From Octopus vulgaris (taxonomy: Eukaryota): 64,000 bases of DNA. Below the pieces are notes generated by a model. It saw only the letters and a list, made by a program, of their open reading frames with translations, was not told where the DNA came from and ran no database searches. Below, one piece after another: positions 1-64,000 of this stretch; the first letter of the stretch is position 1, and each line of letters opens with the position of its first letter. The DNA lies in NCBI GenBank assembly GCA_951406725.2, contig OX597819.1:76942001-77006000 (forward strand), in the 5' to 3' direction. Position numbers and translations under genes: made by a program.

Positions 1-157
1 CTCACCACCTCACCTATTCTCTCCTGCCATATGTAATCTCCCCTGCCAACAATTGTTATTCTCACACAGACTATTGGCTACTTAAGTTCCACCTGCAGAA
101 ATTCCTTCAACATTTGCCAAGCCCTCTCACCTATTAACTATTACTGCTAATACTACT

Positions 158-188
158 TCTAACAACAACAGCAGCAGCAGCAGCAATG

Positions 189-221
<33 letters not shown>

Positions 222-330
222 ATAATAATAATGGTTGTGATTGTCATGCTCTAAGTACTATTTCAGTGGCTGTAATGAAAGCAGGCCTTCTTACCACCAC
301 CACCAGTAGTAGTAGTAGTAGTAGTAATAT
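158..330. repeat. Trinucleotide microsatellites (CAA/CAG/TAG/TAA)n
   Basis: Runs of aac, agc, agt and aat triplets are visible directly. Confidence 0.9.
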
Positions 331-379
331 TGATTGCTATGCTTTAGGTACTAAGATCACTTTCTTCCTACACCCTCCT

Positions 380-590
380 TATTTCTTTCTCCGCCCCCCT
401 CCCCCCACTCCTCTCCTGCTTTCTCTCAGTATCTTTGATTTCTGAGTTCTTCACATCTGTTTGTTCTTGAGCCGATCCTTCTCTCTCTATCTTTCTCTTG
501 CTGTATTTTCTCTCTCTCTCTCACTTTTACCCTCACCACCATCCACCTTTAAGCTCTCTTTCTTCCTCTTTTAGTCTCTCTCCTTCTCTG

Positions 591-626
<36 letters not shown>

Positions 627-880
627 TGACTTTCTCTTTTACCTTCTGCCTGTCTTCCTCTTAATCTTCCTTTTTCTTTTTGTCTCTCTTTCTCTACCTC
701 CTTTCTTTCTTTCTCTCTCTCTCTCTCTCTCTCTCCCCCCCAGTTTCTCTATTTAATTTCCCCATATTCTCTCTCTTTGTTGTTTAACTCTTTTCCTTTT
801 GTTTTCTCTTGTTTTTGTTTTCATTTTTCATATTTCCCTTTGATTCTAATTTTTCTCTCCTTTTCTTCCAAAATGTCACC
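380..880. repeat. Polypyrimidine / (CT)n low-complexity tract
   Basis: Long (ct)n runs and C/T-only sequence. Confidence 0.9.
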
Positions 881-1202
881 CACCTCACCCCACAGGTCTG
901 TTTTTTTTATTATATTTTCTCTCTTTTCCTTTCAAATTACATTTCCTTGTCAACACTTAAATGAATTGTAAGGAAAACATAGAAGCAAAACACAAAACAC
1001 ACAAACAACAAATAAAAGCAAACAGAAACTTAACCCAAGAAATAACAATCCTGGTATATCTACTCTAACATTGTAACATAAGTGGTATAAGAATAGATTT
1101 ACAAGCATGATAGATGGACAAATGAATGTGTATATATACATAAATATTTGAATATTTATGTTGTGTATACATATGCAACTGTGTATGTATTTGTATGTGA
1201 TA

Positions 1203-1850
1203 AGGCAGTGAGCTGGCAGAAATGTCAGCATACTCCGCAATGTGTTAGGCTACATTTCTTCCTACATAACTTTCTGAGTTCAAATGCAGCTGAGGTTAAT
1301 TCTGCTGTTCATCCTTTCAAGGTTGATAAAAAAACAAGGGATCTTTTCGGTTTGAACGGCAGTTTTTAACATAATTTCTAGGTAACTAAAAAATTTCAAA
1401 CTTCGTATACTGGTAGAATGTGTTGTTTATAAAACATCTTTTTCTCTTGGCTTTATTGAGAAAATTCTATAGTTTGTAAGATATTTGTTGTTTTTTTTCT
1501 TCTTCATTTTCTGCAATTTCAACCAATCAATCACATCCATTGAGGTAAAAAAAACATTCTGTGCCATATGAATATGTCCCTCGTTTAAGAAACAGATTGA
1601 GTTTATTTACATTTGTGAAGAAAAAAAATATACCCTTCCCCCCACCTCTAACCCTAAAACAGATTGAAATGCAATAGATCGATACTAGGGTCATAATTAT
1701 GGGTGACAATTTCATATGACACCGCTAGAAAAAACTGCCGTTCAAACCGAAAAGATCCAAAACAAGTCCCGGTTGGGCATTAGGGCCAATGTATTTGACT
1801 ACCCCTCACTGCTCCGAATTCTAAGCCTTGTGTCTTTAGAAGAAACGAGT
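1203..1850 (+). mobile_element. tRNA-derived SINE family B (Meta-domain type, octopus OK-like), decayed and split by a MITE
   Basis: Head aggcagtgagctggcagaa, B-box-like ttctgagttcaaat and ttcatcctttcaaggttgataa match the copies at 14966, 36858 and 63117. The tail resumes after 1766. Confidence 0.75.
1339..1758. mobile_element. MITE with 29-bp perfect TIRs and 8-bp TSD (Merlin/MULE/hAT-type non-autonomous DNA transposon)
   Basis: TIR ggatcttttcggtttgaacggcagttttt at 1339-1367, exact reverse complement at 1730-1758. TSD aaaacaag at 1331-1338 and 1759-1766. Confidence 0.92.
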
Positions 1851-1922
1851 ATAAGTCTGTTAGTATCATCTGGATATGTGTCTGTATCAGGAGTTCTCAG
1901 CCATTTTTCATCTATGGATCCC

Positions 1923-2279
1923 TTTTATTCTTTTACTTGTTTCAGTCATTTGACTGTGGCCATGCTGGAGCACCACCTTTAGTCAAACAATTTGACCACC
2001 AGGACTTATTCTTTGTAAGCCTAGTACTTATTCTATCGGCCTCTTTTTGCCAAACCACTAAGTTATGGGGACGTGAACACAAATAACAAATGCATACATA
2101 TATATATATATATATATGATGGGCTTCTTTCAGTTTCCATCTACCAAATCCACTCACAAGGCTTTGGTTGGCCCGAGGCTATAGTAGAAGACACTTGCCC
2201 AATGTGCCCCGCAGTGGGACTGAACCCAGAACCATGTGGTTGGGAAGCAAGCTTCTTACCACACAGCCAACTCCTGCAC
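1923..2279 (-). mobile_element. tRNA-derived CORE-type SINE family A (octopus OR-like)
   Basis: Minus strand reads ggagttggctgtgtggtaagaagcttgcttcccaaccacatggttctgggttcagtcccactgc (A/B boxes), the CORE-like gggcaagtgtctt, a central (TA)n and the tail aatgactgaaacaagtaaaag. Many paralogues lie in the window. Confidence 0.85.
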
Positions 2280-2373
2280 TTTTGATAACTATTTTATTTG
2301 ATAATGAAAAAAGAAAAATCCTTACATGCCTGCATTATGAGTACTACCAGAATGCTTGAATTCATATATTGTG

Positions 2374-2412
<39 letters not shown>

Positions 2413-2648
2413 CCATTTCTTTTATTGTGTGGTATTATATGCTTTGAGAGATTTTACTGCTATTTCTAGCAAAATGAACAACTATGTAGACTCCACATAG
2501 CACACCAAAAGAAAATTACCTTGAATTTTTTTTTAGTAGTATGGTTTGTCTGATGGTGAGCCATATCTCATGCAGCCAGCTTCTTGAAAAATAACAAAAC
2601 GAAGTTGCTCATGCCTGATATAGAAGCTCCTGTTTTTGGTTGATTTAA

Positions 2649-2877
2649 CCCTTTTGATACCAACCAGGCTGAAACCGCCTCTGGTTCTGTAGTACAAATT
2701 TCTTGTTTTCAAAAGTCTGAATTAAAATCTTCCACCAAACCTTAGTCATAATTTATGTTCTTAACACTAGCTTAATGATAACTAAGTTATTTTACTAAAT
2801 TCTTTGTTATATTTAAGATTAATTGAAAGAAACACAGAGCAGAAATATGGTAACGCAAAAATATGGTAACAAAAGGG
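2649..2877. mobile_element. piggyBac-type MITE (family 1)
   Basis: TTAA at 2645-2648 and 2878-2881; termini cccttttgatacca / tggtaacaaaaggg. Confidence 0.8.
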
Positions 2878-3552
2878 TTAAACCCAAGTCAGCCCTGATG
2901 AAGCTGAATTATCATCAAAGATATTCCACTAACAGCCATTCTTTTATATCAGGCAGAGTACTTCTAGCTAAAATTACATTTTCCCCAACATTTCTGGGTT
3001 TTTTTTTTTTCTAACACAGAAGAACATGGCATGATTTGTGGGAGATTTAGCTGCTATTTGCATTATCGTCAACAACCACACTTACAGACTCCCTTGGTAG
3101 AAGAAATCTTTAAGTGGAAAACAAAGCTAGACAGAGTGGGGAGAGATAGATGGTCAACACCCCTCTTACCTCTACCAACTGATTTGTGATTTTGACTATG
3201 AATGAAAGTGTCAGTTCTCTGAGGTGGGGAGGATTGTTATGGTGTGAGTAGGGTTAGGTAGGATCGGTGGGGAGAGAAAGCATCATTTTTTATCTCCATT
3301 CTCCATTCCTCTTACCTTACCTTCCTACTTACATACCTACCTAACCTCTAGGCAGTCTGGCTCCATTCAAGTAGAGTGCTGTGTGCCTAGTTTAGGGCAT
3401 AACAGATTAGGTTATGTTGTGCTATTAGTTTTGATGTAACTGCCAACACCTGACACAACTTCTCCTAGGATGCTTGAATTACTCATCAGACAATCCCAGA
3501 CTCTCTCACTTTTGTTTCTATATACGTATACCCTCCCCCACCGCACTCTGTT

Positions 3553-3555
3553 ATA

Positions 3556-3606
<51 letters not shown>

Positions 3607-3863
3607 GTATGTATATGTATGTATGTATGTATATGTATGTATGTATGTATATGTATGTATGTATGTATATGTATGTATGTATATGTATGTATGTATATAT
3701 TTATTTATGTATGTATATATGTATATATGTATGTATGTATGCATGTATATGTATATATTTATGTATGTATATATGTATGCATGTATATGTATATATATGT
3801 ATGTATATGTACATATGTATGTGTATATATATATATATGTATGTGTGTATATATATATATATG

Positions 3864-3911
<48 letters not shown>

Positions 3912-3930
3912 TGTGTGTGTGTATGTGTAT
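3553..3930. repeat. Compound (GT)n/(TA)n/(TATG)n microsatellite
   Basis: Seen directly; it explains all ORFs from 3412 to 4085. Confidence 0.95.
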
Positions 3931-4049
3931 GTTCTTTGCATTTTGTACTTTTCCAGTTCTTTTCCATTATTTCCCTCGTCCCCCAGCTCCTTTTGCACTA
4001 TAAAACTCATGTGATGTGTATGTGTGTAACACATCTGTGTGTTTGTAGC

Positions 4050-4310
4050 TGTTGTTTAGTCCCACCTCAGCTCTCTGATTATTGAGCTTACTAAAAATAA
4101 AAAGCATTCCAGGTGTGGCCATTGCATTTGTATTTTTTTTCCCTTTATTCAGAGAACCCAAGACCATGTTATCCTCAAATCACATGTCACCATCTTGAAA
4201 AGAAAAACAAACGTTGGTGGAGTCCTTTATTAAGGTGGTGCAGTATAATTTGTGTAAGATTTGGCTACTATTTCTAGCAGGTTGAGCCACCATGCAGAGA
4301 TTGAGGCTCT
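4050..4310 (+). mobile_element. Representative of an old dispersed repeat family with about 10 decayed copies (also near 2440, 3030, 6635, 20280, 21420, 25975, 36185, 38060, 57655)
   Basis: Recurrent motif tgatttg(a/t)gggagattt(g/a)gctgctatttctagcag, often preceded by gttgtttagc.ccaggtcag. Confidence 0.6.
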
Positions 4311-4359
4311 CATTGGCTTAGTTTATATGCATGTGATGGAGGTTTGTGTACACACACAA

Positions 4360-4401
<42 letters not shown>

Positions 4402-4589
4402 TGTGTGTGTGTGTAATTATTTCCAGTTCTTTTCCAGCAAAATTATAACCTGTGGCTGAAACAAGTAAAAAGTTTTTAAAAAAAATATATGATATCTCAA
4501 ATCTGGGCATCTTTTGACTTCAGCCCCACTGTGCAGCAGTTTGGACAAGTGCCTTCTATTATAGCCCCCACACCCCACCCCAGGTCACA

Positions 4590-4885
4590 CCTAATTTTTC
4601 AAGCCTGGTACTGACTTTATTGACCTCTTTTACTGAACTGCTAAATTACAGGGACACAAACAAACCAACACCAGCTGGTGGTGGAGAACAAATACAAACA
4701 CATACATAGATACATACATATATTATACATCAGGATTCTTTCAGTTTCTATCTTCCAAATTCGCTCACAAGGCTTCAATTTGCCTGGGGCTATAGTAAAA
4801 GATACTTGCCCAAGGTGCCATGCAATGGGACTGAACTCAGCACTCTATGTTTGGGAAGCAAGCTTCTTAATTACACAGGCATGTC
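4590..4885 (-). mobile_element. SINE family A, diverged
   Basis: gatacttgcccaaggtgccatgcaatgggactgaac and tttcagtttctatcttccaaattcgctcacaagg match the 1923 copy. Confidence 0.75.
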
Positions 4886-5038
4886 TGTATAGAGAATATT
4901 TACATGTCATTTTTTTCCCCCTTCCTGCTGTCATTGCTTAATTGAATTTTTACAGCTTAACCTTTACACAACTCTCCATGCTGTTGTTACATCTTTTGAA
5001 TGGTCCAAGATACACACACATACACACACTCTCTCATC

Positions 5039-5072
<34 letters not shown>

Positions 5073-6121
5073 AGGTGTTGGTGTTTTGATGAATATATTA
5101 GTGTGTGTGTGTGTGCATTGTGTTGTGCATGTATGTGTATGGTAATTAAAATGTACTTATTTTATGTTCTGCAAACAATTTTATGATTTTTAAACTCCCT
5201 CTCTTTCTGTCTCTCTTCCTCTGGCCAAATATTATATTTCGTCTTCTATTTCTTTCATCTTTTATGTTTTTGTATCTCTTCCATTCAACTTGTTGTAACT
5301 TGCCAAATACATACATACATTCATTCAATGCCACTGTTCTTCATGTAAAGTGAATGAACAAAAGACTTTCTAAGGCAGTTTTTATTTTTCCCTTTTTTTT
5401 CTTTATATCCCTATTTTTGTTTTGTTTTTTTTCAAAAGAAAAAAAAAAACCAGTTTAATTATTTTTTTATACTATTTTATTTTTATTACATAATTTGATT
5501 GAACATAACAAGGCTGGTGATTTTGTTTAGAAAGCCAAACAAATATTTGCCTTTTTGCTCCAGTTTGCTCAAGCAGGTTATGAAAATTCATTGCTGGAAC
5601 CACTTAATGCACAGTAAATAGTAAACGCTGGTTTTGTGTATATATTATTATACTAATAAGATACTGTTTCCATTGTATAACATTGTTTGCAGATAGAAAT
5701 ATAAAAACATCATTAAAAATAAAAAAGAAAAAAGAACTGATATAATATCTTTGAATTGAAAATTAAATATTGACATATAGTCCATAGTTCCTTGTTTGGA
5801 ATTTTCTCCAGTTCAAACAGGCAAATTCATTTTTATTTTCAATAATGTCTGCTGGATTAATTATTTATTGTGTTGCTATATACTTTGATAAAGAATTTGA
5901 GAGATTATTTCCATATGCCATAACTGTCAGAGTTGTTAATTCAAGCATTTCTTGGGCATGTTTTATAGTACATTTCTATGTGTGTGTGTATATGTGTGTT
6001 TGGCTGTTGTTGTTCATTTAACTCCTGGTTAATTCCAACAGAACATGCTTGGATTAAAAGCATTAAAAGTATTCCAGCAATGATAGCCCTGTCACCATCA
6101 TTTCTCTTTTTCTTGCTTGAT

Positions 6122-6585
6122 GTAGGCATGACTTTATTGTTAAGAAACTCACTTTGCAATCATGTGATTTAGGGTTCAATATCACTGCACGGTACTTTGG
6201 GCATGCATTTTTTTTTTACTATAGCCCTGGGCTGATCAATGCTTTGTGAGTGAATTTAGTAGGCAGAAACTGTGTGGAAGCCCATCATATATGTGTACAT
6301 ATTTTATTCAAACTGAAGCTGAGAGCTTTTCTCGTGATTTGAGTTTCATATCACTACAATCATCACTGAACGTGTTTGTGTTTGTCTCTGTTTGTTCCAC
6401 CTCTCCACACACACACTGCTTGACAACTTGTATCAGTTTGTTGATGTCACTGTATCAGTATCTTAGCAAAAGATACTGTTAAAATAAGTACAAGAGTTTG
6501 GGGATCAATTTGACTAAAACCCATCAAGACAGTGTCTCAGCATGGTTGCAGTCCAATGATTGAAACAAGTAAGCAATAAAAGTGT
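6122..6585 (+). mobile_element. SINE family A, diverged
   Basis: Head gtaggcatgac...gggttcaatatcactgc; tail cagcatggttgcagtccaatgattgaaacaagtaa. Confidence 0.7.
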
Positions 6586-6683
6586 ATTCAGAATTACATT
6601 ATTAAACATGAACTCATTTTTAAGACAGTAAGATGTGATTTATGGGAGATTTGGCGACTACTTTTAGCATGTTGGTACTAGTT

Positions 6684-7282
6684 GCCTTTATCTTCTATCT
6701 AACCTTCCTATAGATTGTTCCTGCCATTATTTACTGATTTTCTTCCAGTCACTCTAATTACTGATGGTAATCATCCTATCATCTTAGTGGGATCAACTTT
6801 ATAAATTCACTCTGGTTTACTGTTGACAAGTTGTAGCCATTCCAGCTTTGTTTGTTTTGATGTTTGGTATACTGGACAAAATGCTTAGCTGTATTCCATC
6901 CACTTTCCATGTTCTGAGTTCAAATTCTGCTGAAGTCAGTGTTGCCTTTTATCTTTTTAGGGTCAATGAAATAAGTACCAATTGAGCCCCTTTCTTCAAA
7001 ATTTCAGGCCTTGTGCTAATAGTAGAAAGAATCATTATTATATAGTGTACTATTAGTACTTAAGCTAAAGTGTTTTTTGTAACTCAGTTGAATTCTTTCT
7101 ATATCTTGAGTCTGATCAAAAACTTCTTTTTTTCCCCCTTCAGTTTATGTACAACCTCATATGTGTAATAAGCACCAGGATCTTCTTACACATCCTTTTC
7201 ACAATCTATTATAGAAAGTATCTCAGATAAATATATAGAGCTATTTTTATCTTAAACAAATTTACCCTGTGATTTGTTGCAG
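6684..7282 (+). repeat. Copy A of an old local duplication (paralogue 12965-13823), interrupted by a SINE B fragment at about 6870-7035
   Basis: Collinear shared blocks: tatctaac.ttcctat, agtgtacta, tgaattctttct.tatctt, and the identical 20-mer cttcagtttatgtacaacct (7138-7157 and 13618-13637). Confidence 0.75.
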
Positions 7283-7467
7283 GACAAGATGTACACATCC
7301 AGGCTTACTTTGTGAAGCTCACCTCCTTAGTCCTATTAGATTTCCATTCTGTCTTGGAGAAACTCCTTCGGAATAAATCCAAAATTGATTGTGCAGTCAT
7401 GCTGGTAACTGTTTTGATAAACCATGTGTCAGTTAGGTTCTTTGGATTCTCCCCCTTCCTTTACAAG
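7283..7467 (+). other. Candidate host-gene exon (185 nt), product unrecognised
   Basis: Acceptor tttaccctgtgatttgttgcag|G and donor AAG|gttagc. One frame is open throughout (QDVHIQAYFVKLTSLVLLDFH...FSPFLYK). The sequence is non-repetitive. Confidence 0.35.
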
Positions 7468-8299
7468 GTTAGCTTTCAGTTTCTTAAAATAGAAAATTTG
7501 TTATCTTTAACAGCTATTTATAACTGAAAGCTTTTAATGGAACATTAACACAAACAATTGGTTAAATATATTAGGTATATATTACATTGTTGAAATGGGA
7601 TTTTAATTACTGAAGTTAGCCTTATATTATGTAAAAGCTTTTGAGTGCCTACTTTTAAAGAAATATACAGTCTATTAACTTCTGACAAAGAAAACCTGTT
7701 TTAATGAATAGCTGAATTACAGTATTGAGTTAATGCAATTCTTTTATAGGAGGCATTGACTATAAGTTTTTGACTGAATCTTTGTCATTGTAATTAATAT
7801 CTGCTTTTTATTATTATTACATCACTAACTCTACCAACTAGCTTTGTCAGTATAAATAAATACATTATGGAGTGGTTTGTTAGGCTGCATCATATATTAA
7901 GCATTTTGATATTTTTCTCTTAAATTTTGTGACAGATAAAAAAAATATAGCTATTTCTCACAGATTAGTGTATGTGTTTCAGTGCACATGACATATTCTG
8001 AGTTGCAAGCCATAAACTTGAGAGCCATAAGGTGTGGTGATGTAGCTTCTTAAATTTCAGCACAAGTCTCTTAAATCTAAGAACTGAGTCATATGTGGCT
8101 CTGTTGATGACCTACAGTGTTCTCCTAAAGCTACTGTGTCTTATGAATGACTAATGTGCAGTTGGATAGGGAATCACAGTTAACAGTTCATACACAGTCA
8201 TTGATGCTATAATCATTACTGACAAAAAGGTACCACCAGGCTACTCATTCTATATTGTCTCTATGGCAGAGGCACTCAACTTTTGCTGCCTTACTTCAG

Positions 8300-8592
8300 C
8301 TCTTTACTCTTTATTCTCTTTTACTTGTTTCAGTCATTTGACTGTGGGCATGCTGGAGCACCCCTTTAGTCAAGCAAATCGACCCCAGTACTTATTCTAT
8401 CGGTCTCTTTTGCCAAACCGCTAAGTTATGGGGATGTAAACACACCAGCATCGGTTGTCAAGCTATGTTGGGGGGACAACATAGCCTGAGGCTATAGTAG
8501 AAGATACTTGCCCAGGGTGCCATGCAGTGGGACTGAACCCGGAGCCATGTGATTCGTAAGCAAGCTACTTACCACACAGCCACTCCTACGCC
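8300..8592 (-). mobile_element. SINE family A, internally deleted
   Basis: Tail ttacttgtttcagtcatttgactg and head ccacacagccactcctacgcc match the 29119 copy. Confidence 0.85.
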
Positions 8593-9404
8593 TATCCTAG
8601 CTGTCTACAAATAATTGATCATTTTGTCCACTTGTTTCGCTTCATTGTTATTAAATCCCCTCATTAATACAACATTATGCATGCAAATAAAACAAATGAT
8701 ACTTGGCATTCTGTTTTTGTGTGTTTAGCAAAGTTAGGTTTGTTTTCTTTATTGCCTTTTGTTCCTGCCCAGCAACCTTTGTTTCCATTCCAAATTCTTT
8801 TTGGCCCTCACTCTGATTTTCATGTGCAGTCTACCTTATTTGTAGGGTAAACCACTTGTAATTATCCTGTAACTTGTCATACATGTTCAATGCTGTTTAC
8901 TGTATTGTAAGTGTTTGTTAGAGTTATCTGCTTGTAGACAGGACTCTGCAAATGGAATCTCATTGTGCCTGATTCATAAATGGGTTGTTTTGGGGCAACA
9001 GATGTCAATTAATTCTAAATCTCCTCCATTTAATTTTTTAATTGGTCCATTTAATTTTTTTTTTTTTAATGATTTCATTTTTTATTTTTATACTTGAAAT
9101 ATTGTTCTGCGAAATAAGAAGCCCTTTTGTTGAGCTTTTGATAGATGAAAGGGTAATAGAGGTTTCTAGACAGCCAACAGCTATCAATAATTACTACAAT
9201 TATGATTTTTGATAAATACAACAATTACTCTAATTCGTGTTAAAAAGGTCTAATATTACATCTTAACAGACATTTTATCATTTGTTCTACATTCAGTCTT
9301 CTATTACTGCAGCACTTCTCAAAATTTTTAAACTATTACCCTCTTTCTTTTACGAACACTTTCTCTGCTCCCTAGCTATGATTCAACACAACTGAATAAA
9401 GCAC

Positions 9405-9410
<6 letters not shown>

Positions 9411-9447
<37 letters not shown>
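9411..9447. repeat. (TA)n microsatellite, left target flank of the Penelope-like element
   Basis: Pure (at)n run abutting the element's 3' end. Confidence 0.95.
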
Positions 9448-9449
<2 letters not shown>

Positions 9450-9599
9450 GTGAAATAGAAAGATGAATAATCTTGTAGTAGATTAATCAAAAGTTTAACC
9501 GATACCTTAGTAGCAAAAATCACAGCAGTAAAACAGCACGGTTGGAGGTACAACCATATGGTGTTGCAACCGTGCGTTGGTGCGGATAATTGAAATTAG

Positions 9600-9671
9600 A
9601 ACATTATTGGTGAATTGAAGAAATGGAGCTGAACGCAGATTGAACAGAAATCGTTTTATTTCATTCTACAC
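9600..9671 (+). repeat. 72-bp perfect inverted repeat, arm 1 (inside the 3' pLTR)
   Basis: aacattattggtgaattgaag...tcattctacac is the exact reverse complement of 12350-12421. Confidence 0.97.
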
Positions 9672-9750
9672 GTGTTTCGAAAGGCACAAATTACCAAAAT
9701 CCGATGGAATAATGGGACCATATTGTGTCTTTCTCTTCAGGAAGAAAATA
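9657..9750 (-). ncRNA. Type I hammerhead ribozyme (PLE-associated, palindromic stem III)
   Basis: Minus strand: UAUUUUCUUC-CUGAAGA-GAAAGACACAA-(33 nt)-UUGUGCCUUUC-GAA-ACACGUGU-A^GAAUGAAAUA. The core CUGANGA/GAAA/GUA is intact. Stem I pairs 9 of 10 (one G-U) and stem II 10 of 11. Cleavage is predicted between 9667 and 9666. Confidence 0.88.
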
Positions 9751-10337
9751 GGAAATCCGTTGGAAAAACAAAAACAGAACAGAGGCGGAGCAAAAACAAA
9801 TCGAACTATGCTCCTAAGAGCCCATGGCGAAACTGTTTATCAGTGTATGTTGAGAACCGGTGGCTGAAGAATTCAACGGGTCAGGCATCGGTCAATCATG
9901 TGGGTGAGGGGGCGTAGATGTTCTTTGTGACCGAGAATAAAGTTCTGACTATTTAAGGAATATTGGATGTTTTATAAGGGGCGAGAAAAAATCTACTTAG
10001 AGACGTGTGTGTGTGTATACTGTTCTATATACGTGTGTGTTGGCGTAGGGGTAGAAAACATTTTTTGTGTACGTGTGTGCGTTTGATCGTTCGGCTGTCA
10101 GTGGCTACTGCCGTGATGACCGTTGGGTGGCAGAAAAAAAATATATATATCATGTTTTATGTGTGTGTGTGTTCTCATCTAAGCCTGCCTTGTCAAGGAA
10201 ACCCCCCGCTGTGAAAAAACCAAGCCCCGTTTGTCTTACAGGAGTAATTCCCCTTGCAGTGGTTAATCGTAGATATCTTAAAGGCTATTTCAGAATTTGT
10301 TACCAAGGGCTATGGGTGCCGGTATTATTTATAAACG

Positions 10338-12381
10338 CTATTTAAAAGCCAGATAAGTGTAACGCCGCCAATGGGGGCATCGAAAAGCCGACTGTAAAAG
10401 CCCGTTTACCATCCGGCCTCTGGCAAACAAAATATGGAAGAGTTCGGAGACACAAAGGTTGCACTGCCTTCTGCCCCCTATCAAATGGGAGGGCCACCGA
10501 CAAAATTGACCATTCCAGCCTGTAGCTTAGGTTCGTATCCTTCAGTCGCCATATTAGCTTACTGAGTCCCGTGGTCTGGCGCTTGTTCATGTCCCGAAAA
10601 GTTGCGTAATGGTTGGAGACACGCAAAGACAATCTTGAGGATGAGGCCCCTACATAAGTGAAGACATCTGAGTCCGTGTAAACCTTGCATTGGTAGACGG
10701 CGTTTTTGATCTTGGAGTTCGCCGACGTGAATCTAATTCTGCTAGGATTAGTTTCTGAAATTAGAACTGCGTTCCTGTCACTATATTCGTTCCGAGACCT
10801 GCAGCCGCTTACTACTCTATTTTCCACTACGTCACTATTAACTATAGGAATAACCCCTGATTCTCCACTATCTATCAAAGTGCTGTCATTGCTACTGCCC
10901 GTGGTGCTGCTATTGCGGGAAATGATGCTGGGGATGCTATTGGGGCTCTCTACCCTACTCCCATTGTTACCGTCAACCACAACACCCCTATTTATAACTA
11001 TACCCCTAGTGGGTACTCCCTGGCTGGAGCTGAGATTATGTGTCACTGTACTGGCTCTCATATCATTATTACTACTATAATTATTCCTACTGAGCATTAA
11101 ACCGGGAGCGGAAGAGGCTGTGCCTCCGGAAAAAGGTGATAGGGTCTTAGTAAGTAGCCTATTATTATGGGAGGCGATTATCTGGGCGAGGTTTTTAGTG
11201 TTGGAGAAAGCTATCCTAACTTTATGCGAGTTAACCGTGGAGTAATATTTGGAATTTCTGGGGAAGTTATTGGCAATGGCTTGTCTAAACATGAGGGGGA
11301 GGTTAGTTCTAATCTGCTTACCAAAGGGGATTACAAACCATATATGCTTATTCCTATCAGTGTGATGGATCGGGACGCCAGCTCTCGCATTCGGGTGGGT
11401 GATTCTCGGATGAATGACGGGTCTTGGGTTAGTGTAAGACCTCCCGGACCGATAATTATCCTTGTTCGCTAAATTAAATGCGGGAGCGACTACCCCGGCA
11501 TCCACCGCGCTCCCGTCCTTACTTAAAATGTTAATGTTATTATATACGGCCCTATCCTGATGACCGAATGATGGCATCGGAAGGGCCGGATCAATATAAA
11601 TTACCTTCTGCCTATAACCGGCCTTGGATAGTGCGGCGTTATAAAATTCCGCTTTCTGCATAAAAATATCGGCACTGGCGGACAAGCCAGACAATCTTAG
11701 AGAGATGTTTTTAACCAAATTGTCTGTTACGGTTTTGGCATGATTTGAGAAGACACTGACATACTTCAAATTAGTGGAAGGCTTATGGTAAGGGCAGTAT
11801 GAGTCGCTATTAAGGTTAAGTGTAACGTCTAGGAAATTGGCCTTGGTGAGTTCATTATCAAAAACTATACTCATGCCCATTCTATTAAAAAACCTAGCTA
11901 ACCTGCTCTTAGTTTTCTGCACTATTCTGTTCGTGGTGTTTTGCAGGTAAAACAGACAATCGTCACGATACAGGCCGCCCGCGATCTCCGGGAATTGGTC
12001 GGACAATTCGTAGAGAATATATATTCCGACCAAATCGGCTATCTGCGCACTATCCGAACTACCCATAGGCACATCAAATTCATTGGGAGTATCTTTACGG
12101 ATCCACAACTTATTATCAAACTTAATAAACGATTTCCTGGCAACTAAAATGATATCTATCTCTTCTCTGGTGAGGCCAGCCTTGTTGTGAGCATGCCAGA
12201 GGGCCTTATTTAGCACACTAGGGTTAATCGAGGGGTAGAAGCTGGCGATATCAAACTGAATGAACCTAGTACGGTTCTTATTGGGGATGGAAGAGAACCA
12301 CTTCACTACCTGCGAGGAGTTGGCCCAGAGGCTGAACTTCAGCTTGTTTGTGTAGAATGAAATAAAACGATTTCTGTTCAA
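10338..12381 (-). CDS. Penelope-like reverse transcriptase + GIY-YIG endonuclease polyprotein (5'-truncated, with a +1 frameshift near the C-terminus)
   Basis: ORF 10342..12381: QFDIASFYPSI, FDVPMGSSDSAQIADLVG, GLYRDD, NFLDVTL, PYHKP..YV...SNH, then AVY-x12-YVG..R..H (GIY-YIG). The first 11 aa come from the inverted repeat. The likely true C-terminus (RQCNLCVSELFHIL..VN..RCPHWRR, stop at 10338) is in another frame. Confidence 0.9.
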
Positions 12382-12419
12382 TCTGCGTTCAGCTCCATTT
12401 CTTCAATTCACCAATAATG

Positions 12420-12421
<2 letters not shown>
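12350..12421 (-). repeat. 72-bp perfect inverted repeat, arm 2 (inverted pLTR fragment capping the 5'-truncated PLE)
   Basis: Exact reverse complement of 9600-9671; followed by (TA)n up to 12466. Confidence 0.97.
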
Positions 12422-12467
<46 letters not shown>

Positions 12468-12631
12468 CTATGCACAAGACAGGAAATTACCTAGTGCTAC
12501 AGATAGAAGTGACCTTCTTTATTGCATGTTTGGAAATACCTCAAAATTTTGATAATTAAAAGAGAAGTGAGAGGAGAAGCAACAACAAGAATAATTTCAT
12601 AATCTCCTTATTACTCCCTGTGGCCTCAGTA

Positions 12632-12878
12632 AGTAGTGAAGTTCCTTCCTGTGTCATATAAACTCATAGGGTCAGTTTCCATGATGTATATATTCCCCAC
12701 CTGGACGGGACGCCAGTCCATCGCAGGATTACTCATTTTTGCCAGCTGAACAGACTGGAGCAACATGAAATGAAGTGTTTTTGCTCAAGAACACAACGTG
12801 TTGCTTGGTCCAGGAATCGAAATCACCATCTTATGATCATGAGTCCAACATCTTAAATATTAAGCCATGCCCCTCCAC
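12632..12878 (-). mobile_element. tRNA-derived SINE family C
   Basis: Matches 63367-63626 (ggacgccagtccatcgcag..ttactcatttttgccagctga...ccaggaatcgaaa). Flanking direct repeat tggcctcagta at 12621 and 12881. Confidence 0.85.
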
Positions 12879-13069
12879 TTTGGCCTCAGTACCCATATAA
12901 ATTTTTCCACTGTGTTCCTCCTGTGGGTAAGGTGAGGAAAAGGTGATATGGCCCACATTGAGAAGCCTTTATTGTCAGTATCTACAGTATCTAACTTTCC
13001 TATGTTGTTTATGCTCATAATTCAGTTTTCTTTTTTTTTTCTTTTTTTATTTCTTAGCAATCAGTTTAA

Positions 13070-13299
13070 CCCTTTAGTGTTTAAATTATTCTGTTAAATG
13101 TAATACTTCTTCATTCAAATTCATCATCATCAACTTGAATTAACCATGCATTATCTTATAGCTTTAAGGTTTCAATAATGTCACTATTTATTTTTAGAGT
13201 GTTAATGTAGGTTAGGTGTGAAAGGCTAGATATCGCCAGTTTGAATATAAAACATATAGAATATTTGAGCCGGATATGGCCGGTTTAAACACTAAAGGG
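13070..13299. mobile_element. piggyBac-type MITE (family 2)
   Basis: 16-bp TIR ccctttagtgtttaaa / tttaaacactaaaggg, with TTAA at 13066-13069 and 13300-13303. Confidence 0.88.
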
Positions 13300-13623
13300 T
13301 TAAAATTGATCATGATTATTCAGTCTTTGTGGTAGGATCAAATTCCAAAATGTATCCGATATTTTCTTTGGTATAAGGTGTAAACATCATAATTTTGTTT
13401 GTGATTTGTGGCTTCACTGGTTTTATAAAGATATACATACTTGCCATGAAAACCTTTGTGAGTAGATTCCAGTTCTGTGTTTTTTTTGTTTTTTGTTCTA
13501 TATACAGTGTACTAATATCACCTACTCTTAAGTGTTTTCTTAACTGTGCTGAATTCTTTCTCTATCTTAAGATTGATTGCAAAATTCATTTTTTTTCTTT
13601 CTATTTTTCTATCCTTTCTTCAG

Positions 13624-13695
13624 TTTATGTACAACCTTATCTGTTTAATAAAGTATCACAAGAATTCACTTCCATCTCTTCCACAATATATTGCA
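13624..13695 (+). other. Candidate 72-nt cassette exon
   Basis: Long polypyrimidine tract ending ttcttcag| and consensus donor GCA|gtaagt. The length is divisible by 3 and two frames are open (FMYNLICLIKYHKNSLPSLPQYIA or YVQPYLFNKVSQEFTSISSTIYC). Confidence 0.35.
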
Positions 13696-13708
13696 GTAAG
13701 TACTGCAG

Positions 13709-13744
<36 letters not shown>

Positions 13745-14965
13745 ATGTAGGTATGTATATATATAGAAAGAGAGAGAGAGAGAGTTATTTTCATCTTGAG
13801 CGAATTACACAACTCATTTGCAGTTATTTATTTTCAGTTATTTTTGTTTGTTTTCATTCTCATTTGTATTTTAATTTGATTTATTTTCCTTTAATTTCGT
13901 TCATACATTATTTCTAAATATTCCACATTAAATTATCATGTTATATGTTTTCAATGTGATAGACATGTTAATATTTTTAATATATCCATTTTCAATTGAA
14001 TAGATTCTGGGAATATTTATTAATACTTGTTTTTTTGTTTTTTTTTTATTGGTCTGGAAATAATTCTATTGGTGCATCAGCCACTATACATGAGCAGACA
14101 TTTAGAATGTTAATTTCTTATGGTATGGAAAGCTAGTTTAGCCTCGTCAGCATATCACTGTTTAACTTACCTGACCTGTAGGTGTGGTCTAGAAACAGGC
14201 TCATCATTCTTTATTGTTGGCTTTTTATTTCCTCCTAAATGAATATCTGAAGTAGTTGAGGGTAAACTTGTTATCTTATCGAAGTGATTTCCACCTGAGT
14301 ATAGACCTGAGATTTAGCTTCTAGCTTATTAATAAGATGTTTTTACAGCTTTTCAACTACAGCCTGCTTATTAGCAGCAGACATCCGTTCACACTTTAGC
14401 AATGCTACTCAAACATTCCTGGTTGTTATTGCCTTTCCGTGTATGATGATGGTTTCAAGTGGAGCACCTTTTTTTTTTTTAATCTCTGCACAGAGCTTGT
14501 TTGCTTTTACCTTTTTTTTTTTCTTTTTTCAGCAACAATATTATTTCTAATTTATTTTAAAGGTGGGAGGTGGTTTGACCAAATCCAAATATGGTGCATT
14601 TCAGCATTTAGTTCAAATGATCAAGTTTCTGAGTTCAACTCTTACTGAGGTGGGTTTGGTTGTTTATCCTTTGCAATATGGGTACATGTCACCAACAAGA
14701 AAGTCATTTCATCTAATTGCACATAATTCCTCTTGAGAAAATGTTCCAAAGAATATGCAAAACACAAAAGTGATACTTTCGACTTACTGTTATGTTGCTG
14801 CTGTCTAACACCAGGTTAGCCCGTTGACTTGACTGACCTTAGAACTTGTGTTTTTTGTTATTGACCCCCATTGGGATGAAAGATAAAGTTGACCTTTGTG
14901 GGAGTTCTACTCAGAATATAAGGAGCTAGATGAAATACTATAAAGCTACACCTTATAATGCTTCT

Positions 14966-15198
14966 TATTTCTTTATTGCCCACAAGGGGCTAAACATAGA
15001 GGGGACAAACAAGGACAGACAAAAGGATTAAGTTGATTACATCGACCTCAGTGCATAACTGGTACTTAATTTATTGATCCTGAAAGGATGAAAGGCAAAG
15101 TTGACCTCAGCAGAATTTGAACTCAGAACGTAGCAGCAGACGAAATATCGCTAAGCATTTCACCCGGCATGCTAACGTTTCTGCCAGCTCACCACCTT
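14966..15198 (-). mobile_element. SINE family B, near full length
   Basis: Matches the 36858 and 63117 copies; TSD aatgcttct at 14957 and 15200. Confidence 0.9.
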
Positions 15199-16394
15199 AA
15201 ATGCTTCTGCCAATCTTCCACAGTGGTGGTGGTAGTAGTAGCAGCAGCAGCAGTAAGTACAATATTTCAAGGTCATCAGTCCTCAGTATTTCCATAAAAC
15301 TGCTTGTAACAATAGCAAGAACAGCAGGGTTTCTTGCAGTGTGATATAAATTATTCTGTTCAATTAAGGCTTTATCAGCTATGATATATAGTTTCAAGAA
15401 AAATATATGAAAGAAATATAAAAAGACAAAAAGAAAAAAAAAAATGAGGTTTTTCCTTCACAAAAAAAAAAAAACCCAGCCTTTTTTTTCTGGTTTTCTT
15501 TTTTGTTGGGGCTGGAAAGTAATGATTCTGAGTTGAATAGATTTTATCTAATTACTGAACTGAGTGTTTTTTTCTTTCCTTTTTTTTTTTTTTTACATCT
15601 AAGAAATTTAGCTATCAGTTTCAATCTGACATCAACTTTACTGTGGGGCACAAGTGGGTCCCTAAAATAAGAGAATTAACTTGCAAATAGCTAGTATGTT
15701 AGCCATTTGTTCACAGTGTTGATAATAACACTTAAAGAAAAAAAAAATACTCAATTAAGAAGAATGTCTAATGAATTTACCTATTGAAAGCTAACATGTC
15801 TTTGATTGATTAATCTGGTTCAAAGAGAATTTTTAAATTTGCTTTGCACCAGAAAAAAAAAGGAGAAAATAAAAAAAGATATGAGAAAAATGTTCCAAGT
15901 CTGATGATTACAAAAAGCACCATATTGCATTTTTAATGTTGCTTAGAGATTTTTGTAGTTGTTGGTTTCTCTTTCTCTTTTTAAGCATTTACACAATAGT
16001 TGCAAGACTTGATAAAACTTGAACACTTAATGAAATGCTAACCTTATTATGTCAAACAATTAGTGCTCATTTTATTGCCTATGTTGCTACTCTATTAATT
16101 AACTCGTGAATAATGCCAAATTGAGACAAGTGTGCTTTTTCTGATTGGCAACCTTATGTATTTCCTTGATTCTTCAGCTAGCTTAATTCTTCTTTAACTT
16201 GAAACAACGTCAATGAACCAATTTAGGAAGTAATTTCAGTCTTGTTGACTAATTCCTTTATTGCCAGTTTTCATAAGTTTGTAACTTGTAAGAAGCACAA
16301 TGGCAGTGTAGTTAGGTGCAGTAAAAAAAAAAAGGGTTAAATTCTAAATCAGTTCCTATTTGTTTGTAGTTTGGCTATTTTTGTCTTTCTATTA

Positions 16395-16722
16395 CTTTAG
16401 CCATGCTGGGGGTACCACTTTGGAGGGTTTTGCTGTACATATCAACCACAGTACTTTTTTTGTTTTCAAAGCCTAACACTTGTAGTGGTCACTTTTGCTG
16501 AATTGCTCGATTACAGACATAAACAAACCAACATCGGTTGTCAAGTGGAGGAGGATAAATACAGACACACACACAATTTCCATCTATTAAATTCACTCGC
16601 AAGACATAGGTTCGCCAGGGGCTACAGTAAAAGACATTTGCTCATAGTATCATGCAGTGGGACTGAACCCAAATCCATGTTGTTGCCAAGCCAGATTCTT
16701 AACCACATAGCCATGCCTGCAC
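16395..16722 (-). mobile_element. SINE family A, diverged
   Basis: gccatgctggg..., atgcagtgggactgaaccc, aaccacatagccatgcctgcac. Confidence 0.75.
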
Positions 16723-16959
16723 ATATAATAATTAATAAAAAAGAAATAAATACAGTGTAATTAGTTGTAATTTTGAAAATGTAAGCAGCTTGATGAGTAA
16801 AACAGGTTAGATTCTGAAAACATTTATTGAGAATTAACCATTCTGAGAGATTGTCTCATTAGACTTCAAGAGCCTCAGAACTGACTGGCAATAGGCTAAC
16901 ATTCCTTATTTGCTGGAGTTACTACACATAATACACCTCATAAATGGAACACTACTTCC

Positions 16960-17330
16960 AGGTAACATTCTAAGAGGATATAGCAATGAAGTGAGACATG
17001 CAAACTTTGTTTGTTTCTTTTGTTGTTTTTTTTTGTTTTTCAAGATCAATCAGGAGGAAAAGCAGTACCTATGATTGTTGCAGAATCATTGAAACTGGTA
17101 GGGATGGGTGTGATTGGTGTTCTGCTCAAAAACCTGATGAATCTTCTATAGTTGATAATGGATGGGTTGTTATTCCAGCATAATTTCCAATGGGTTCAAT
17201 TCTCATTAATACTGCTAGTGAGAAGAATATGTGAGAAAGAATGAGAAAGTGGATACACTATGTATCTTAACCATAACACAATACATCAGTAGCAATAAGC
17301 TGTGGACCATTTTGTCAAGCTGCCTGGTAT
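16960..17330 (+). pseudogene. Heavily decayed RTE-like LINE RT fragment
   Basis: Translation GGKAVPMIVAESLKL resembles the GKAxGPDGIxAExLK block of RTE-clade RTs; stops follow. Confidence 0.4.
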
Positions 17331-17366
17331 CACATTAATTTGAGGCAGGTGTGATGGATTTTGTTA

Positions 17367-17600
17367 TATCATCATCAACATTTAACATTCGTTTAACATA
17401 GGTTGGACAGCTTGACAGGAACTGGCAAGTTCAGGGCCTGCAGCAGGTTCCATAGTCTCTTTTTGCTTGGTTTCTATGGCTGGATGCCCTTCCTAATGCC
17501 AACCACTTTATAGTGTACTCGGTGCTTTTTACATGGCATGAGCACCAGTGCTTTTTATGTGGCACTAATACCCACACCAATACTTTTTATGTGGCACCTT
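17367..17600 (-). mobile_element. RTE-LINE-type 3' tail element (family D)
   Basis: (cat)n tail, ggctggatgcccttcctaatgccaaccact and repeated gtgctttttacatggcac units. Similar pieces at about 21975, 44108, 45470 and 57340. Confidence 0.7.
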
Positions 17601-18039
17601 GGTTTTAGGATCTCAATTCTGTTGTGATGGGCAGGTTTTCTCAAGTACATCAATGCACCACATATCAATAATAAAATATTAAATCAAGGTAACCGCTCTG
17701 ACTTTGTATATATGAGAAACCAGTATCAGAAAAGCACATTTGACAAGACAAATTCTTCCTAACTTTTAGCCATTTAGAGTTAATGCTTGTTGAAAAACCA
17801 AGGCAATATATTACATTCCAAAACTGAAATGGTGAAGCCAAATCTTAATTTAGTGTTACATCATCAGTTAATTAATGGAGAGCAGTAAACTTAGTAGTAA
17901 ATTGAACACTAATGATTTAGTATAATGATGTTAATACATTAAGAATTCATGTATTACATAATTCTGTAATTGCAACACATAAGGCTTATGTAATATCTCA
18001 AACTCTGTAATATATAGGGTCTTTTACATTTTATAATTT

Positions 18040-18412
18040 CTTTGTGGCCATGCTGGGGCACCACTTTGAAGGGTTTTAGTTGAACACATCGACCCTTGTA
18101 CTTATGGGTTTTTTTTTTCCTTTTTAAGTCTGGTACTTATTCTATTGGCTTCTTTTGCCAAACTGCTTGCTTAAACAAACCAACACCTGTTGTCAAGTTC
18201 TGATGGGCAGTGACAAACAGACAGATGTACACACATATACACATGATGGGCTTCCACACAGTTTCTGTCTACTGAATTCACTCACAATTCATGAATTGAC
18301 CCAGAGCTAAATTAGAAGAAAAACTTGCCTAAGGTGCCATGCAGTGAGATTGAACCCGAAGCCACATGGTTGCCAAATGAGCTTCTTTTCTTAACCACAG
18401 AGCCCTGCCTGT
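18040..18412 (-). mobile_element. SINE family A, diverged
   Basis: gtggccatgctggggcaccac ... acttgcctaaggtgccatgcagtgagattgaacccg. Confidence 0.75.
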
Positions 18413-18757
18413 GCTTAGGATTGAAATGAATTGACAGTGATGTTTATGTCATTTCTTTCAAGGGAATGAGAGACATGAATAAATAAAAGTAAATGGTTGC
18501 AACCAGGAACTGAAATTAGTTTACACATTCATCTTACTTACAAGTCTACATCTCCTCAGTCAGTCAAAATTACTTCAGTAATGACACCAGCAATACAATA
18601 TTGAAGAATCTGCTGTCAAATATAACTTGTTAACTTGAAAGATTTTTATTTTATTTTTAAATCAAGAAAATACCAAAGAACAATCTGACAACATATATAG
18701 TGAAACATGTACAGTCCTGCAATTTAACTATGCATGCACTTATGTGTGTACATACAT

Positions 18758-18791
<34 letters not shown>

Positions 18792-18967
18792 GTATATGTA
18801 TGTATAGATAGATAGCTAGATAGATACACACACACAAACATATCTCCATTGATCTATGCCCATTATAACATACTCTATGTAATTCAACTGCTACACTAAA
18901 CTATTGTTTGTTTTTTTTTTGTGTAAAAGTTGATAAATTGGTTATATCCTAAATAAAAATCTAGCAA

Positions 18968-19019
<52 letters not shown>

Positions 19020-19061
19020 CGTTCAGAGATTTATTGCTTTTATATATATATATATATATAT

Positions 19062-19210
19062 AGGGAGAGTTTACGAAAAAACAAAAGACGAAGACAGGTG
19101 GTGTACAAAACAAACAGATGTATTAGTATAACTCTCAGGAATAGAAAAAGTCTTTTACGTTTCGAGCCTACACTCTTCTACAGAAAGGGACACAGAAAAA
19201 ACAAGGAGAG
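19062..19210 (-). mobile_element. Short (TA)n-inserted repeat with a hammerhead-like motif (probable PLE 3' end, second family)
   Basis: Closely similar to 47828-47931, with the same end abutting (TA)n. Minus strand 19152-19187 reads CUUU-CUGUAGAA-GAGU-guag-GCUC-GAAACGUA-AAAG. Confidence 0.65.
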
Positions 19211-19550
19211 AATATATATGCATGGACTGTTAAGAGGCAATGTTGTTAATTCATAATCCTTGAGAATTTAATATGTAATGAGTAATAATTTCTTACCTTA
19301 GCAAACTAAAGTAACTTATTCAAAATATTGTGGTAGAATTTTGGTTTTCTAATCAATAATTTTAATGAAATAGAATGCATTTTGCAATGATAATAGAATA
19401 TTAAATATCTAATTATACACTTTCCTGCTAAGAAATCTACACTAGATATCTTCATTCTATATATGCTGGATGTTTCAAACCTTGAAAAGTTTCTCTCTCT
19501 CATATATATATATACGCATACACACACACATATGGATGGAAGGATGGAAA

Positions 19551-19790
19551 TTATAATAATGAAGTTAAACTAAAGAAATTACTTAGCACATACATTTCAG
19601 GTCTGTTTAATATATGAGGAAATGCATCCATTACATAAGATCTTTCTTGATTGATAGGTTTCAAAACATTCTGAAATTTTAACTGAGGAAGTTCTTATGT
19701 AATTGAAGCATTTCCTCTTATATAGACCCGAAACATAACAAATTAAATGATTTCAACATATCACTATTTGGTTTAACTTCATTATTACAA
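19551..19790. repeat. Imperfect long inverted repeat (about 105-bp arms)
   Basis: taataatgaagttaaac / gtttaacttcattatta and gaggaaatgcatccattacataaga / tcttatgtaattgaagcatttcctc. Confidence 0.8.
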
Positions 19791-20679
19791 CTTATATTGA
19801 CTCAATGCCAATACAAACAAGCCAGCCCTGACTCCACTTACACAGATACTCTAACAATGATTTGGTGTAGTTTGTTATATTTGACTCAAGTCAAAAACTC
19901 TTGTACCATACACCACTTCTTAATGTAACAGGAAATATATATATATATATATATATATATAACTTATTTCTTAATTCCAACTTCCTTTTTCTCATTTTTG
20001 TGTTGGAACTGTTATGTATTATCTACTGATTTAATTATATACCAAATAGCAAACCTTTTTATAGTTACTCAATGAGAAAGCTTTTGCATAGTGACTTCAG
20101 TTGTTAGAAACAGTAGCCATATCTCCATTAAATGGTATCCTATCTAGAAAATGTTCATATTTGATTAGTCATAGGTAAAATCTCCCACTCAAAATGACCA
20201 TCTTGTCTCTTTGTGTGTCCAAGATTTCATTATCTAATGTGTCGTTCCATTTCTTTTGTTCTTTTTTCAAGTAAGTAGGGTGTGATTTTTGGTGATTTTT
20301 TTTTTTTCTGCTTTTTCTAGCAAGTCTAGTGACCACCTAGAGACTCCTTTCTTAGTAGTGTCAGTTGCATGGGTACAGTTGTGGCAACATAACTGAACAG
20401 ATCATATTAGTTTTCAGCCTCATAGATCTTCAGTTGTTGTTTCACACCTGACAGCACATATTCAATCCAGCCTAACTGTAAATAACACACAACGTAAAAC
20501 ATAATTTAATACTGGAGTTTCTAACACATGTGGTTATATAGTATACAATTAGGTTTGGTTATTAACATGTTTGAGATCAAATTTTCTTTTCTAAAAAAGA
20601 CAGGCTGCAGCATCACAGACACTCTTTCCTGAGCATTACACTGTATCTTGTACAATGATAAGTAGAAGAATGATAGTGT

Positions 20680-20885
20680 AGTGAGTAACATAACATATAT
20701 ATTTGGTTATGTTCCTTTATGTTCTGAGTTCAAATCCTGCTCGGCTCAACTTTCCTTTTCATCTTTCTGAGGTCAATGATAATATAGTGAGTAACATATC
20801 ATATATTTGGTTATGTTCCTTTATGTTCTGAGTTCAAATCCTGCTCAGCTCAACTTTGCTTTTTATCTTTCTGAGGTCAATAAAA
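20680..20885 (+). repeat. Tandem duplication (about 105-bp unit) of a SINE B fragment
   Basis: agtgagtaacata...atttggttatgttcctttatgttctgagttcaaatcctgctc...ctgaggtcaat occurs twice. Confidence 0.85.
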
Positions 20886-22539
20886 TAACTCGTCAAGAAA
20901 AAGTAAGTATTGATGCTGTAAGGCTGTGCACCAGCATGGCCACAGTCCAGCCACTTAAACCAGTAAAAGGAATTTTAAAAAATCAGAATAAGTAGATATA
21001 TCTCAGACCAGACGAAACTACTATTGATATCGTAAGCATTTTACTAAAATTACATCAAAGTTTGCCCATCATGAATCTGTCATGTTCAAAATGAATTTTC
21101 ATGACAAGAATATGCAAACAGTAATTAGGAAAGCAGTTATCATCTGCAGAAAATCTGTCTGTTTAGTTTTTTCCTGTTAGTGATTAATCAGTGCCCTCAA
21201 GAGAACTCCAGGCTCTGTTCCTTACAAACATTCAAAATCAAAGCTTGTATGATCTTATTTAAGTGACTTTGTTGTTTAGCTCTAGGTCAGCTTCTATCAA
21301 GCAGACTCTGAGACGTTCCAGCTGTTAATATCTGTCCTTCTGCAGAATAACATATTTTGCATAATGTAATGAAATTTTTCTTTCTTTTTATTTTTCTTCT
21401 TTCTTTCCAACATGGTGCAGTATGATTTGAGAGATTTAGTTATTAGTTCTAGCAGATGAGGGGTGGGGGTGGGGGGGTGACCATCTGGTGTCACTTATTG
21501 GGTCCGTAGCTGAATGTATATCTTTTTCACACTGGTGTGGAACTGAAGACTTAGAGCATGGTATATGAATTAGTGAAGTTCATTCTTTTCATAGGTCGTG
21601 GCTGTCAGTAGGAAAAAAAAAATCAGTTTATAAGGGAAATATCTAAGTTACATTTGAATGCTTCTTATTTTTCTCCCCCCCCCCTCTCTATCACACACAC
21701 ACAGAACAAAATTAAGACAATGTTTTTAAATATCAAGATGTCAGAAATTCAAAATTTAAAAACAGATGGTCAGACCTAGTTATATCATTATTTCAGCTTG
21801 ACATAGAAAGGAAATGTACTATTTCTAAAATCAGATCAAATCTATATTATCATTCTGCTTGTCATATGTGCTTGTATGTTACATTTTCAGAAGGAAATAA
21901 CTTTTTTTATTATTTGTAAGATTCATAGACTGATAAACAAATGCTTAAAAGTTTATGTGTGCTATATATACATGTCATCATCATCATCATCATTGCTTAA
22001 CATCCACCTTCCATGCCAGCATAGGTTAGATGGTTTGACAGGATCTGGCCAGGTAGAAGACTACACCAAGCTCTTGTGTCTGTTTTGGCATGATTTTTAA
22101 AGCTGGATACCCTTCCTAACATCTGCCACCTCACAGTTATATATATCTACATCTATATATATATATATGATATAGATATTTTAGAATCCATTACTGAGTA
22201 GGAAGGGGTAGGGGAGAACTTCATTCACTAGGACTATGGATTCAAGTTCAGTCTTATGTTGATATTTATCTGATATGAAATTAAGGATGTAGTACAGTAA
22301 TTCGCGATTTTTTTAGAGCATTAACATACACCATATTTTTTTGCCAACAATTTTATGTATCTCTTTCTAGAGCCTGACAATAAGGAATGAAATGATTGAT
22401 AAAACCCTTTCCAAGTAGAAGCAGTGTCAAGTGTATGACAACAAATGTAGTTTACTGAGATATTCTTTCATAACACTTCACATTGCCTCAAGTCAAATGT
22501 TTCAGAAAACAATACAATTTCCAAAGACATTGTGTCGCT

Positions 22540-22709
22540 CAGGTGTGGCTGTGTAGTAAGAAGCTTGCTTCCTCACCACATGGTTCTGGGTTCAAGCCCA
22601 CTGTGTAGCTCATTGGTCAAGTGTCTTCTGCTATAACCCCATGCTAGCCAAAGCCTTCAGAGTGGATTTGATTGATGGAAACTGAAAGAAGCCCATTGTG
22701 TGTGTGTGC

Positions 22710-22746
<37 letters not shown>

Positions 22747-22985
22747 GTGCTGTTTCCTTACCTTGACATCGCATAATAGTTGTAAATGAATGTCTTCTTC
22801 ATACGAGTGTACTTAATTTGCAATCTTATATGAAAATGTCTGGTCATGGAAAAATGTTATTTTTATTCAAAACAAGTGAGGTTTGTTGACAGGAAGGGCA
22901 TCTGGCTGCAGAAAAACCTGCTTCAACAAATTCCATCTGACTGTGTAAACATGGAAAAGAGGATGTTTAAATGATGATGATGATT
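22540..22985 (+). mobile_element. SINE family A head with RTE-type tail (subfamily A2)
   Basis: Same tRNA/CORE head as family A, but the tail is gacaggaagggcatctggctgcagaaaa...atggaaaagaggatgtttaa(atg)n. Similar copies at 24805-25210, 37163-37330 and 61140-61400. Confidence 0.8.
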
Positions 22986-24804
22986 TTATTTTTATAAACT
23001 TCAAAGAATCTTGTAGTCTTCTACATTCTATGGTTATAACAATGAATTCCTTTATTGGATTGGCAGAATTATTAGAACATTGAACAAATGTATTCTGGTA
23101 TTTAGTTGTGGTCCTTTACATCCTGAGTTCAAATTACACCTAGCTACTTTGCTTTTCAATCTTTTAAGCTCAGTAAAATACTGGAGGTAGTGGAATCATT
23201 CTAATTGACTATCCCTCCTTTTAGCACTGTCCTTGTGTCTAGATTAGAGACATTATTTTGCATTAATTTTGGTAATGTTTTGACTAAATTGCATTCACAA
23301 ATTTTGAACTTAAACAATAGAAACTTGAGCCATTTCTATTGAATTAAATTTGTTTTGTTTGGATTTGGTTAATATTGACAAAGTAATGATTTTGTGTTGC
23401 TGAATTTACTTTTAAAAGTTTTTGTATTTTTTGTATTCCGTAATTGTGTGTGAAGATAAGAACTATTTAAAAGTTGTAAATTGGAATTGTTTTCCTTATC
23501 TAAGTTGCCTGCTTTCAGAATTAGTCATCTGATTAATGTTGAAGTTTTTTTCTTCATTTTACTTCATTAGGAAATTTTTATGAATAACGATGATGGTGTG
23601 TGTGTGTGTGCATGTGTGCGCATCTCTGAATACTGAATATTTTGTCTATGTTGATCTAAATATTGAAAGGAGATACATCTGTGCTGTTCTTTGCATAAGA
23701 AACTGAGTTCTTTTGGCTTTTATAATAAGCTGAGTACAAAAGCAAGAACTGAATAGCTTAGGTCAAAAGATAGATTGAATTGTTAAAAGCTTATCAGGAG
23801 ATGCAAGCTGTTGTTTTGTGAGCTTTGTACATGATTCAAAGCCTTTGTAAGTACTGTAATGGAAGCTGTATGAAGGTGCAGGCCCTGGTAAAGTAAAACA
23901 CAGGTACAAATCTGGGTGGTAGTTTTGAAATATATGAACAAGACCTTCAAAACTGCCGTGGGTCAAACATGTGTTGATCGGTTTAGAAAAGTATGTAACA
24001 GCTTGTATGTGACAGCTGATTTTATCATTTGGTTTCATGTTTAAACTTCATTTTTGCTTAAAGCAAATGTTTCACCCTAACAATTCCTATATAAACTAGG
24101 TGACAGGTGACTTGACAGCGAAACTGCATAAATGACCAGATCATCAATGTACAACATTTTTAAAACTCTTGATGGTCTCTGTGCTTAAAGTCTGATACTA
24201 ATGGTCTAAAAATTTACTGTAAGTACAAATAGATAAAAGAAAAATACAGTGTTTGTTATAAATTGATTAGCAATTGGTAAACAGAAAACAAATTACTCTA
24301 ACCACAAAGTAGAAGATTATTAGATTGTTTAACTCTTTCAAGTTTATGCCAGCTGGTGGCATTGATTCAGACCTGTCAGATGCAAATGTTAAAAATCTTG
24401 TTGAATTAATTAACAAGTTTTCAAAAACTCACTTCATGGCATTTATAACAAACTTTGCTGTCTATAATTTTGTTAAGAATTCACAGTTCTAGAATGCATT
24501 TTTAAAGATCTTTGTGTATAATTCTTTCAAGTGTAAATCATTATTTTCAATATCTTATTAGGAATAAAGCCTGGTGATTGTACTGTGGATTGAATGGGGG
24601 TTTTTTGGGGGGGGTTTTTTTGTTGTTGTTTTGTATCTTTATAGAACTTCTTTGAGTCATCTCCTGATGAGCTCACAAATACCTCCAAGTTGGTACTACC
24701 ACTTTGGTTAAGATCTTTTGCCTTAAATGCACAAGAGTAAATGTTTACACACTGCCATCAGTTGTTTAGCTCCAAGTTAATTGCAATTAAGCCTATCTTT
24801 TCTT

Positions 24805-25210
24805 TCTGTGTGGTTCAGAAGCTTGCTTCCCAACCATGTGGTCTTAGGTTTGGTCCCACTGCACAGCATTTTGGGTAAGTGTCTTCTTTTGTGGCCTTAG
24901 GCTGACCCCAATCCTTGTGAGTGGATTTGGTAGATGGAAACTGAAAGAAGCCCGTATTGTGTGTGTGTGTGTCTGTGTGTTTATGTGTGTTTTTACCCTT
25001 GTCTTGACATCACATGATGATTGTAATCAAGAACCACCATCATACAAGCAATGTCATTCATTTCCAGTCTTCCATGAAAAACATGTCTGGCCATAGGGAA
25101 ATATTACCTTACTTGGAAGCAGGTGAGGATTGGTGACCAGAAGGACTGCCTTGTCTAATTCATGCAAGTATGGGAAAGTGGTCTTTAAATTATGAGGATA
25201 AGGATTATGA
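24805..25210 (+). mobile_element. SINE subfamily A2
   Basis: Matches 22540-22985 along its length. Confidence 0.8.
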
Positions 25211-25284
25211 GGTTGGCTACCATGTTTGGATGTGATACATATTCCATTAGTTATAGAATTTGCATGGCATTATTTGATTGCCAT

Positions 25285-25498
25285 AAGGTGGCAATCTGGC
25301 TGAATCATTAGCACACTGAACAAAATGCTTTGTGGTATTTCACCTATTGCTATGTTTTGAGTTCAAATTCCACCAAGGTTGACATTGCCTTTCATCCTTT
25401 TGGAGTCAATAAATTAAGTACCAGTGAAACACTGGGGTTGATGTAATCGACTATCCCCCCCCTCCTAAATTTCAGGCCATATGCCTACAGTAGAAAGG
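25285..25498 (+). mobile_element. SINE family B with 16-bp TSD
   Basis: TSD attatttgattgccat at 25269-25284 and 25499-25514. Confidence 0.88.
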
Positions 25499-25533
25499 AT
25501 TATTTGATTGCCATGTCTTTCAAAGATAATAAT

Positions 25534-25724
25534 CTTTTCTATTATAGGCACAAGGCTTGAAATTTGTAGGGTGGAGACTAGTTAATTTTATCGGCCCCAG
25601 CGACCTCAAAAGGATGAAAGGCAAAGTGGATGTTGGCAGAATTGAAAACTCAGAACACAGCAATGGTCAAAATACCGCTAAGCATTTTATCCAGCGTGCT
25701 AATGATTCTGCCAGCTCACTGCCT
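25534..25724 (-). mobile_element. SINE family B, tail-to-tail with the previous copy
   Basis: Near-TSD tttcaaagataataat / tttcaaggctaataat; head ctgccagctcactgcc. Confidence 0.85.
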
Positions 25725-26363
25725 TTTCAAGGCTAATAATACCCAGAGTTGCTGCTTTTCACTGGAACAATGTAGGCATTAGGATTTACATTCTTATTTA
25801 CTGCCTTTTAAGCACAGCACAGTGAAAATTTGTTTGAAGCTTAGGAGACATCAGTTTGGTTCATAAAATTGACCCCAGTAGTTAACTGGTACTGTGTCCT
25901 ACAATCAAACGCTGTCAGGAGCATCTAGCATTACATCAACTAATGTGTCCATCCACTTTTTAAAGATCACATGTAATTTGAGGGAGATTTGGTTGCTTTT
26001 TCTTGCAGACCAAATGATTGTGTAGAGTATCTCTTGCTATTTAATTTCATAGAAGGGTTCACTAGACATGAAAAGACTATGCTAAATGCATAAGAATGGA
26101 TGCAACATTTCACTACCTTAAGTGGTCAGTATGTTTTATATTTAAGTGTAGAATCATTTCTTGTCTATTTAGCCATTAGTAAGAATTAGCAAGACAGAAA
26201 ATCCATTTTAATTTCTTTGAAAATTTATTCATTTGTTTATATTGATGAATAAATTTAAAACTTAGAATCCAGTTAAAGAAATCTGCAAAATGGAAAACGT
26301 TTTGCATGAAGGTCTTTGATGTATTTTTGCTTTGTGAAACTGCAAAAGCCATACAGGCATGCA

Positions 26364-26431
<68 letters not shown>

Positions 26432-28937
26432 TGTGTCAACATAGTGTTTAAGGAAGATGCTTTGAAGGAATTTAAAAGCTATTATGTTCGTATTGTTTCT
26501 ATCATAAGAACGTACAAATGATAACTGTTTCATTCTTTTCTTTTGTCTTAAGTTGAAAACTGGAGATTTAAAGTAATTCTGAAATATATGTTATTTTAGA
26601 CCATAAATAGAATATTAATTTTACCACTTATGTCTTTTCGTGTTAAGTAAGAAAAGAAAAGAAAACTTCAAAATAACTATGAAACTACTTTTCCTATTCT
26701 TATTTTCCTTTAGGGAAGCTAACCATAATTTTCCTTTTGCCTTGCTTTTCTATGAATCTCTATTCCACTTTTCAATTATCCATTTTTAGTGAGCAATCAG
26801 CTTTGTCTTTACATTCTTCACAAGAAATCTTTAAGAATAAAGTTTGAAGTAGGTCTTTTTAAAACACTTATACCAAGGCTAAATTTTTTTATTGAGTTAT
26901 GTATATATTTATATATTTTTTGTCATTGTCATCATCATCATCAGTATACATTCACCATGAGTTGGATGAGTTTTCTAAGACTGTGTTTTGCAGTTGGGTG
27001 CCTTTCCTGTTGCTAAACCTCTTAGTGCCCTCTTACAACACACAAGAGTATGGTTTATTTATTGTTTATCCACTTACTATTATTAGGTTGTTGGGGAGCA
27101 GTGAACTGGTAGAAATGTTAGCATGTTGGACAAAATTCTTTGTGGCGTTTCTTCTAGCTCTTTGTTTTAAGTTCAAATTCTGTTTGGGAACCACTGTTCT
27201 CCATTATATAAACACCATTATATAAATTTTATATAATTCTGTTCTTGTCTTGTCTCTATATGATGGCAGTGGTTGGATGGTTGTTTTGTAATAGCTTTTA
27301 AGTAGAGATTGTGAATAACAATGTAATCTGGAAGATGGCTGTCTTCAGTTAAATATTACATAGTGGTGATGTGGGGAGAAGTATCAACTTGTGAAATTTA
27401 TATAGATTATTTTGCTGATAAAATTATTCACTAAATCTTGAAGGGAGTAAACAACATATGAATTAACTGCTGCCAGGGAATCTTTCAAGAAATGCTTCAT
27501 ATTAAACAAAGATAAATAAATGAATATATAAATAAATAAGAATGGTTATTAATTAGAAATAGAAATAATTATATCATTATTTTTCAAATTAGATATCATT
27601 TTTGTTGTTGTTGTTGTTAAAACAAATGTCTTAAATTGTTGCATACTGATTAAGTTTGCAATCTTGCTATGCAATTGGGGGTTGCAGTCGCATGAGCAGT
27701 GTCATTAGCTTCTGTTTTATTGCTTCAAGGATATATTTATTTATTGATTTTTGTTAGTTTTTGTGTTGAGACTGTTGTATGAATAAGCAGGTAGCATTAT
27801 GAGTAAATATGTGTCATATGAAGAATATGCATGCAAAACCATTTCTGTCAGCAAAACAAATAATTTGGCAATATTGAACAATAGGCACAGGCATGGTTGT
27901 GTGTTTAGGAAGCTCGCTTTGAAAACACATGATTTCAGGTTCAGCCCTACAGCACAGCGCCTTGGGCAAGTGTCTTCTGCTGTTGCCTTAAGTTGACCAA
28001 TGCTTTTCAAAAATTCAGAAAATGGAGATGTAGCATTAATATAATTTATTAACTGCAAAACTCCAACATATTCTCTTACAGCTGTTTCAATTTTGTTTAA
28101 AGATTAAATTACAATAAGTAAATCTTTGTATTAGGCAAAATCTCATCAGAGGGGCAAAAAAGATATACTGTTAGCTTATTAGGTGTTGTTTTGGAATATT
28201 TATTAAACCAAGATTTATATTTAGACCTATTATTTTATGAATATCACTATTCATAAAAAATACTACACAATGAACCAGTAATTCATTGGATATTTCTATT
28301 CCTTAATGGGGCTATTTTAACCTTTAATTAAGTTTTAAATATATGTATATATATATATATATTTAATTATGAAAGTGGCTATACACAATATGAAACCAAA
28401 AAGGAATAATTCGATATATATATATATTCATTTGTGTGTCTCCCACCACTGCTTGACAATAGGTGTTGATTTGTTTACATCCCCATAGCTTAGCAGTTCA
28501 GCAAAAGAAACCAATAGAGTAAGTACTAAAGTTGGAAAAAAAAAAGCACTGTGGTCAGTCTATCTGACTAAGCCCTTCAGGTCAGTGCCCCAACATGATT
28601 GCAGTCCAGTGACTGAAACAAGTACAAGAAGATACTGTTTTTTTCTCATTTCTTTTCTTTGGTATTCCAGTATGTTGGGTTTTTTTTTCTGTGTTGGCTA
28701 AATGAATCAACGAAATTATCTAAAGAAAAATCTTAACAATCCTTTTTTTTTTTGTCATTTCTGTTAAATATGTAATTTGTAATGCACTTGTAACTCAGCA
28801 ACCAAATCTTTCAATAAATCTCTCCTATGATTAAATGTGCTAGAACCATATGCTTCAAGTTGACATCGTGTCGAATGCTGAAGGGACGCATTCAGGAAGG
28901 ACATTGAACTAACAATGTGAACTTGTAGTCAGCTTAA

Positions 28938-29102
28938 CCCTTTAGCATTCAGATTGCTCTGTCAGCGTAATGCTTATTTATTCACATTGTTTTGAATTAA
29001 TCATGCATTATCTCATAGCTTTAAAATATCAGTGATGTGATTATTCATTTTTGAGAATGACATTTTAGGGTCAGTGTAAGAGGCAGTTTAAATGCTAAAG
29101 TG
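28938..29102. mobile_element. piggyBac-type MITE (family 2)
   Basis: TTAA-ccctttagcatt ... aatgctaaagtg-TTAA; the body is similar to 13070-13299. Confidence 0.8.
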
Positions 29103-29118
29103 TTAAGGTATTTTTTTT

Positions 29119-29500
29119 TTTTACTTGTTTCAGTCATTTGACTGCGGCCATGCTGGAGCACCGCTTTTACTCAAGCAAATCGACCCCGAGACTCATTCTT
29201 TGTAAGCCCAGTACTTATTCTATCGGTCTCTTTTGCCGAACCGCTATGTGACGGGGACGTAAACACACCAGCATCAGTTGTCAAGCAATGCTAGGGGGAC
29301 AAACACATACATATATATATATATATATACATATATACGACAGGGCTTCTTTCAGTTTCCGTCTACCAAATCCACTCACTAGGCATTGGTCGGCCCAAGG
29401 CTATAGCAGAAGACACTTGTCCAAGATGCCACACAGTGGAACTGAACCCGGAACCATGTGGTTGATAAGCAAGCTACTTACCACACAGTCACTCCTGCGC
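29119..29500 (-). mobile_element. SINE family A, young full-length copy
   Basis: CpGs are retained, and the head (gcgcaggagtgactgtgtggtaagtagcttgc) and tail are complete. Confidence 0.9.
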
Positions 29501-29669
29501 TATGCAGATGTAGTTTTTTTTTTTTTTTTGAGAGAGAGATTGTTGAGTCCTCAGCCTGTTTACTAGTTTATACAGATTTGTCACAGTCTTGCTAAGTTTT
29601 ATAAATTCAAATCCTCCTTTGATGTATATTGCACTACCTGCATATAATTTAGAAGCTTTGCACTGTTTT

Positions 29670-30065
29670 TTGCTTCCTCTCTCACTCTCTCTTTTCTTTC
29701 TCTTTTATCTTTCATTCTTCCTTTCCCTCTCTCTCTCCCTCTCTCATTTGACATTCCTTTTCTCCTCTTTCTTTCTCTTTTGTCTTTTTTTTCATGCTTT
29801 TCTCTCTCACAATATTTTTCTGTTACCTTTCCCTTTGTCTCACATTTTCATTTTAATCCCCCCCTCTCTCGCTTTCTCTCTTACTCTGTCTCTCTGTCTT
29901 AACATCTCTTTTCAGTTTTCTCTTTTCTTTAAATCTTTCCTTTCACCTCTCTCTCTCTCCTTTTCTTTCATCCCTATCTCTGTCTGTCTATCTATCCATC
30001 TATCATGTCTCTCATTCATCTTCCTTTTCACCTATCACTCTCTCTCTCTCTCATTTTCTTGTTTC
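29670..30065. repeat. Polypyrimidine / (CT)n low-complexity tract
   Basis: Seen directly; it explains ORF 29589..30083. Confidence 0.9.
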
Positions 30066-32329
30066 TTACTACTTAGAACATAATCATAATTAACATAGCA
30101 CACCACCACCACCACAACCCTCTATCGCTGCTGCTGCTACTACTACTATTACTTCATGTTTTGATCTCAGAAAGTTGGGAATGTTTTGGCAACCAAGAGT
30201 TTTTGATTCAATCCTAAAGTTGAGTTTATGGCAGGTGTATGGCTGAATCACAAGAACACCGAATACAACACTCTGAAGTATTTACTCACACTCATTTTTC
30301 TTTACTTTCTGAGTTCAAATCCCTCAAGTCTAATTGCCTTCTCAAGTAGACCGGATTGTGTCCACTATGAAAGATAAATTAAACCTATCCAGGTTGATAA
30401 AATAAGTACCAGTCAATAAATGAATTACCAGTAAAATACTGGGAATTGATCCCACCACACTTCCCAGCACCTCTCCCGCAATTCGTTTATGGAGAGATGA
30501 GCAAGAAGCTAGAGAGCTTTTCTCTTGGAAAAACTTATTTGCTTCTAGAATTGTTCAGAAGTGAACCAATGTAAAAGCTGTACAGTACAGAGTGAAAATA
30601 AAATAAAATAATCTATGAAATATATAGAAATATGATTTATTTTTGCTTTCTGTTTCTCTAGTTGTTCACAAAGTATGTATTTTAATATGACAAAAATGAA
30701 AATTGGTCTTTCTGAATTGATGAGAATCTGTTATTAGATTATTGAAAGTAATATTTTAGTGTTTAAATTTCCTGGCAAAATTCAAGTTAATAATGTCGTT
30801 TATGAAATTTCACACAATTTTACAAAATAATATGAAGTTTAAAATAATTGCAGCAGCTGACAGGGAAGTTTAATTTCATGTTGTTATTTTATTTTGTACA
30901 ATTCCTTCTGAAGGGACTATTGTCTAAAAGTCAATTGTAAGCTGCAGCTAGTCATTAAATGGTTCTTTGCGTCTATTGTACATGTTTATTTCTTGCTTTC
31001 TGTTTTTTTTTTCAATAAATAAATAATTATAACTAAATTCATATCTTCAAGTGGGCAAAACTTTTTCTCTTGTCTAAAATTGTGTAGAAAGAAATATTAT
31101 GCTAGAACTAATCATGTCATTTTGTTTTTCTCTCTCTTCTATGCATTTAGCATGTATTAATTCTTTGTTATAAAATTTGATTGAGTTATTACTTTTGTCC
31201 ATCTGTTTATCTTCAATATTTCATCGTTGCTTGATTTGCATTATTTTTTTGCTGCTGCTGCAAAAGACACATTTTCATTAACATCCTAGGACAGATGTTT
31301 CCTGTTTTACATTTACAAATAATCATCTGCAAGGTTTTCGGAGTTCTTGAGTTTCGTTTGTTAATGTTTCATCTCAGAACCAGAACCATAAAGCAGTTTT
31401 AAATCAATAATGTACTTTGCGTGCATCTTATGAAGCACCTTCTCTTTTCTTTTCTTATTGTTTCCAATATAGTTTCCTTTATTCCATTGAATGAGAAATA
31501 CTTTCTTTAATTTTAAATTATTATTTCCTTCTCATACTGACAGAAATTATTATATGCATACACAATATATTTATATATACCATATATATATATATATATA
31601 TACACACACATATATGTAAAAACATATATGTAAAATAGCTAGATTCTTATTTATTTGAAATCATAAAACAATATTTTACATAAAATATATTTCTTAGTTA
31701 AATTGCCATTGTATTGTTATCATTTTGTGTTTGATTTTCTTGTCAATTGAAATGTAAAATCAAAGACATATTTACTAGATATAAAATTTCTAATTCAATT
31801 AGGTTTTAAGTTCAAAAGTACATTTTTATATGTTAAGTTCTTTTCTTCCTACCAATTACCAATATGCAAATGAAATTTCTGTTGGCAGTATAGTTATCGT
31901 ATCTAACACACTCGACACACTCATGTAGATGTAGCTTATCACAGGATGTAGATAACAACTGAATATATGAAGTTGTACAATTCCCAATAAGTTTTCCTTG
32001 GTAGTCTTGAAGTATATTATAGCTACAGTTTCATGTGTGTGTACAACACACACACACACACACACACACATTTAGGTTTGTAAATGGGAGAAAGAGAATT
32101 CAACTTATTTGAGTAAATATGAATTAATGTTATTTTTTTGTAGCTGGAAACACTTTAGAAGTTATTCAAGTTTATCATCATCATTCAATATTTATTTATC
32201 CATACTGACATGGGTTGGATTGGTTTATATAGTCTATGTTATCTTGCATTCACAGCACAAGAAAAAACATCAGACACAGAAAGGATAGAAACTGAAAGTA
32301 AGAAATTCTAGACAATGAGACAGTTAGAG

Positions 32330-32990
32330 GCATGAGGTGATCTGGATTGCAATGCAGTGTCAATCTGAATCAAAACACCATTGGCAAGAAGTGTGTACGT
32401 AACGATAGCAATGCACTGACTCTCACTGATAATGAGAAGAAAGAGGCATTGAAATACCATTATGAGAAGCTGCTGAATGAGGAGAATGCAGAGGGTAATG
32501 AGTTTTTCTCTTGAAGTAGACCCAAGAAAAAAAAATCAGCTATTGAAGTTAATGGTTTCAAAGTTGAAAGCCTAATTAAAGATATGAAGTCAGGGAAAGC
32601 AGCTGAAATTTCAGAGATAGTTGGTGTGATGCTGAAAATATGCACTGAAGTAGAATACTGCTACTAGTCGCATGCATAGTCAATTGGGTAGTACAGGGAG
32701 GTGTCATACTTAATCACTTGTGTAGCTGTAATCATCATCAGCTGGTACATGGACAAAAAAGGTGCTCTAGTGAGTGTGTAAGCGAAGAATCAGGTAACAA
32801 GTATAAGAGACTGTACTAGTAGAGATGTGTGATGCATATGTCAGATGACAGTTGCACAGAGGAGTGCCAAATGGTCCAAATGGAAGGAACCTGTGTTAAA
32901 GACAAGGGAAGAATTAATGAAAGCCAATCTTAAGAGGTTGAATGTCAACAATAAAGGACTGCAATAAATGATGTGGCACTGCGCTTGACA
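32330..32990 (+). pseudogene. Decayed RTE-clade LINE fragment
   Basis: Translates IGKKCVRNDSNALTLTDNEKKEALKYHYEKLLNEEN and IKDMKSGKAA..MLK, typical of the RTE pre-RT region; stops and deletions are present. Confidence 0.7.
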
Positions 32991-34091
32991 AAACCCATTG
33001 TACCCTTACAGACATGGGGAAGTGGATGTAAAAAAGTTGGTACTATATAAAATGATGTAAAATAGGTCATTTTGTGTGTGTGTGTGTGTGAATAAGAGTA
33101 AGAGATTCAATTGTATTTTGCTGAGTTACTAAATTTCATGTTGAGTATAAAGCAGTACATAGATTTTGTTTTTCATTTCTCAAATTGGAAATTCTTCAAA
33201 AAGTATATATGTTAAGGTTTCAGGCTCTGCGCAAAGTAGAAATATCAAAAATGCTTCTTTTCGAGGTTAGCAGATTTTATTTCTAACTATTTGTTTATAT
33301 GAAAGCAATGAAGCCTGCTTATCAAAATAAGCTTGTGCCAAAATATCTTGTAAGTTTTCCAAAAGATATGCTTGTGATAACTATGAAACAGTTATTTAAT
33401 AAGTTAGTTTTAGAATAGAAACATAATCTGGCACAACCTTATTAACTATATGCAACATTGCTCAGAGTCTCTCTTCTAAATATGTTTCTTTCTGTTGCTG
33501 CTTAACGTGTTTCTTCTTCTTCTTGTTGCTAGTTTTGGTTTCACTTACATTTTCTCTTACAGGAGTATTATTTCTGTCTCTTCATGATCCTTCACTAGAA
33601 TTTTGATAATATCACATAAGCATTTCTGGCTGTTTTCCAACCATATTCTGTGTCACATTCCACTAAGCAATGCCAATAGTATTAAAAAAAAAAACTGTTG
33701 AACTTAATTTAAATGTAATTTAAAATAACGTTTTATTTTTTCTGAAGTTCTCTTATTTGTTTTATTAGCAGCCTTAGGATTCGTTTTTCCTTTATTCTGT
33801 TCCAGCCCTCAAAGTTAAGAAATTCTTATTTGGTAATGGTTATAATTACAGCAATGATTTTGTTACTTAGAACATTGGTTTCTTAGAAAGTCAAAGATTT
33901 AATATTTTTCAAGATTACAGAAAGAAGTCATATTTATGCTTTTCAGAGGGTTTTAAACATGAAGTAAAGTAAATGAACACATGTGGTGATGAAATTCAAG
34001 TTGTAAATCTAACTGATAAATTCAACTTTATGACACTTGAGATAATTCACAATCTGAATCTTTTAATTCTACCTTAATTATCTCCATTTAA

Positions 34092-34287
34092 CTCTTCAGC
34101 TTCAGACAGCCTCTGGCTCTAGACACAAACTTTCTACTCTAGAATGATGTAAATTAAAACCTTTCATCAAAATTTAATGCTAATTTATACTCCAAGCATC
34201 AACTGATTAATGACAGTTATTTCACTAATTTTGAAATTAATTGAAATGAAGGTAGTGTATTTCATTAGGAATATGGTAATGAAAGGG
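34092..34287. mobile_element. piggyBac-type MITE (family 1), decayed
   Basis: TTAA flanks; the 3' end aatatggtaatgaaaggg-TTAA and the body match 2649-2877. Confidence 0.65.
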
Positions 34288-34879
34288 TTAAGCAGCATAA
34301 AAGCTCTATATACCTGCTGAATGTAAAAATTATCATATTTAATGCTATTCAAGAAGGAATATTCTATTATGGTGCCATCTATCTACCCCAAGAGACTTAA
34401 TCTATATTTTGATGTAGGCACGTTTGTTTAGCTAATTTTACTGTTTTGTTATTTTTTAAGAATTTGAATATAAAATTTTATCACTTTTCATTTAATGAAT
34501 GCCAAAACTTCAGCTGTTTCTTTGAGTTTAAATAATCATGAAATATCTGTAGTGTTTCTTTTCATATCTCTGTTGTTTAGAAATCTTAAACAAAATAAAT
34601 TAAAATGGCTGGTTAATGAAAACACATTGCCAAAACAACTTTAGATGATGAGACCACACGAGGAGTATTAAAATATAATTTGATGATCTCTTTCGCCAAG
34701 AAGCAAATCTTGTTATCTTGAATTTATTGTCCCACCCCATCAAAAAGGTTTTTTTTATCAAGTCTGCTCTTAATTTGATTGCCTCCCTATCTTAAATTCA
34801 CTTACTGCTTCTGGTAACTCATTCTATTTATATATTTGTTTCTGAATTTTTTTTTTTATAGTGATACCTGTAATAAATT

Positions 34880-35270
34880 ACAGGCATGGTCATGTGGTTA
34901 AGAAGTTTACTTTGAAACCATATGATTTTGGGTTCAGTTTCTTTGCATGGCACTTTGAGCAAGTGTTTTCTAAATGCCTTGAATATTCCAAGTGCTTTGG
35001 ACAGACCAGTAAATTCATAGATGAAAACTGAGGATGCTTGTCATATATGTGTGTGTTCATACATCATTGTATTTATGTTAGTCTTTTGCTTCTTGGCAAC
35101 CAGTGCTTATTTGTTTATATCCCCATAACCTGGCAATTTTACAAAAAGAGAGTGATAAAATATGAGACTTTGAGAATAAGTACTTGGGTCAATGTAATTG
35201 ACTTCAACCATTCAAGGCCTGTACCATAGCATGGCTTTAGTCCAGTGACTGAAACTAGTAAAAGACTAAG
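34880..35270 (+). mobile_element. SINE family A, diverged
   Basis: Head caggcatggtcatgtggttaagaag; tail gtccagtgactgaaactagtaaaag. Confidence 0.7.
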
Positions 35271-35769
35271 AGAACATCTACTTTTCAAACTATTTTGTTG
35301 TCTTTAGATATGTTTCTGATGCAATGTTTCAATTGATATTCTTTCCAATCATATTCAGGAGATACTTTGTAAACTAGGACAGAAACTGAACCTGGAACAC
35401 TTTTTTAATATCTTGTTATATAGTTAGCACATCAGACACGGTTGTAAAGGTCCCTGGTTAAATTTTTGTCTTTGCTTTTGAATATCATTTTTGGACAGAA
35501 TTCTGATCAAAAGCACATATTCAGAAATGGAGAAATGATCTTATAAACCAATATAGCTTTTTTTTTTTACTTAAATATTCTGTGTGGGAAGGCTTGCATT
35601 TTTTTTCCTTTTTGTTTTTCTTAACTTATTTAATTTCTTGTGCAGCTCAGGGAAATGGTTTTCTCATTGCTGATTCATGGAAATTACAGGATTTTATGTC
35701 TTCTAAATTGACTTTGCATCACATTATTTGTAGGCATATTATTTCATTTTCTCATCTGCTGAATATGAA

Positions 35770-36033
35770 GGATTCTCAGAATGTAACCATTTTAAGTCTG
35801 GTGCGGTATGATAATTTCTCATGACTTTACACATTTTCTACTAGTATCTGATTCTTGATGAAAATGGATCAAACTAAATTTGTTGCTTTTGGATTCTCAG
35901 AATGTAAACACCTGAAGTCTAATACTGTATGACAGTTTCTGTAATGTTTGAATCAGTTTGGTGATTTTACACATTTTCTACGAGTGTCTGAGTCTTGGTG
36001 AAGATGGATCACCACACTAAATTTCTTGTTTTT
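35770..36033 (+). repeat. Old tandem duplication (units of about 121 and 143 bp)
   Basis: ggattctcagaatgtaa...tttacacattttctac.agt.tctga.tcttg.tgaa.atggatca occurs twice. Confidence 0.85.
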
Positions 36034-36227
36034 ATTTTGTCCCCAGTCAACTTTGATCAAGCAAACTTATAAATAATGAAAGGCTCATTCAAGTCACGAA
36101 CATCCCATTTTTTTTCTCAGGTTTAGTAATACCTCAAACTACATTATCCAGTGTACCACTGTGTTGTACATTTTGGACACAGTTTGAGTGACATTTCTCT
36201 GCTATATTTAACAAGCAGAGTGACTAT

Positions 36228-36625
36228 CTTTTATTTGTTTCAGTCATTGGACTGTGGTCATGATGTTGGAACACTATTTTGAAGGTTTTAGTCAAACAAA
36301 TTAACTCCAGTACTTATATTTCAAGTTTGGTACTTATTCTATTAGTCTCTTTTGTTGAACTGCTAGGTTACTGAGACTCACCAAACTAGCGCCAGTTGTG
36401 ATGTGGTGGTGGGAGTGGGAGGACACAGACACACACACATATGCATGCGCATACACACACATATATGTGATGAGCTGCCATACCTACTAAATTCACTCAC
36501 AGTGCATTTACCAATCTGGAGCTATAATAGAAGACACTTTCCCAAGACACTACTGCAGAGTAGAACTGAACCTAAAACTGTGTGGTTACAATGCAAGCTT
36601 CTTAATCACACAGCAATGCTGCACC
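36228..36625 (-). mobile_element. SINE family A, diverged
   Basis: Tail ttgtttcagtcattggactgtgg; head agaagacactttcccaag...actgaacc. Confidence 0.7.
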
Positions 36626-36857
36626 TATAGAGGCTTTCTGTGTAGAGTCTCTCACACTGGCTTCTTCATTGGATCTCTGCCAAGTTAAATTTTGATACTT
36701 GTAGTGAGTGTGGTCGCATCATAGTTTCTTGGTAATTCAGGCAGTGTTAAAACTTCTTTTTAAGATTCTTAGAGTATAAATCTTCTCAGTTGTTATAGCA
36801 ATGCCATTTGTGAAGCTAAATCTTTCATACTTTTGTAATTTGAAGAATATTGTTTCT

Positions 36858-37088
36858 TATTTCTTTATTGCCCACAAGGGGCTAAACATAGAGGGGACAA
36901 ACAAGGACAGGCAAAGGTATTAAGTCGATTACATCGACCCCAGTGCATAACTGGTACTTAATTTATCGACCCTGAAAGGATGAAAGGCAAAGTTGACTTC
37001 GGCGGAATTTGAACTCAGAGCGTAGCGGCAGACGAAATACCGCTAAGCATTTCGCCCAGTGTGCTAACGTTTCTGCCAACTTGCCACC
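36858..37088 (-). mobile_element. SINE family B, young, with 19-bp TSD
   Basis: TSD tttga(a/g)gaatattgtttct at 36839 and 37089; CpG-rich body. Confidence 0.92.
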
Positions 37089-37431
37089 TTTGAGGAATAT
37101 TGTTTCTCATTTTGCAAGAGTAATTTAAATTATTTTACCCTAATTGTAATTGATGATACAGACACAGGCATGGCTATGTGGTTGCTTCCCAAACACATGG
37201 CTACAAGGAAATATTAGGTTGCTTGGAAACAGGTGAGGGTTGATGACGGCAAGGGCATCTGACCATAGAAAATTCTCATTAAATTCTTCCTGACCTATGC
37301 AAGCATCGAAATGTGGATGTTAAAACCATGATATCAAAATATCACCTTGCTTGAATCTTCCAGAATCTCAGTCTCTTCATTAGTGTAACTGTTCTAAAAC
37401 TAGGATGCACATGGTAATATGGTTGATATAC

Positions 37432-37872
37432 CATCATCATCGTTTAACGTCCGTTTTCCATGCTAGCATGGGTTGGATGGTTCGACTGGAGTCTGGGAAG
37501 CCAGGAGGCTGCACCAGGCTCCAGTCTGATCTGGCAGTGTTTCTACAGCTGGATGCCCTTCCTAACACCAACCACTCCGTGAGTGTAGTGGGTGCTTTTT
37601 ACATGCCACCGGCACAGGTGCCAGGGGAGGCTGGCAACGGCCACGATCGGTTGGTGCTTTTTACGTGCCACCGGCACGGAAGCTAGTCAAGGTGGTGCTG
37701 GCATCGACCACGTATGGATGTTGCTTTTTACATGCCACCGGCACAGGAACCAGGGGAGGCTGGCAACGGCCATGATCAGTTGGTGGTTTCTACGTGCCAC
37801 TGACACGGAAGCCAGTCAAGACAGCGCTGGCATCGGCCACATACAGATGGTACTTTTTAAGTGCCACCGGCA
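37432..37872 (-). mobile_element. RTE-type 3' tail (family D) with an internal about 62-bp tandem array
   Basis: (cat)n tail followed by units anchored on ggtgctttttac(a/g)tgccaccggcac, alternating A-B-A-B. Confidence 0.85.
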
Positions 37873-39014
37873 TATTTTATCTCTTGTCTCAGTCATTAGA
37901 CTGTGGCCATGCTAGGGCACTGCTTTGATTTTATTATTTTATGCCTTTGTTGTGTTGCTTAATCCTGAGTCAACTCCAGTCATAACCATCCTGTCGTTTT
38001 CATGGGCATTTTAGGATTACATTATTTCCTTTTCTTTCTGATATGGCAGGGTAGAGTTTAAAAGAGTTATTACTGCTATTTCTTGCAAGTCTAAAAACCA
38101 CGCAGAAGCTCCCTCATTGACTCTGTTACCACTTGTCTTAACTAGGCTGCCAGTATACAGATAAAAATCAAATTAACACAAGACCTTATTAGCCAGTTCT
38201 TGATTCTTACATTGTCACTTTTAGATATCTGGGTACAATCTCAAAAGAGAGAGAGAGAGAGAGAGAGGGGGGAGTGTCTACCGTTTATTTCTTGTCATCT
38301 CATGCTAGTTTCCTTATCTATTTAGTTATTCTAAAATCTGTCTTCCACATTACTTTTACTACTTGCTCTTCTTGTCTGTTTTTCTGTTTAGAACAAGAAA
38401 TAATAGACATCTTCCCTTGAAATAAAATCAGATACTTAATTGTTTCTTTTACAAGCTATTATTACGTAGCATTGATATTCTATCCTGACCTAACAATTAC
38501 AGATTACTAACTGTTGATTTCTTAAATTAAATTTCTGCCTTCATTCATGAGTTAATTATGGAGAAAGTACAAGTAAAATGAAATATATATAGATATATAT
38601 ATTTTTTTTGTGTTGTTAACTCTTTTTATTGAATCTCTCTCTCTCTCTCCTTTTCTCTCTGCATCTTTCTCTGGATTTTTATTTAGTTACGGTTTTGTTT
38701 CCATGCTAATTGTGTTGTTTAGGTTTCCTTTCAGAAAACAATTGAAGTGTACTAGTTTTCTATAGTGGTCTGAATTCAAATTATATTCCATCATTATATT
38801 TTAGTCCAGCTATTTTCCATGACAGTATAACAAAAATTGTTATGGGAAGAATAAATGTTTTCATTCCAAATATTTATAATAAGAAATGAAAATTGTATTC
38901 TGAAATTCAATTATCTAATCTAATTGGTGTGTATGTGCTTATTCGTTAATGATCAATTGATTGTGACGACAAAAATAGTAGGCTGAGTATCTCTGTCTTT
39001 TTTTATATATTTTA

Positions 39015-39370
39015 TTGCTTTTCACTTGTTTCAGTCATTGCACTGCCTTATAGAGTTTAATTGCACAAATTGATACCAGTATATATATTTTTTCATGTTT
39101 GATGCTTATTTTAGTAGTCTCTTTTACTGACCAGCTAAATTATGGGGATGTAAACAAATTGATACCAATTGTCACTCAGTTGAGATGGAGACATGCACGC
39201 ACACACACACACCAGGCTTCCATGCAGTTTCTATCTGCCAAATTTACTTACAAGGCATTGGTTTGCCTGTAGCCTATAGTAGAAGACACTTGCCTTAAGT
39301 GTTGTGAAGTGAGACTGAACCTGAAACCATATGATTGCAAAAGAAGCTTTGTAACCACACAGCCATGCCA
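39015..39370 (-). mobile_element. SINE family A, diverged
   Basis: acttgtttcagtcattg ... ctatagtagaagacacttgcc ... aaccacacagccatgcc. Confidence 0.75.
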
Positions 39371-39400
39371 GCAGCTGCAAATGCACACACACACACACAC

Positions 39401-39431
<31 letters not shown>

Positions 39432-39674
39432 CTTAAGCCTGTGAACTTAACTGTACTAAAATTAAATACTGCTGATTTTATAATTCTTAGACGCTGTCTG
39501 AGAATGATAATCGCTTTGTTAATTTCAGTAAACAAGCTTTGTTACACTTTCTCTTTCTTTAAACTTTGCAAGTCATGATTTCTCTCTCTCTCTCTTCAGT
39601 TTTACCAATTCTAATCCTAAAACTGGTTATATTGTTTAGTGAATATCTCTTCCATATAATATTAGTTCAAAGAA

Positions 39675-39860
39675 AGGCAGCGAGCTGGCTGAAGCTTTAG
39701 CACACTGAGCAACATGTTTAACATGCATTTTGTCCACCTTCTATGTTCTGAGCTCAAATTCCACTGAGGTTGACTTTGCCTTTCATCGTTTCATGGTCTA
39801 TAAAATAAGAACTGGTTGAGCTCTGGGGTCAATGTAATTGACTTACCCCATCCCCTAAAA
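39675..39860 (+). mobile_element. SINE family B
   Basis: aggcagcgagctggc ... gaggttgactttgcctttcatc. Confidence 0.8.
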
Positions 39861-40142
39861 AGATTGAAAGAATCTTCCTTGAATAGTTTTAGAGTTTGTG
39901 GGTTTTAGTGTGGGTAGAACGACAGTAATAATCTAAACTCCTAGTTAAGTGTATGTATATATCTATGTATGTGTTGATGGCCTTGCTGTCATCTTATCTT
40001 CATTTCTTTTGACTTAGCATAATTTAATATAACAAACATGATGATACGTTATATTAAATTTGCATTAGTTTTTTTTCTAACCTTCTTTCTTTCTTTAATA
40101 AACAAAAAACTAGTTAGCAAAATTATTATTATCATTATTATT

Positions 40143-40698
40143 GAGTGAGAGAGCAGTGCATGCCATCAAAGTGACACTGGGGTAAAATATACGAAGCCCA
40201 GTATACCCATCATGACTATGCATCTGATAAGAGTACACTAAGCACATGCATCACAACCATATGTGTGCAACATGGTGATCTCATATCAAGATAAATAGCG
40301 CATGACCTGGCAGGTGGGGCCCAGTTAGAATTTTCTTGTGATTGAGTAGCCCATCCTGCTCAAAAGGTCTATGAATAAGGATTGTTTAAGGATGTTGAAC
40401 GAACTACCCATGTTTCCAAAGGTGAATTATCCAAACCTCCAAGAATTCCTTTCAACACATGACTATGATACTCTCCCACTACTTCTACTTGTGATCAGAG
40501 ATGCACATATCATCAGCCACTAAGAGACATGGTCAATTGGTTACGGTCAAACAACTGACAAGCAAATCTGTCATATTGAGCAGAATATTTGCTGTAGCCC
40601 ATCTTTTATACCAAGACAAAACAATGTACATGATAACACTTCCAATCAGTTAAGATCAGAAGCCACGAGAGCCACTGTCTGGTACTGCATCAGAGCAG
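40143..40698. mobile_element. About 556-bp complex insertion between (ATT)n tracts, unclassified
   Basis: Higher-GC non-repetitive block bounded sharply by (att)n at 40122-40142 and 40699-40719. Confidence 0.5.
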
Positions 40699-43600
40699 TT
40701 ATTATTATTATTATTATTAGTAGTAGTAGTGTTAGTAGTAGTAGTAGTAGTAGTAGTTTTCTTTCTGTTTTCTTTTATTTTGCTTTTCTCTTTTTTTACC
40801 TATTCATTTGCAAATGACAGCAAGAATTAAATATGTAGTGCTTCTTAAGAAGACCTATATAGACATTTTAGTTCAGCTTTAATTTAGCATAAAGTCTTCC
40901 ACTTTGCTGATAACATTAAAATGCTTTCTCTTCGCTACTTTAAACCTGCTGATAACTGAAGCAATTATAGCAGCAATTGATGTGTTTTATTTTATTTTAT
41001 TCTCAAGTTTGATTACAATATACTTAACATGATTTTGACATCTTTTTTGAAGGTTTTGAAGGAAATCTTTAAAAACTCTTCAATTGTTGCAATAACTAAC
41101 TAGAATGCTACGTCTCTGGAGCTTAGTAAAAACTGCTGACTACTTGACATGGTAAATAGCATAGCAGTATTTATTTAATTATATATCTTTGTAGTTGCTT
41201 TCAGTTGGTTTCAAATAGACAGTGTGCCGACAAGGGAACATCAGCATAGTTGATTGACTGATTAGAATTAGTAGCCAAATCTCTCTCAAATTACACTTTT
41301 TCTTAAGAAAAAAAAAAAAGCAAAAGAAAAAAGAACAGGCACTTTAATTAATGTAATCACATCAACTGCATCTAGAAGAACAAAAACAAAAAAAGGTGGT
41401 CACTTCTGTGACATTTTTGATCATAAATTCAATTAACCATGGTTGACCTGGGGCTAAAGTGTGTATGTATGCTCATATAAGCATATAACATTTGTGTGCA
41501 ATTTGATTTTCAAGAAAATGTTTGCGTTAAATGCAATGTATTTACTATTCAATTACATTTGCCGTTGTTATTCAGTTGTCAGTTAAACTGAATAGATTTA
41601 TTTGCATTAGCAGTCATCATCATCATTGTCATGATCTTCATGTTACGTCTGTTTTACATGCTGGTATTGGTTAGGTGGCTCATCACTAGCTGATTCAGTT
41701 CTTATTTGGAGCTAGAGTGCTTCTAGATCGGTTGAAGCATCATATTCCACATGTTTATTATATTTCAGAATGGCTTATGCTTCTCGTTGCCCTTTATAAT
41801 TGCAACTACTTTATCATATGAAATGGTCTATTTCATTGTGGCACCAACATTAGAGAGGTTGCTGTGTTCTTTACAAGATTACAGAGTCCTTTTCTATTCT
41901 GTGTTGTCTTCATTTGTTCAAGATAAATGTGACTGAGATGTGGAATAGAGGTATAGATTGATGATCAAGTGTGTGAATGAGTGAGTATCTATGACAACGG
42001 AGTCAAAGTGATAGGAGTACGGGCTGTTGGGAGATTTAGTATTGGAAGAGGGACAATGATAGGTAGCTGCTTGTTTGTTAGCTGTTGGTAAGGAGAAAGA
42101 GACAGAGATGAAAGAGGGGAGTAATGAAAGTGATGGAGAATGATGTATGTCAACAAAGAGTGATCAAGGAAAGGATAATACGTGAGAGAGGGATTGCAGC
42201 ATAGCAGTAATGATGGATGACAGTAAAGGAAAATAAAGAATAGAAAATTGTTTTGAATTGCTTGCCTCGATGTTACTCATTAAGTAAACATAACAACAGA
42301 AAAATAATCCCTTCCCTTTCTCTGTTGTCTTTGTCTGACTCTATAAAATATACTAATAGACAGACTGTGAACGGAGCAAAAAAATGTATATTAAAACAGT
42401 AAGACTGACAGTTCATATCCTAACACTGTTGCTGCCTTGTGTCCATGGTCAAGATTCTGGACTTTCAGAGCCAATTTTGCACAGCTGTAGGTGGTTGCCT
42501 GAAAGGCAGTAGCAGCAAAAGCAGAGAAACAACAGTATTTTGTGTTTAATTAACTTGAACAAATGTGTTCAAATACTCACAGTGACTTGCAGAAGTCACT
42601 GGGAAGCTTTTCACAATGTATTTTATTTCTTCAATCATTGCAAGAAAACTTGGTTTGCAACAGTATCTTGTTGGAGCATTAGTGTTATTGTTCGGACCAC
42701 TATTTCAGTTGACTACTATTACTATGCTTTCTAATCCTTATGATGTTAACTTTCATTGGTCTACTATCAACAGATCCATTTTTTTTTTTGTTGTTGTTTC
42801 TCTTCTTATACTGATAATTGTTTTATATCCTACAAGCTTGCTGAATGAGCACCACCCCAAATTAATCCTATAATGTATAGTGTTGCCAAAAGAAGACAAT
42901 ATTTAATTATAAACTATTATTGGTTGTAATTATCTATATTTTGAAAATTAAACTTTATGCATTATGCGAGCCACTTGTTATTACTTCCTCTCTTTCTCTT
43001 CAACATCATTTCAGTCTTATGTATGTTACCTCATATAAAACACTTTCCATTTATTCTTCTTTCTAAGAACTGCATTTTTTTATTTTAATTCTCTGTTTTG
43101 TCTGCTTATGTTTCTGCTTCCAAAACCCATCCTTCAGGAATTGAAACAGAACAAGTGTACTCATTTATTGCTATTTTCCAATCTAAGACTGAATGTGCTA
43201 TGATCCATGCCCCACTTCTGCAATCTACTTCAGAGCATTGTAGTTCTTAATCTAAATCTTGAAGACTTTTAACCATTTGAGCTGTTTACCCATATTAGCT
43301 TGAGTGTACCCATTATTAAATATTGGGAGTTCTAAAGATTGGCTTTTCCTTCATGTAAAGTAATTTTTTCCAGAATATAATGTAATCTTTTCATTCGTTG
43401 AACACTGATTTCTTTTGATGCCAGTCATGTTTTTCAAATGGTCTTTCATATGTTAAGTCATGTTATAATATTGATAAAATGTAAATAATTCAATCTTACC
43501 TTTCAAGATACACATTTTCGATTATTCTTTTAGTGTAAGCTTTTAATTTATCAAATCAAGATGTGAAAATCTAATAAGAAATTTAAAACTAAAAAATTCA

Positions 43601-44642
43601 AAATATGATTTGATTAAATATGAAACATCAAATAAATGAAAGCTTAAATTACATTTATGAATTATATTTAGCTGATTTGTTATAATATTTTTAATCCTAA
43701 TATGCAAGTTCATTTATCTTCTGTACAACATATGAACTTATTAACTAATTCTTTCCAGGTGTTTTTTCAAATATATTTTAAGTATAACTCAACAATACTT
43801 AACTTCTGCCTGTCTGAAATGGTCCTTGTGATATCTCAGCTAAAGCTTTAAAGATGTTAAAATGATATATCATCAACTAAAAAAAAAAAAAAAAAGTTAC
43901 TCTGTTTAGCTTTCCTTTCTTTAAGACTGCAGGAAATTACTGAATTATTCAGCTGTTGTTTTCTATGGAAGGATATTGCTGTTCCTATTTAAGTTATCGT
44001 TGATGTGAAGTAGTTGTAGTCTCCTGTGATGTACTAAACCATAGTTAACCATATGATAGGCACATAACCAATTAAATACCTTGGAGCAAGCATTCTAATC
44101 ATAACAGTCATCATCATCATCATTTAGCATTCATTCTCCATGCTGGCATAGGTTGGACAGTTTGACTGGAGATGGTCAGCTGGAGAGCTGCCCGGGCTCC
44201 ATAGAAAGTAAGTCTGTTTCAGCATAGTTTCTATGGCTGGACGCCCTTCCTAACACCAATCACTTGATAGTGTATTGGGTGCTTTTATGTGGCACCAGCA
44301 CAGGCACTTTATATGCAGCACTAGTATGGGTGTTTTTATGTGGTACTGGCACCCACAAGCCTGCAAAACTAATGTGAGGAGCGATTTGGTTTGGGTCAAA
44401 TTTTAAATCATCATTCTCCTTATCTGTTACATGTCTTTTATTGTATGTAGAAAACTAAGTGCTAATACATTTCATGTGGTGATCCCATTAACTTTAAAAA
44501 CTTATGACTGTTCCTGTATCAGGAGAGATAGACAATCCACCAAGCAAAAAAGCAAAGATGATAATTCAAAATTAAAGAAGAAAATTCTTCTGGAAATGAA
44601 TCGATGTACAACTGTCCCAGTTGATTAAAATGAAAAATAGTC

Positions 44643-45010
44643 AATGTTTCCTGAGAGAAGAGGATGGAGGAGTTGCATAAGAGAAAGAGAAAGTTCCAAG
44701 GGTTGGTGGAGGATTGTTGCATGGATGAATGGAGGACCAGGTGTCTGCTAGTAGAAGAGAGCAGTTGAGAAGTCTTAGGCTGTTCTCTCAGCGGGACATA
44801 TGGAGTTTTAGGCATTACAAGAATGGGTGGAAGAGCCATGGAGAACATTGTAAAGGCCAATGGGAAAGCATCGAGATGGCTCTAGCTTAAAGGAAATGAG
44901 TAGTGGGACCAGTAGAATAACACTTGGACTTAGGCTCAAGCTTCACCATTCTTATTTTGGTCATCTGGTTGAGGATGCATGTTGTAAAACCTGAAATGAT
45001 ACAATGTCAT
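44643..45010 (+). pseudogene. 3' relic of an RLE-type (R2 group, Hero-like) non-LTR retrotransposon
   Basis: Translates V S * E K R M E E L H K R K R K F Q G L V E D C...W R T R C L L V E...L G I T...K A S R W L * L K. This matches the TVPWE..EEAHERK..KY..LV..C...W......VEVG...LGI....ASRWLW pattern of Hero restriction-like endonuclease C-termini. Confidence 0.75.
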
Positions 45011-46436
45011 CAGAATAAAATATAATCTTTCGAAGACATATTGACAACTCCTCTGGGCATGTTTTAGCCTTATTGAATCTCCTCAGCGAAGCTGTCATTT
45101 ATGTGTCGGCTACATAACATTTAGATATTAATACACGTGATTGTTCACTTATTTTAAATTTTAGGGATATTCTGAAAAAGTTGTCAATAAATGTAGTTCA
45201 CTCACTCAGATAAGCAAGAATGAAGAGGGCACATTGAGTTAGGGTGGGACATTTCCTTAATTTATATAATATCCATGAAAACTCAGCATAATAGTTGAAG
45301 AAAAGAGACCCAAATGAACAAAAAAGAAAGAAAATGAAAAAAATTAAATAATTCAACAACTGACTCTAAAAGATGTAATTTCTCAAAGTATTGAAATCTC
45401 TGTAAAAGTACATTATAAAAATCTGAGAATCAAACACCAAAAATTGGTTCCACCTTATTTATCAATATCTCAGGTGACCCTGCCAGTGCTGCTGCTACAT
45501 AAAAAGCATCCAGTCCACATTGAAAAGTGGTTGGCCTTTGGAAGGGCATCCAACTGTAAAAAAAAGACGTCAAAACTGAGTTTGCCTGTGCTGGTACCAC
45601 ATAAAAAGCACTCAGTCCACTCTATAGGGTGGTTGGTGTTAGGAAGGGTATCCAGCCATAAAAACCCTGCCAATACTCACATAGTAGCTTGGGGTTGTGT
45701 TCTAGCTGGCCAGCGCCTGTCAAACTGTCCAACCCATGCCTGCATGGAAGGCAAATGTTAAATGATGATGATAATTTTGTAGATTTCAGAATTGTAAAAT
45801 TAGTGTAAGTTGATGAAATTTTTCTACTTTAAATTGCTACTTCTACATTTTGTGTCTTGGTTACATTCTTTAGGAATTAAACTTTTATCTTGGTTGGATA
45901 AATTTAGGACCAGTTGAGTTAATTTTATCGCACTTGGCTTCCTTCTTTGTTCAAATAAGTTGTTAATGGTCAAGCGTTTTTTAATAAGTTAAAGACATAG
46001 CCACATCTGAACAAAATTTATAATAGCGGAAATGACTTGGAGAAATGAGAGTAATATAAGTGGATTGAAGCACTACATCTGGAGACAAGGTTCTGAGATA
46101 GCTGATTCTGGGTTAGTTATTTACTGAGATCTCATTATGTTCAGTTCTAAGACATAACAGAAGCATCATAAAAAAAACAAAAAACAACCCAAGTGTTCTT
46201 AGAGGGAACGGGGGTGGGGATGAGGATAAAGAAAAATGAAAATAAAAATAAAGCATAGTTTATTGGCTTATTGTTTGGCCAGCAGCCAGAATTCGGAATA
46301 GCAGAAGTCAGTTCATTCTTGGTTTGCATTTGTGTATTAAATTCTTTCATTTATTTCATTTGTCAGAGAAATAGCTTTGCTCTATGTTTAAAACCTACTT
46401 ACCTACCCGCTATTTTATGTTGGTGGAAGCTGTTTT

Positions 46437-46477
<41 letters not shown>

Positions 46478-47039
46478 TACATACACATATACTTTACTGT
46501 GCAGTATAAGATCTGAAGCAACTTCCTTCTCAAGACTTCTAGATTAAATTTATTACCTCTTACCCAATCTGACAGAAGTTGTGGATGGCTGTGTTCTATG
46601 TTTCGCTGAATGTTTGCACATATATATAACTTTTGTTGTTTTCTACTCTTATGCCCCCCCCCATTCTCCTACCTTACTCCAAATATCAAATGAAACATCG
46701 CATTTCTACTCAATGTTTTAAACTCTTTGCACAGCTTTCAGCAAGTTAACAAATACACCAGATTGTAGTTCTTTTACTTTTGGTTTTCATTTTTTTTTCT
46801 TCTTTTTACTTAAGCGTTTATGTGCTATTTTCAGTTCAATGATAAATACATTTACATTTTTATTACTTTACTAAGGACATTTTAATAACTTGTTTAAGGA
46901 AAACAAGAAAAGGAAACTAGATTTAATTCAGTTTTGAAACAGTAATGGCGGTTGTGGATTACCAAAAATAGCTTTTTTTTTTTTGTGTGTGTGTGTGAGT
47001 ATTCTTGTGTATATGGATATATCTTATATACATGTGCCT

Positions 47040-47480
47040 GTTGAGGCAAGCGAAATCGAAATCAAATTTGATGACTGGTATCTGTGCTAGTGAAGCACTA
47101 AGAGCACCATCCGAGCGTGATTGTTGCCAGAGCGACTAACTGGCATTCATGACGGTGGCATGTAAAAAGCACCATTCGAGTGTGATCGTTACCAGCGTCA
47201 CCTTACTGGCACTTGTGCCAGTGACATGTAAAATAAAAAAAGAAAAAACGATTTTTTGTGGCCATTGCCAGTACCACCTGACTGGCCCTCATGCCGGTGG
47301 CACATGAAAGCACCCACTACATTCTCGGAGTGGTTGGAGTTAGGAAGGACATCCAGCTGTAGAAACTCTGCTAGATCAAGATTGGAGCCTGGTGCAGCCA
47401 TCTGGTTCGCCAGTCCTCAATCAAATCATCCAACCCATGCTAGCATGGAAAGTGGACGTTAAACAATGATGATGATGATG
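47040..47480 (+). mobile_element. RTE-type 3' tail (family D) with tandem units
   Basis: Reverse complement of the 37432 element; ends catgctagcatggaaagtggacgttaaac(atg)n. Confidence 0.85.
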
Positions 47481-47771
47481 AGGGAGAGAAAGAATTGGTT
47501 GGAAATTTATTTTCTGTCTGCAGTATATTTTAGCATACATATGAAATTCAAAATTTCTTCTGGTCATATCTACAAGAGCGGTTACACTAAGGTCTCCCCA
47601 CCCAAGTTAACAGAACACCTAGCAATTCTACTGTGTTCCCACTGTGTGCAATGGTCAAGTGTACCAGCTTATATTGACTATAGGTAGCTAGGTGATGGAC
47701 TGTTATAGTCATGGATTAATCAACATCTTGTGAGGGGATAGTAGTTGAAAGGGGCCTGTTTGTATGTATAT

Positions 47772-47819
<48 letters not shown>

Positions 47820-47827
47820 GTATGTAT

Positions 47828-47931
47828 AGGGAGAGTTCACGAAAAAAACAAAAGACGAAGACAGGTGGTGTATAAAACAAACAGATATATTAGTATAACG
47901 TTCAGAAATAGAAAAAGTCTTTTGCGTTTCG
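47828..47931 (-). mobile_element. Second copy of the short (TA)n-inserted repeat, truncated inside the hammerhead-like core
   Basis: agggagagtt.acgaaaaaa.caaaagacgaagacaggtggtgta...gtcttttgcgtttcg, flanked by TA/TATG repeats. Confidence 0.7.
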
Positions 47932-47932
47932 C

Positions 47933-47975
<43 letters not shown>

Positions 47976-49632
47976 TTTGTTTGTATGAGTGAATTTGTAT
48001 TGTCTCATATTCATGCATGTTTCCTGACTGTAAACAACAGTCTTACCATCAATACTGGCTTTGTTTTGCTTGTGGTCATTTGACAAAACATCTTTGGGCC
48101 TCATATGTCTTAACATGATGTGTGATGTTTGTAAAGAAAAAATTAAAATGCAAGGTGGTGCAGAAAAAATAAACGATAATTCAAATGAGGTTGTTTCCAC
48201 TTTCACAGTATAACTATATCTGGGCTGTTCCTTATTTGGTAGACTAAAGAATCATTACCATATATGGAAACAGGTGAAGGTTGTTGACAGGAAAGGCATT
48301 TGATCATAGAAAATTTGCTTCAACAAATTTCATCTAACTTATGCAAGCTTGGAAATATGGATTTTAAGTGTTTTCTATATGTATATCTATTTTATTATAG
48401 ATACTATGTATAAATATTATATATATATGTCTATATTATATCATATATATATATATATATATATAAACACACATACACATACATTATGATGCCACCTATA
48501 CATTATAGTGTATAAAATGTGTATGTATATCTATCTATCAGTATGTGTGTGTGTGTGTGTGTGTGTGATATATTTATGTATTGCTCCTGAACACTGTATA
48601 CATATATATATATCATGGGTATATAATTTATTTGTAAAACATATAAGTCAGGAAGTGCAATACTTAGACTCATTTATAAGCATTATAAAGGCTCTTTAGG
48701 CATGTACTGAAATCACTTGCTTCTTATTTCTTTAGATTTTTGATTTTTGCACTTGTGTCTCTTTTGATGAAATTGCCAGCATGTTTTTCCCCAAAAAATT
48801 TAAGGTTTTCTAAATGGTTCTTAGAACCAAGAAGTGTGTTCTCTCTAAATATAATTTTCTTTTCTAATCAGCATCTCATACGTTACATCTAAACGGTGCA
48901 AGCAAATTTGGGATGTGGCTACGTGCACAGCCTTGTCAAAGACACAGTGTTATGCCAAGGATTTTGTGCTAAGAGTTCAAGTGACTGTGAAATGCTCGGC
49001 CACTCGTATGTAATTCAATGAGTAGGTAGTACTTTTTGATCAGTTAACTGGATGGAGAATATTCATCTTTGAATCCATCAGAGGATACGGTTACATTACA
49101 AGATCTATACATCTACAAATACATGTAATACCCTAAAAATATAATAAAATATTATGCCAGAAAGAGTGCAACTAGGCAAACATTTTCATGCTCCTTTACA
49201 GTATGTTTTGAATTTATTTGATGCCATCCAACAATGATATTAAAAAAATAGATAAATAAGTAATAAAAATAGAAATAAAAATTCTTCATATTTTCAATGG
49301 AGAAAATAGATAACTTGTTCCTTTTGAATGGGAACCTCTTCACCCTTAAACTATGTAGATGGTATTTCATGAATATTAAAAGTGATACCTTGTATTTATT
49401 AGCAGGTACCATTCATCTTTGAAAATAGCATAAAATAATTTAGATAACCCCCACCATATAGTTTATTTCATTGTTTATTATTTATTTATTATTATATATA
49501 TTTTTTGACATTAAGCTACCAAAATGCTGATGGTAAAATTCTTTTCTGTTTTTGTTTTTTTTCTGACATCGTCAATACTGCAGAGAATGTGAATCAATTT
49601 GGAATTTTTCTACCAATTGCTTTTTTTTCTTA

Positions 49633-49634
<2 letters not shown>

Positions 49635-49677
<43 letters not shown>

Positions 49678-50020
49678 GTCTCCCTATCTCTCTTTTCTCT
49701 CCATTTCAATCCCCAATCTCTTCCTCCTCATCTCTCTTTCTCTCTTAATACCTATCTCTCTTTAGCTATGCCTCTCTCACTCTCTCTCTTTATCTACCTC
49801 CTTCTCTTACTGTCTCTCTCTTTCTCTATCTACCTCCCTCTCTCTGTAGCTCTGTCCCTTTCTCTATTTACCTCCATCTCTCTATAGCTCTCTCTCTTTC
49901 TCTATCTACCTCCCTCTCTCTATAGCTCTGTCTCTTTTGCTCTTTCTCTCTCTTTCTCAAGTGCCCTTGCTCTTTCTCACTCCCTTCTGCTACTTCTCTT
50001 TCTCTCTTCTTCTGTTCTCT
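49635..50020. repeat. (CT)n tract with an about 40-bp minisatellite
   Basis: tttctctatctacctccctctctctatagctc variants repeat about 4-5 times. Confidence 0.85.
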
Positions 50021-51239
50021 CCTTAACTATTTCTCTGTACTTGAACCTCACCAAATCACTAACAAGACAACCTAGCAACCAAGCATAAGACTAAAAGACT
50101 GCCTTTTTGTGAATTCTCATTTGTGCAGCTCTATAGTCAAGATAAGTTCAAATAATACACACTGACCCTGCATGACTGAGTGTAAATATACTGCGGGCTA
50201 GAGTCTTGCATATGATCATGTACAATTCATTGTAAATAGGTATCTATGTCACAAAGCTACCATAATGTAATTTGTTAGGCTAAAATGAAATCCGAAATTC
50301 TGTAAATAACCTAATTTCTAATGAGATGTTTCTAATAACAAATTAAAGCTTTGATGTCGATACAGTTAAATACAAGACCCTTATTAACCTTAATATAAAA
50401 ATTAGTGATATTAGAGACAATTTAACTAAACCTAGTGACTCATCAGACAATGGGAGATCCCCGAAGAACTAGAACTACAAGTGGAAATAACATTGATATG
50501 CTAAAGAACATAAAACTACACTAAAGAATTAACCGAAAGGTTGATTTTTTTTGAAAAAATCCGTTTTGATTCTGTATGATTTGTGCTACTTAAAGCCTAG
50601 ATGGTTTTTATTTAACTGTTGGGCTTATATTCAGAAATTCTTTTTGCTGCTGCTTAGTCTCTCATTACTCTCCTTCTTACTATTTTAGGTATTGTAGTGT
50701 AATATTTGGAGTTTGAAAGATAAGTTTGAATTACCAAAAGAACAACATCCTGGGTATTTTTGTTTTGGGGCCCCCCACCCATCTTTTCTGGTAAGTCAAG
50801 TAGAAGTTCAGTACTAGTATGCTGATATAGTCGATGAGGTGCATTTTGTTGTTTATAGCAGCATCTGAATTAGTATAATTTTTGAGGTGTCATTGTGAAG
50901 TGGCTCATGTGATGCCACTTTGAATTTGAATTGCAAATGCATTGCTTCATAGGCCATAAGTTTGTCTTCTGATGTTGTTATTGCATTGTCAGGTAGTCGT
51001 TGCATATACTGTGGCTTAGAGAAAATGCAGATTATTGAGTGTAATGCTTCATTGTTTACAGAACTCTGCTAAGTTCCGAGGTTTATATTGAAAACCCAGT
51101 TCTTTATTGTTGTTTCACAAAAGTGAGGTAGTGTAGTTAATGAGGTTTTATGCAAAGCATGGCTAGTTGCATCCTAGTTGAAACATCATTTTGCTTTTGT
51201 TGATTTGGTCCTGAAGATATGAAGGTGGATGTGCACGTG

Positions 51240-51660
51240 TCCTTTGCAACCAGTGAGATTGACACCTGTGAGATCCACTTGGTTAATGTTTCTCTTGAAC
51301 AGTTAAATTTTGACAAGGGCAGGGAGAGAATTCCAGATGGCTGATACTCTGAGGAGGTATGTTTAGCTAATCTACTCTGTACAAAGCCTAGTGTTTGGAG
51401 AATGAACACTATAGGTGACAAAGTGAGTTGAGAGTACTTAAGTGGAGGTGGCATAAGACAACCCAGCTCCAAAGAACAGAGGCCTCTGTAGTGGCAGCAT
51501 AAAAAGCAGATTAAAGAGACAGCATATCTGTAGGCCCAAGGTTTGTAAGGGGTTAATGAAGGACTTCATACCAGCCATGTATTTTTTAAAATTTAGTCCT
51601 GAGATGTTTGTATAGGTGGTGGCAGCAATATTCTAGATGTGAGACCAGTACTGAAGTGTA
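51240..51660 (-). pseudogene. Decayed CR1/L2-group LINE C-terminal fragment
   Basis: Minus strand gives ..RYAVSLICFLCCHYRGLCSLELGCLMPPPL.. and, frameshifted, RVSAIWNSLP. This resembles the LFYRYYxGxCSxEL..PP and WNSLP motifs of CR1-group ORF2. Confidence 0.65.
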
Positions 51661-52707
51661 TTGTTTTTTAGAAAAAATCTCTGGCACAGAGATGGAACTC
51701 CTTACTCATAAATCTGGGATTTACATTCTTTCTACATTTTGGTTTAGTCAGGGATCAAACTACCAGTAGTGAAATTAAATAAAAACGGAAATATATCTCG
51801 GGACAGAAGAAAGTAAGGTCTTGGGTTTGCTCCTAGTTACAGCTATCAGAAAGGGGTTTTTAGTGTTCAGTTAAAAAAATTATCTCAGTTGTTTTTCAAT
51901 TGTAAAGCATATAGGTACCATCCTTTTGAACCTTTGTGTAAAACGTAAACTAATGAAATTTGCCAAAGTGATTTTGCTTATTGTTAGACACATTAAACAT
52001 GTGGGTGGAAATTTTGCTTAGGTTGTTGAAATGTTTTCTGAAGCAGTAATTATTAGTGCTTGAAGTTCTGAAGTAGCTTAATCTTCATTCATGTAGGAGT
52101 TGAAGTTCTAGGAAACCATTCATAGAAGGAATTCTTATCTTTCTCCCCTTAAACTTGGTGATAGTGAAACTTTATAAAGCTGATTATTAGTTTCACCTGC
52201 TTGCTGTTGATACAAATGTATGTTATCTTCTACAAAGAGGAAGATAGAACAAATAACTGTTGTTATTGAATACCTCGGTGAAAAGTCCACTGAAAATAGT
52301 ATTTTGATACTGCTTTAGCCTTGAAGCAATACCAGGTAATTAGTAAAAGCTGCTCTAACTTTGTTGAAATAACTCCACCACACCTTAAATAAATAGATGA
52401 ATGAATGGATTGTTAAATAAATAAATAAATAAATAAGCAATGAAACATTGAAATGTGGAATATTTAAAATATCTTTTAAAGCTATTGGCAAAATAATAAT
52501 AATGTTTCTGGTTATTTGGAAAATAGATCACTGTTCTACATAAAGTGATCTGTTGCCAATCTTTCTAAAGCTTCTCATAAATCATTTATCACTGGAAAGA
52601 ATTTTTTTTTATGTATTGTTATTGTTTATAGTTAATATTTTTTTTTTTGCCAGTCTGTCATCTGATCTTTGTGAATCTATGATAAAACTACACCTTGTAT
52701 TAGACAC

Positions 52708-52856
<149 letters not shown>

Positions 52857-53873
52857 CACAGACTTCAGTCTATTTTGTTTACTCCTACTTTCTGTAGTTT
52901 TGTTTTTGATCTGTTGCAACAACAAAAACTAGATCATAGTTGTTGAACTGGTCTTTTGGTTTACCTTTTTTTCTCTTCTTCCACCTCTTCTAACAATATG
53001 AACAACCATTTTTGCTTTCAGCTTTTTTTTTTTTTAATAATTTTTCTCAAAAGTTAGCAATTATCTAAAGTTTGCTAAGTCTATTTTTTTCTTTTCGATT
53101 TTCATCTAATAATAGAATTCTATTTGATTTATTATCATATCTAGCTACTAAATATGTAATTTATTTTGAAATAGTCAAATTCTGTGATTGAATAGTTCTT
53201 TTATTCCACATACATCATTGTATTCTGACAAAAATAATGATATAAATAAATAGATAAAATAAAATAAAATACAACAAATCCCCAATTTAAAAGAAAATTA
53301 TACACACACAAAATTTTTCCTTTAAGTGAACTTTTCAATTGCCTTTTACTTGTCTGTTTTATTTAATTTTTCACTGTTTATTAATAACTATTTTCAATTC
53401 CATGAAAATGTTGTGTTGTGTTTTTTTTTTATACCATTTTTCCTATTCACAAATGAAATAAATCTTAAGTGAACAAATTGAAAAGTTTATTTATAATGTT
53501 GTTTTAAAGTGCGCGTATAAATTTTCAAAACTGACTGAGCTTAAGCAATCTCAGATTGCTGTTTAGTTTTACAAACACTGATAATTTTGTGTAAAGAAGT
53601 ATTTTGTATTGATATGACCAAGTAGAATTACACTGCAATCCACAATACCACATTATTGTATTTTCTGGCATGCAAGTTGAGATTTTCAAACTAGAATTTA
53701 CAGAATAAAAAAGGAAGCGGAGTAGATCAATTTACACAAGACAACTTTGGAGGACCAAAACCTCCTTGTGATATGCAATAGGATTTGGAAAAATACTGAT
53801 GATGTTTGAATGTATATACTACATTATGCTAGCATGGAGAACGGACGTTAAACGATGATGATGATGATGATGA

Positions 53874-54090
53874 TGAGGGGGTGCTGAAAAGTTCCTGGCT
53901 TTGGGTAAAAGAAAATAAAGGAGGATCATTTAATTATGATTTTATTCAATGTATTTCCCTCTCAGATCAAAACACTTATTGCAGCAGTCCTTCAGTTTTT
54001 CTAAGCCCTATAAAAGAACTCAAAAGTTTGCACCTCCAGCTAGACTTTTCACGATACCCTTAAAGCCAGAAACTTTTCAGCATCCCCTTG
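53874..54090 (-). mobile_element. Tc1/mariner-derived MITE retaining the transposase C-terminus
   Basis: TIRs gagggggtgctgaaaagttcctggcttt / aaagccagaaacttttcagcatccccttg. Minus strand 54007-53942 encodes GLEKLKDCCNKCFDLRGKYIE*, like the mariner end GIxKLxxRWxKCxxxxGxYxE. Confidence 0.82.
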
Positions 54091-54679
54091 TGTATACTAC
54101 ATTGGCTTGCATGCAGGAAAATATGGTATCTCAAATTTGGTGTGTCATCTGATGTCAGTATGCTGCTACCATACTTGACTTTCTTGGTTTGTTGTCTCAT
54201 AGATTCTTCTGTAATCACCAATCACAACCAACACTATTTATGTGGAGTTGCTTGGAGAAACTGTGAAATATTTTCATCATTGATTGGCTCTGTAAAATAC
54301 ATGAACTACAGGCTGGTTATACCAGTGGGGTGTGTGAGAAAAATGAAGATTTACATAAGAATGGTCACCTTATTATATTGAAGAGATGCAGGTGTTATGG
54401 TTATGAAGCTGAATTCTTGACTACCCACTCGAGAAAACTTTACCACTTACTTTTATATTTAGTTTCTTTAATCTTATTTTTATTTTGGACAACAAAAATT
54501 TTAAAGGATGAGTATTTCTCTTCTGTACCCTGATGAGGTTGTTTTGTCCCCCAAGACATCTCCAGTAAAGCAGGTTTATAATAGAAGGCATTCCAGCTGC
54601 CCTATCACCACCACCTTTCTTTTTCAGGGATAAAGTACCTGAGGTTTTATTACACAATGTGTCTTTTTTTTTTTTTTAA

Positions 54680-54985
54680 GTGCTTCAGTCATTGGACTGT
54701 GGTTATGCTGGGGCACTGCCTTGAAGGGTTTTAGTTGAATGAATTGATTATGGTACTTCTTTTTGTCTTTTAAGCCTAATACTTATTTATAGGTTTCTTT
54801 TGTTTGACTGCTAGGTTACAGGATATCAAGAAACCAACACTGGTTGTCAAACACACACACACGCAAAACCACTTACAAGGTTTTGGTTGGCCTGGGGTTG
54901 TGCTAGAAGACACTTGCATAAAAGGGATTGAACCCAGAACCATGTGGTTTGGGAAGCCTATTTCTTAGCACAACATCATACTTGT
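54680..54985 (-). mobile_element. SINE family A, diverged
   Basis: ttcagtcattggactgtgg ... agaagacacttgc ... gaacccagaaccatgtggtt. Confidence 0.75.
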
Positions 54986-55679
54986 GACCTTCAAAATTTT
55001 TATTGTGGTAGATAGCACTTTAAGAAGATATGTCTGTTGTCCTTCATAGCTTTGAGCAACTCTACATTTACATGTTTGTGTTCCTACACACACACATACA
55101 CCGGTAGGCTCCCTTGTTGCTTCCGTTCTGTGTTTGAATCCTACTGTTTGTTGTTGACAACTGTAGTACTACTATTGTGCTGTATAGTATTTCTGTCAAA
55201 ATAGATTATTGTTCTCCCTGCTCAAGCATATAAGTATATAACAGGCTGAGAAGGCTATGCTATCTGTTTATTTTATTGATAATTTATGTCAAATTGACCT
55301 GGTTGGTGGTAACTCCTTGAATTTAGGGTGGAGGTAATTCTTGTTTAGTTCTCAATGTAGCTTGCATAATATATGTATATATATATATATATATATATTT
55401 ATGATTTGTGTTGAAGCAGAAATATCCTGAGCGTTGTTAGTAATTGACCTCCTATTGTTAAGCCTGTTGTTTGTTGGGGAAATTTGAATTTAAGAAAATG
55501 GGAATTATATACACATATGTATATACATACATACGTATAAATATATACATAAATATGTGTGAATGAAGTTCAAGGAAAATAAAATAACTAAAATACAAGC
55601 AAGGAAAATCAATTTCTGCTTGTTTGCTTTTCTTCTTTTTGTTATGTTTTTATTGATTTTGAAGATGTTTGTGGACAGA

Positions 55680-55894
55680 GATATGTGTGTGTGTGTGCAT
55701 ATATATATTTATATATATATATATATACATACACGCATAGAAACATATTCACGTGTGTCTGCAAATATATGTGTGTGTGTGTATATATATATGTGTGTGT
55801 GTATGTATGTATATGCATCTACATAAATGTATATATATATATATATATATGAATACACAGACACATAACTCTCACTCTCTCTATATTATATATA

Positions 55895-55939
<45 letters not shown>

Positions 55940-56110
55940 ATATTTGTATGGACTGAATCATGATCCATTCAATATTCCGTTGATTTATTCTCCTTGTTTA
56001 TTTATCTAATTATTTAATATAAATATGTACACTGAGAGAAACATACACACACATACATACACACACATACATACACACACACACACATACACACACATAC
56101 ACTAAGTTGT
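55680..56110. repeat. Compound (TA)n/(GT)n/(CA)n microsatellites
   Basis: Seen directly. Confidence 0.9.
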
Positions 56111-57704
56111 GTGTAAAAGAAGTACATTGTGCTAGCTTTGAGTCTGAATATTCTAACAGGAAAGATTTATTTATTTCAATTAACCATATGCATATATGTG
56201 TATATATATATGTGTGCGTGGCTTGGCGGTCTTTTATGTCTTGTTTCAAGAGAACAGCTGGCTATATAGCGCAATGTGGGATGACAAAAAAACAAAAACA
56301 TAGAAATCAGTTAAAGTATGTTTCTTCAACAGCAATATGTTAAATTTAGTAAAGAAAAAAAAAAGAAAACGAAAAAAAAAAAAAAAATGAATCAAAATAT
56401 ATAATAAAATGAATGTAAATCTATCAACAAAACTAAAAATAAAAAAAAAAAGAAAAGAAATCTCAGATTTTGTGTAATGTTGTACTTTTACAGAGATTTC
56501 AATACTTTGAGAAATAACATCTTTTCAGAGTCAGTTGTTACATTATTTAATTTTAATGTTTTTTTTTCTTTTTTTATTCATTTGGTTCCCTATTCTTTGA
56601 CTGTCGTAGAATACTCTCTCTGCTTGTGAGTCGTGAATTGTACACTTTTCCTCAAAAAGCATTTATAGTAGATTTTTTTTTTGTTTTTGGTTTTATTTGT
56701 TTATATATGTTAAATTTTTACCTGTTGTCTGCCAATCTGCTCATAGTGAATTCATCGGCTGGGTGGGCGCTTAAATTCACAACATCTGGAGATTGATTGC
56801 TTTAACACTGTTATAGGAAAAAGATATTTGGAATGTGTATAGGGGCTGGTTTGGGGGAAAGGCATCTTCTTTAAAAAGAAAAACATGTACGTAACTAAAT
56901 AAAAAACACATAGCTAAACAAATATCATTTCAAGGAAATAGAATTCTCATAGCATAAAATCAAATTTATGGTTTTTTCAATAATAGTATGCTTTTTTCAT
57001 TTTGATGTTGTTGTTGTTATTGCTATTTTAATATTTTTGCTTTGGAAATATTATTTTATGATTTTGTGATAAAAAAAAAAGAAATTGATCTGATAGGAAA
57101 GAAGTAATTTCTTTAGTTGTCGTAGACATTCTTCTATATGAATTAATGTTCTTAACTTCATATAGTGAATATTACATCAATTTCATAGCATTAATGTTGC
57201 TGGTGTTATTTAGCTCCAGATTAACTTTACTCAAACAGATTGATTATCAAAAGTGTTCCAGCTATCACCACCCTTCCCTGTCTCTCTCTCTCTCTCTCAC
57301 TCTACCCCCTCCAGATGTTATGAATTTGAAAATGGTACCCATGAATCGTAGTCATGGTTGATGCTGGTACCATGTAAATGGCACCCGTGAATCATAGTTG
57401 TGGTCTTTGCTGGTGCCATAGCACCTGTATTGGTGGTACGTAGAAGCACCCATTACACTCCGAAAGCGGCTGGTATTAGGAAGGGCATCAAGCTGTAGAA
57501 ACTATGCCAAATCAGACTGGAAGCCGATGCAGCTCTCTGGCTTATCAGCTCCCATCAAACCATCTAACCCATGCCAACATGAAGAGTAGATATTTGATGA
57601 TGATTATGAAGTCAAATATGTATTTCCGTTTTGAGACAATATAGTGTAATTGGAGCAAGATTTGACTGCTATTTGTGGCAGAGTGACTGATCATGTAGAT
57701 ATTA

Positions 57705-58930
57705 CCTTTTGTGGGGCTCTAAGGGCCTTAGAGTCAATCTGGCAAAAACCAAAGTCTTAGTAAATAAGAAAGCAGACAAATCACAAATGCCTTCAGGTAG
57801 ATGGCCCTACTCAATCTGTAGAAAAGGCATAGGTAGAAACTCCATAAGATGTACCTTGTGTAAGCTATGGACGCATAAGAAGTGCAGCAATATCAAAGGG
57901 AGGTTAACTAGGAAGATAGTTTTGTGTGTTGCAGATGCACAGGGGCAATAAACATTGAAGATGTACAAAAAACAGATTCCATCACAAGCCAAGGGAAAAA
58001 AAACTAGAAGTAATTGATAGCTTCTGTTACCTAGATTACCAAGCCAGTAGTTGGGGTGGATGCTCTGAGAGTGTAGCTGCCAGAATAAGAATAGCCTGGG
58101 CAAAGTTCAGAAAGCTCCTACCTCTGCTGGTAACAAAGGGCCTCCCACTCAGAGTGAAAAGTAGACTGTATGATGCATGTGTGCAAACAGCCATGCTTCA
58201 CAGCAGTGAGATATGGGCTGCGACTGCTAAGGACATGAATAAGTTTGAAAGAAATGAAACTAGTATGCTCTGCTAGATGTGTAATGTCAGTGTGCATACA
58301 CAACAGAGTGTAAGTGCCCTGGGAGAAAAGTTGGATGTAAGAAACATCAGATGTGGTGTTCAAGAGACAACTGCACTGGTACAGTCAAGTGTTACATATG
58401 GATGAGGACAGCTGTGGAAGAGGTAGACCCAGGAAGACATGGAATGGGGTAACAAAGCATGACCTCTGAATGTTGGACCTCACAGAGGCAATGCCAAGCA
58501 ACTGAGACCTTTGGAGATATGCTTTGCTTGAGAAGACCTAGCAAGCCAAGTGAGCTCGTAGCTGTAGCCACTGCCAGTGTCACATAACTGGCCCGTTTAG
58601 AAGTACCTGTCAATCATCAGACAATACGCTGTGCTTGAGAAGACCTATTGAGTCAAGTGAAATTTTAGTCATGGGTGATGCCAGTTCTGCCTGACTGGCA
58701 CCAGTGCTGGTGGTATGTAAAAAGCACTATTCAAGTGTGGTCAATGCCAGTGCCACCTGACTGGTTCCTATGCCAATGGCACATAAAAAGCACCATCCAA
58801 GTACGATTGATGCCAGTACCACCTGACTGGCTTCCGAGCCGGTGGCATGTAAAAAGCACCATTTGAGTGTAGTCAGTGTCAGTGGCGTTTGACTGGCCCC
58901 TGTGCTGGTGGCATGTAAAAAGCATCAAGA
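57705..58930 (+). mobile_element. RTE-clade LINE 3' relic (RT C-terminus with Cys/His insert, plus tandem-repeat 3' UTR)
   Basis: SKGLRVNLAKTKVLV..WPxSICRKGIGRNSIRCTLCKLWTHKKCS, LEVIDSFCYL, RIRIAWAKFR and LRVKSRLYDACV..MLHSSEIWA, with stops and frameshifts. Followed by about 60-bp gccagt.ccacctgactggc..ggtggcatgtaaaaagcacc units. Confidence 0.85.
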
Positions 58931-61104
58931 CGAATGTAAAATACTGTGTATGAGTCTCTAGCATCTGGTATAAACATTAAGTAGTAGCCTAGTACTTAAT
59001 GTTTTTATGTGTATATATATTTTAATTAAGTATGGAGCTGGAGATTTTTAAAGAAGTGCTAAGTTGTCATTAATGCCTTTCTTCCCGTGGTAGTTACAGT
59101 TATAATTATTATTCCATTTATGTCTTGGATTTAATGATTGATTATTAAATTGACTCAATGTGACTGCTATTCTATTTTATTAACCCCACTAGAAGAATGA
59201 AAGGTAAACTTGACCTTGCTGGGATTTGAACTCAGGGTTGTTGCTAAATTCTCTTTGTCATTCTGTGATTAAATGACACTACCAACCCACCACTTTTAAC
59301 AATGGTCTCTAACACAGGGTGCACAAAGGCCACAGATGATATCTTATTTATTGCATCAATAACATTTTGAACATAATATTTTGTAATCCATAACCATTCG
59401 AAATGTTGACCATAAACTGTAAGAATGTGAAAACTCAACCGTTTCTCTTAATTGGGAATCATTGATGACAACGGTTTGGCAGTGAGGAGGTGGAAGAGGA
59501 GGCAAAAGAAAGGAATTACTACAGTTGTTAACTGTAATACATTTTCAGAAGAGCGTTGCAAACATGAACCGATTGTTTTTTTTATATTTCAATTTTATTG
59601 GTGATTAATTTTTTTTTTTTCCTCTCTTCCTCAACTTGCTTCTAGCAGCCTACAATGGTAGCAGCATCATCACCGCTACCATCACCACCATAAACAGTAG
59701 TAACACTACTGTTAGCTAGCAATAACATTGTATATTGGTGATGTTTGCAAGGAAACAATTAAGTGAAATGTGATGTGTTTCTTCTTTTTATCCTGCTGAT
59801 TTATAGTCTTATCACTTGAGTTGCGATGGAAGGCACTGCAGCTGTGTTGATAGTTATTAATTGAATGAATTGATTGAATATTTTTACTACAGCATAAGTA
59901 AACATATCACTAAGGGTGAAATGCACAATGTGAGAATTCTCAACAGCGCTTTCTTTCATTTATTGTCTCCCCATCCCATTTTATTTGTTACGTTGCAAAA
60001 AAAAGTGATAAGAAATTCTTATTGTTGCTTCATGATATGATAACAGAGTGTTTTGTAATCAGACAAATCGAATTTGGTCATTCCTTATGTCAGCTTTCCT
60101 TCTTACAACATTTCTCCACTTTTTATATTTATCCCCCCCCCCCCGTTAGCAGTTTTTGTGACTGTAAAAAATGCGTGGCTTAGTGGTTAGGGTGTTGCAC
60201 TCTCAATTTCAATATTGTGGTTTCACTAACATGGCCCTTGTGGTGCACTGTATTTTCAAGCAAAATGCTTCATTCACATTGCTCTAGTTCACTCTCCCTA
60301 CAGATTTTCTCTAGAAATTATAACCAGCTCTGGTTTGTTAAGTTTCGTATCTAAATATGTCTAAAGATAGAAAAATAGGTGTTTATGGATATTTCAGGAG
60401 TCCTTGCTTCTTCTTCAGCACCACAGCCACCCCGTTAACCATCCACACACTCATTGCTTAGATAGCTACAAGTAATTAATACTCAGCTGTAAATGAGTTC
60501 TAGCAACAGTTGGGAAGTTAGCCTTGTGACAGATTGGCATCCTATCCAGTAAGGTAGAATATTGAAATCTCATTCACTATGGAAACTGAATTAAACACTA
60601 GTTTTATGAGTCTCCTCGGGTCTCATGAAAAGAAAAGACAAAAAAGTTTTTCAATTTATCAATAAAATATTTTTGTGCCATTTTTTAAAATCTCCTCTTT
60701 CTACCTTAAGATGGACAAACATCCAAAACATTTGACTTTGGCTTTGCACCACTATACATATTTTGTTGTTTGAACTATTTATATTACATCTTTCCTAACA
60801 TGGAACCTCTATAGTTAGTTCATAGTCTACTGTTTTCTTGTATTTATATAAAATAGTATTTGAGGAGAAAGCAGAACTCATGTGCTGCATTAGAAGTCGT
60901 TTTGAATTTGACATGGTGTAATATTAGTGTAGACTTTTGAACATGTTCTGAAGATGAAATTAATATTTTTCTTAGCATACAGTTTGACTGGAATGAGGAT
61001 ACAAAAAAAAAAAATGAGGAAAAAATTAAATAAAAATTTAAAGTCAAAAAGAAAGCAGATGCAACTTTTAGGTGACTATTTTATGTGTAATTAACTTTCT
61101 CATT

Positions 61105-61141
<37 letters not shown>

Positions 61142-61777
61142 GAGTGGGTGTGTGATAAAAAGTTTGCTTTCCAGCCACATGGTTCTGGGTTCAGTCCCAC
61201 TGTGTTGCACCTTGGGCAACTGTTTTTTTTTTTTATGAGGCTGATCAAGGCCTTTTGAATGAATTTAGTAGACAGAAACTGAAGGAACCCTATGGTGTTT
61301 ATATAAATATATGTGTGTGTGTGTGTGTACACATGCATGGGGAAATATTACCTTTGCCTAGAAACAGGTGAGCACTGGTGATAGGAAGGGTGTCTGGCAG
61401 TATGATGTATACTATAGATATAGTTTCTCAACCACTCAGTCACAAGGTCTTGGGTTCAATCTCATAGCAAGGTGTCTTGGATGATGTTATTTTCTGTGAA
61501 CTCATTGCTATTGAGTAAAATTGGGTAGACATAAACTGTATAGGGGATCATTGGGTGGATTGTACTTCTGATTCAAAGGTACAGCCTTGTCACACAGTAT
61601 ACATACTGATTCTGTATGAGAATTACATTCAGGGTGCTTGCGTGTGTGAAATGCTCAGCTGTTACACATTAATTCATGAGCAGACATTTCATTTAATCAG
61701 ATAAGTGAACATTCATCATTGAACAACAGACACCTATCACTATAATACATGCATATGTGTATGTGAGGGTGTATATG

Positions 61778-61810
<33 letters not shown>

Positions 61811-61868
61811 TTGGACTTGGTTTGCAAGATTAAGAATCTTGCAAATATATGAGTTCGTGTGTTGAAGC

Positions 61869-62061
61869 ATATTCTGTTGTGTCTGAGGACAGTCATTTTC
61901 TTTTTGTGCCTTATAATGTAACACCACTCACTGGTAAAATTTCCACTTCTTTCTTATTTTTATTTTCCTAAAAATAAGAAACAAGTGGAAATTTTATCAG
62001 TGAGTGTGTTATATTATAAAGCACAAAAAGAAAATGACTCTCCCCAGACAAAACATAATAT
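61869..62061. repeat. Fold-back palindrome with about 94-bp arms and a 6-nt loop, inside microsatellite flanks
   Basis: 61869-61962 matches the reverse complement of 61969-62061 with roughly 10 differences. Confidence 0.9.
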
Positions 62062-63116
62062 ACACACACACACATTTATATATATTCATATTTCTATAAA
62101 ATACATGTATATATTATATACATGTGTGTGTGTATAAATATATGTATGTATGTATGTATGTATTATAAACTGCCTACCCATTGTATTGTATAGTGCAAGT
62201 GACTGAGAATTCCACACTTATGCATATACTCATACTCACACATATACATACATGAATACATTTTGCATACACATAATCATATATATATATACATGTGTTT
62301 ATGAGAGAGAAAGAAAATGTGTGTTTGTATGTGTATGCAAGCGTGTGTTTGAGGAGAGAGATAATTCTGTGATATCCTGTTGTTTTTAACAGTTTTATGT
62401 TATATGTTGTGACTCTGCTGCTGTCTCTATACACAACCACACCAGAAGCTGGTCACATGTTATTTGTATATAACAATGTAATATATGCAATTGATTTGCC
62501 ACTATTTTAATCAGCAGCATATGGTGTTCATTCATCATGATAAAGAACAGGATGCATTATTGATTCTCCGTCTTAATTCTGCTGGTACATTTAGCTCATA
62601 GCTGTGAAGTATGAATGAATCAAGCAATGTATCTGAGAAATCAATAACTCATGAGTATTTAAATAAAACACAAAAATAGTTTGAATACTTATAACTGGTT
62701 TTTGTATCACTAAAATTGTGAAACTTGGGCGCTCCTTAGTAACAACGAATGATGTGATTGGGTATTGCCCCCTAAACTCTGTGAGCATTCATACCAGACA
62801 TTATGATGTTTGTGTTCTTGGAGAATGTAATTAAGAGTTTCTAATTAATTGCAAGTTGAATGGTGAGAGTGATAAAGTAGCAGGACTTCATAATTGATGA
62901 GTGTGACTAAAGCTCACTTAGCTGTATATAGTTTGTACAATGATAAAGCTAACCAAAGTTAGCTTAATATGCATGCTTTCCATGGTTGATGTACTTCATT
63001 GGTTTATGGAAGGGTGATGGACAACTTACAGTGTGTGTATGTGTATATATAGTAATAATAGGGATTCAAAGAATCACCAAGTGTATAGCTAACAAGAACG
63101 ACTGTAGTTGAGATAG

Positions 63117-63346
63117 GGCGGTGAGCTGGCAGAAGCATTAGCACACTGCAAAGTGCTTTGCGGTATTTCGTCTGCCGTTACGTTCTGAGTTCAAATTCTG
63201 CCGAGGTCGACTTTGCCTTTCATCCTTTTGGGGTCGATTAAATAAGTACCAGTTACGCACTGGGGTCGATATAATCGACTTAATCCGTGTGTCTGTCCTT
63301 GTTTGTCCCCTCTGTGTTTAGCCCCTTGTGGGTAGTAAAGAAATAG
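63117..63346 (+). mobile_element. SINE family B, young
   Basis: ggcggtgagctggcagaa...gttctgagttcaaattctgccgaggtcgactttgcctttcatcctttt...gtaaagaaatag. Confidence 0.92.
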
Positions 63347-63366
63347 ATAAAGGTATTTTGACTATA

Positions 63367-63626
63367 AAAAAAAATAAATGCACCCTTTTAAAGCTTAGCT
63401 AGGCTCATGGGCCCGGTTTCCCAGTTTCAATGGTGTATGTGTTCCCCAGCTGGGCAGGACGCCAGTCCATCGCAGCATTACTCATTTTTGCCAGCTGAGT
63501 GGACTGGAGCAACATGAAATGAAATGTTTTGCTCAAGAACACAATGCGTCATCCAGTCCAGGAATCGAAACCACAATCTTACGATCATGATACTGACACC
63601 CTAACCGCTAAGCCACGCACCTCCAC
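63367..63626 (-). mobile_element. SINE family C with 12-bp TSD
   Basis: tRNA-like head gtggaggtgcgtggcttagcggttagg...ggtttcgattcct; TSD attttgactata at 63355-63366 and 63627-63638. Confidence 0.9.
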
Positions 63627-64000
63627 ATTTTGACTATACTGTGATTATTTATTGCTTTTCCCTCTGAATTTGTAAGGTTCTATGGCCATTGCCTCCTTAA
63701 AGTAAATCACAAATGGCAAAATGCTGAGTACATTATTGCTTGTGGATATATCTGGAGTCAGCCTCTCTGTAGTAGTTGTAGTTGCTGTTTTCAGCTACAA
63801 TCAATCATTCCGAGGATTAGTCTGTTGGTACTCATATCAACACCCTTCTATGTTTGAGTATACTAATTTACCCACAGCTATTATATAAGTAACAAGATTA
63901 TGAAACAACTGTAAATGAATGGAATAAACATCTAATCTCTCATTTCACCTCACCTCTGTTATCTGTGATATCATATATAGGCACAAGTGTGGTTGTCTAA

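What the first reader, a model, noticed from the sequence alone, without database searches (positions are those of the whole stretch)
12340..12466. The inverted 5' pLTR fragment begins essentially at the ribozyme cleavage site
Seen: on the + strand, 12350-12421 is a tiny sense copy of the pLTR. Its 3' end abuts the right (TA)n. Its 5' end (GTGTA^GAATG) lies only 5 nt upstream of the predicted cut, at the exact centre of the stem III palindrome, and is fused head-to-head to the truncated RT body. Inference: a second reverse transcription event, primed from the opposite strand of the symmetric (TA)n target, ran off a ribozyme-cleaved RNA end and was joined by microhomology. This would tie hammerhead cleavage mechanistically to the inverted-LTR structure of PLE insertions.
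Basis: partly seen in the sequence, partly recalled or inferred. Interest (0 to 1): 0.75.

Follow-up and report, generated by a model that had tools for sequence, protein, structure and literature searches.

The report
Penelope inverted arm misses ribozyme cut
This is an ordinary broken-off, mirror-image end of a recently spreading Penelope-type jumping gene; across the genome such ends are scattered and pile up most strongly not at the predicted ribozyme cut but at one upstream base with an extra G, likely the capped start of the RNA, so ribozyme cutting likely explains at most about 1% of them and not this one.

Summary
The sequence facts hold: 12350-12421 is an exact 72-nt inverted copy of the pLTR of a Hydra-like Penelope element, starting 5 nt upstream of the predicted hammerhead cut. 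The inference fails for this copy. It retains 5 bases that cleavage would remove, and the join is blunt: intact copies read TTTAGT, not TACAC, before AAACAAGCTG (16 of 16 records). In 100 of 251 comparable arms, 5' breakpoints run from +23 to -3237. A scan of positions -15..+14 gave 83 junction ends: 1 at -4, 2 at +1, 11 at 0/+1 together (5.5 expected, P=0.02 uncorrected). The sharp hotspot is 167 nt upstream of the cut, at an Inr/DPE-like site, where 42 of 58 copies carry an extra G, likely a copied cap. Two priming events are supported: the inverted arm is the longer one in 37 of 87 junctions, and both arms share variants. A small class made from cleaved RNA, including an 18S rRNA chimera joined at the cut, is not excluded. 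The scan noted cap-G stubs and a coincidental cut-site match before, in other genomes.

The parts
12350..12421 (+). Inverted 5'-truncated pLTR arm, positions -4 to +67. Holds only the 3' half of stem III, the scissile site (12354/12355) and the stem I 3' strand; no catalytic core
12349..12350 (.). Blunt head-to-head junction (0 nt overlap, no insertion) between the RT body (position -2680) and the inverted arm (-4)
12422..12466 (.). Right (TA)n target tract
10342..12349 (-). 5'-truncated ORF: RT core and thumb, S/N-rich linker, C-terminal GIY-YIG-type endonuclease region; one extra base near 10478 shifts the frame at the C-terminus. An intact tandem copy encodes 895 aa
   Evidence: motif names recalled; Pfam gave no RT hit; Atlas neighbours at score 0.95-0.98, two of the five listed with RVT_1 in 16-20% of members
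9803..9834 (-). Predicted transcription start (A at 9834, position -167, in CAGTT, Inr-like) with AGTTC at +28..+32 from it (DPE-like; consensus recalled). Sharp hotspot of 5' ends, usually preceded by an extra G
9655..9752 (-). Type I hammerhead motif: CUGAAGA 9740-9734, long stem II 9733-9679, GAAA 9678-9675, palindromic stem III 9675-9668, predicted cut 9667/9666
9449..9599 (-). 151-nt 'tail' (+68 to +218) present on the body arm only; holds a predicted hairpin at 9537-9575, just 3' of which body arms often stop
9404..9448 (.). Left (TA)n target tract

Best explanation
The 72-nt piece is an ordinary 5'-truncated second arm of a Penelope-like insertion, likely made by a second reverse transcription primed on the other strand of the (TA)n target, on RNA that was likely uncut at this hammerhead, and joined bluntly to the body. 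Model: the element is likely transcribed as a capped sense RNA from position -167; the protein would nick both strands of (TA)n and start copying at +218 (body, with tail) and at +67 (inverted arm); each cDNA would run 5'-ward until it falls off, most sharply at the cap (extra G), more often than average at folded RNA or short palindromes, otherwise at random; the two cDNA ends would then be joined head-to-head. Shown: arm geometry, fixed ends, breakpoint distribution, extra G, blunt junction here, shared variants between arms. Inferred: capping, the order of events, stalling at structure, use of one RNA molecule.
For: Arm starts span +23 to -3237 in 100 arms; 2 of 99 other arms start at 0/+1. 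Scan of -15..+14: -4 has 1 of 83 ends, +1 has 2. The arm contains -4..0, which lies on the other cleavage product. No microhomology here. Peak at -167/-166: 15 of 30 scripted hits over 37 positions (P 7e-12) and 39 of 99 read by eye. G precedes -167 in 42 of 58 copies against 20 of 93 arms elsewhere. The inverted arm is over 30 nt longer than the body in 37 of 87 junctions, 34 of them with the body reaching its tail end, so neither arm can be a copy of the other. Arms share 128 variants in 60 loci, 14 seen in no other locus. In vitro a Poseidon protein nicks and extends both strands, starts at two RNA sites that define the tail, and does not need hammerhead cleavage (PMC11167929, parts 1-2 of 4 read).
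Against: There is an excess at 0/+1 (11 of 83 ends, P=0.02), and 10 head-to-head loci start exactly at +1, 7 of them with the partner arm at -1..+3. The whole -15..+14 stretch has about twice the density of -16..-43 (52 of 77 by eye, P=0.004; scripted 18 v 4), so -4 is not in a neutral region. In this copy the arm is a subset of the body, so fold-back copying cannot be excluded. No raw RNA reads confirm the start site or the cap. The 58 copies were read from the listing and not all fetched, so some may be point changes.
Confidence: 0.7

Rival explanations
1. Fold-back: the body cDNA ended at -2680, jumped onto itself at -4 and copied its own start, so this arm needed no second RNA-templated event. 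Arkhipova 2013 read palindromic junctions as self-priming, on an antisense template.
For: 32 of 87 junctions have both arms starting within 30 nt of each other (7.3 expected, 0 of 20,000 permutations). Perfect palindromes sit on stem III (6 of 47 loci), on TTTTATAAAA-type words and on TTTCGAAA. Both arms of L166 carry the same rRNA chimera. Arms share variants.
Against: This junction is far from symmetric (-4 v -2680) and has no microhomology. In 37 of 87 junctions the inverted arm is the longer one. Cap-like G occurs on inverted arms whose partner lacks that region (L073), which points to a sense capped template. The fixed +67 end would need a separate cut.
Confidence: 0.17
2. One reading: this arm ran off a ribozyme-cleaved RNA end and was joined by microhomology, and cleavage makes the inverted structure.
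For: The start is 5 nt from the cut. Twofold excess at 0/+1. 10 loci start exactly at +1; 8 of 47 near-symmetric loci have an arm exactly at +1 (read by eye). An 18S rRNA fragment is fused at 0/+1/+2 in L166.
Against: The five bases -4..0 cannot come from the 3' cleavage product and are not supplied by the body. 97 of 99 other arms start elsewhere. Stem III palindromic junctions keep -8..0, so they derive from uncut RNA. Hammerhead mutants did not affect insertion in vitro and no reads began or ended at the cut (PMC11167929). Naiads lack hammerheads yet form inverted arms (PMC8557442 passages).
Confidence: 0.05
3. The inverted arm was longer at insertion and was trimmed later by a deletion inside the inverted repeat.
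For: Internal deletions at short repeats exist in this family: 15 of 98 rows were indels or internal deletions.
Against: The copy is young (99.2% identical to intact units) and the junction has no microhomology to seed a deletion.
Confidence: 0.05

Closest known systems
Hydra clade of C-terminal EN+ Penelope-like elements (Craig et al. 2021, PMC8557442; section 11 read whole, other passages by search)
   Same: Single ORF with C-terminal endonuclease, DKT motif, no CCHH, CxxC and CxH near the end, canonical hammerhead, (TA)n targets, tandem and inverted arrangement.
   Different: Unit is 3,624 nt against generally under 3 kb; RWK reads RWL; no CxCX5C linker was seen; the tail is 151 nt against 30-40. 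No tree was built.
Poseidon PAc of Anolis carolinensis (Frangieh et al. 2024, PMC11167929; parts 1-2 of 4 read)
   Same: Two fixed 3' ends that define a tail; AT-rich target; hammerhead in the pLTR; both strands extended.
   Different: There the two start sites lie inside the ORF; here both lie upstream of the first Met. In the parts read the paper gives no census of 5' junctions and no cap signature.
Adineta vaga EN+ Penelopes (Arkhipova et al. 2013, PMC3846280; passages)
   Same: Inverted pLTR next to the 5' end, tail on one arm, Inr-like site in the pLTR, palindromes at inverted junctions, one microhomology join, N-rich ORF inserts.
   Different: They proposed self-priming on an antisense template; the extra G at one sense-strand start here points to a capped sense template.
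[quoted passage not shown]
   Same: Type I motif with a short palindromic helix III, predicted to work as a dimer; motifs on opposite strands 100-700 bp apart were already noted.
   Different: Stem II here is much longer (about 55 nt in all). No link to breakpoints in the part read.

Membership tests
EN+ Penelope-like element | Single ORF with RT then GIY-YIG endonuclease | tested here: inconclusive
   895-aa ORF with RT-like motifs (DIASFYP, PMGS, YRDD, FLDV) and VYQ-x-YVG read by eye, names recalled; Pfam and PDB gave no relevant hit; Atlas neighbours are eukaryotic, RVT_1 on 16-20% of members in two clusters.
EN+ Penelope-like element | Tandem or partial-tandem units forming pLTRs | tested here: met
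   Head-to-tail 3,624-nt units at G000:C1:119.51-119.53 Mb.
EN+ Penelope-like element | Inverted 5'-truncated copy next to the 5' end, tail on one arm | tested here: met
   87 of 100 arms ending at +67 have an antisense partner; 71 partners align to the tail end and 9 more end within 16 nt of it.
EN+ Penelope-like element | Hammerhead motif in the pLTR | tested here: met
   Core and stems present; weak Rfam Hammerhead_1 match. Activity untested.
Hydra clade | DKG changed to DKT | tested here: met
   QSDKTRN in the ORF.
Hydra clade | RWK motif | tested here: inconclusive
   IRWL at the expected place.
Hydra clade | CCHH absent; CxxC and CxH near the C-terminus | tested here: met
   QCNLC and CPH present; no cysteine pair inside the GIY-YIG core (by eye).
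Hydra clade | CxCX5C linker before the endonuclease | tested here: not met
   Only one cysteine (SGCRSR) in that stretch. Hence filed as Hydra-like, not as a member.
Hydra clade | Insertion into (TA)n | tested here: met
   Both ends here; 251 exact +67-TATATA ends in the genome.
Hydra clade | Placement in the RT phylogeny | not tested
   No reference Hydra sequences were fetched; the paper's supplements were not opened.
Product of a ribozyme-cleaved template | 5' end at the first base after the scissile bond, allowing for microhomology or added bases | tested here: not met
   The arm includes five templated bases upstream of the cut, with no microhomology.

The most novel reading that the evidence does not exclude
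A Penelope complex copies one capped sense RNA twice, from two fixed sites and from opposite strands of (TA)n, and about 1% of arms come from RNA that the hammerhead had cut in vivo: both arms then stop at +1, and once the cut end was joined to 18S rRNA. That would be genomic evidence that a PLE hammerhead cleaves in the cell while being dispensable for the inverted structure, and would favour a sense over an antisense template.
Probability: 0.35. Interest if true: 0.65.

Novelty: new member of a known kind. Interest (0 to 1): 0.38.

Why it matters
How PLEs build tandem and inverted ends, and what their hammerheads do, are stated as open in PMC8557442 and PMC11167929. This family is young and numerous enough (at least 1,563 exact copies of the cut region) to be read as a record of insertion events. 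It argues that cleavage does not make the inverted arm, names a single-base transcription start that can be tested by 5' RACE, and sets an upper bound of about 1% on arms made from cleaved RNA. The locus itself is ordinary.

Tried and rejected
Rfam at gathering threshold found nothing in the window; unconstrained folding of 9650-9755 was no better than shuffles (z 0.09). Pfam and PDB sequences gave no useful hit. One search was a mis-designed negation and returned a plain count (1,188); it was not used as a control. One search showed a false peak at +7, caused by an older-subfamily variant at +6; one search corrected it and also moved 4 rows to the indel class. Sequencing runs: no RNA holder listed, only assembled contigs; laying four of them gave no joints and cannot show starts, ends or strand, so a guessed intron in the tail and the start site remain untested. 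A peak at -4 was considered and rejected: of 20 genome-wide hits 8 were single-base changes, 4 indels or internal rearrangements, 2 joined to TA-type repeats and 6 head-to-head, one of which is a stem III palindrome with a point change. Literature searches for a published census of PLE 5' junctions or a cap G in PLEs found none; the library lacks most subscription papers, and no supplements were opened.

Full report
Numbering. +1 is the first base after the predicted hammerhead cut (window 9666, minus strand); position p is window 9667-p.

Observation. The window holds a Penelope-like insertion between two (TA)n tracts. The body runs on the minus strand from 12349 to 9449. The piece 12350-12421 is an inverted copy of positions -4 to +67, 100% identical over 72 nt to intact copies. 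The hammerhead has a CUGAAGA core, a stable long stem II and an 8-bp palindromic stem III that can self-dimerise at -12.3 kcal/mol; Rfam scores it weakly (14.8 bits, E 0.69). Its activity is untested.

The family. The best 40 scored matches to the pLTR were 100% identical over 352 nt, and a 34-mer across the cut occurs 1,563 times. Intact head-to-tail units are 3,624 nt with an 895-aa ORF. Motifs fit the Hydra clade of PMC8557442 (DKT, no CCHH, CxxC/CxH, TA targets) except for the CxCX5C linker, so I call it Hydra-like. Pfam does not recognise the protein.

Test 1, microhomology. The full-length sequence before AAACAAGCTG is CCCTAGTTTAGT in 16 of 16 unrearranged records; the only two records with TACAC are this copy. 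The junction overlap is 0. The prediction fails. The arm also holds five templated bases upstream of the scissile bond, which a 3' cleavage product would not carry.

Test 2, breakpoints of inverted arms. 251 sites in the genome end at +67 against TATATA; I fetched the first 100 listed (contigs C1-C7, in coordinate order, not a random draw). 87 have a head-to-head partner; 13 have none that the script found. Arm starts run from +23 to -3237. Leaving out this copy, 2 of 99 start at 0/+1 and 4 within 6 nt of the cut. A pattern catching any arm that breaks off between -15 and +14 gave 327 hits; the first 100 were fetched and scripted, giving 98 distinct rows, of which 15 indels or internal deletions were dropped. 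Among 83 junction ends: 1 at -4, 2 at +1, 9 at 0, 11 at -15, mean 2.8. The pair 0/+1 has 11 ends from 10 loci against 5.5 expected (P=0.02, uncorrected; symmetric loci count twice; detection depends on flank composition). Direct genome-wide counts: 17 hits start at +1, of which 4 are point changes, 1 a deletion, 1 a sense junction and 11 are arms of 10 head-to-head loci; 20 hits start at -4 with 6 head-to-head and 2 TA junctions; 4 hits start at +5 with 2 junctions. By my arithmetic the excess at 0/+1 scales to roughly 20 arms, about 1% of copies.

The real hotspot. Both arms stop repeatedly at -167: 7 of 100 inverted arms and 9 of 87 bodies lie in -169..-165. A scan of -189..-153 gave 194 hits; of the first 100, read by eye with 1 indel dropped, 24 end at -167 and 15 at -166; the 30 scripted ones gave 9 and 6 (P 7e-12). 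The site reads C-A(+1)-GTT with AGTTC at +28..+32 from it, matching Inr and DPE consensus as I recall them. Of 58 copies that start at -167 with a base other than the genomic C, 42 have G, 12 A, 4 T (counted from the listing), against G before 20 of 93 arms elsewhere. An extra G from reverse transcription of the cap is recalled knowledge; I saw only the title of Hirzmann 1993 in the reference list of PMC3530677.

Other structure in the distribution. The 3' half of the hammerhead (-15..+14) has about twice the density of -16..-43: 52 v 25 ends by eye in the first 100 of 474 hits (17 indels and 6 unresolved set aside; P=0.004; the script called one of the 52 an indel), 18 v 4 in the 30 scripted. 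Body arms cluster at +124..+145 (10 of 22, P=0.0003, window chosen after seeing the data), just 3' of a predicted hairpin at +92..+130. Both suggest stalling at folded RNA. Near-symmetric junctions are common: 32 of 87 have both starts within 30 nt (7.3 expected), 21 of 68 without the -167 region. Among 47 near-symmetric loci around the cut (read by eye), 6 are palindromes centred on stem III and 8 on TTTTATAAAA-type words; these use the palindrome as microhomology and the stem III ones keep -8..0, so their template was uncut. Eight of the 47 have an arm exactly at +1, mostly without a palindrome. Microhomology of 2 nt or more occurs in 34 of 60 insertion-free junctions (16% by chance); 27 of 87 have inserted bases.

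One or two priming events. The inverted arm is more than 30 nt longer than the body in 37 of 87 junctions, shorter in 18; in 34 of the 37 the body carries the tail that the inverted arm lacks. Neither arm can then be a copy of the other, so two primings (+218 and +67) are needed. The arms of a locus share variants: 128 shared against 59 in one arm only across 60 loci, 14 of the shared ones seen nowhere else in the sample. This points to one source RNA or locus; later gene conversion is not excluded. It agrees with the in vitro work on PAc, which nicks and extends both strands, starts at two sites and is unaffected by hammerhead mutation (PMC11167929).

Evidence for a minor cleaved class. Besides the twofold excess, 7 of the 10 loci that start at +1 have the partner arm at -1..+3, as if both cDNAs met one RNA end. 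At L166 about 270 nt of sense 18S rRNA is fused to the pLTR with a 2-nt AG overlap, so at 0, +1 or +2, in both arms. It is one case, found inside a window chosen around the cut.

What is known. The inverted truncated copy and the one-sided tail are described as typical (PMC8557442 passages, PMC3846280 passages); Naiads have them without hammerheads. Opposite-strand hammerhead pairs and the dimer model are in PMC4209133 (part 1). My searches found no census of PLE 5' junctions and no cap G in PLEs. Earlier notes of this scan reached a cap-G reading (e1-9960851) and a coincidence reading (e1-9838122) in other genomes; I had noted the -167 start before opening them and did not check their data.

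Verdict. A real, ordinary inverted arm; the proposed link to cleavage is refuted for this copy and limited to about 1% of arms in the family. The useful by-products are a testable transcription start, support for two primings on a sense capped RNA, and a small candidate class of cleaved templates. Interest 0.38.

Noticed in passing
L166:1535-2090 (G000:C1:121058524-121059145): Near-perfect palindromic insertion in which about 270 nt of sense 18S rRNA is fused to the pLTR at position 0/+1/+2 in both arms; a retroposed rRNA-PLE chimera.
   Followed up: partly
L270; G000:C20:23.96-24.08 Mb: Tandem array with a period near 18.4 kb holding an 18S rRNA gene with long GC-rich insertions (Rfam match over 2,200 nt): an rDNA array.
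   Followed up: partly
window 9449 and tandem junction in L011/L012: The element sequence just past the tail end (TAATACATA) resembles the TA target; 41 tail ends read TAATATA, 16 TTATATA and 14 TATATAT. Possible primer-template pairing at the +218 start.
   Followed up: partly
window 9815-9826, minus strand: An ATG in a good context 10 nt after the predicted start opens a three-codon frame (ATG GGC TCT TAG); the main ORF starts about 430 nt later. An AAG|GT splice-donor-like site lies in the tail. No splice joint was seen in contigs.
   Followed up: partly
L011:reverse strand, upstream of the tandem array: A different PLE fragment (Neptune-like endonuclease end, label recalled) with about 1 kb inverted arms sits directly beside the array.
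   Followed up: no
L123, L164, L183, L226, L232, L233 and others: Recurrent small deletions inside the hammerhead, including the same 2-nt loss in the stem III palindrome in five rows.
   Followed up: no
window near 10478: One extra G shifts the reading frame in the endonuclease C-terminus of this copy.
   Followed up: yes
window 7039-7171 and 13501-13651: Two diverged direct repeats (77-91% identical pieces) about 6.46 kb apart flank the region.
   Followed up: no
genome-wide: At least two older subfamilies with diagnostic changes (at +6, +31, -161/-162) share the same -167 start and inverted geometry.
   Followed up: partly
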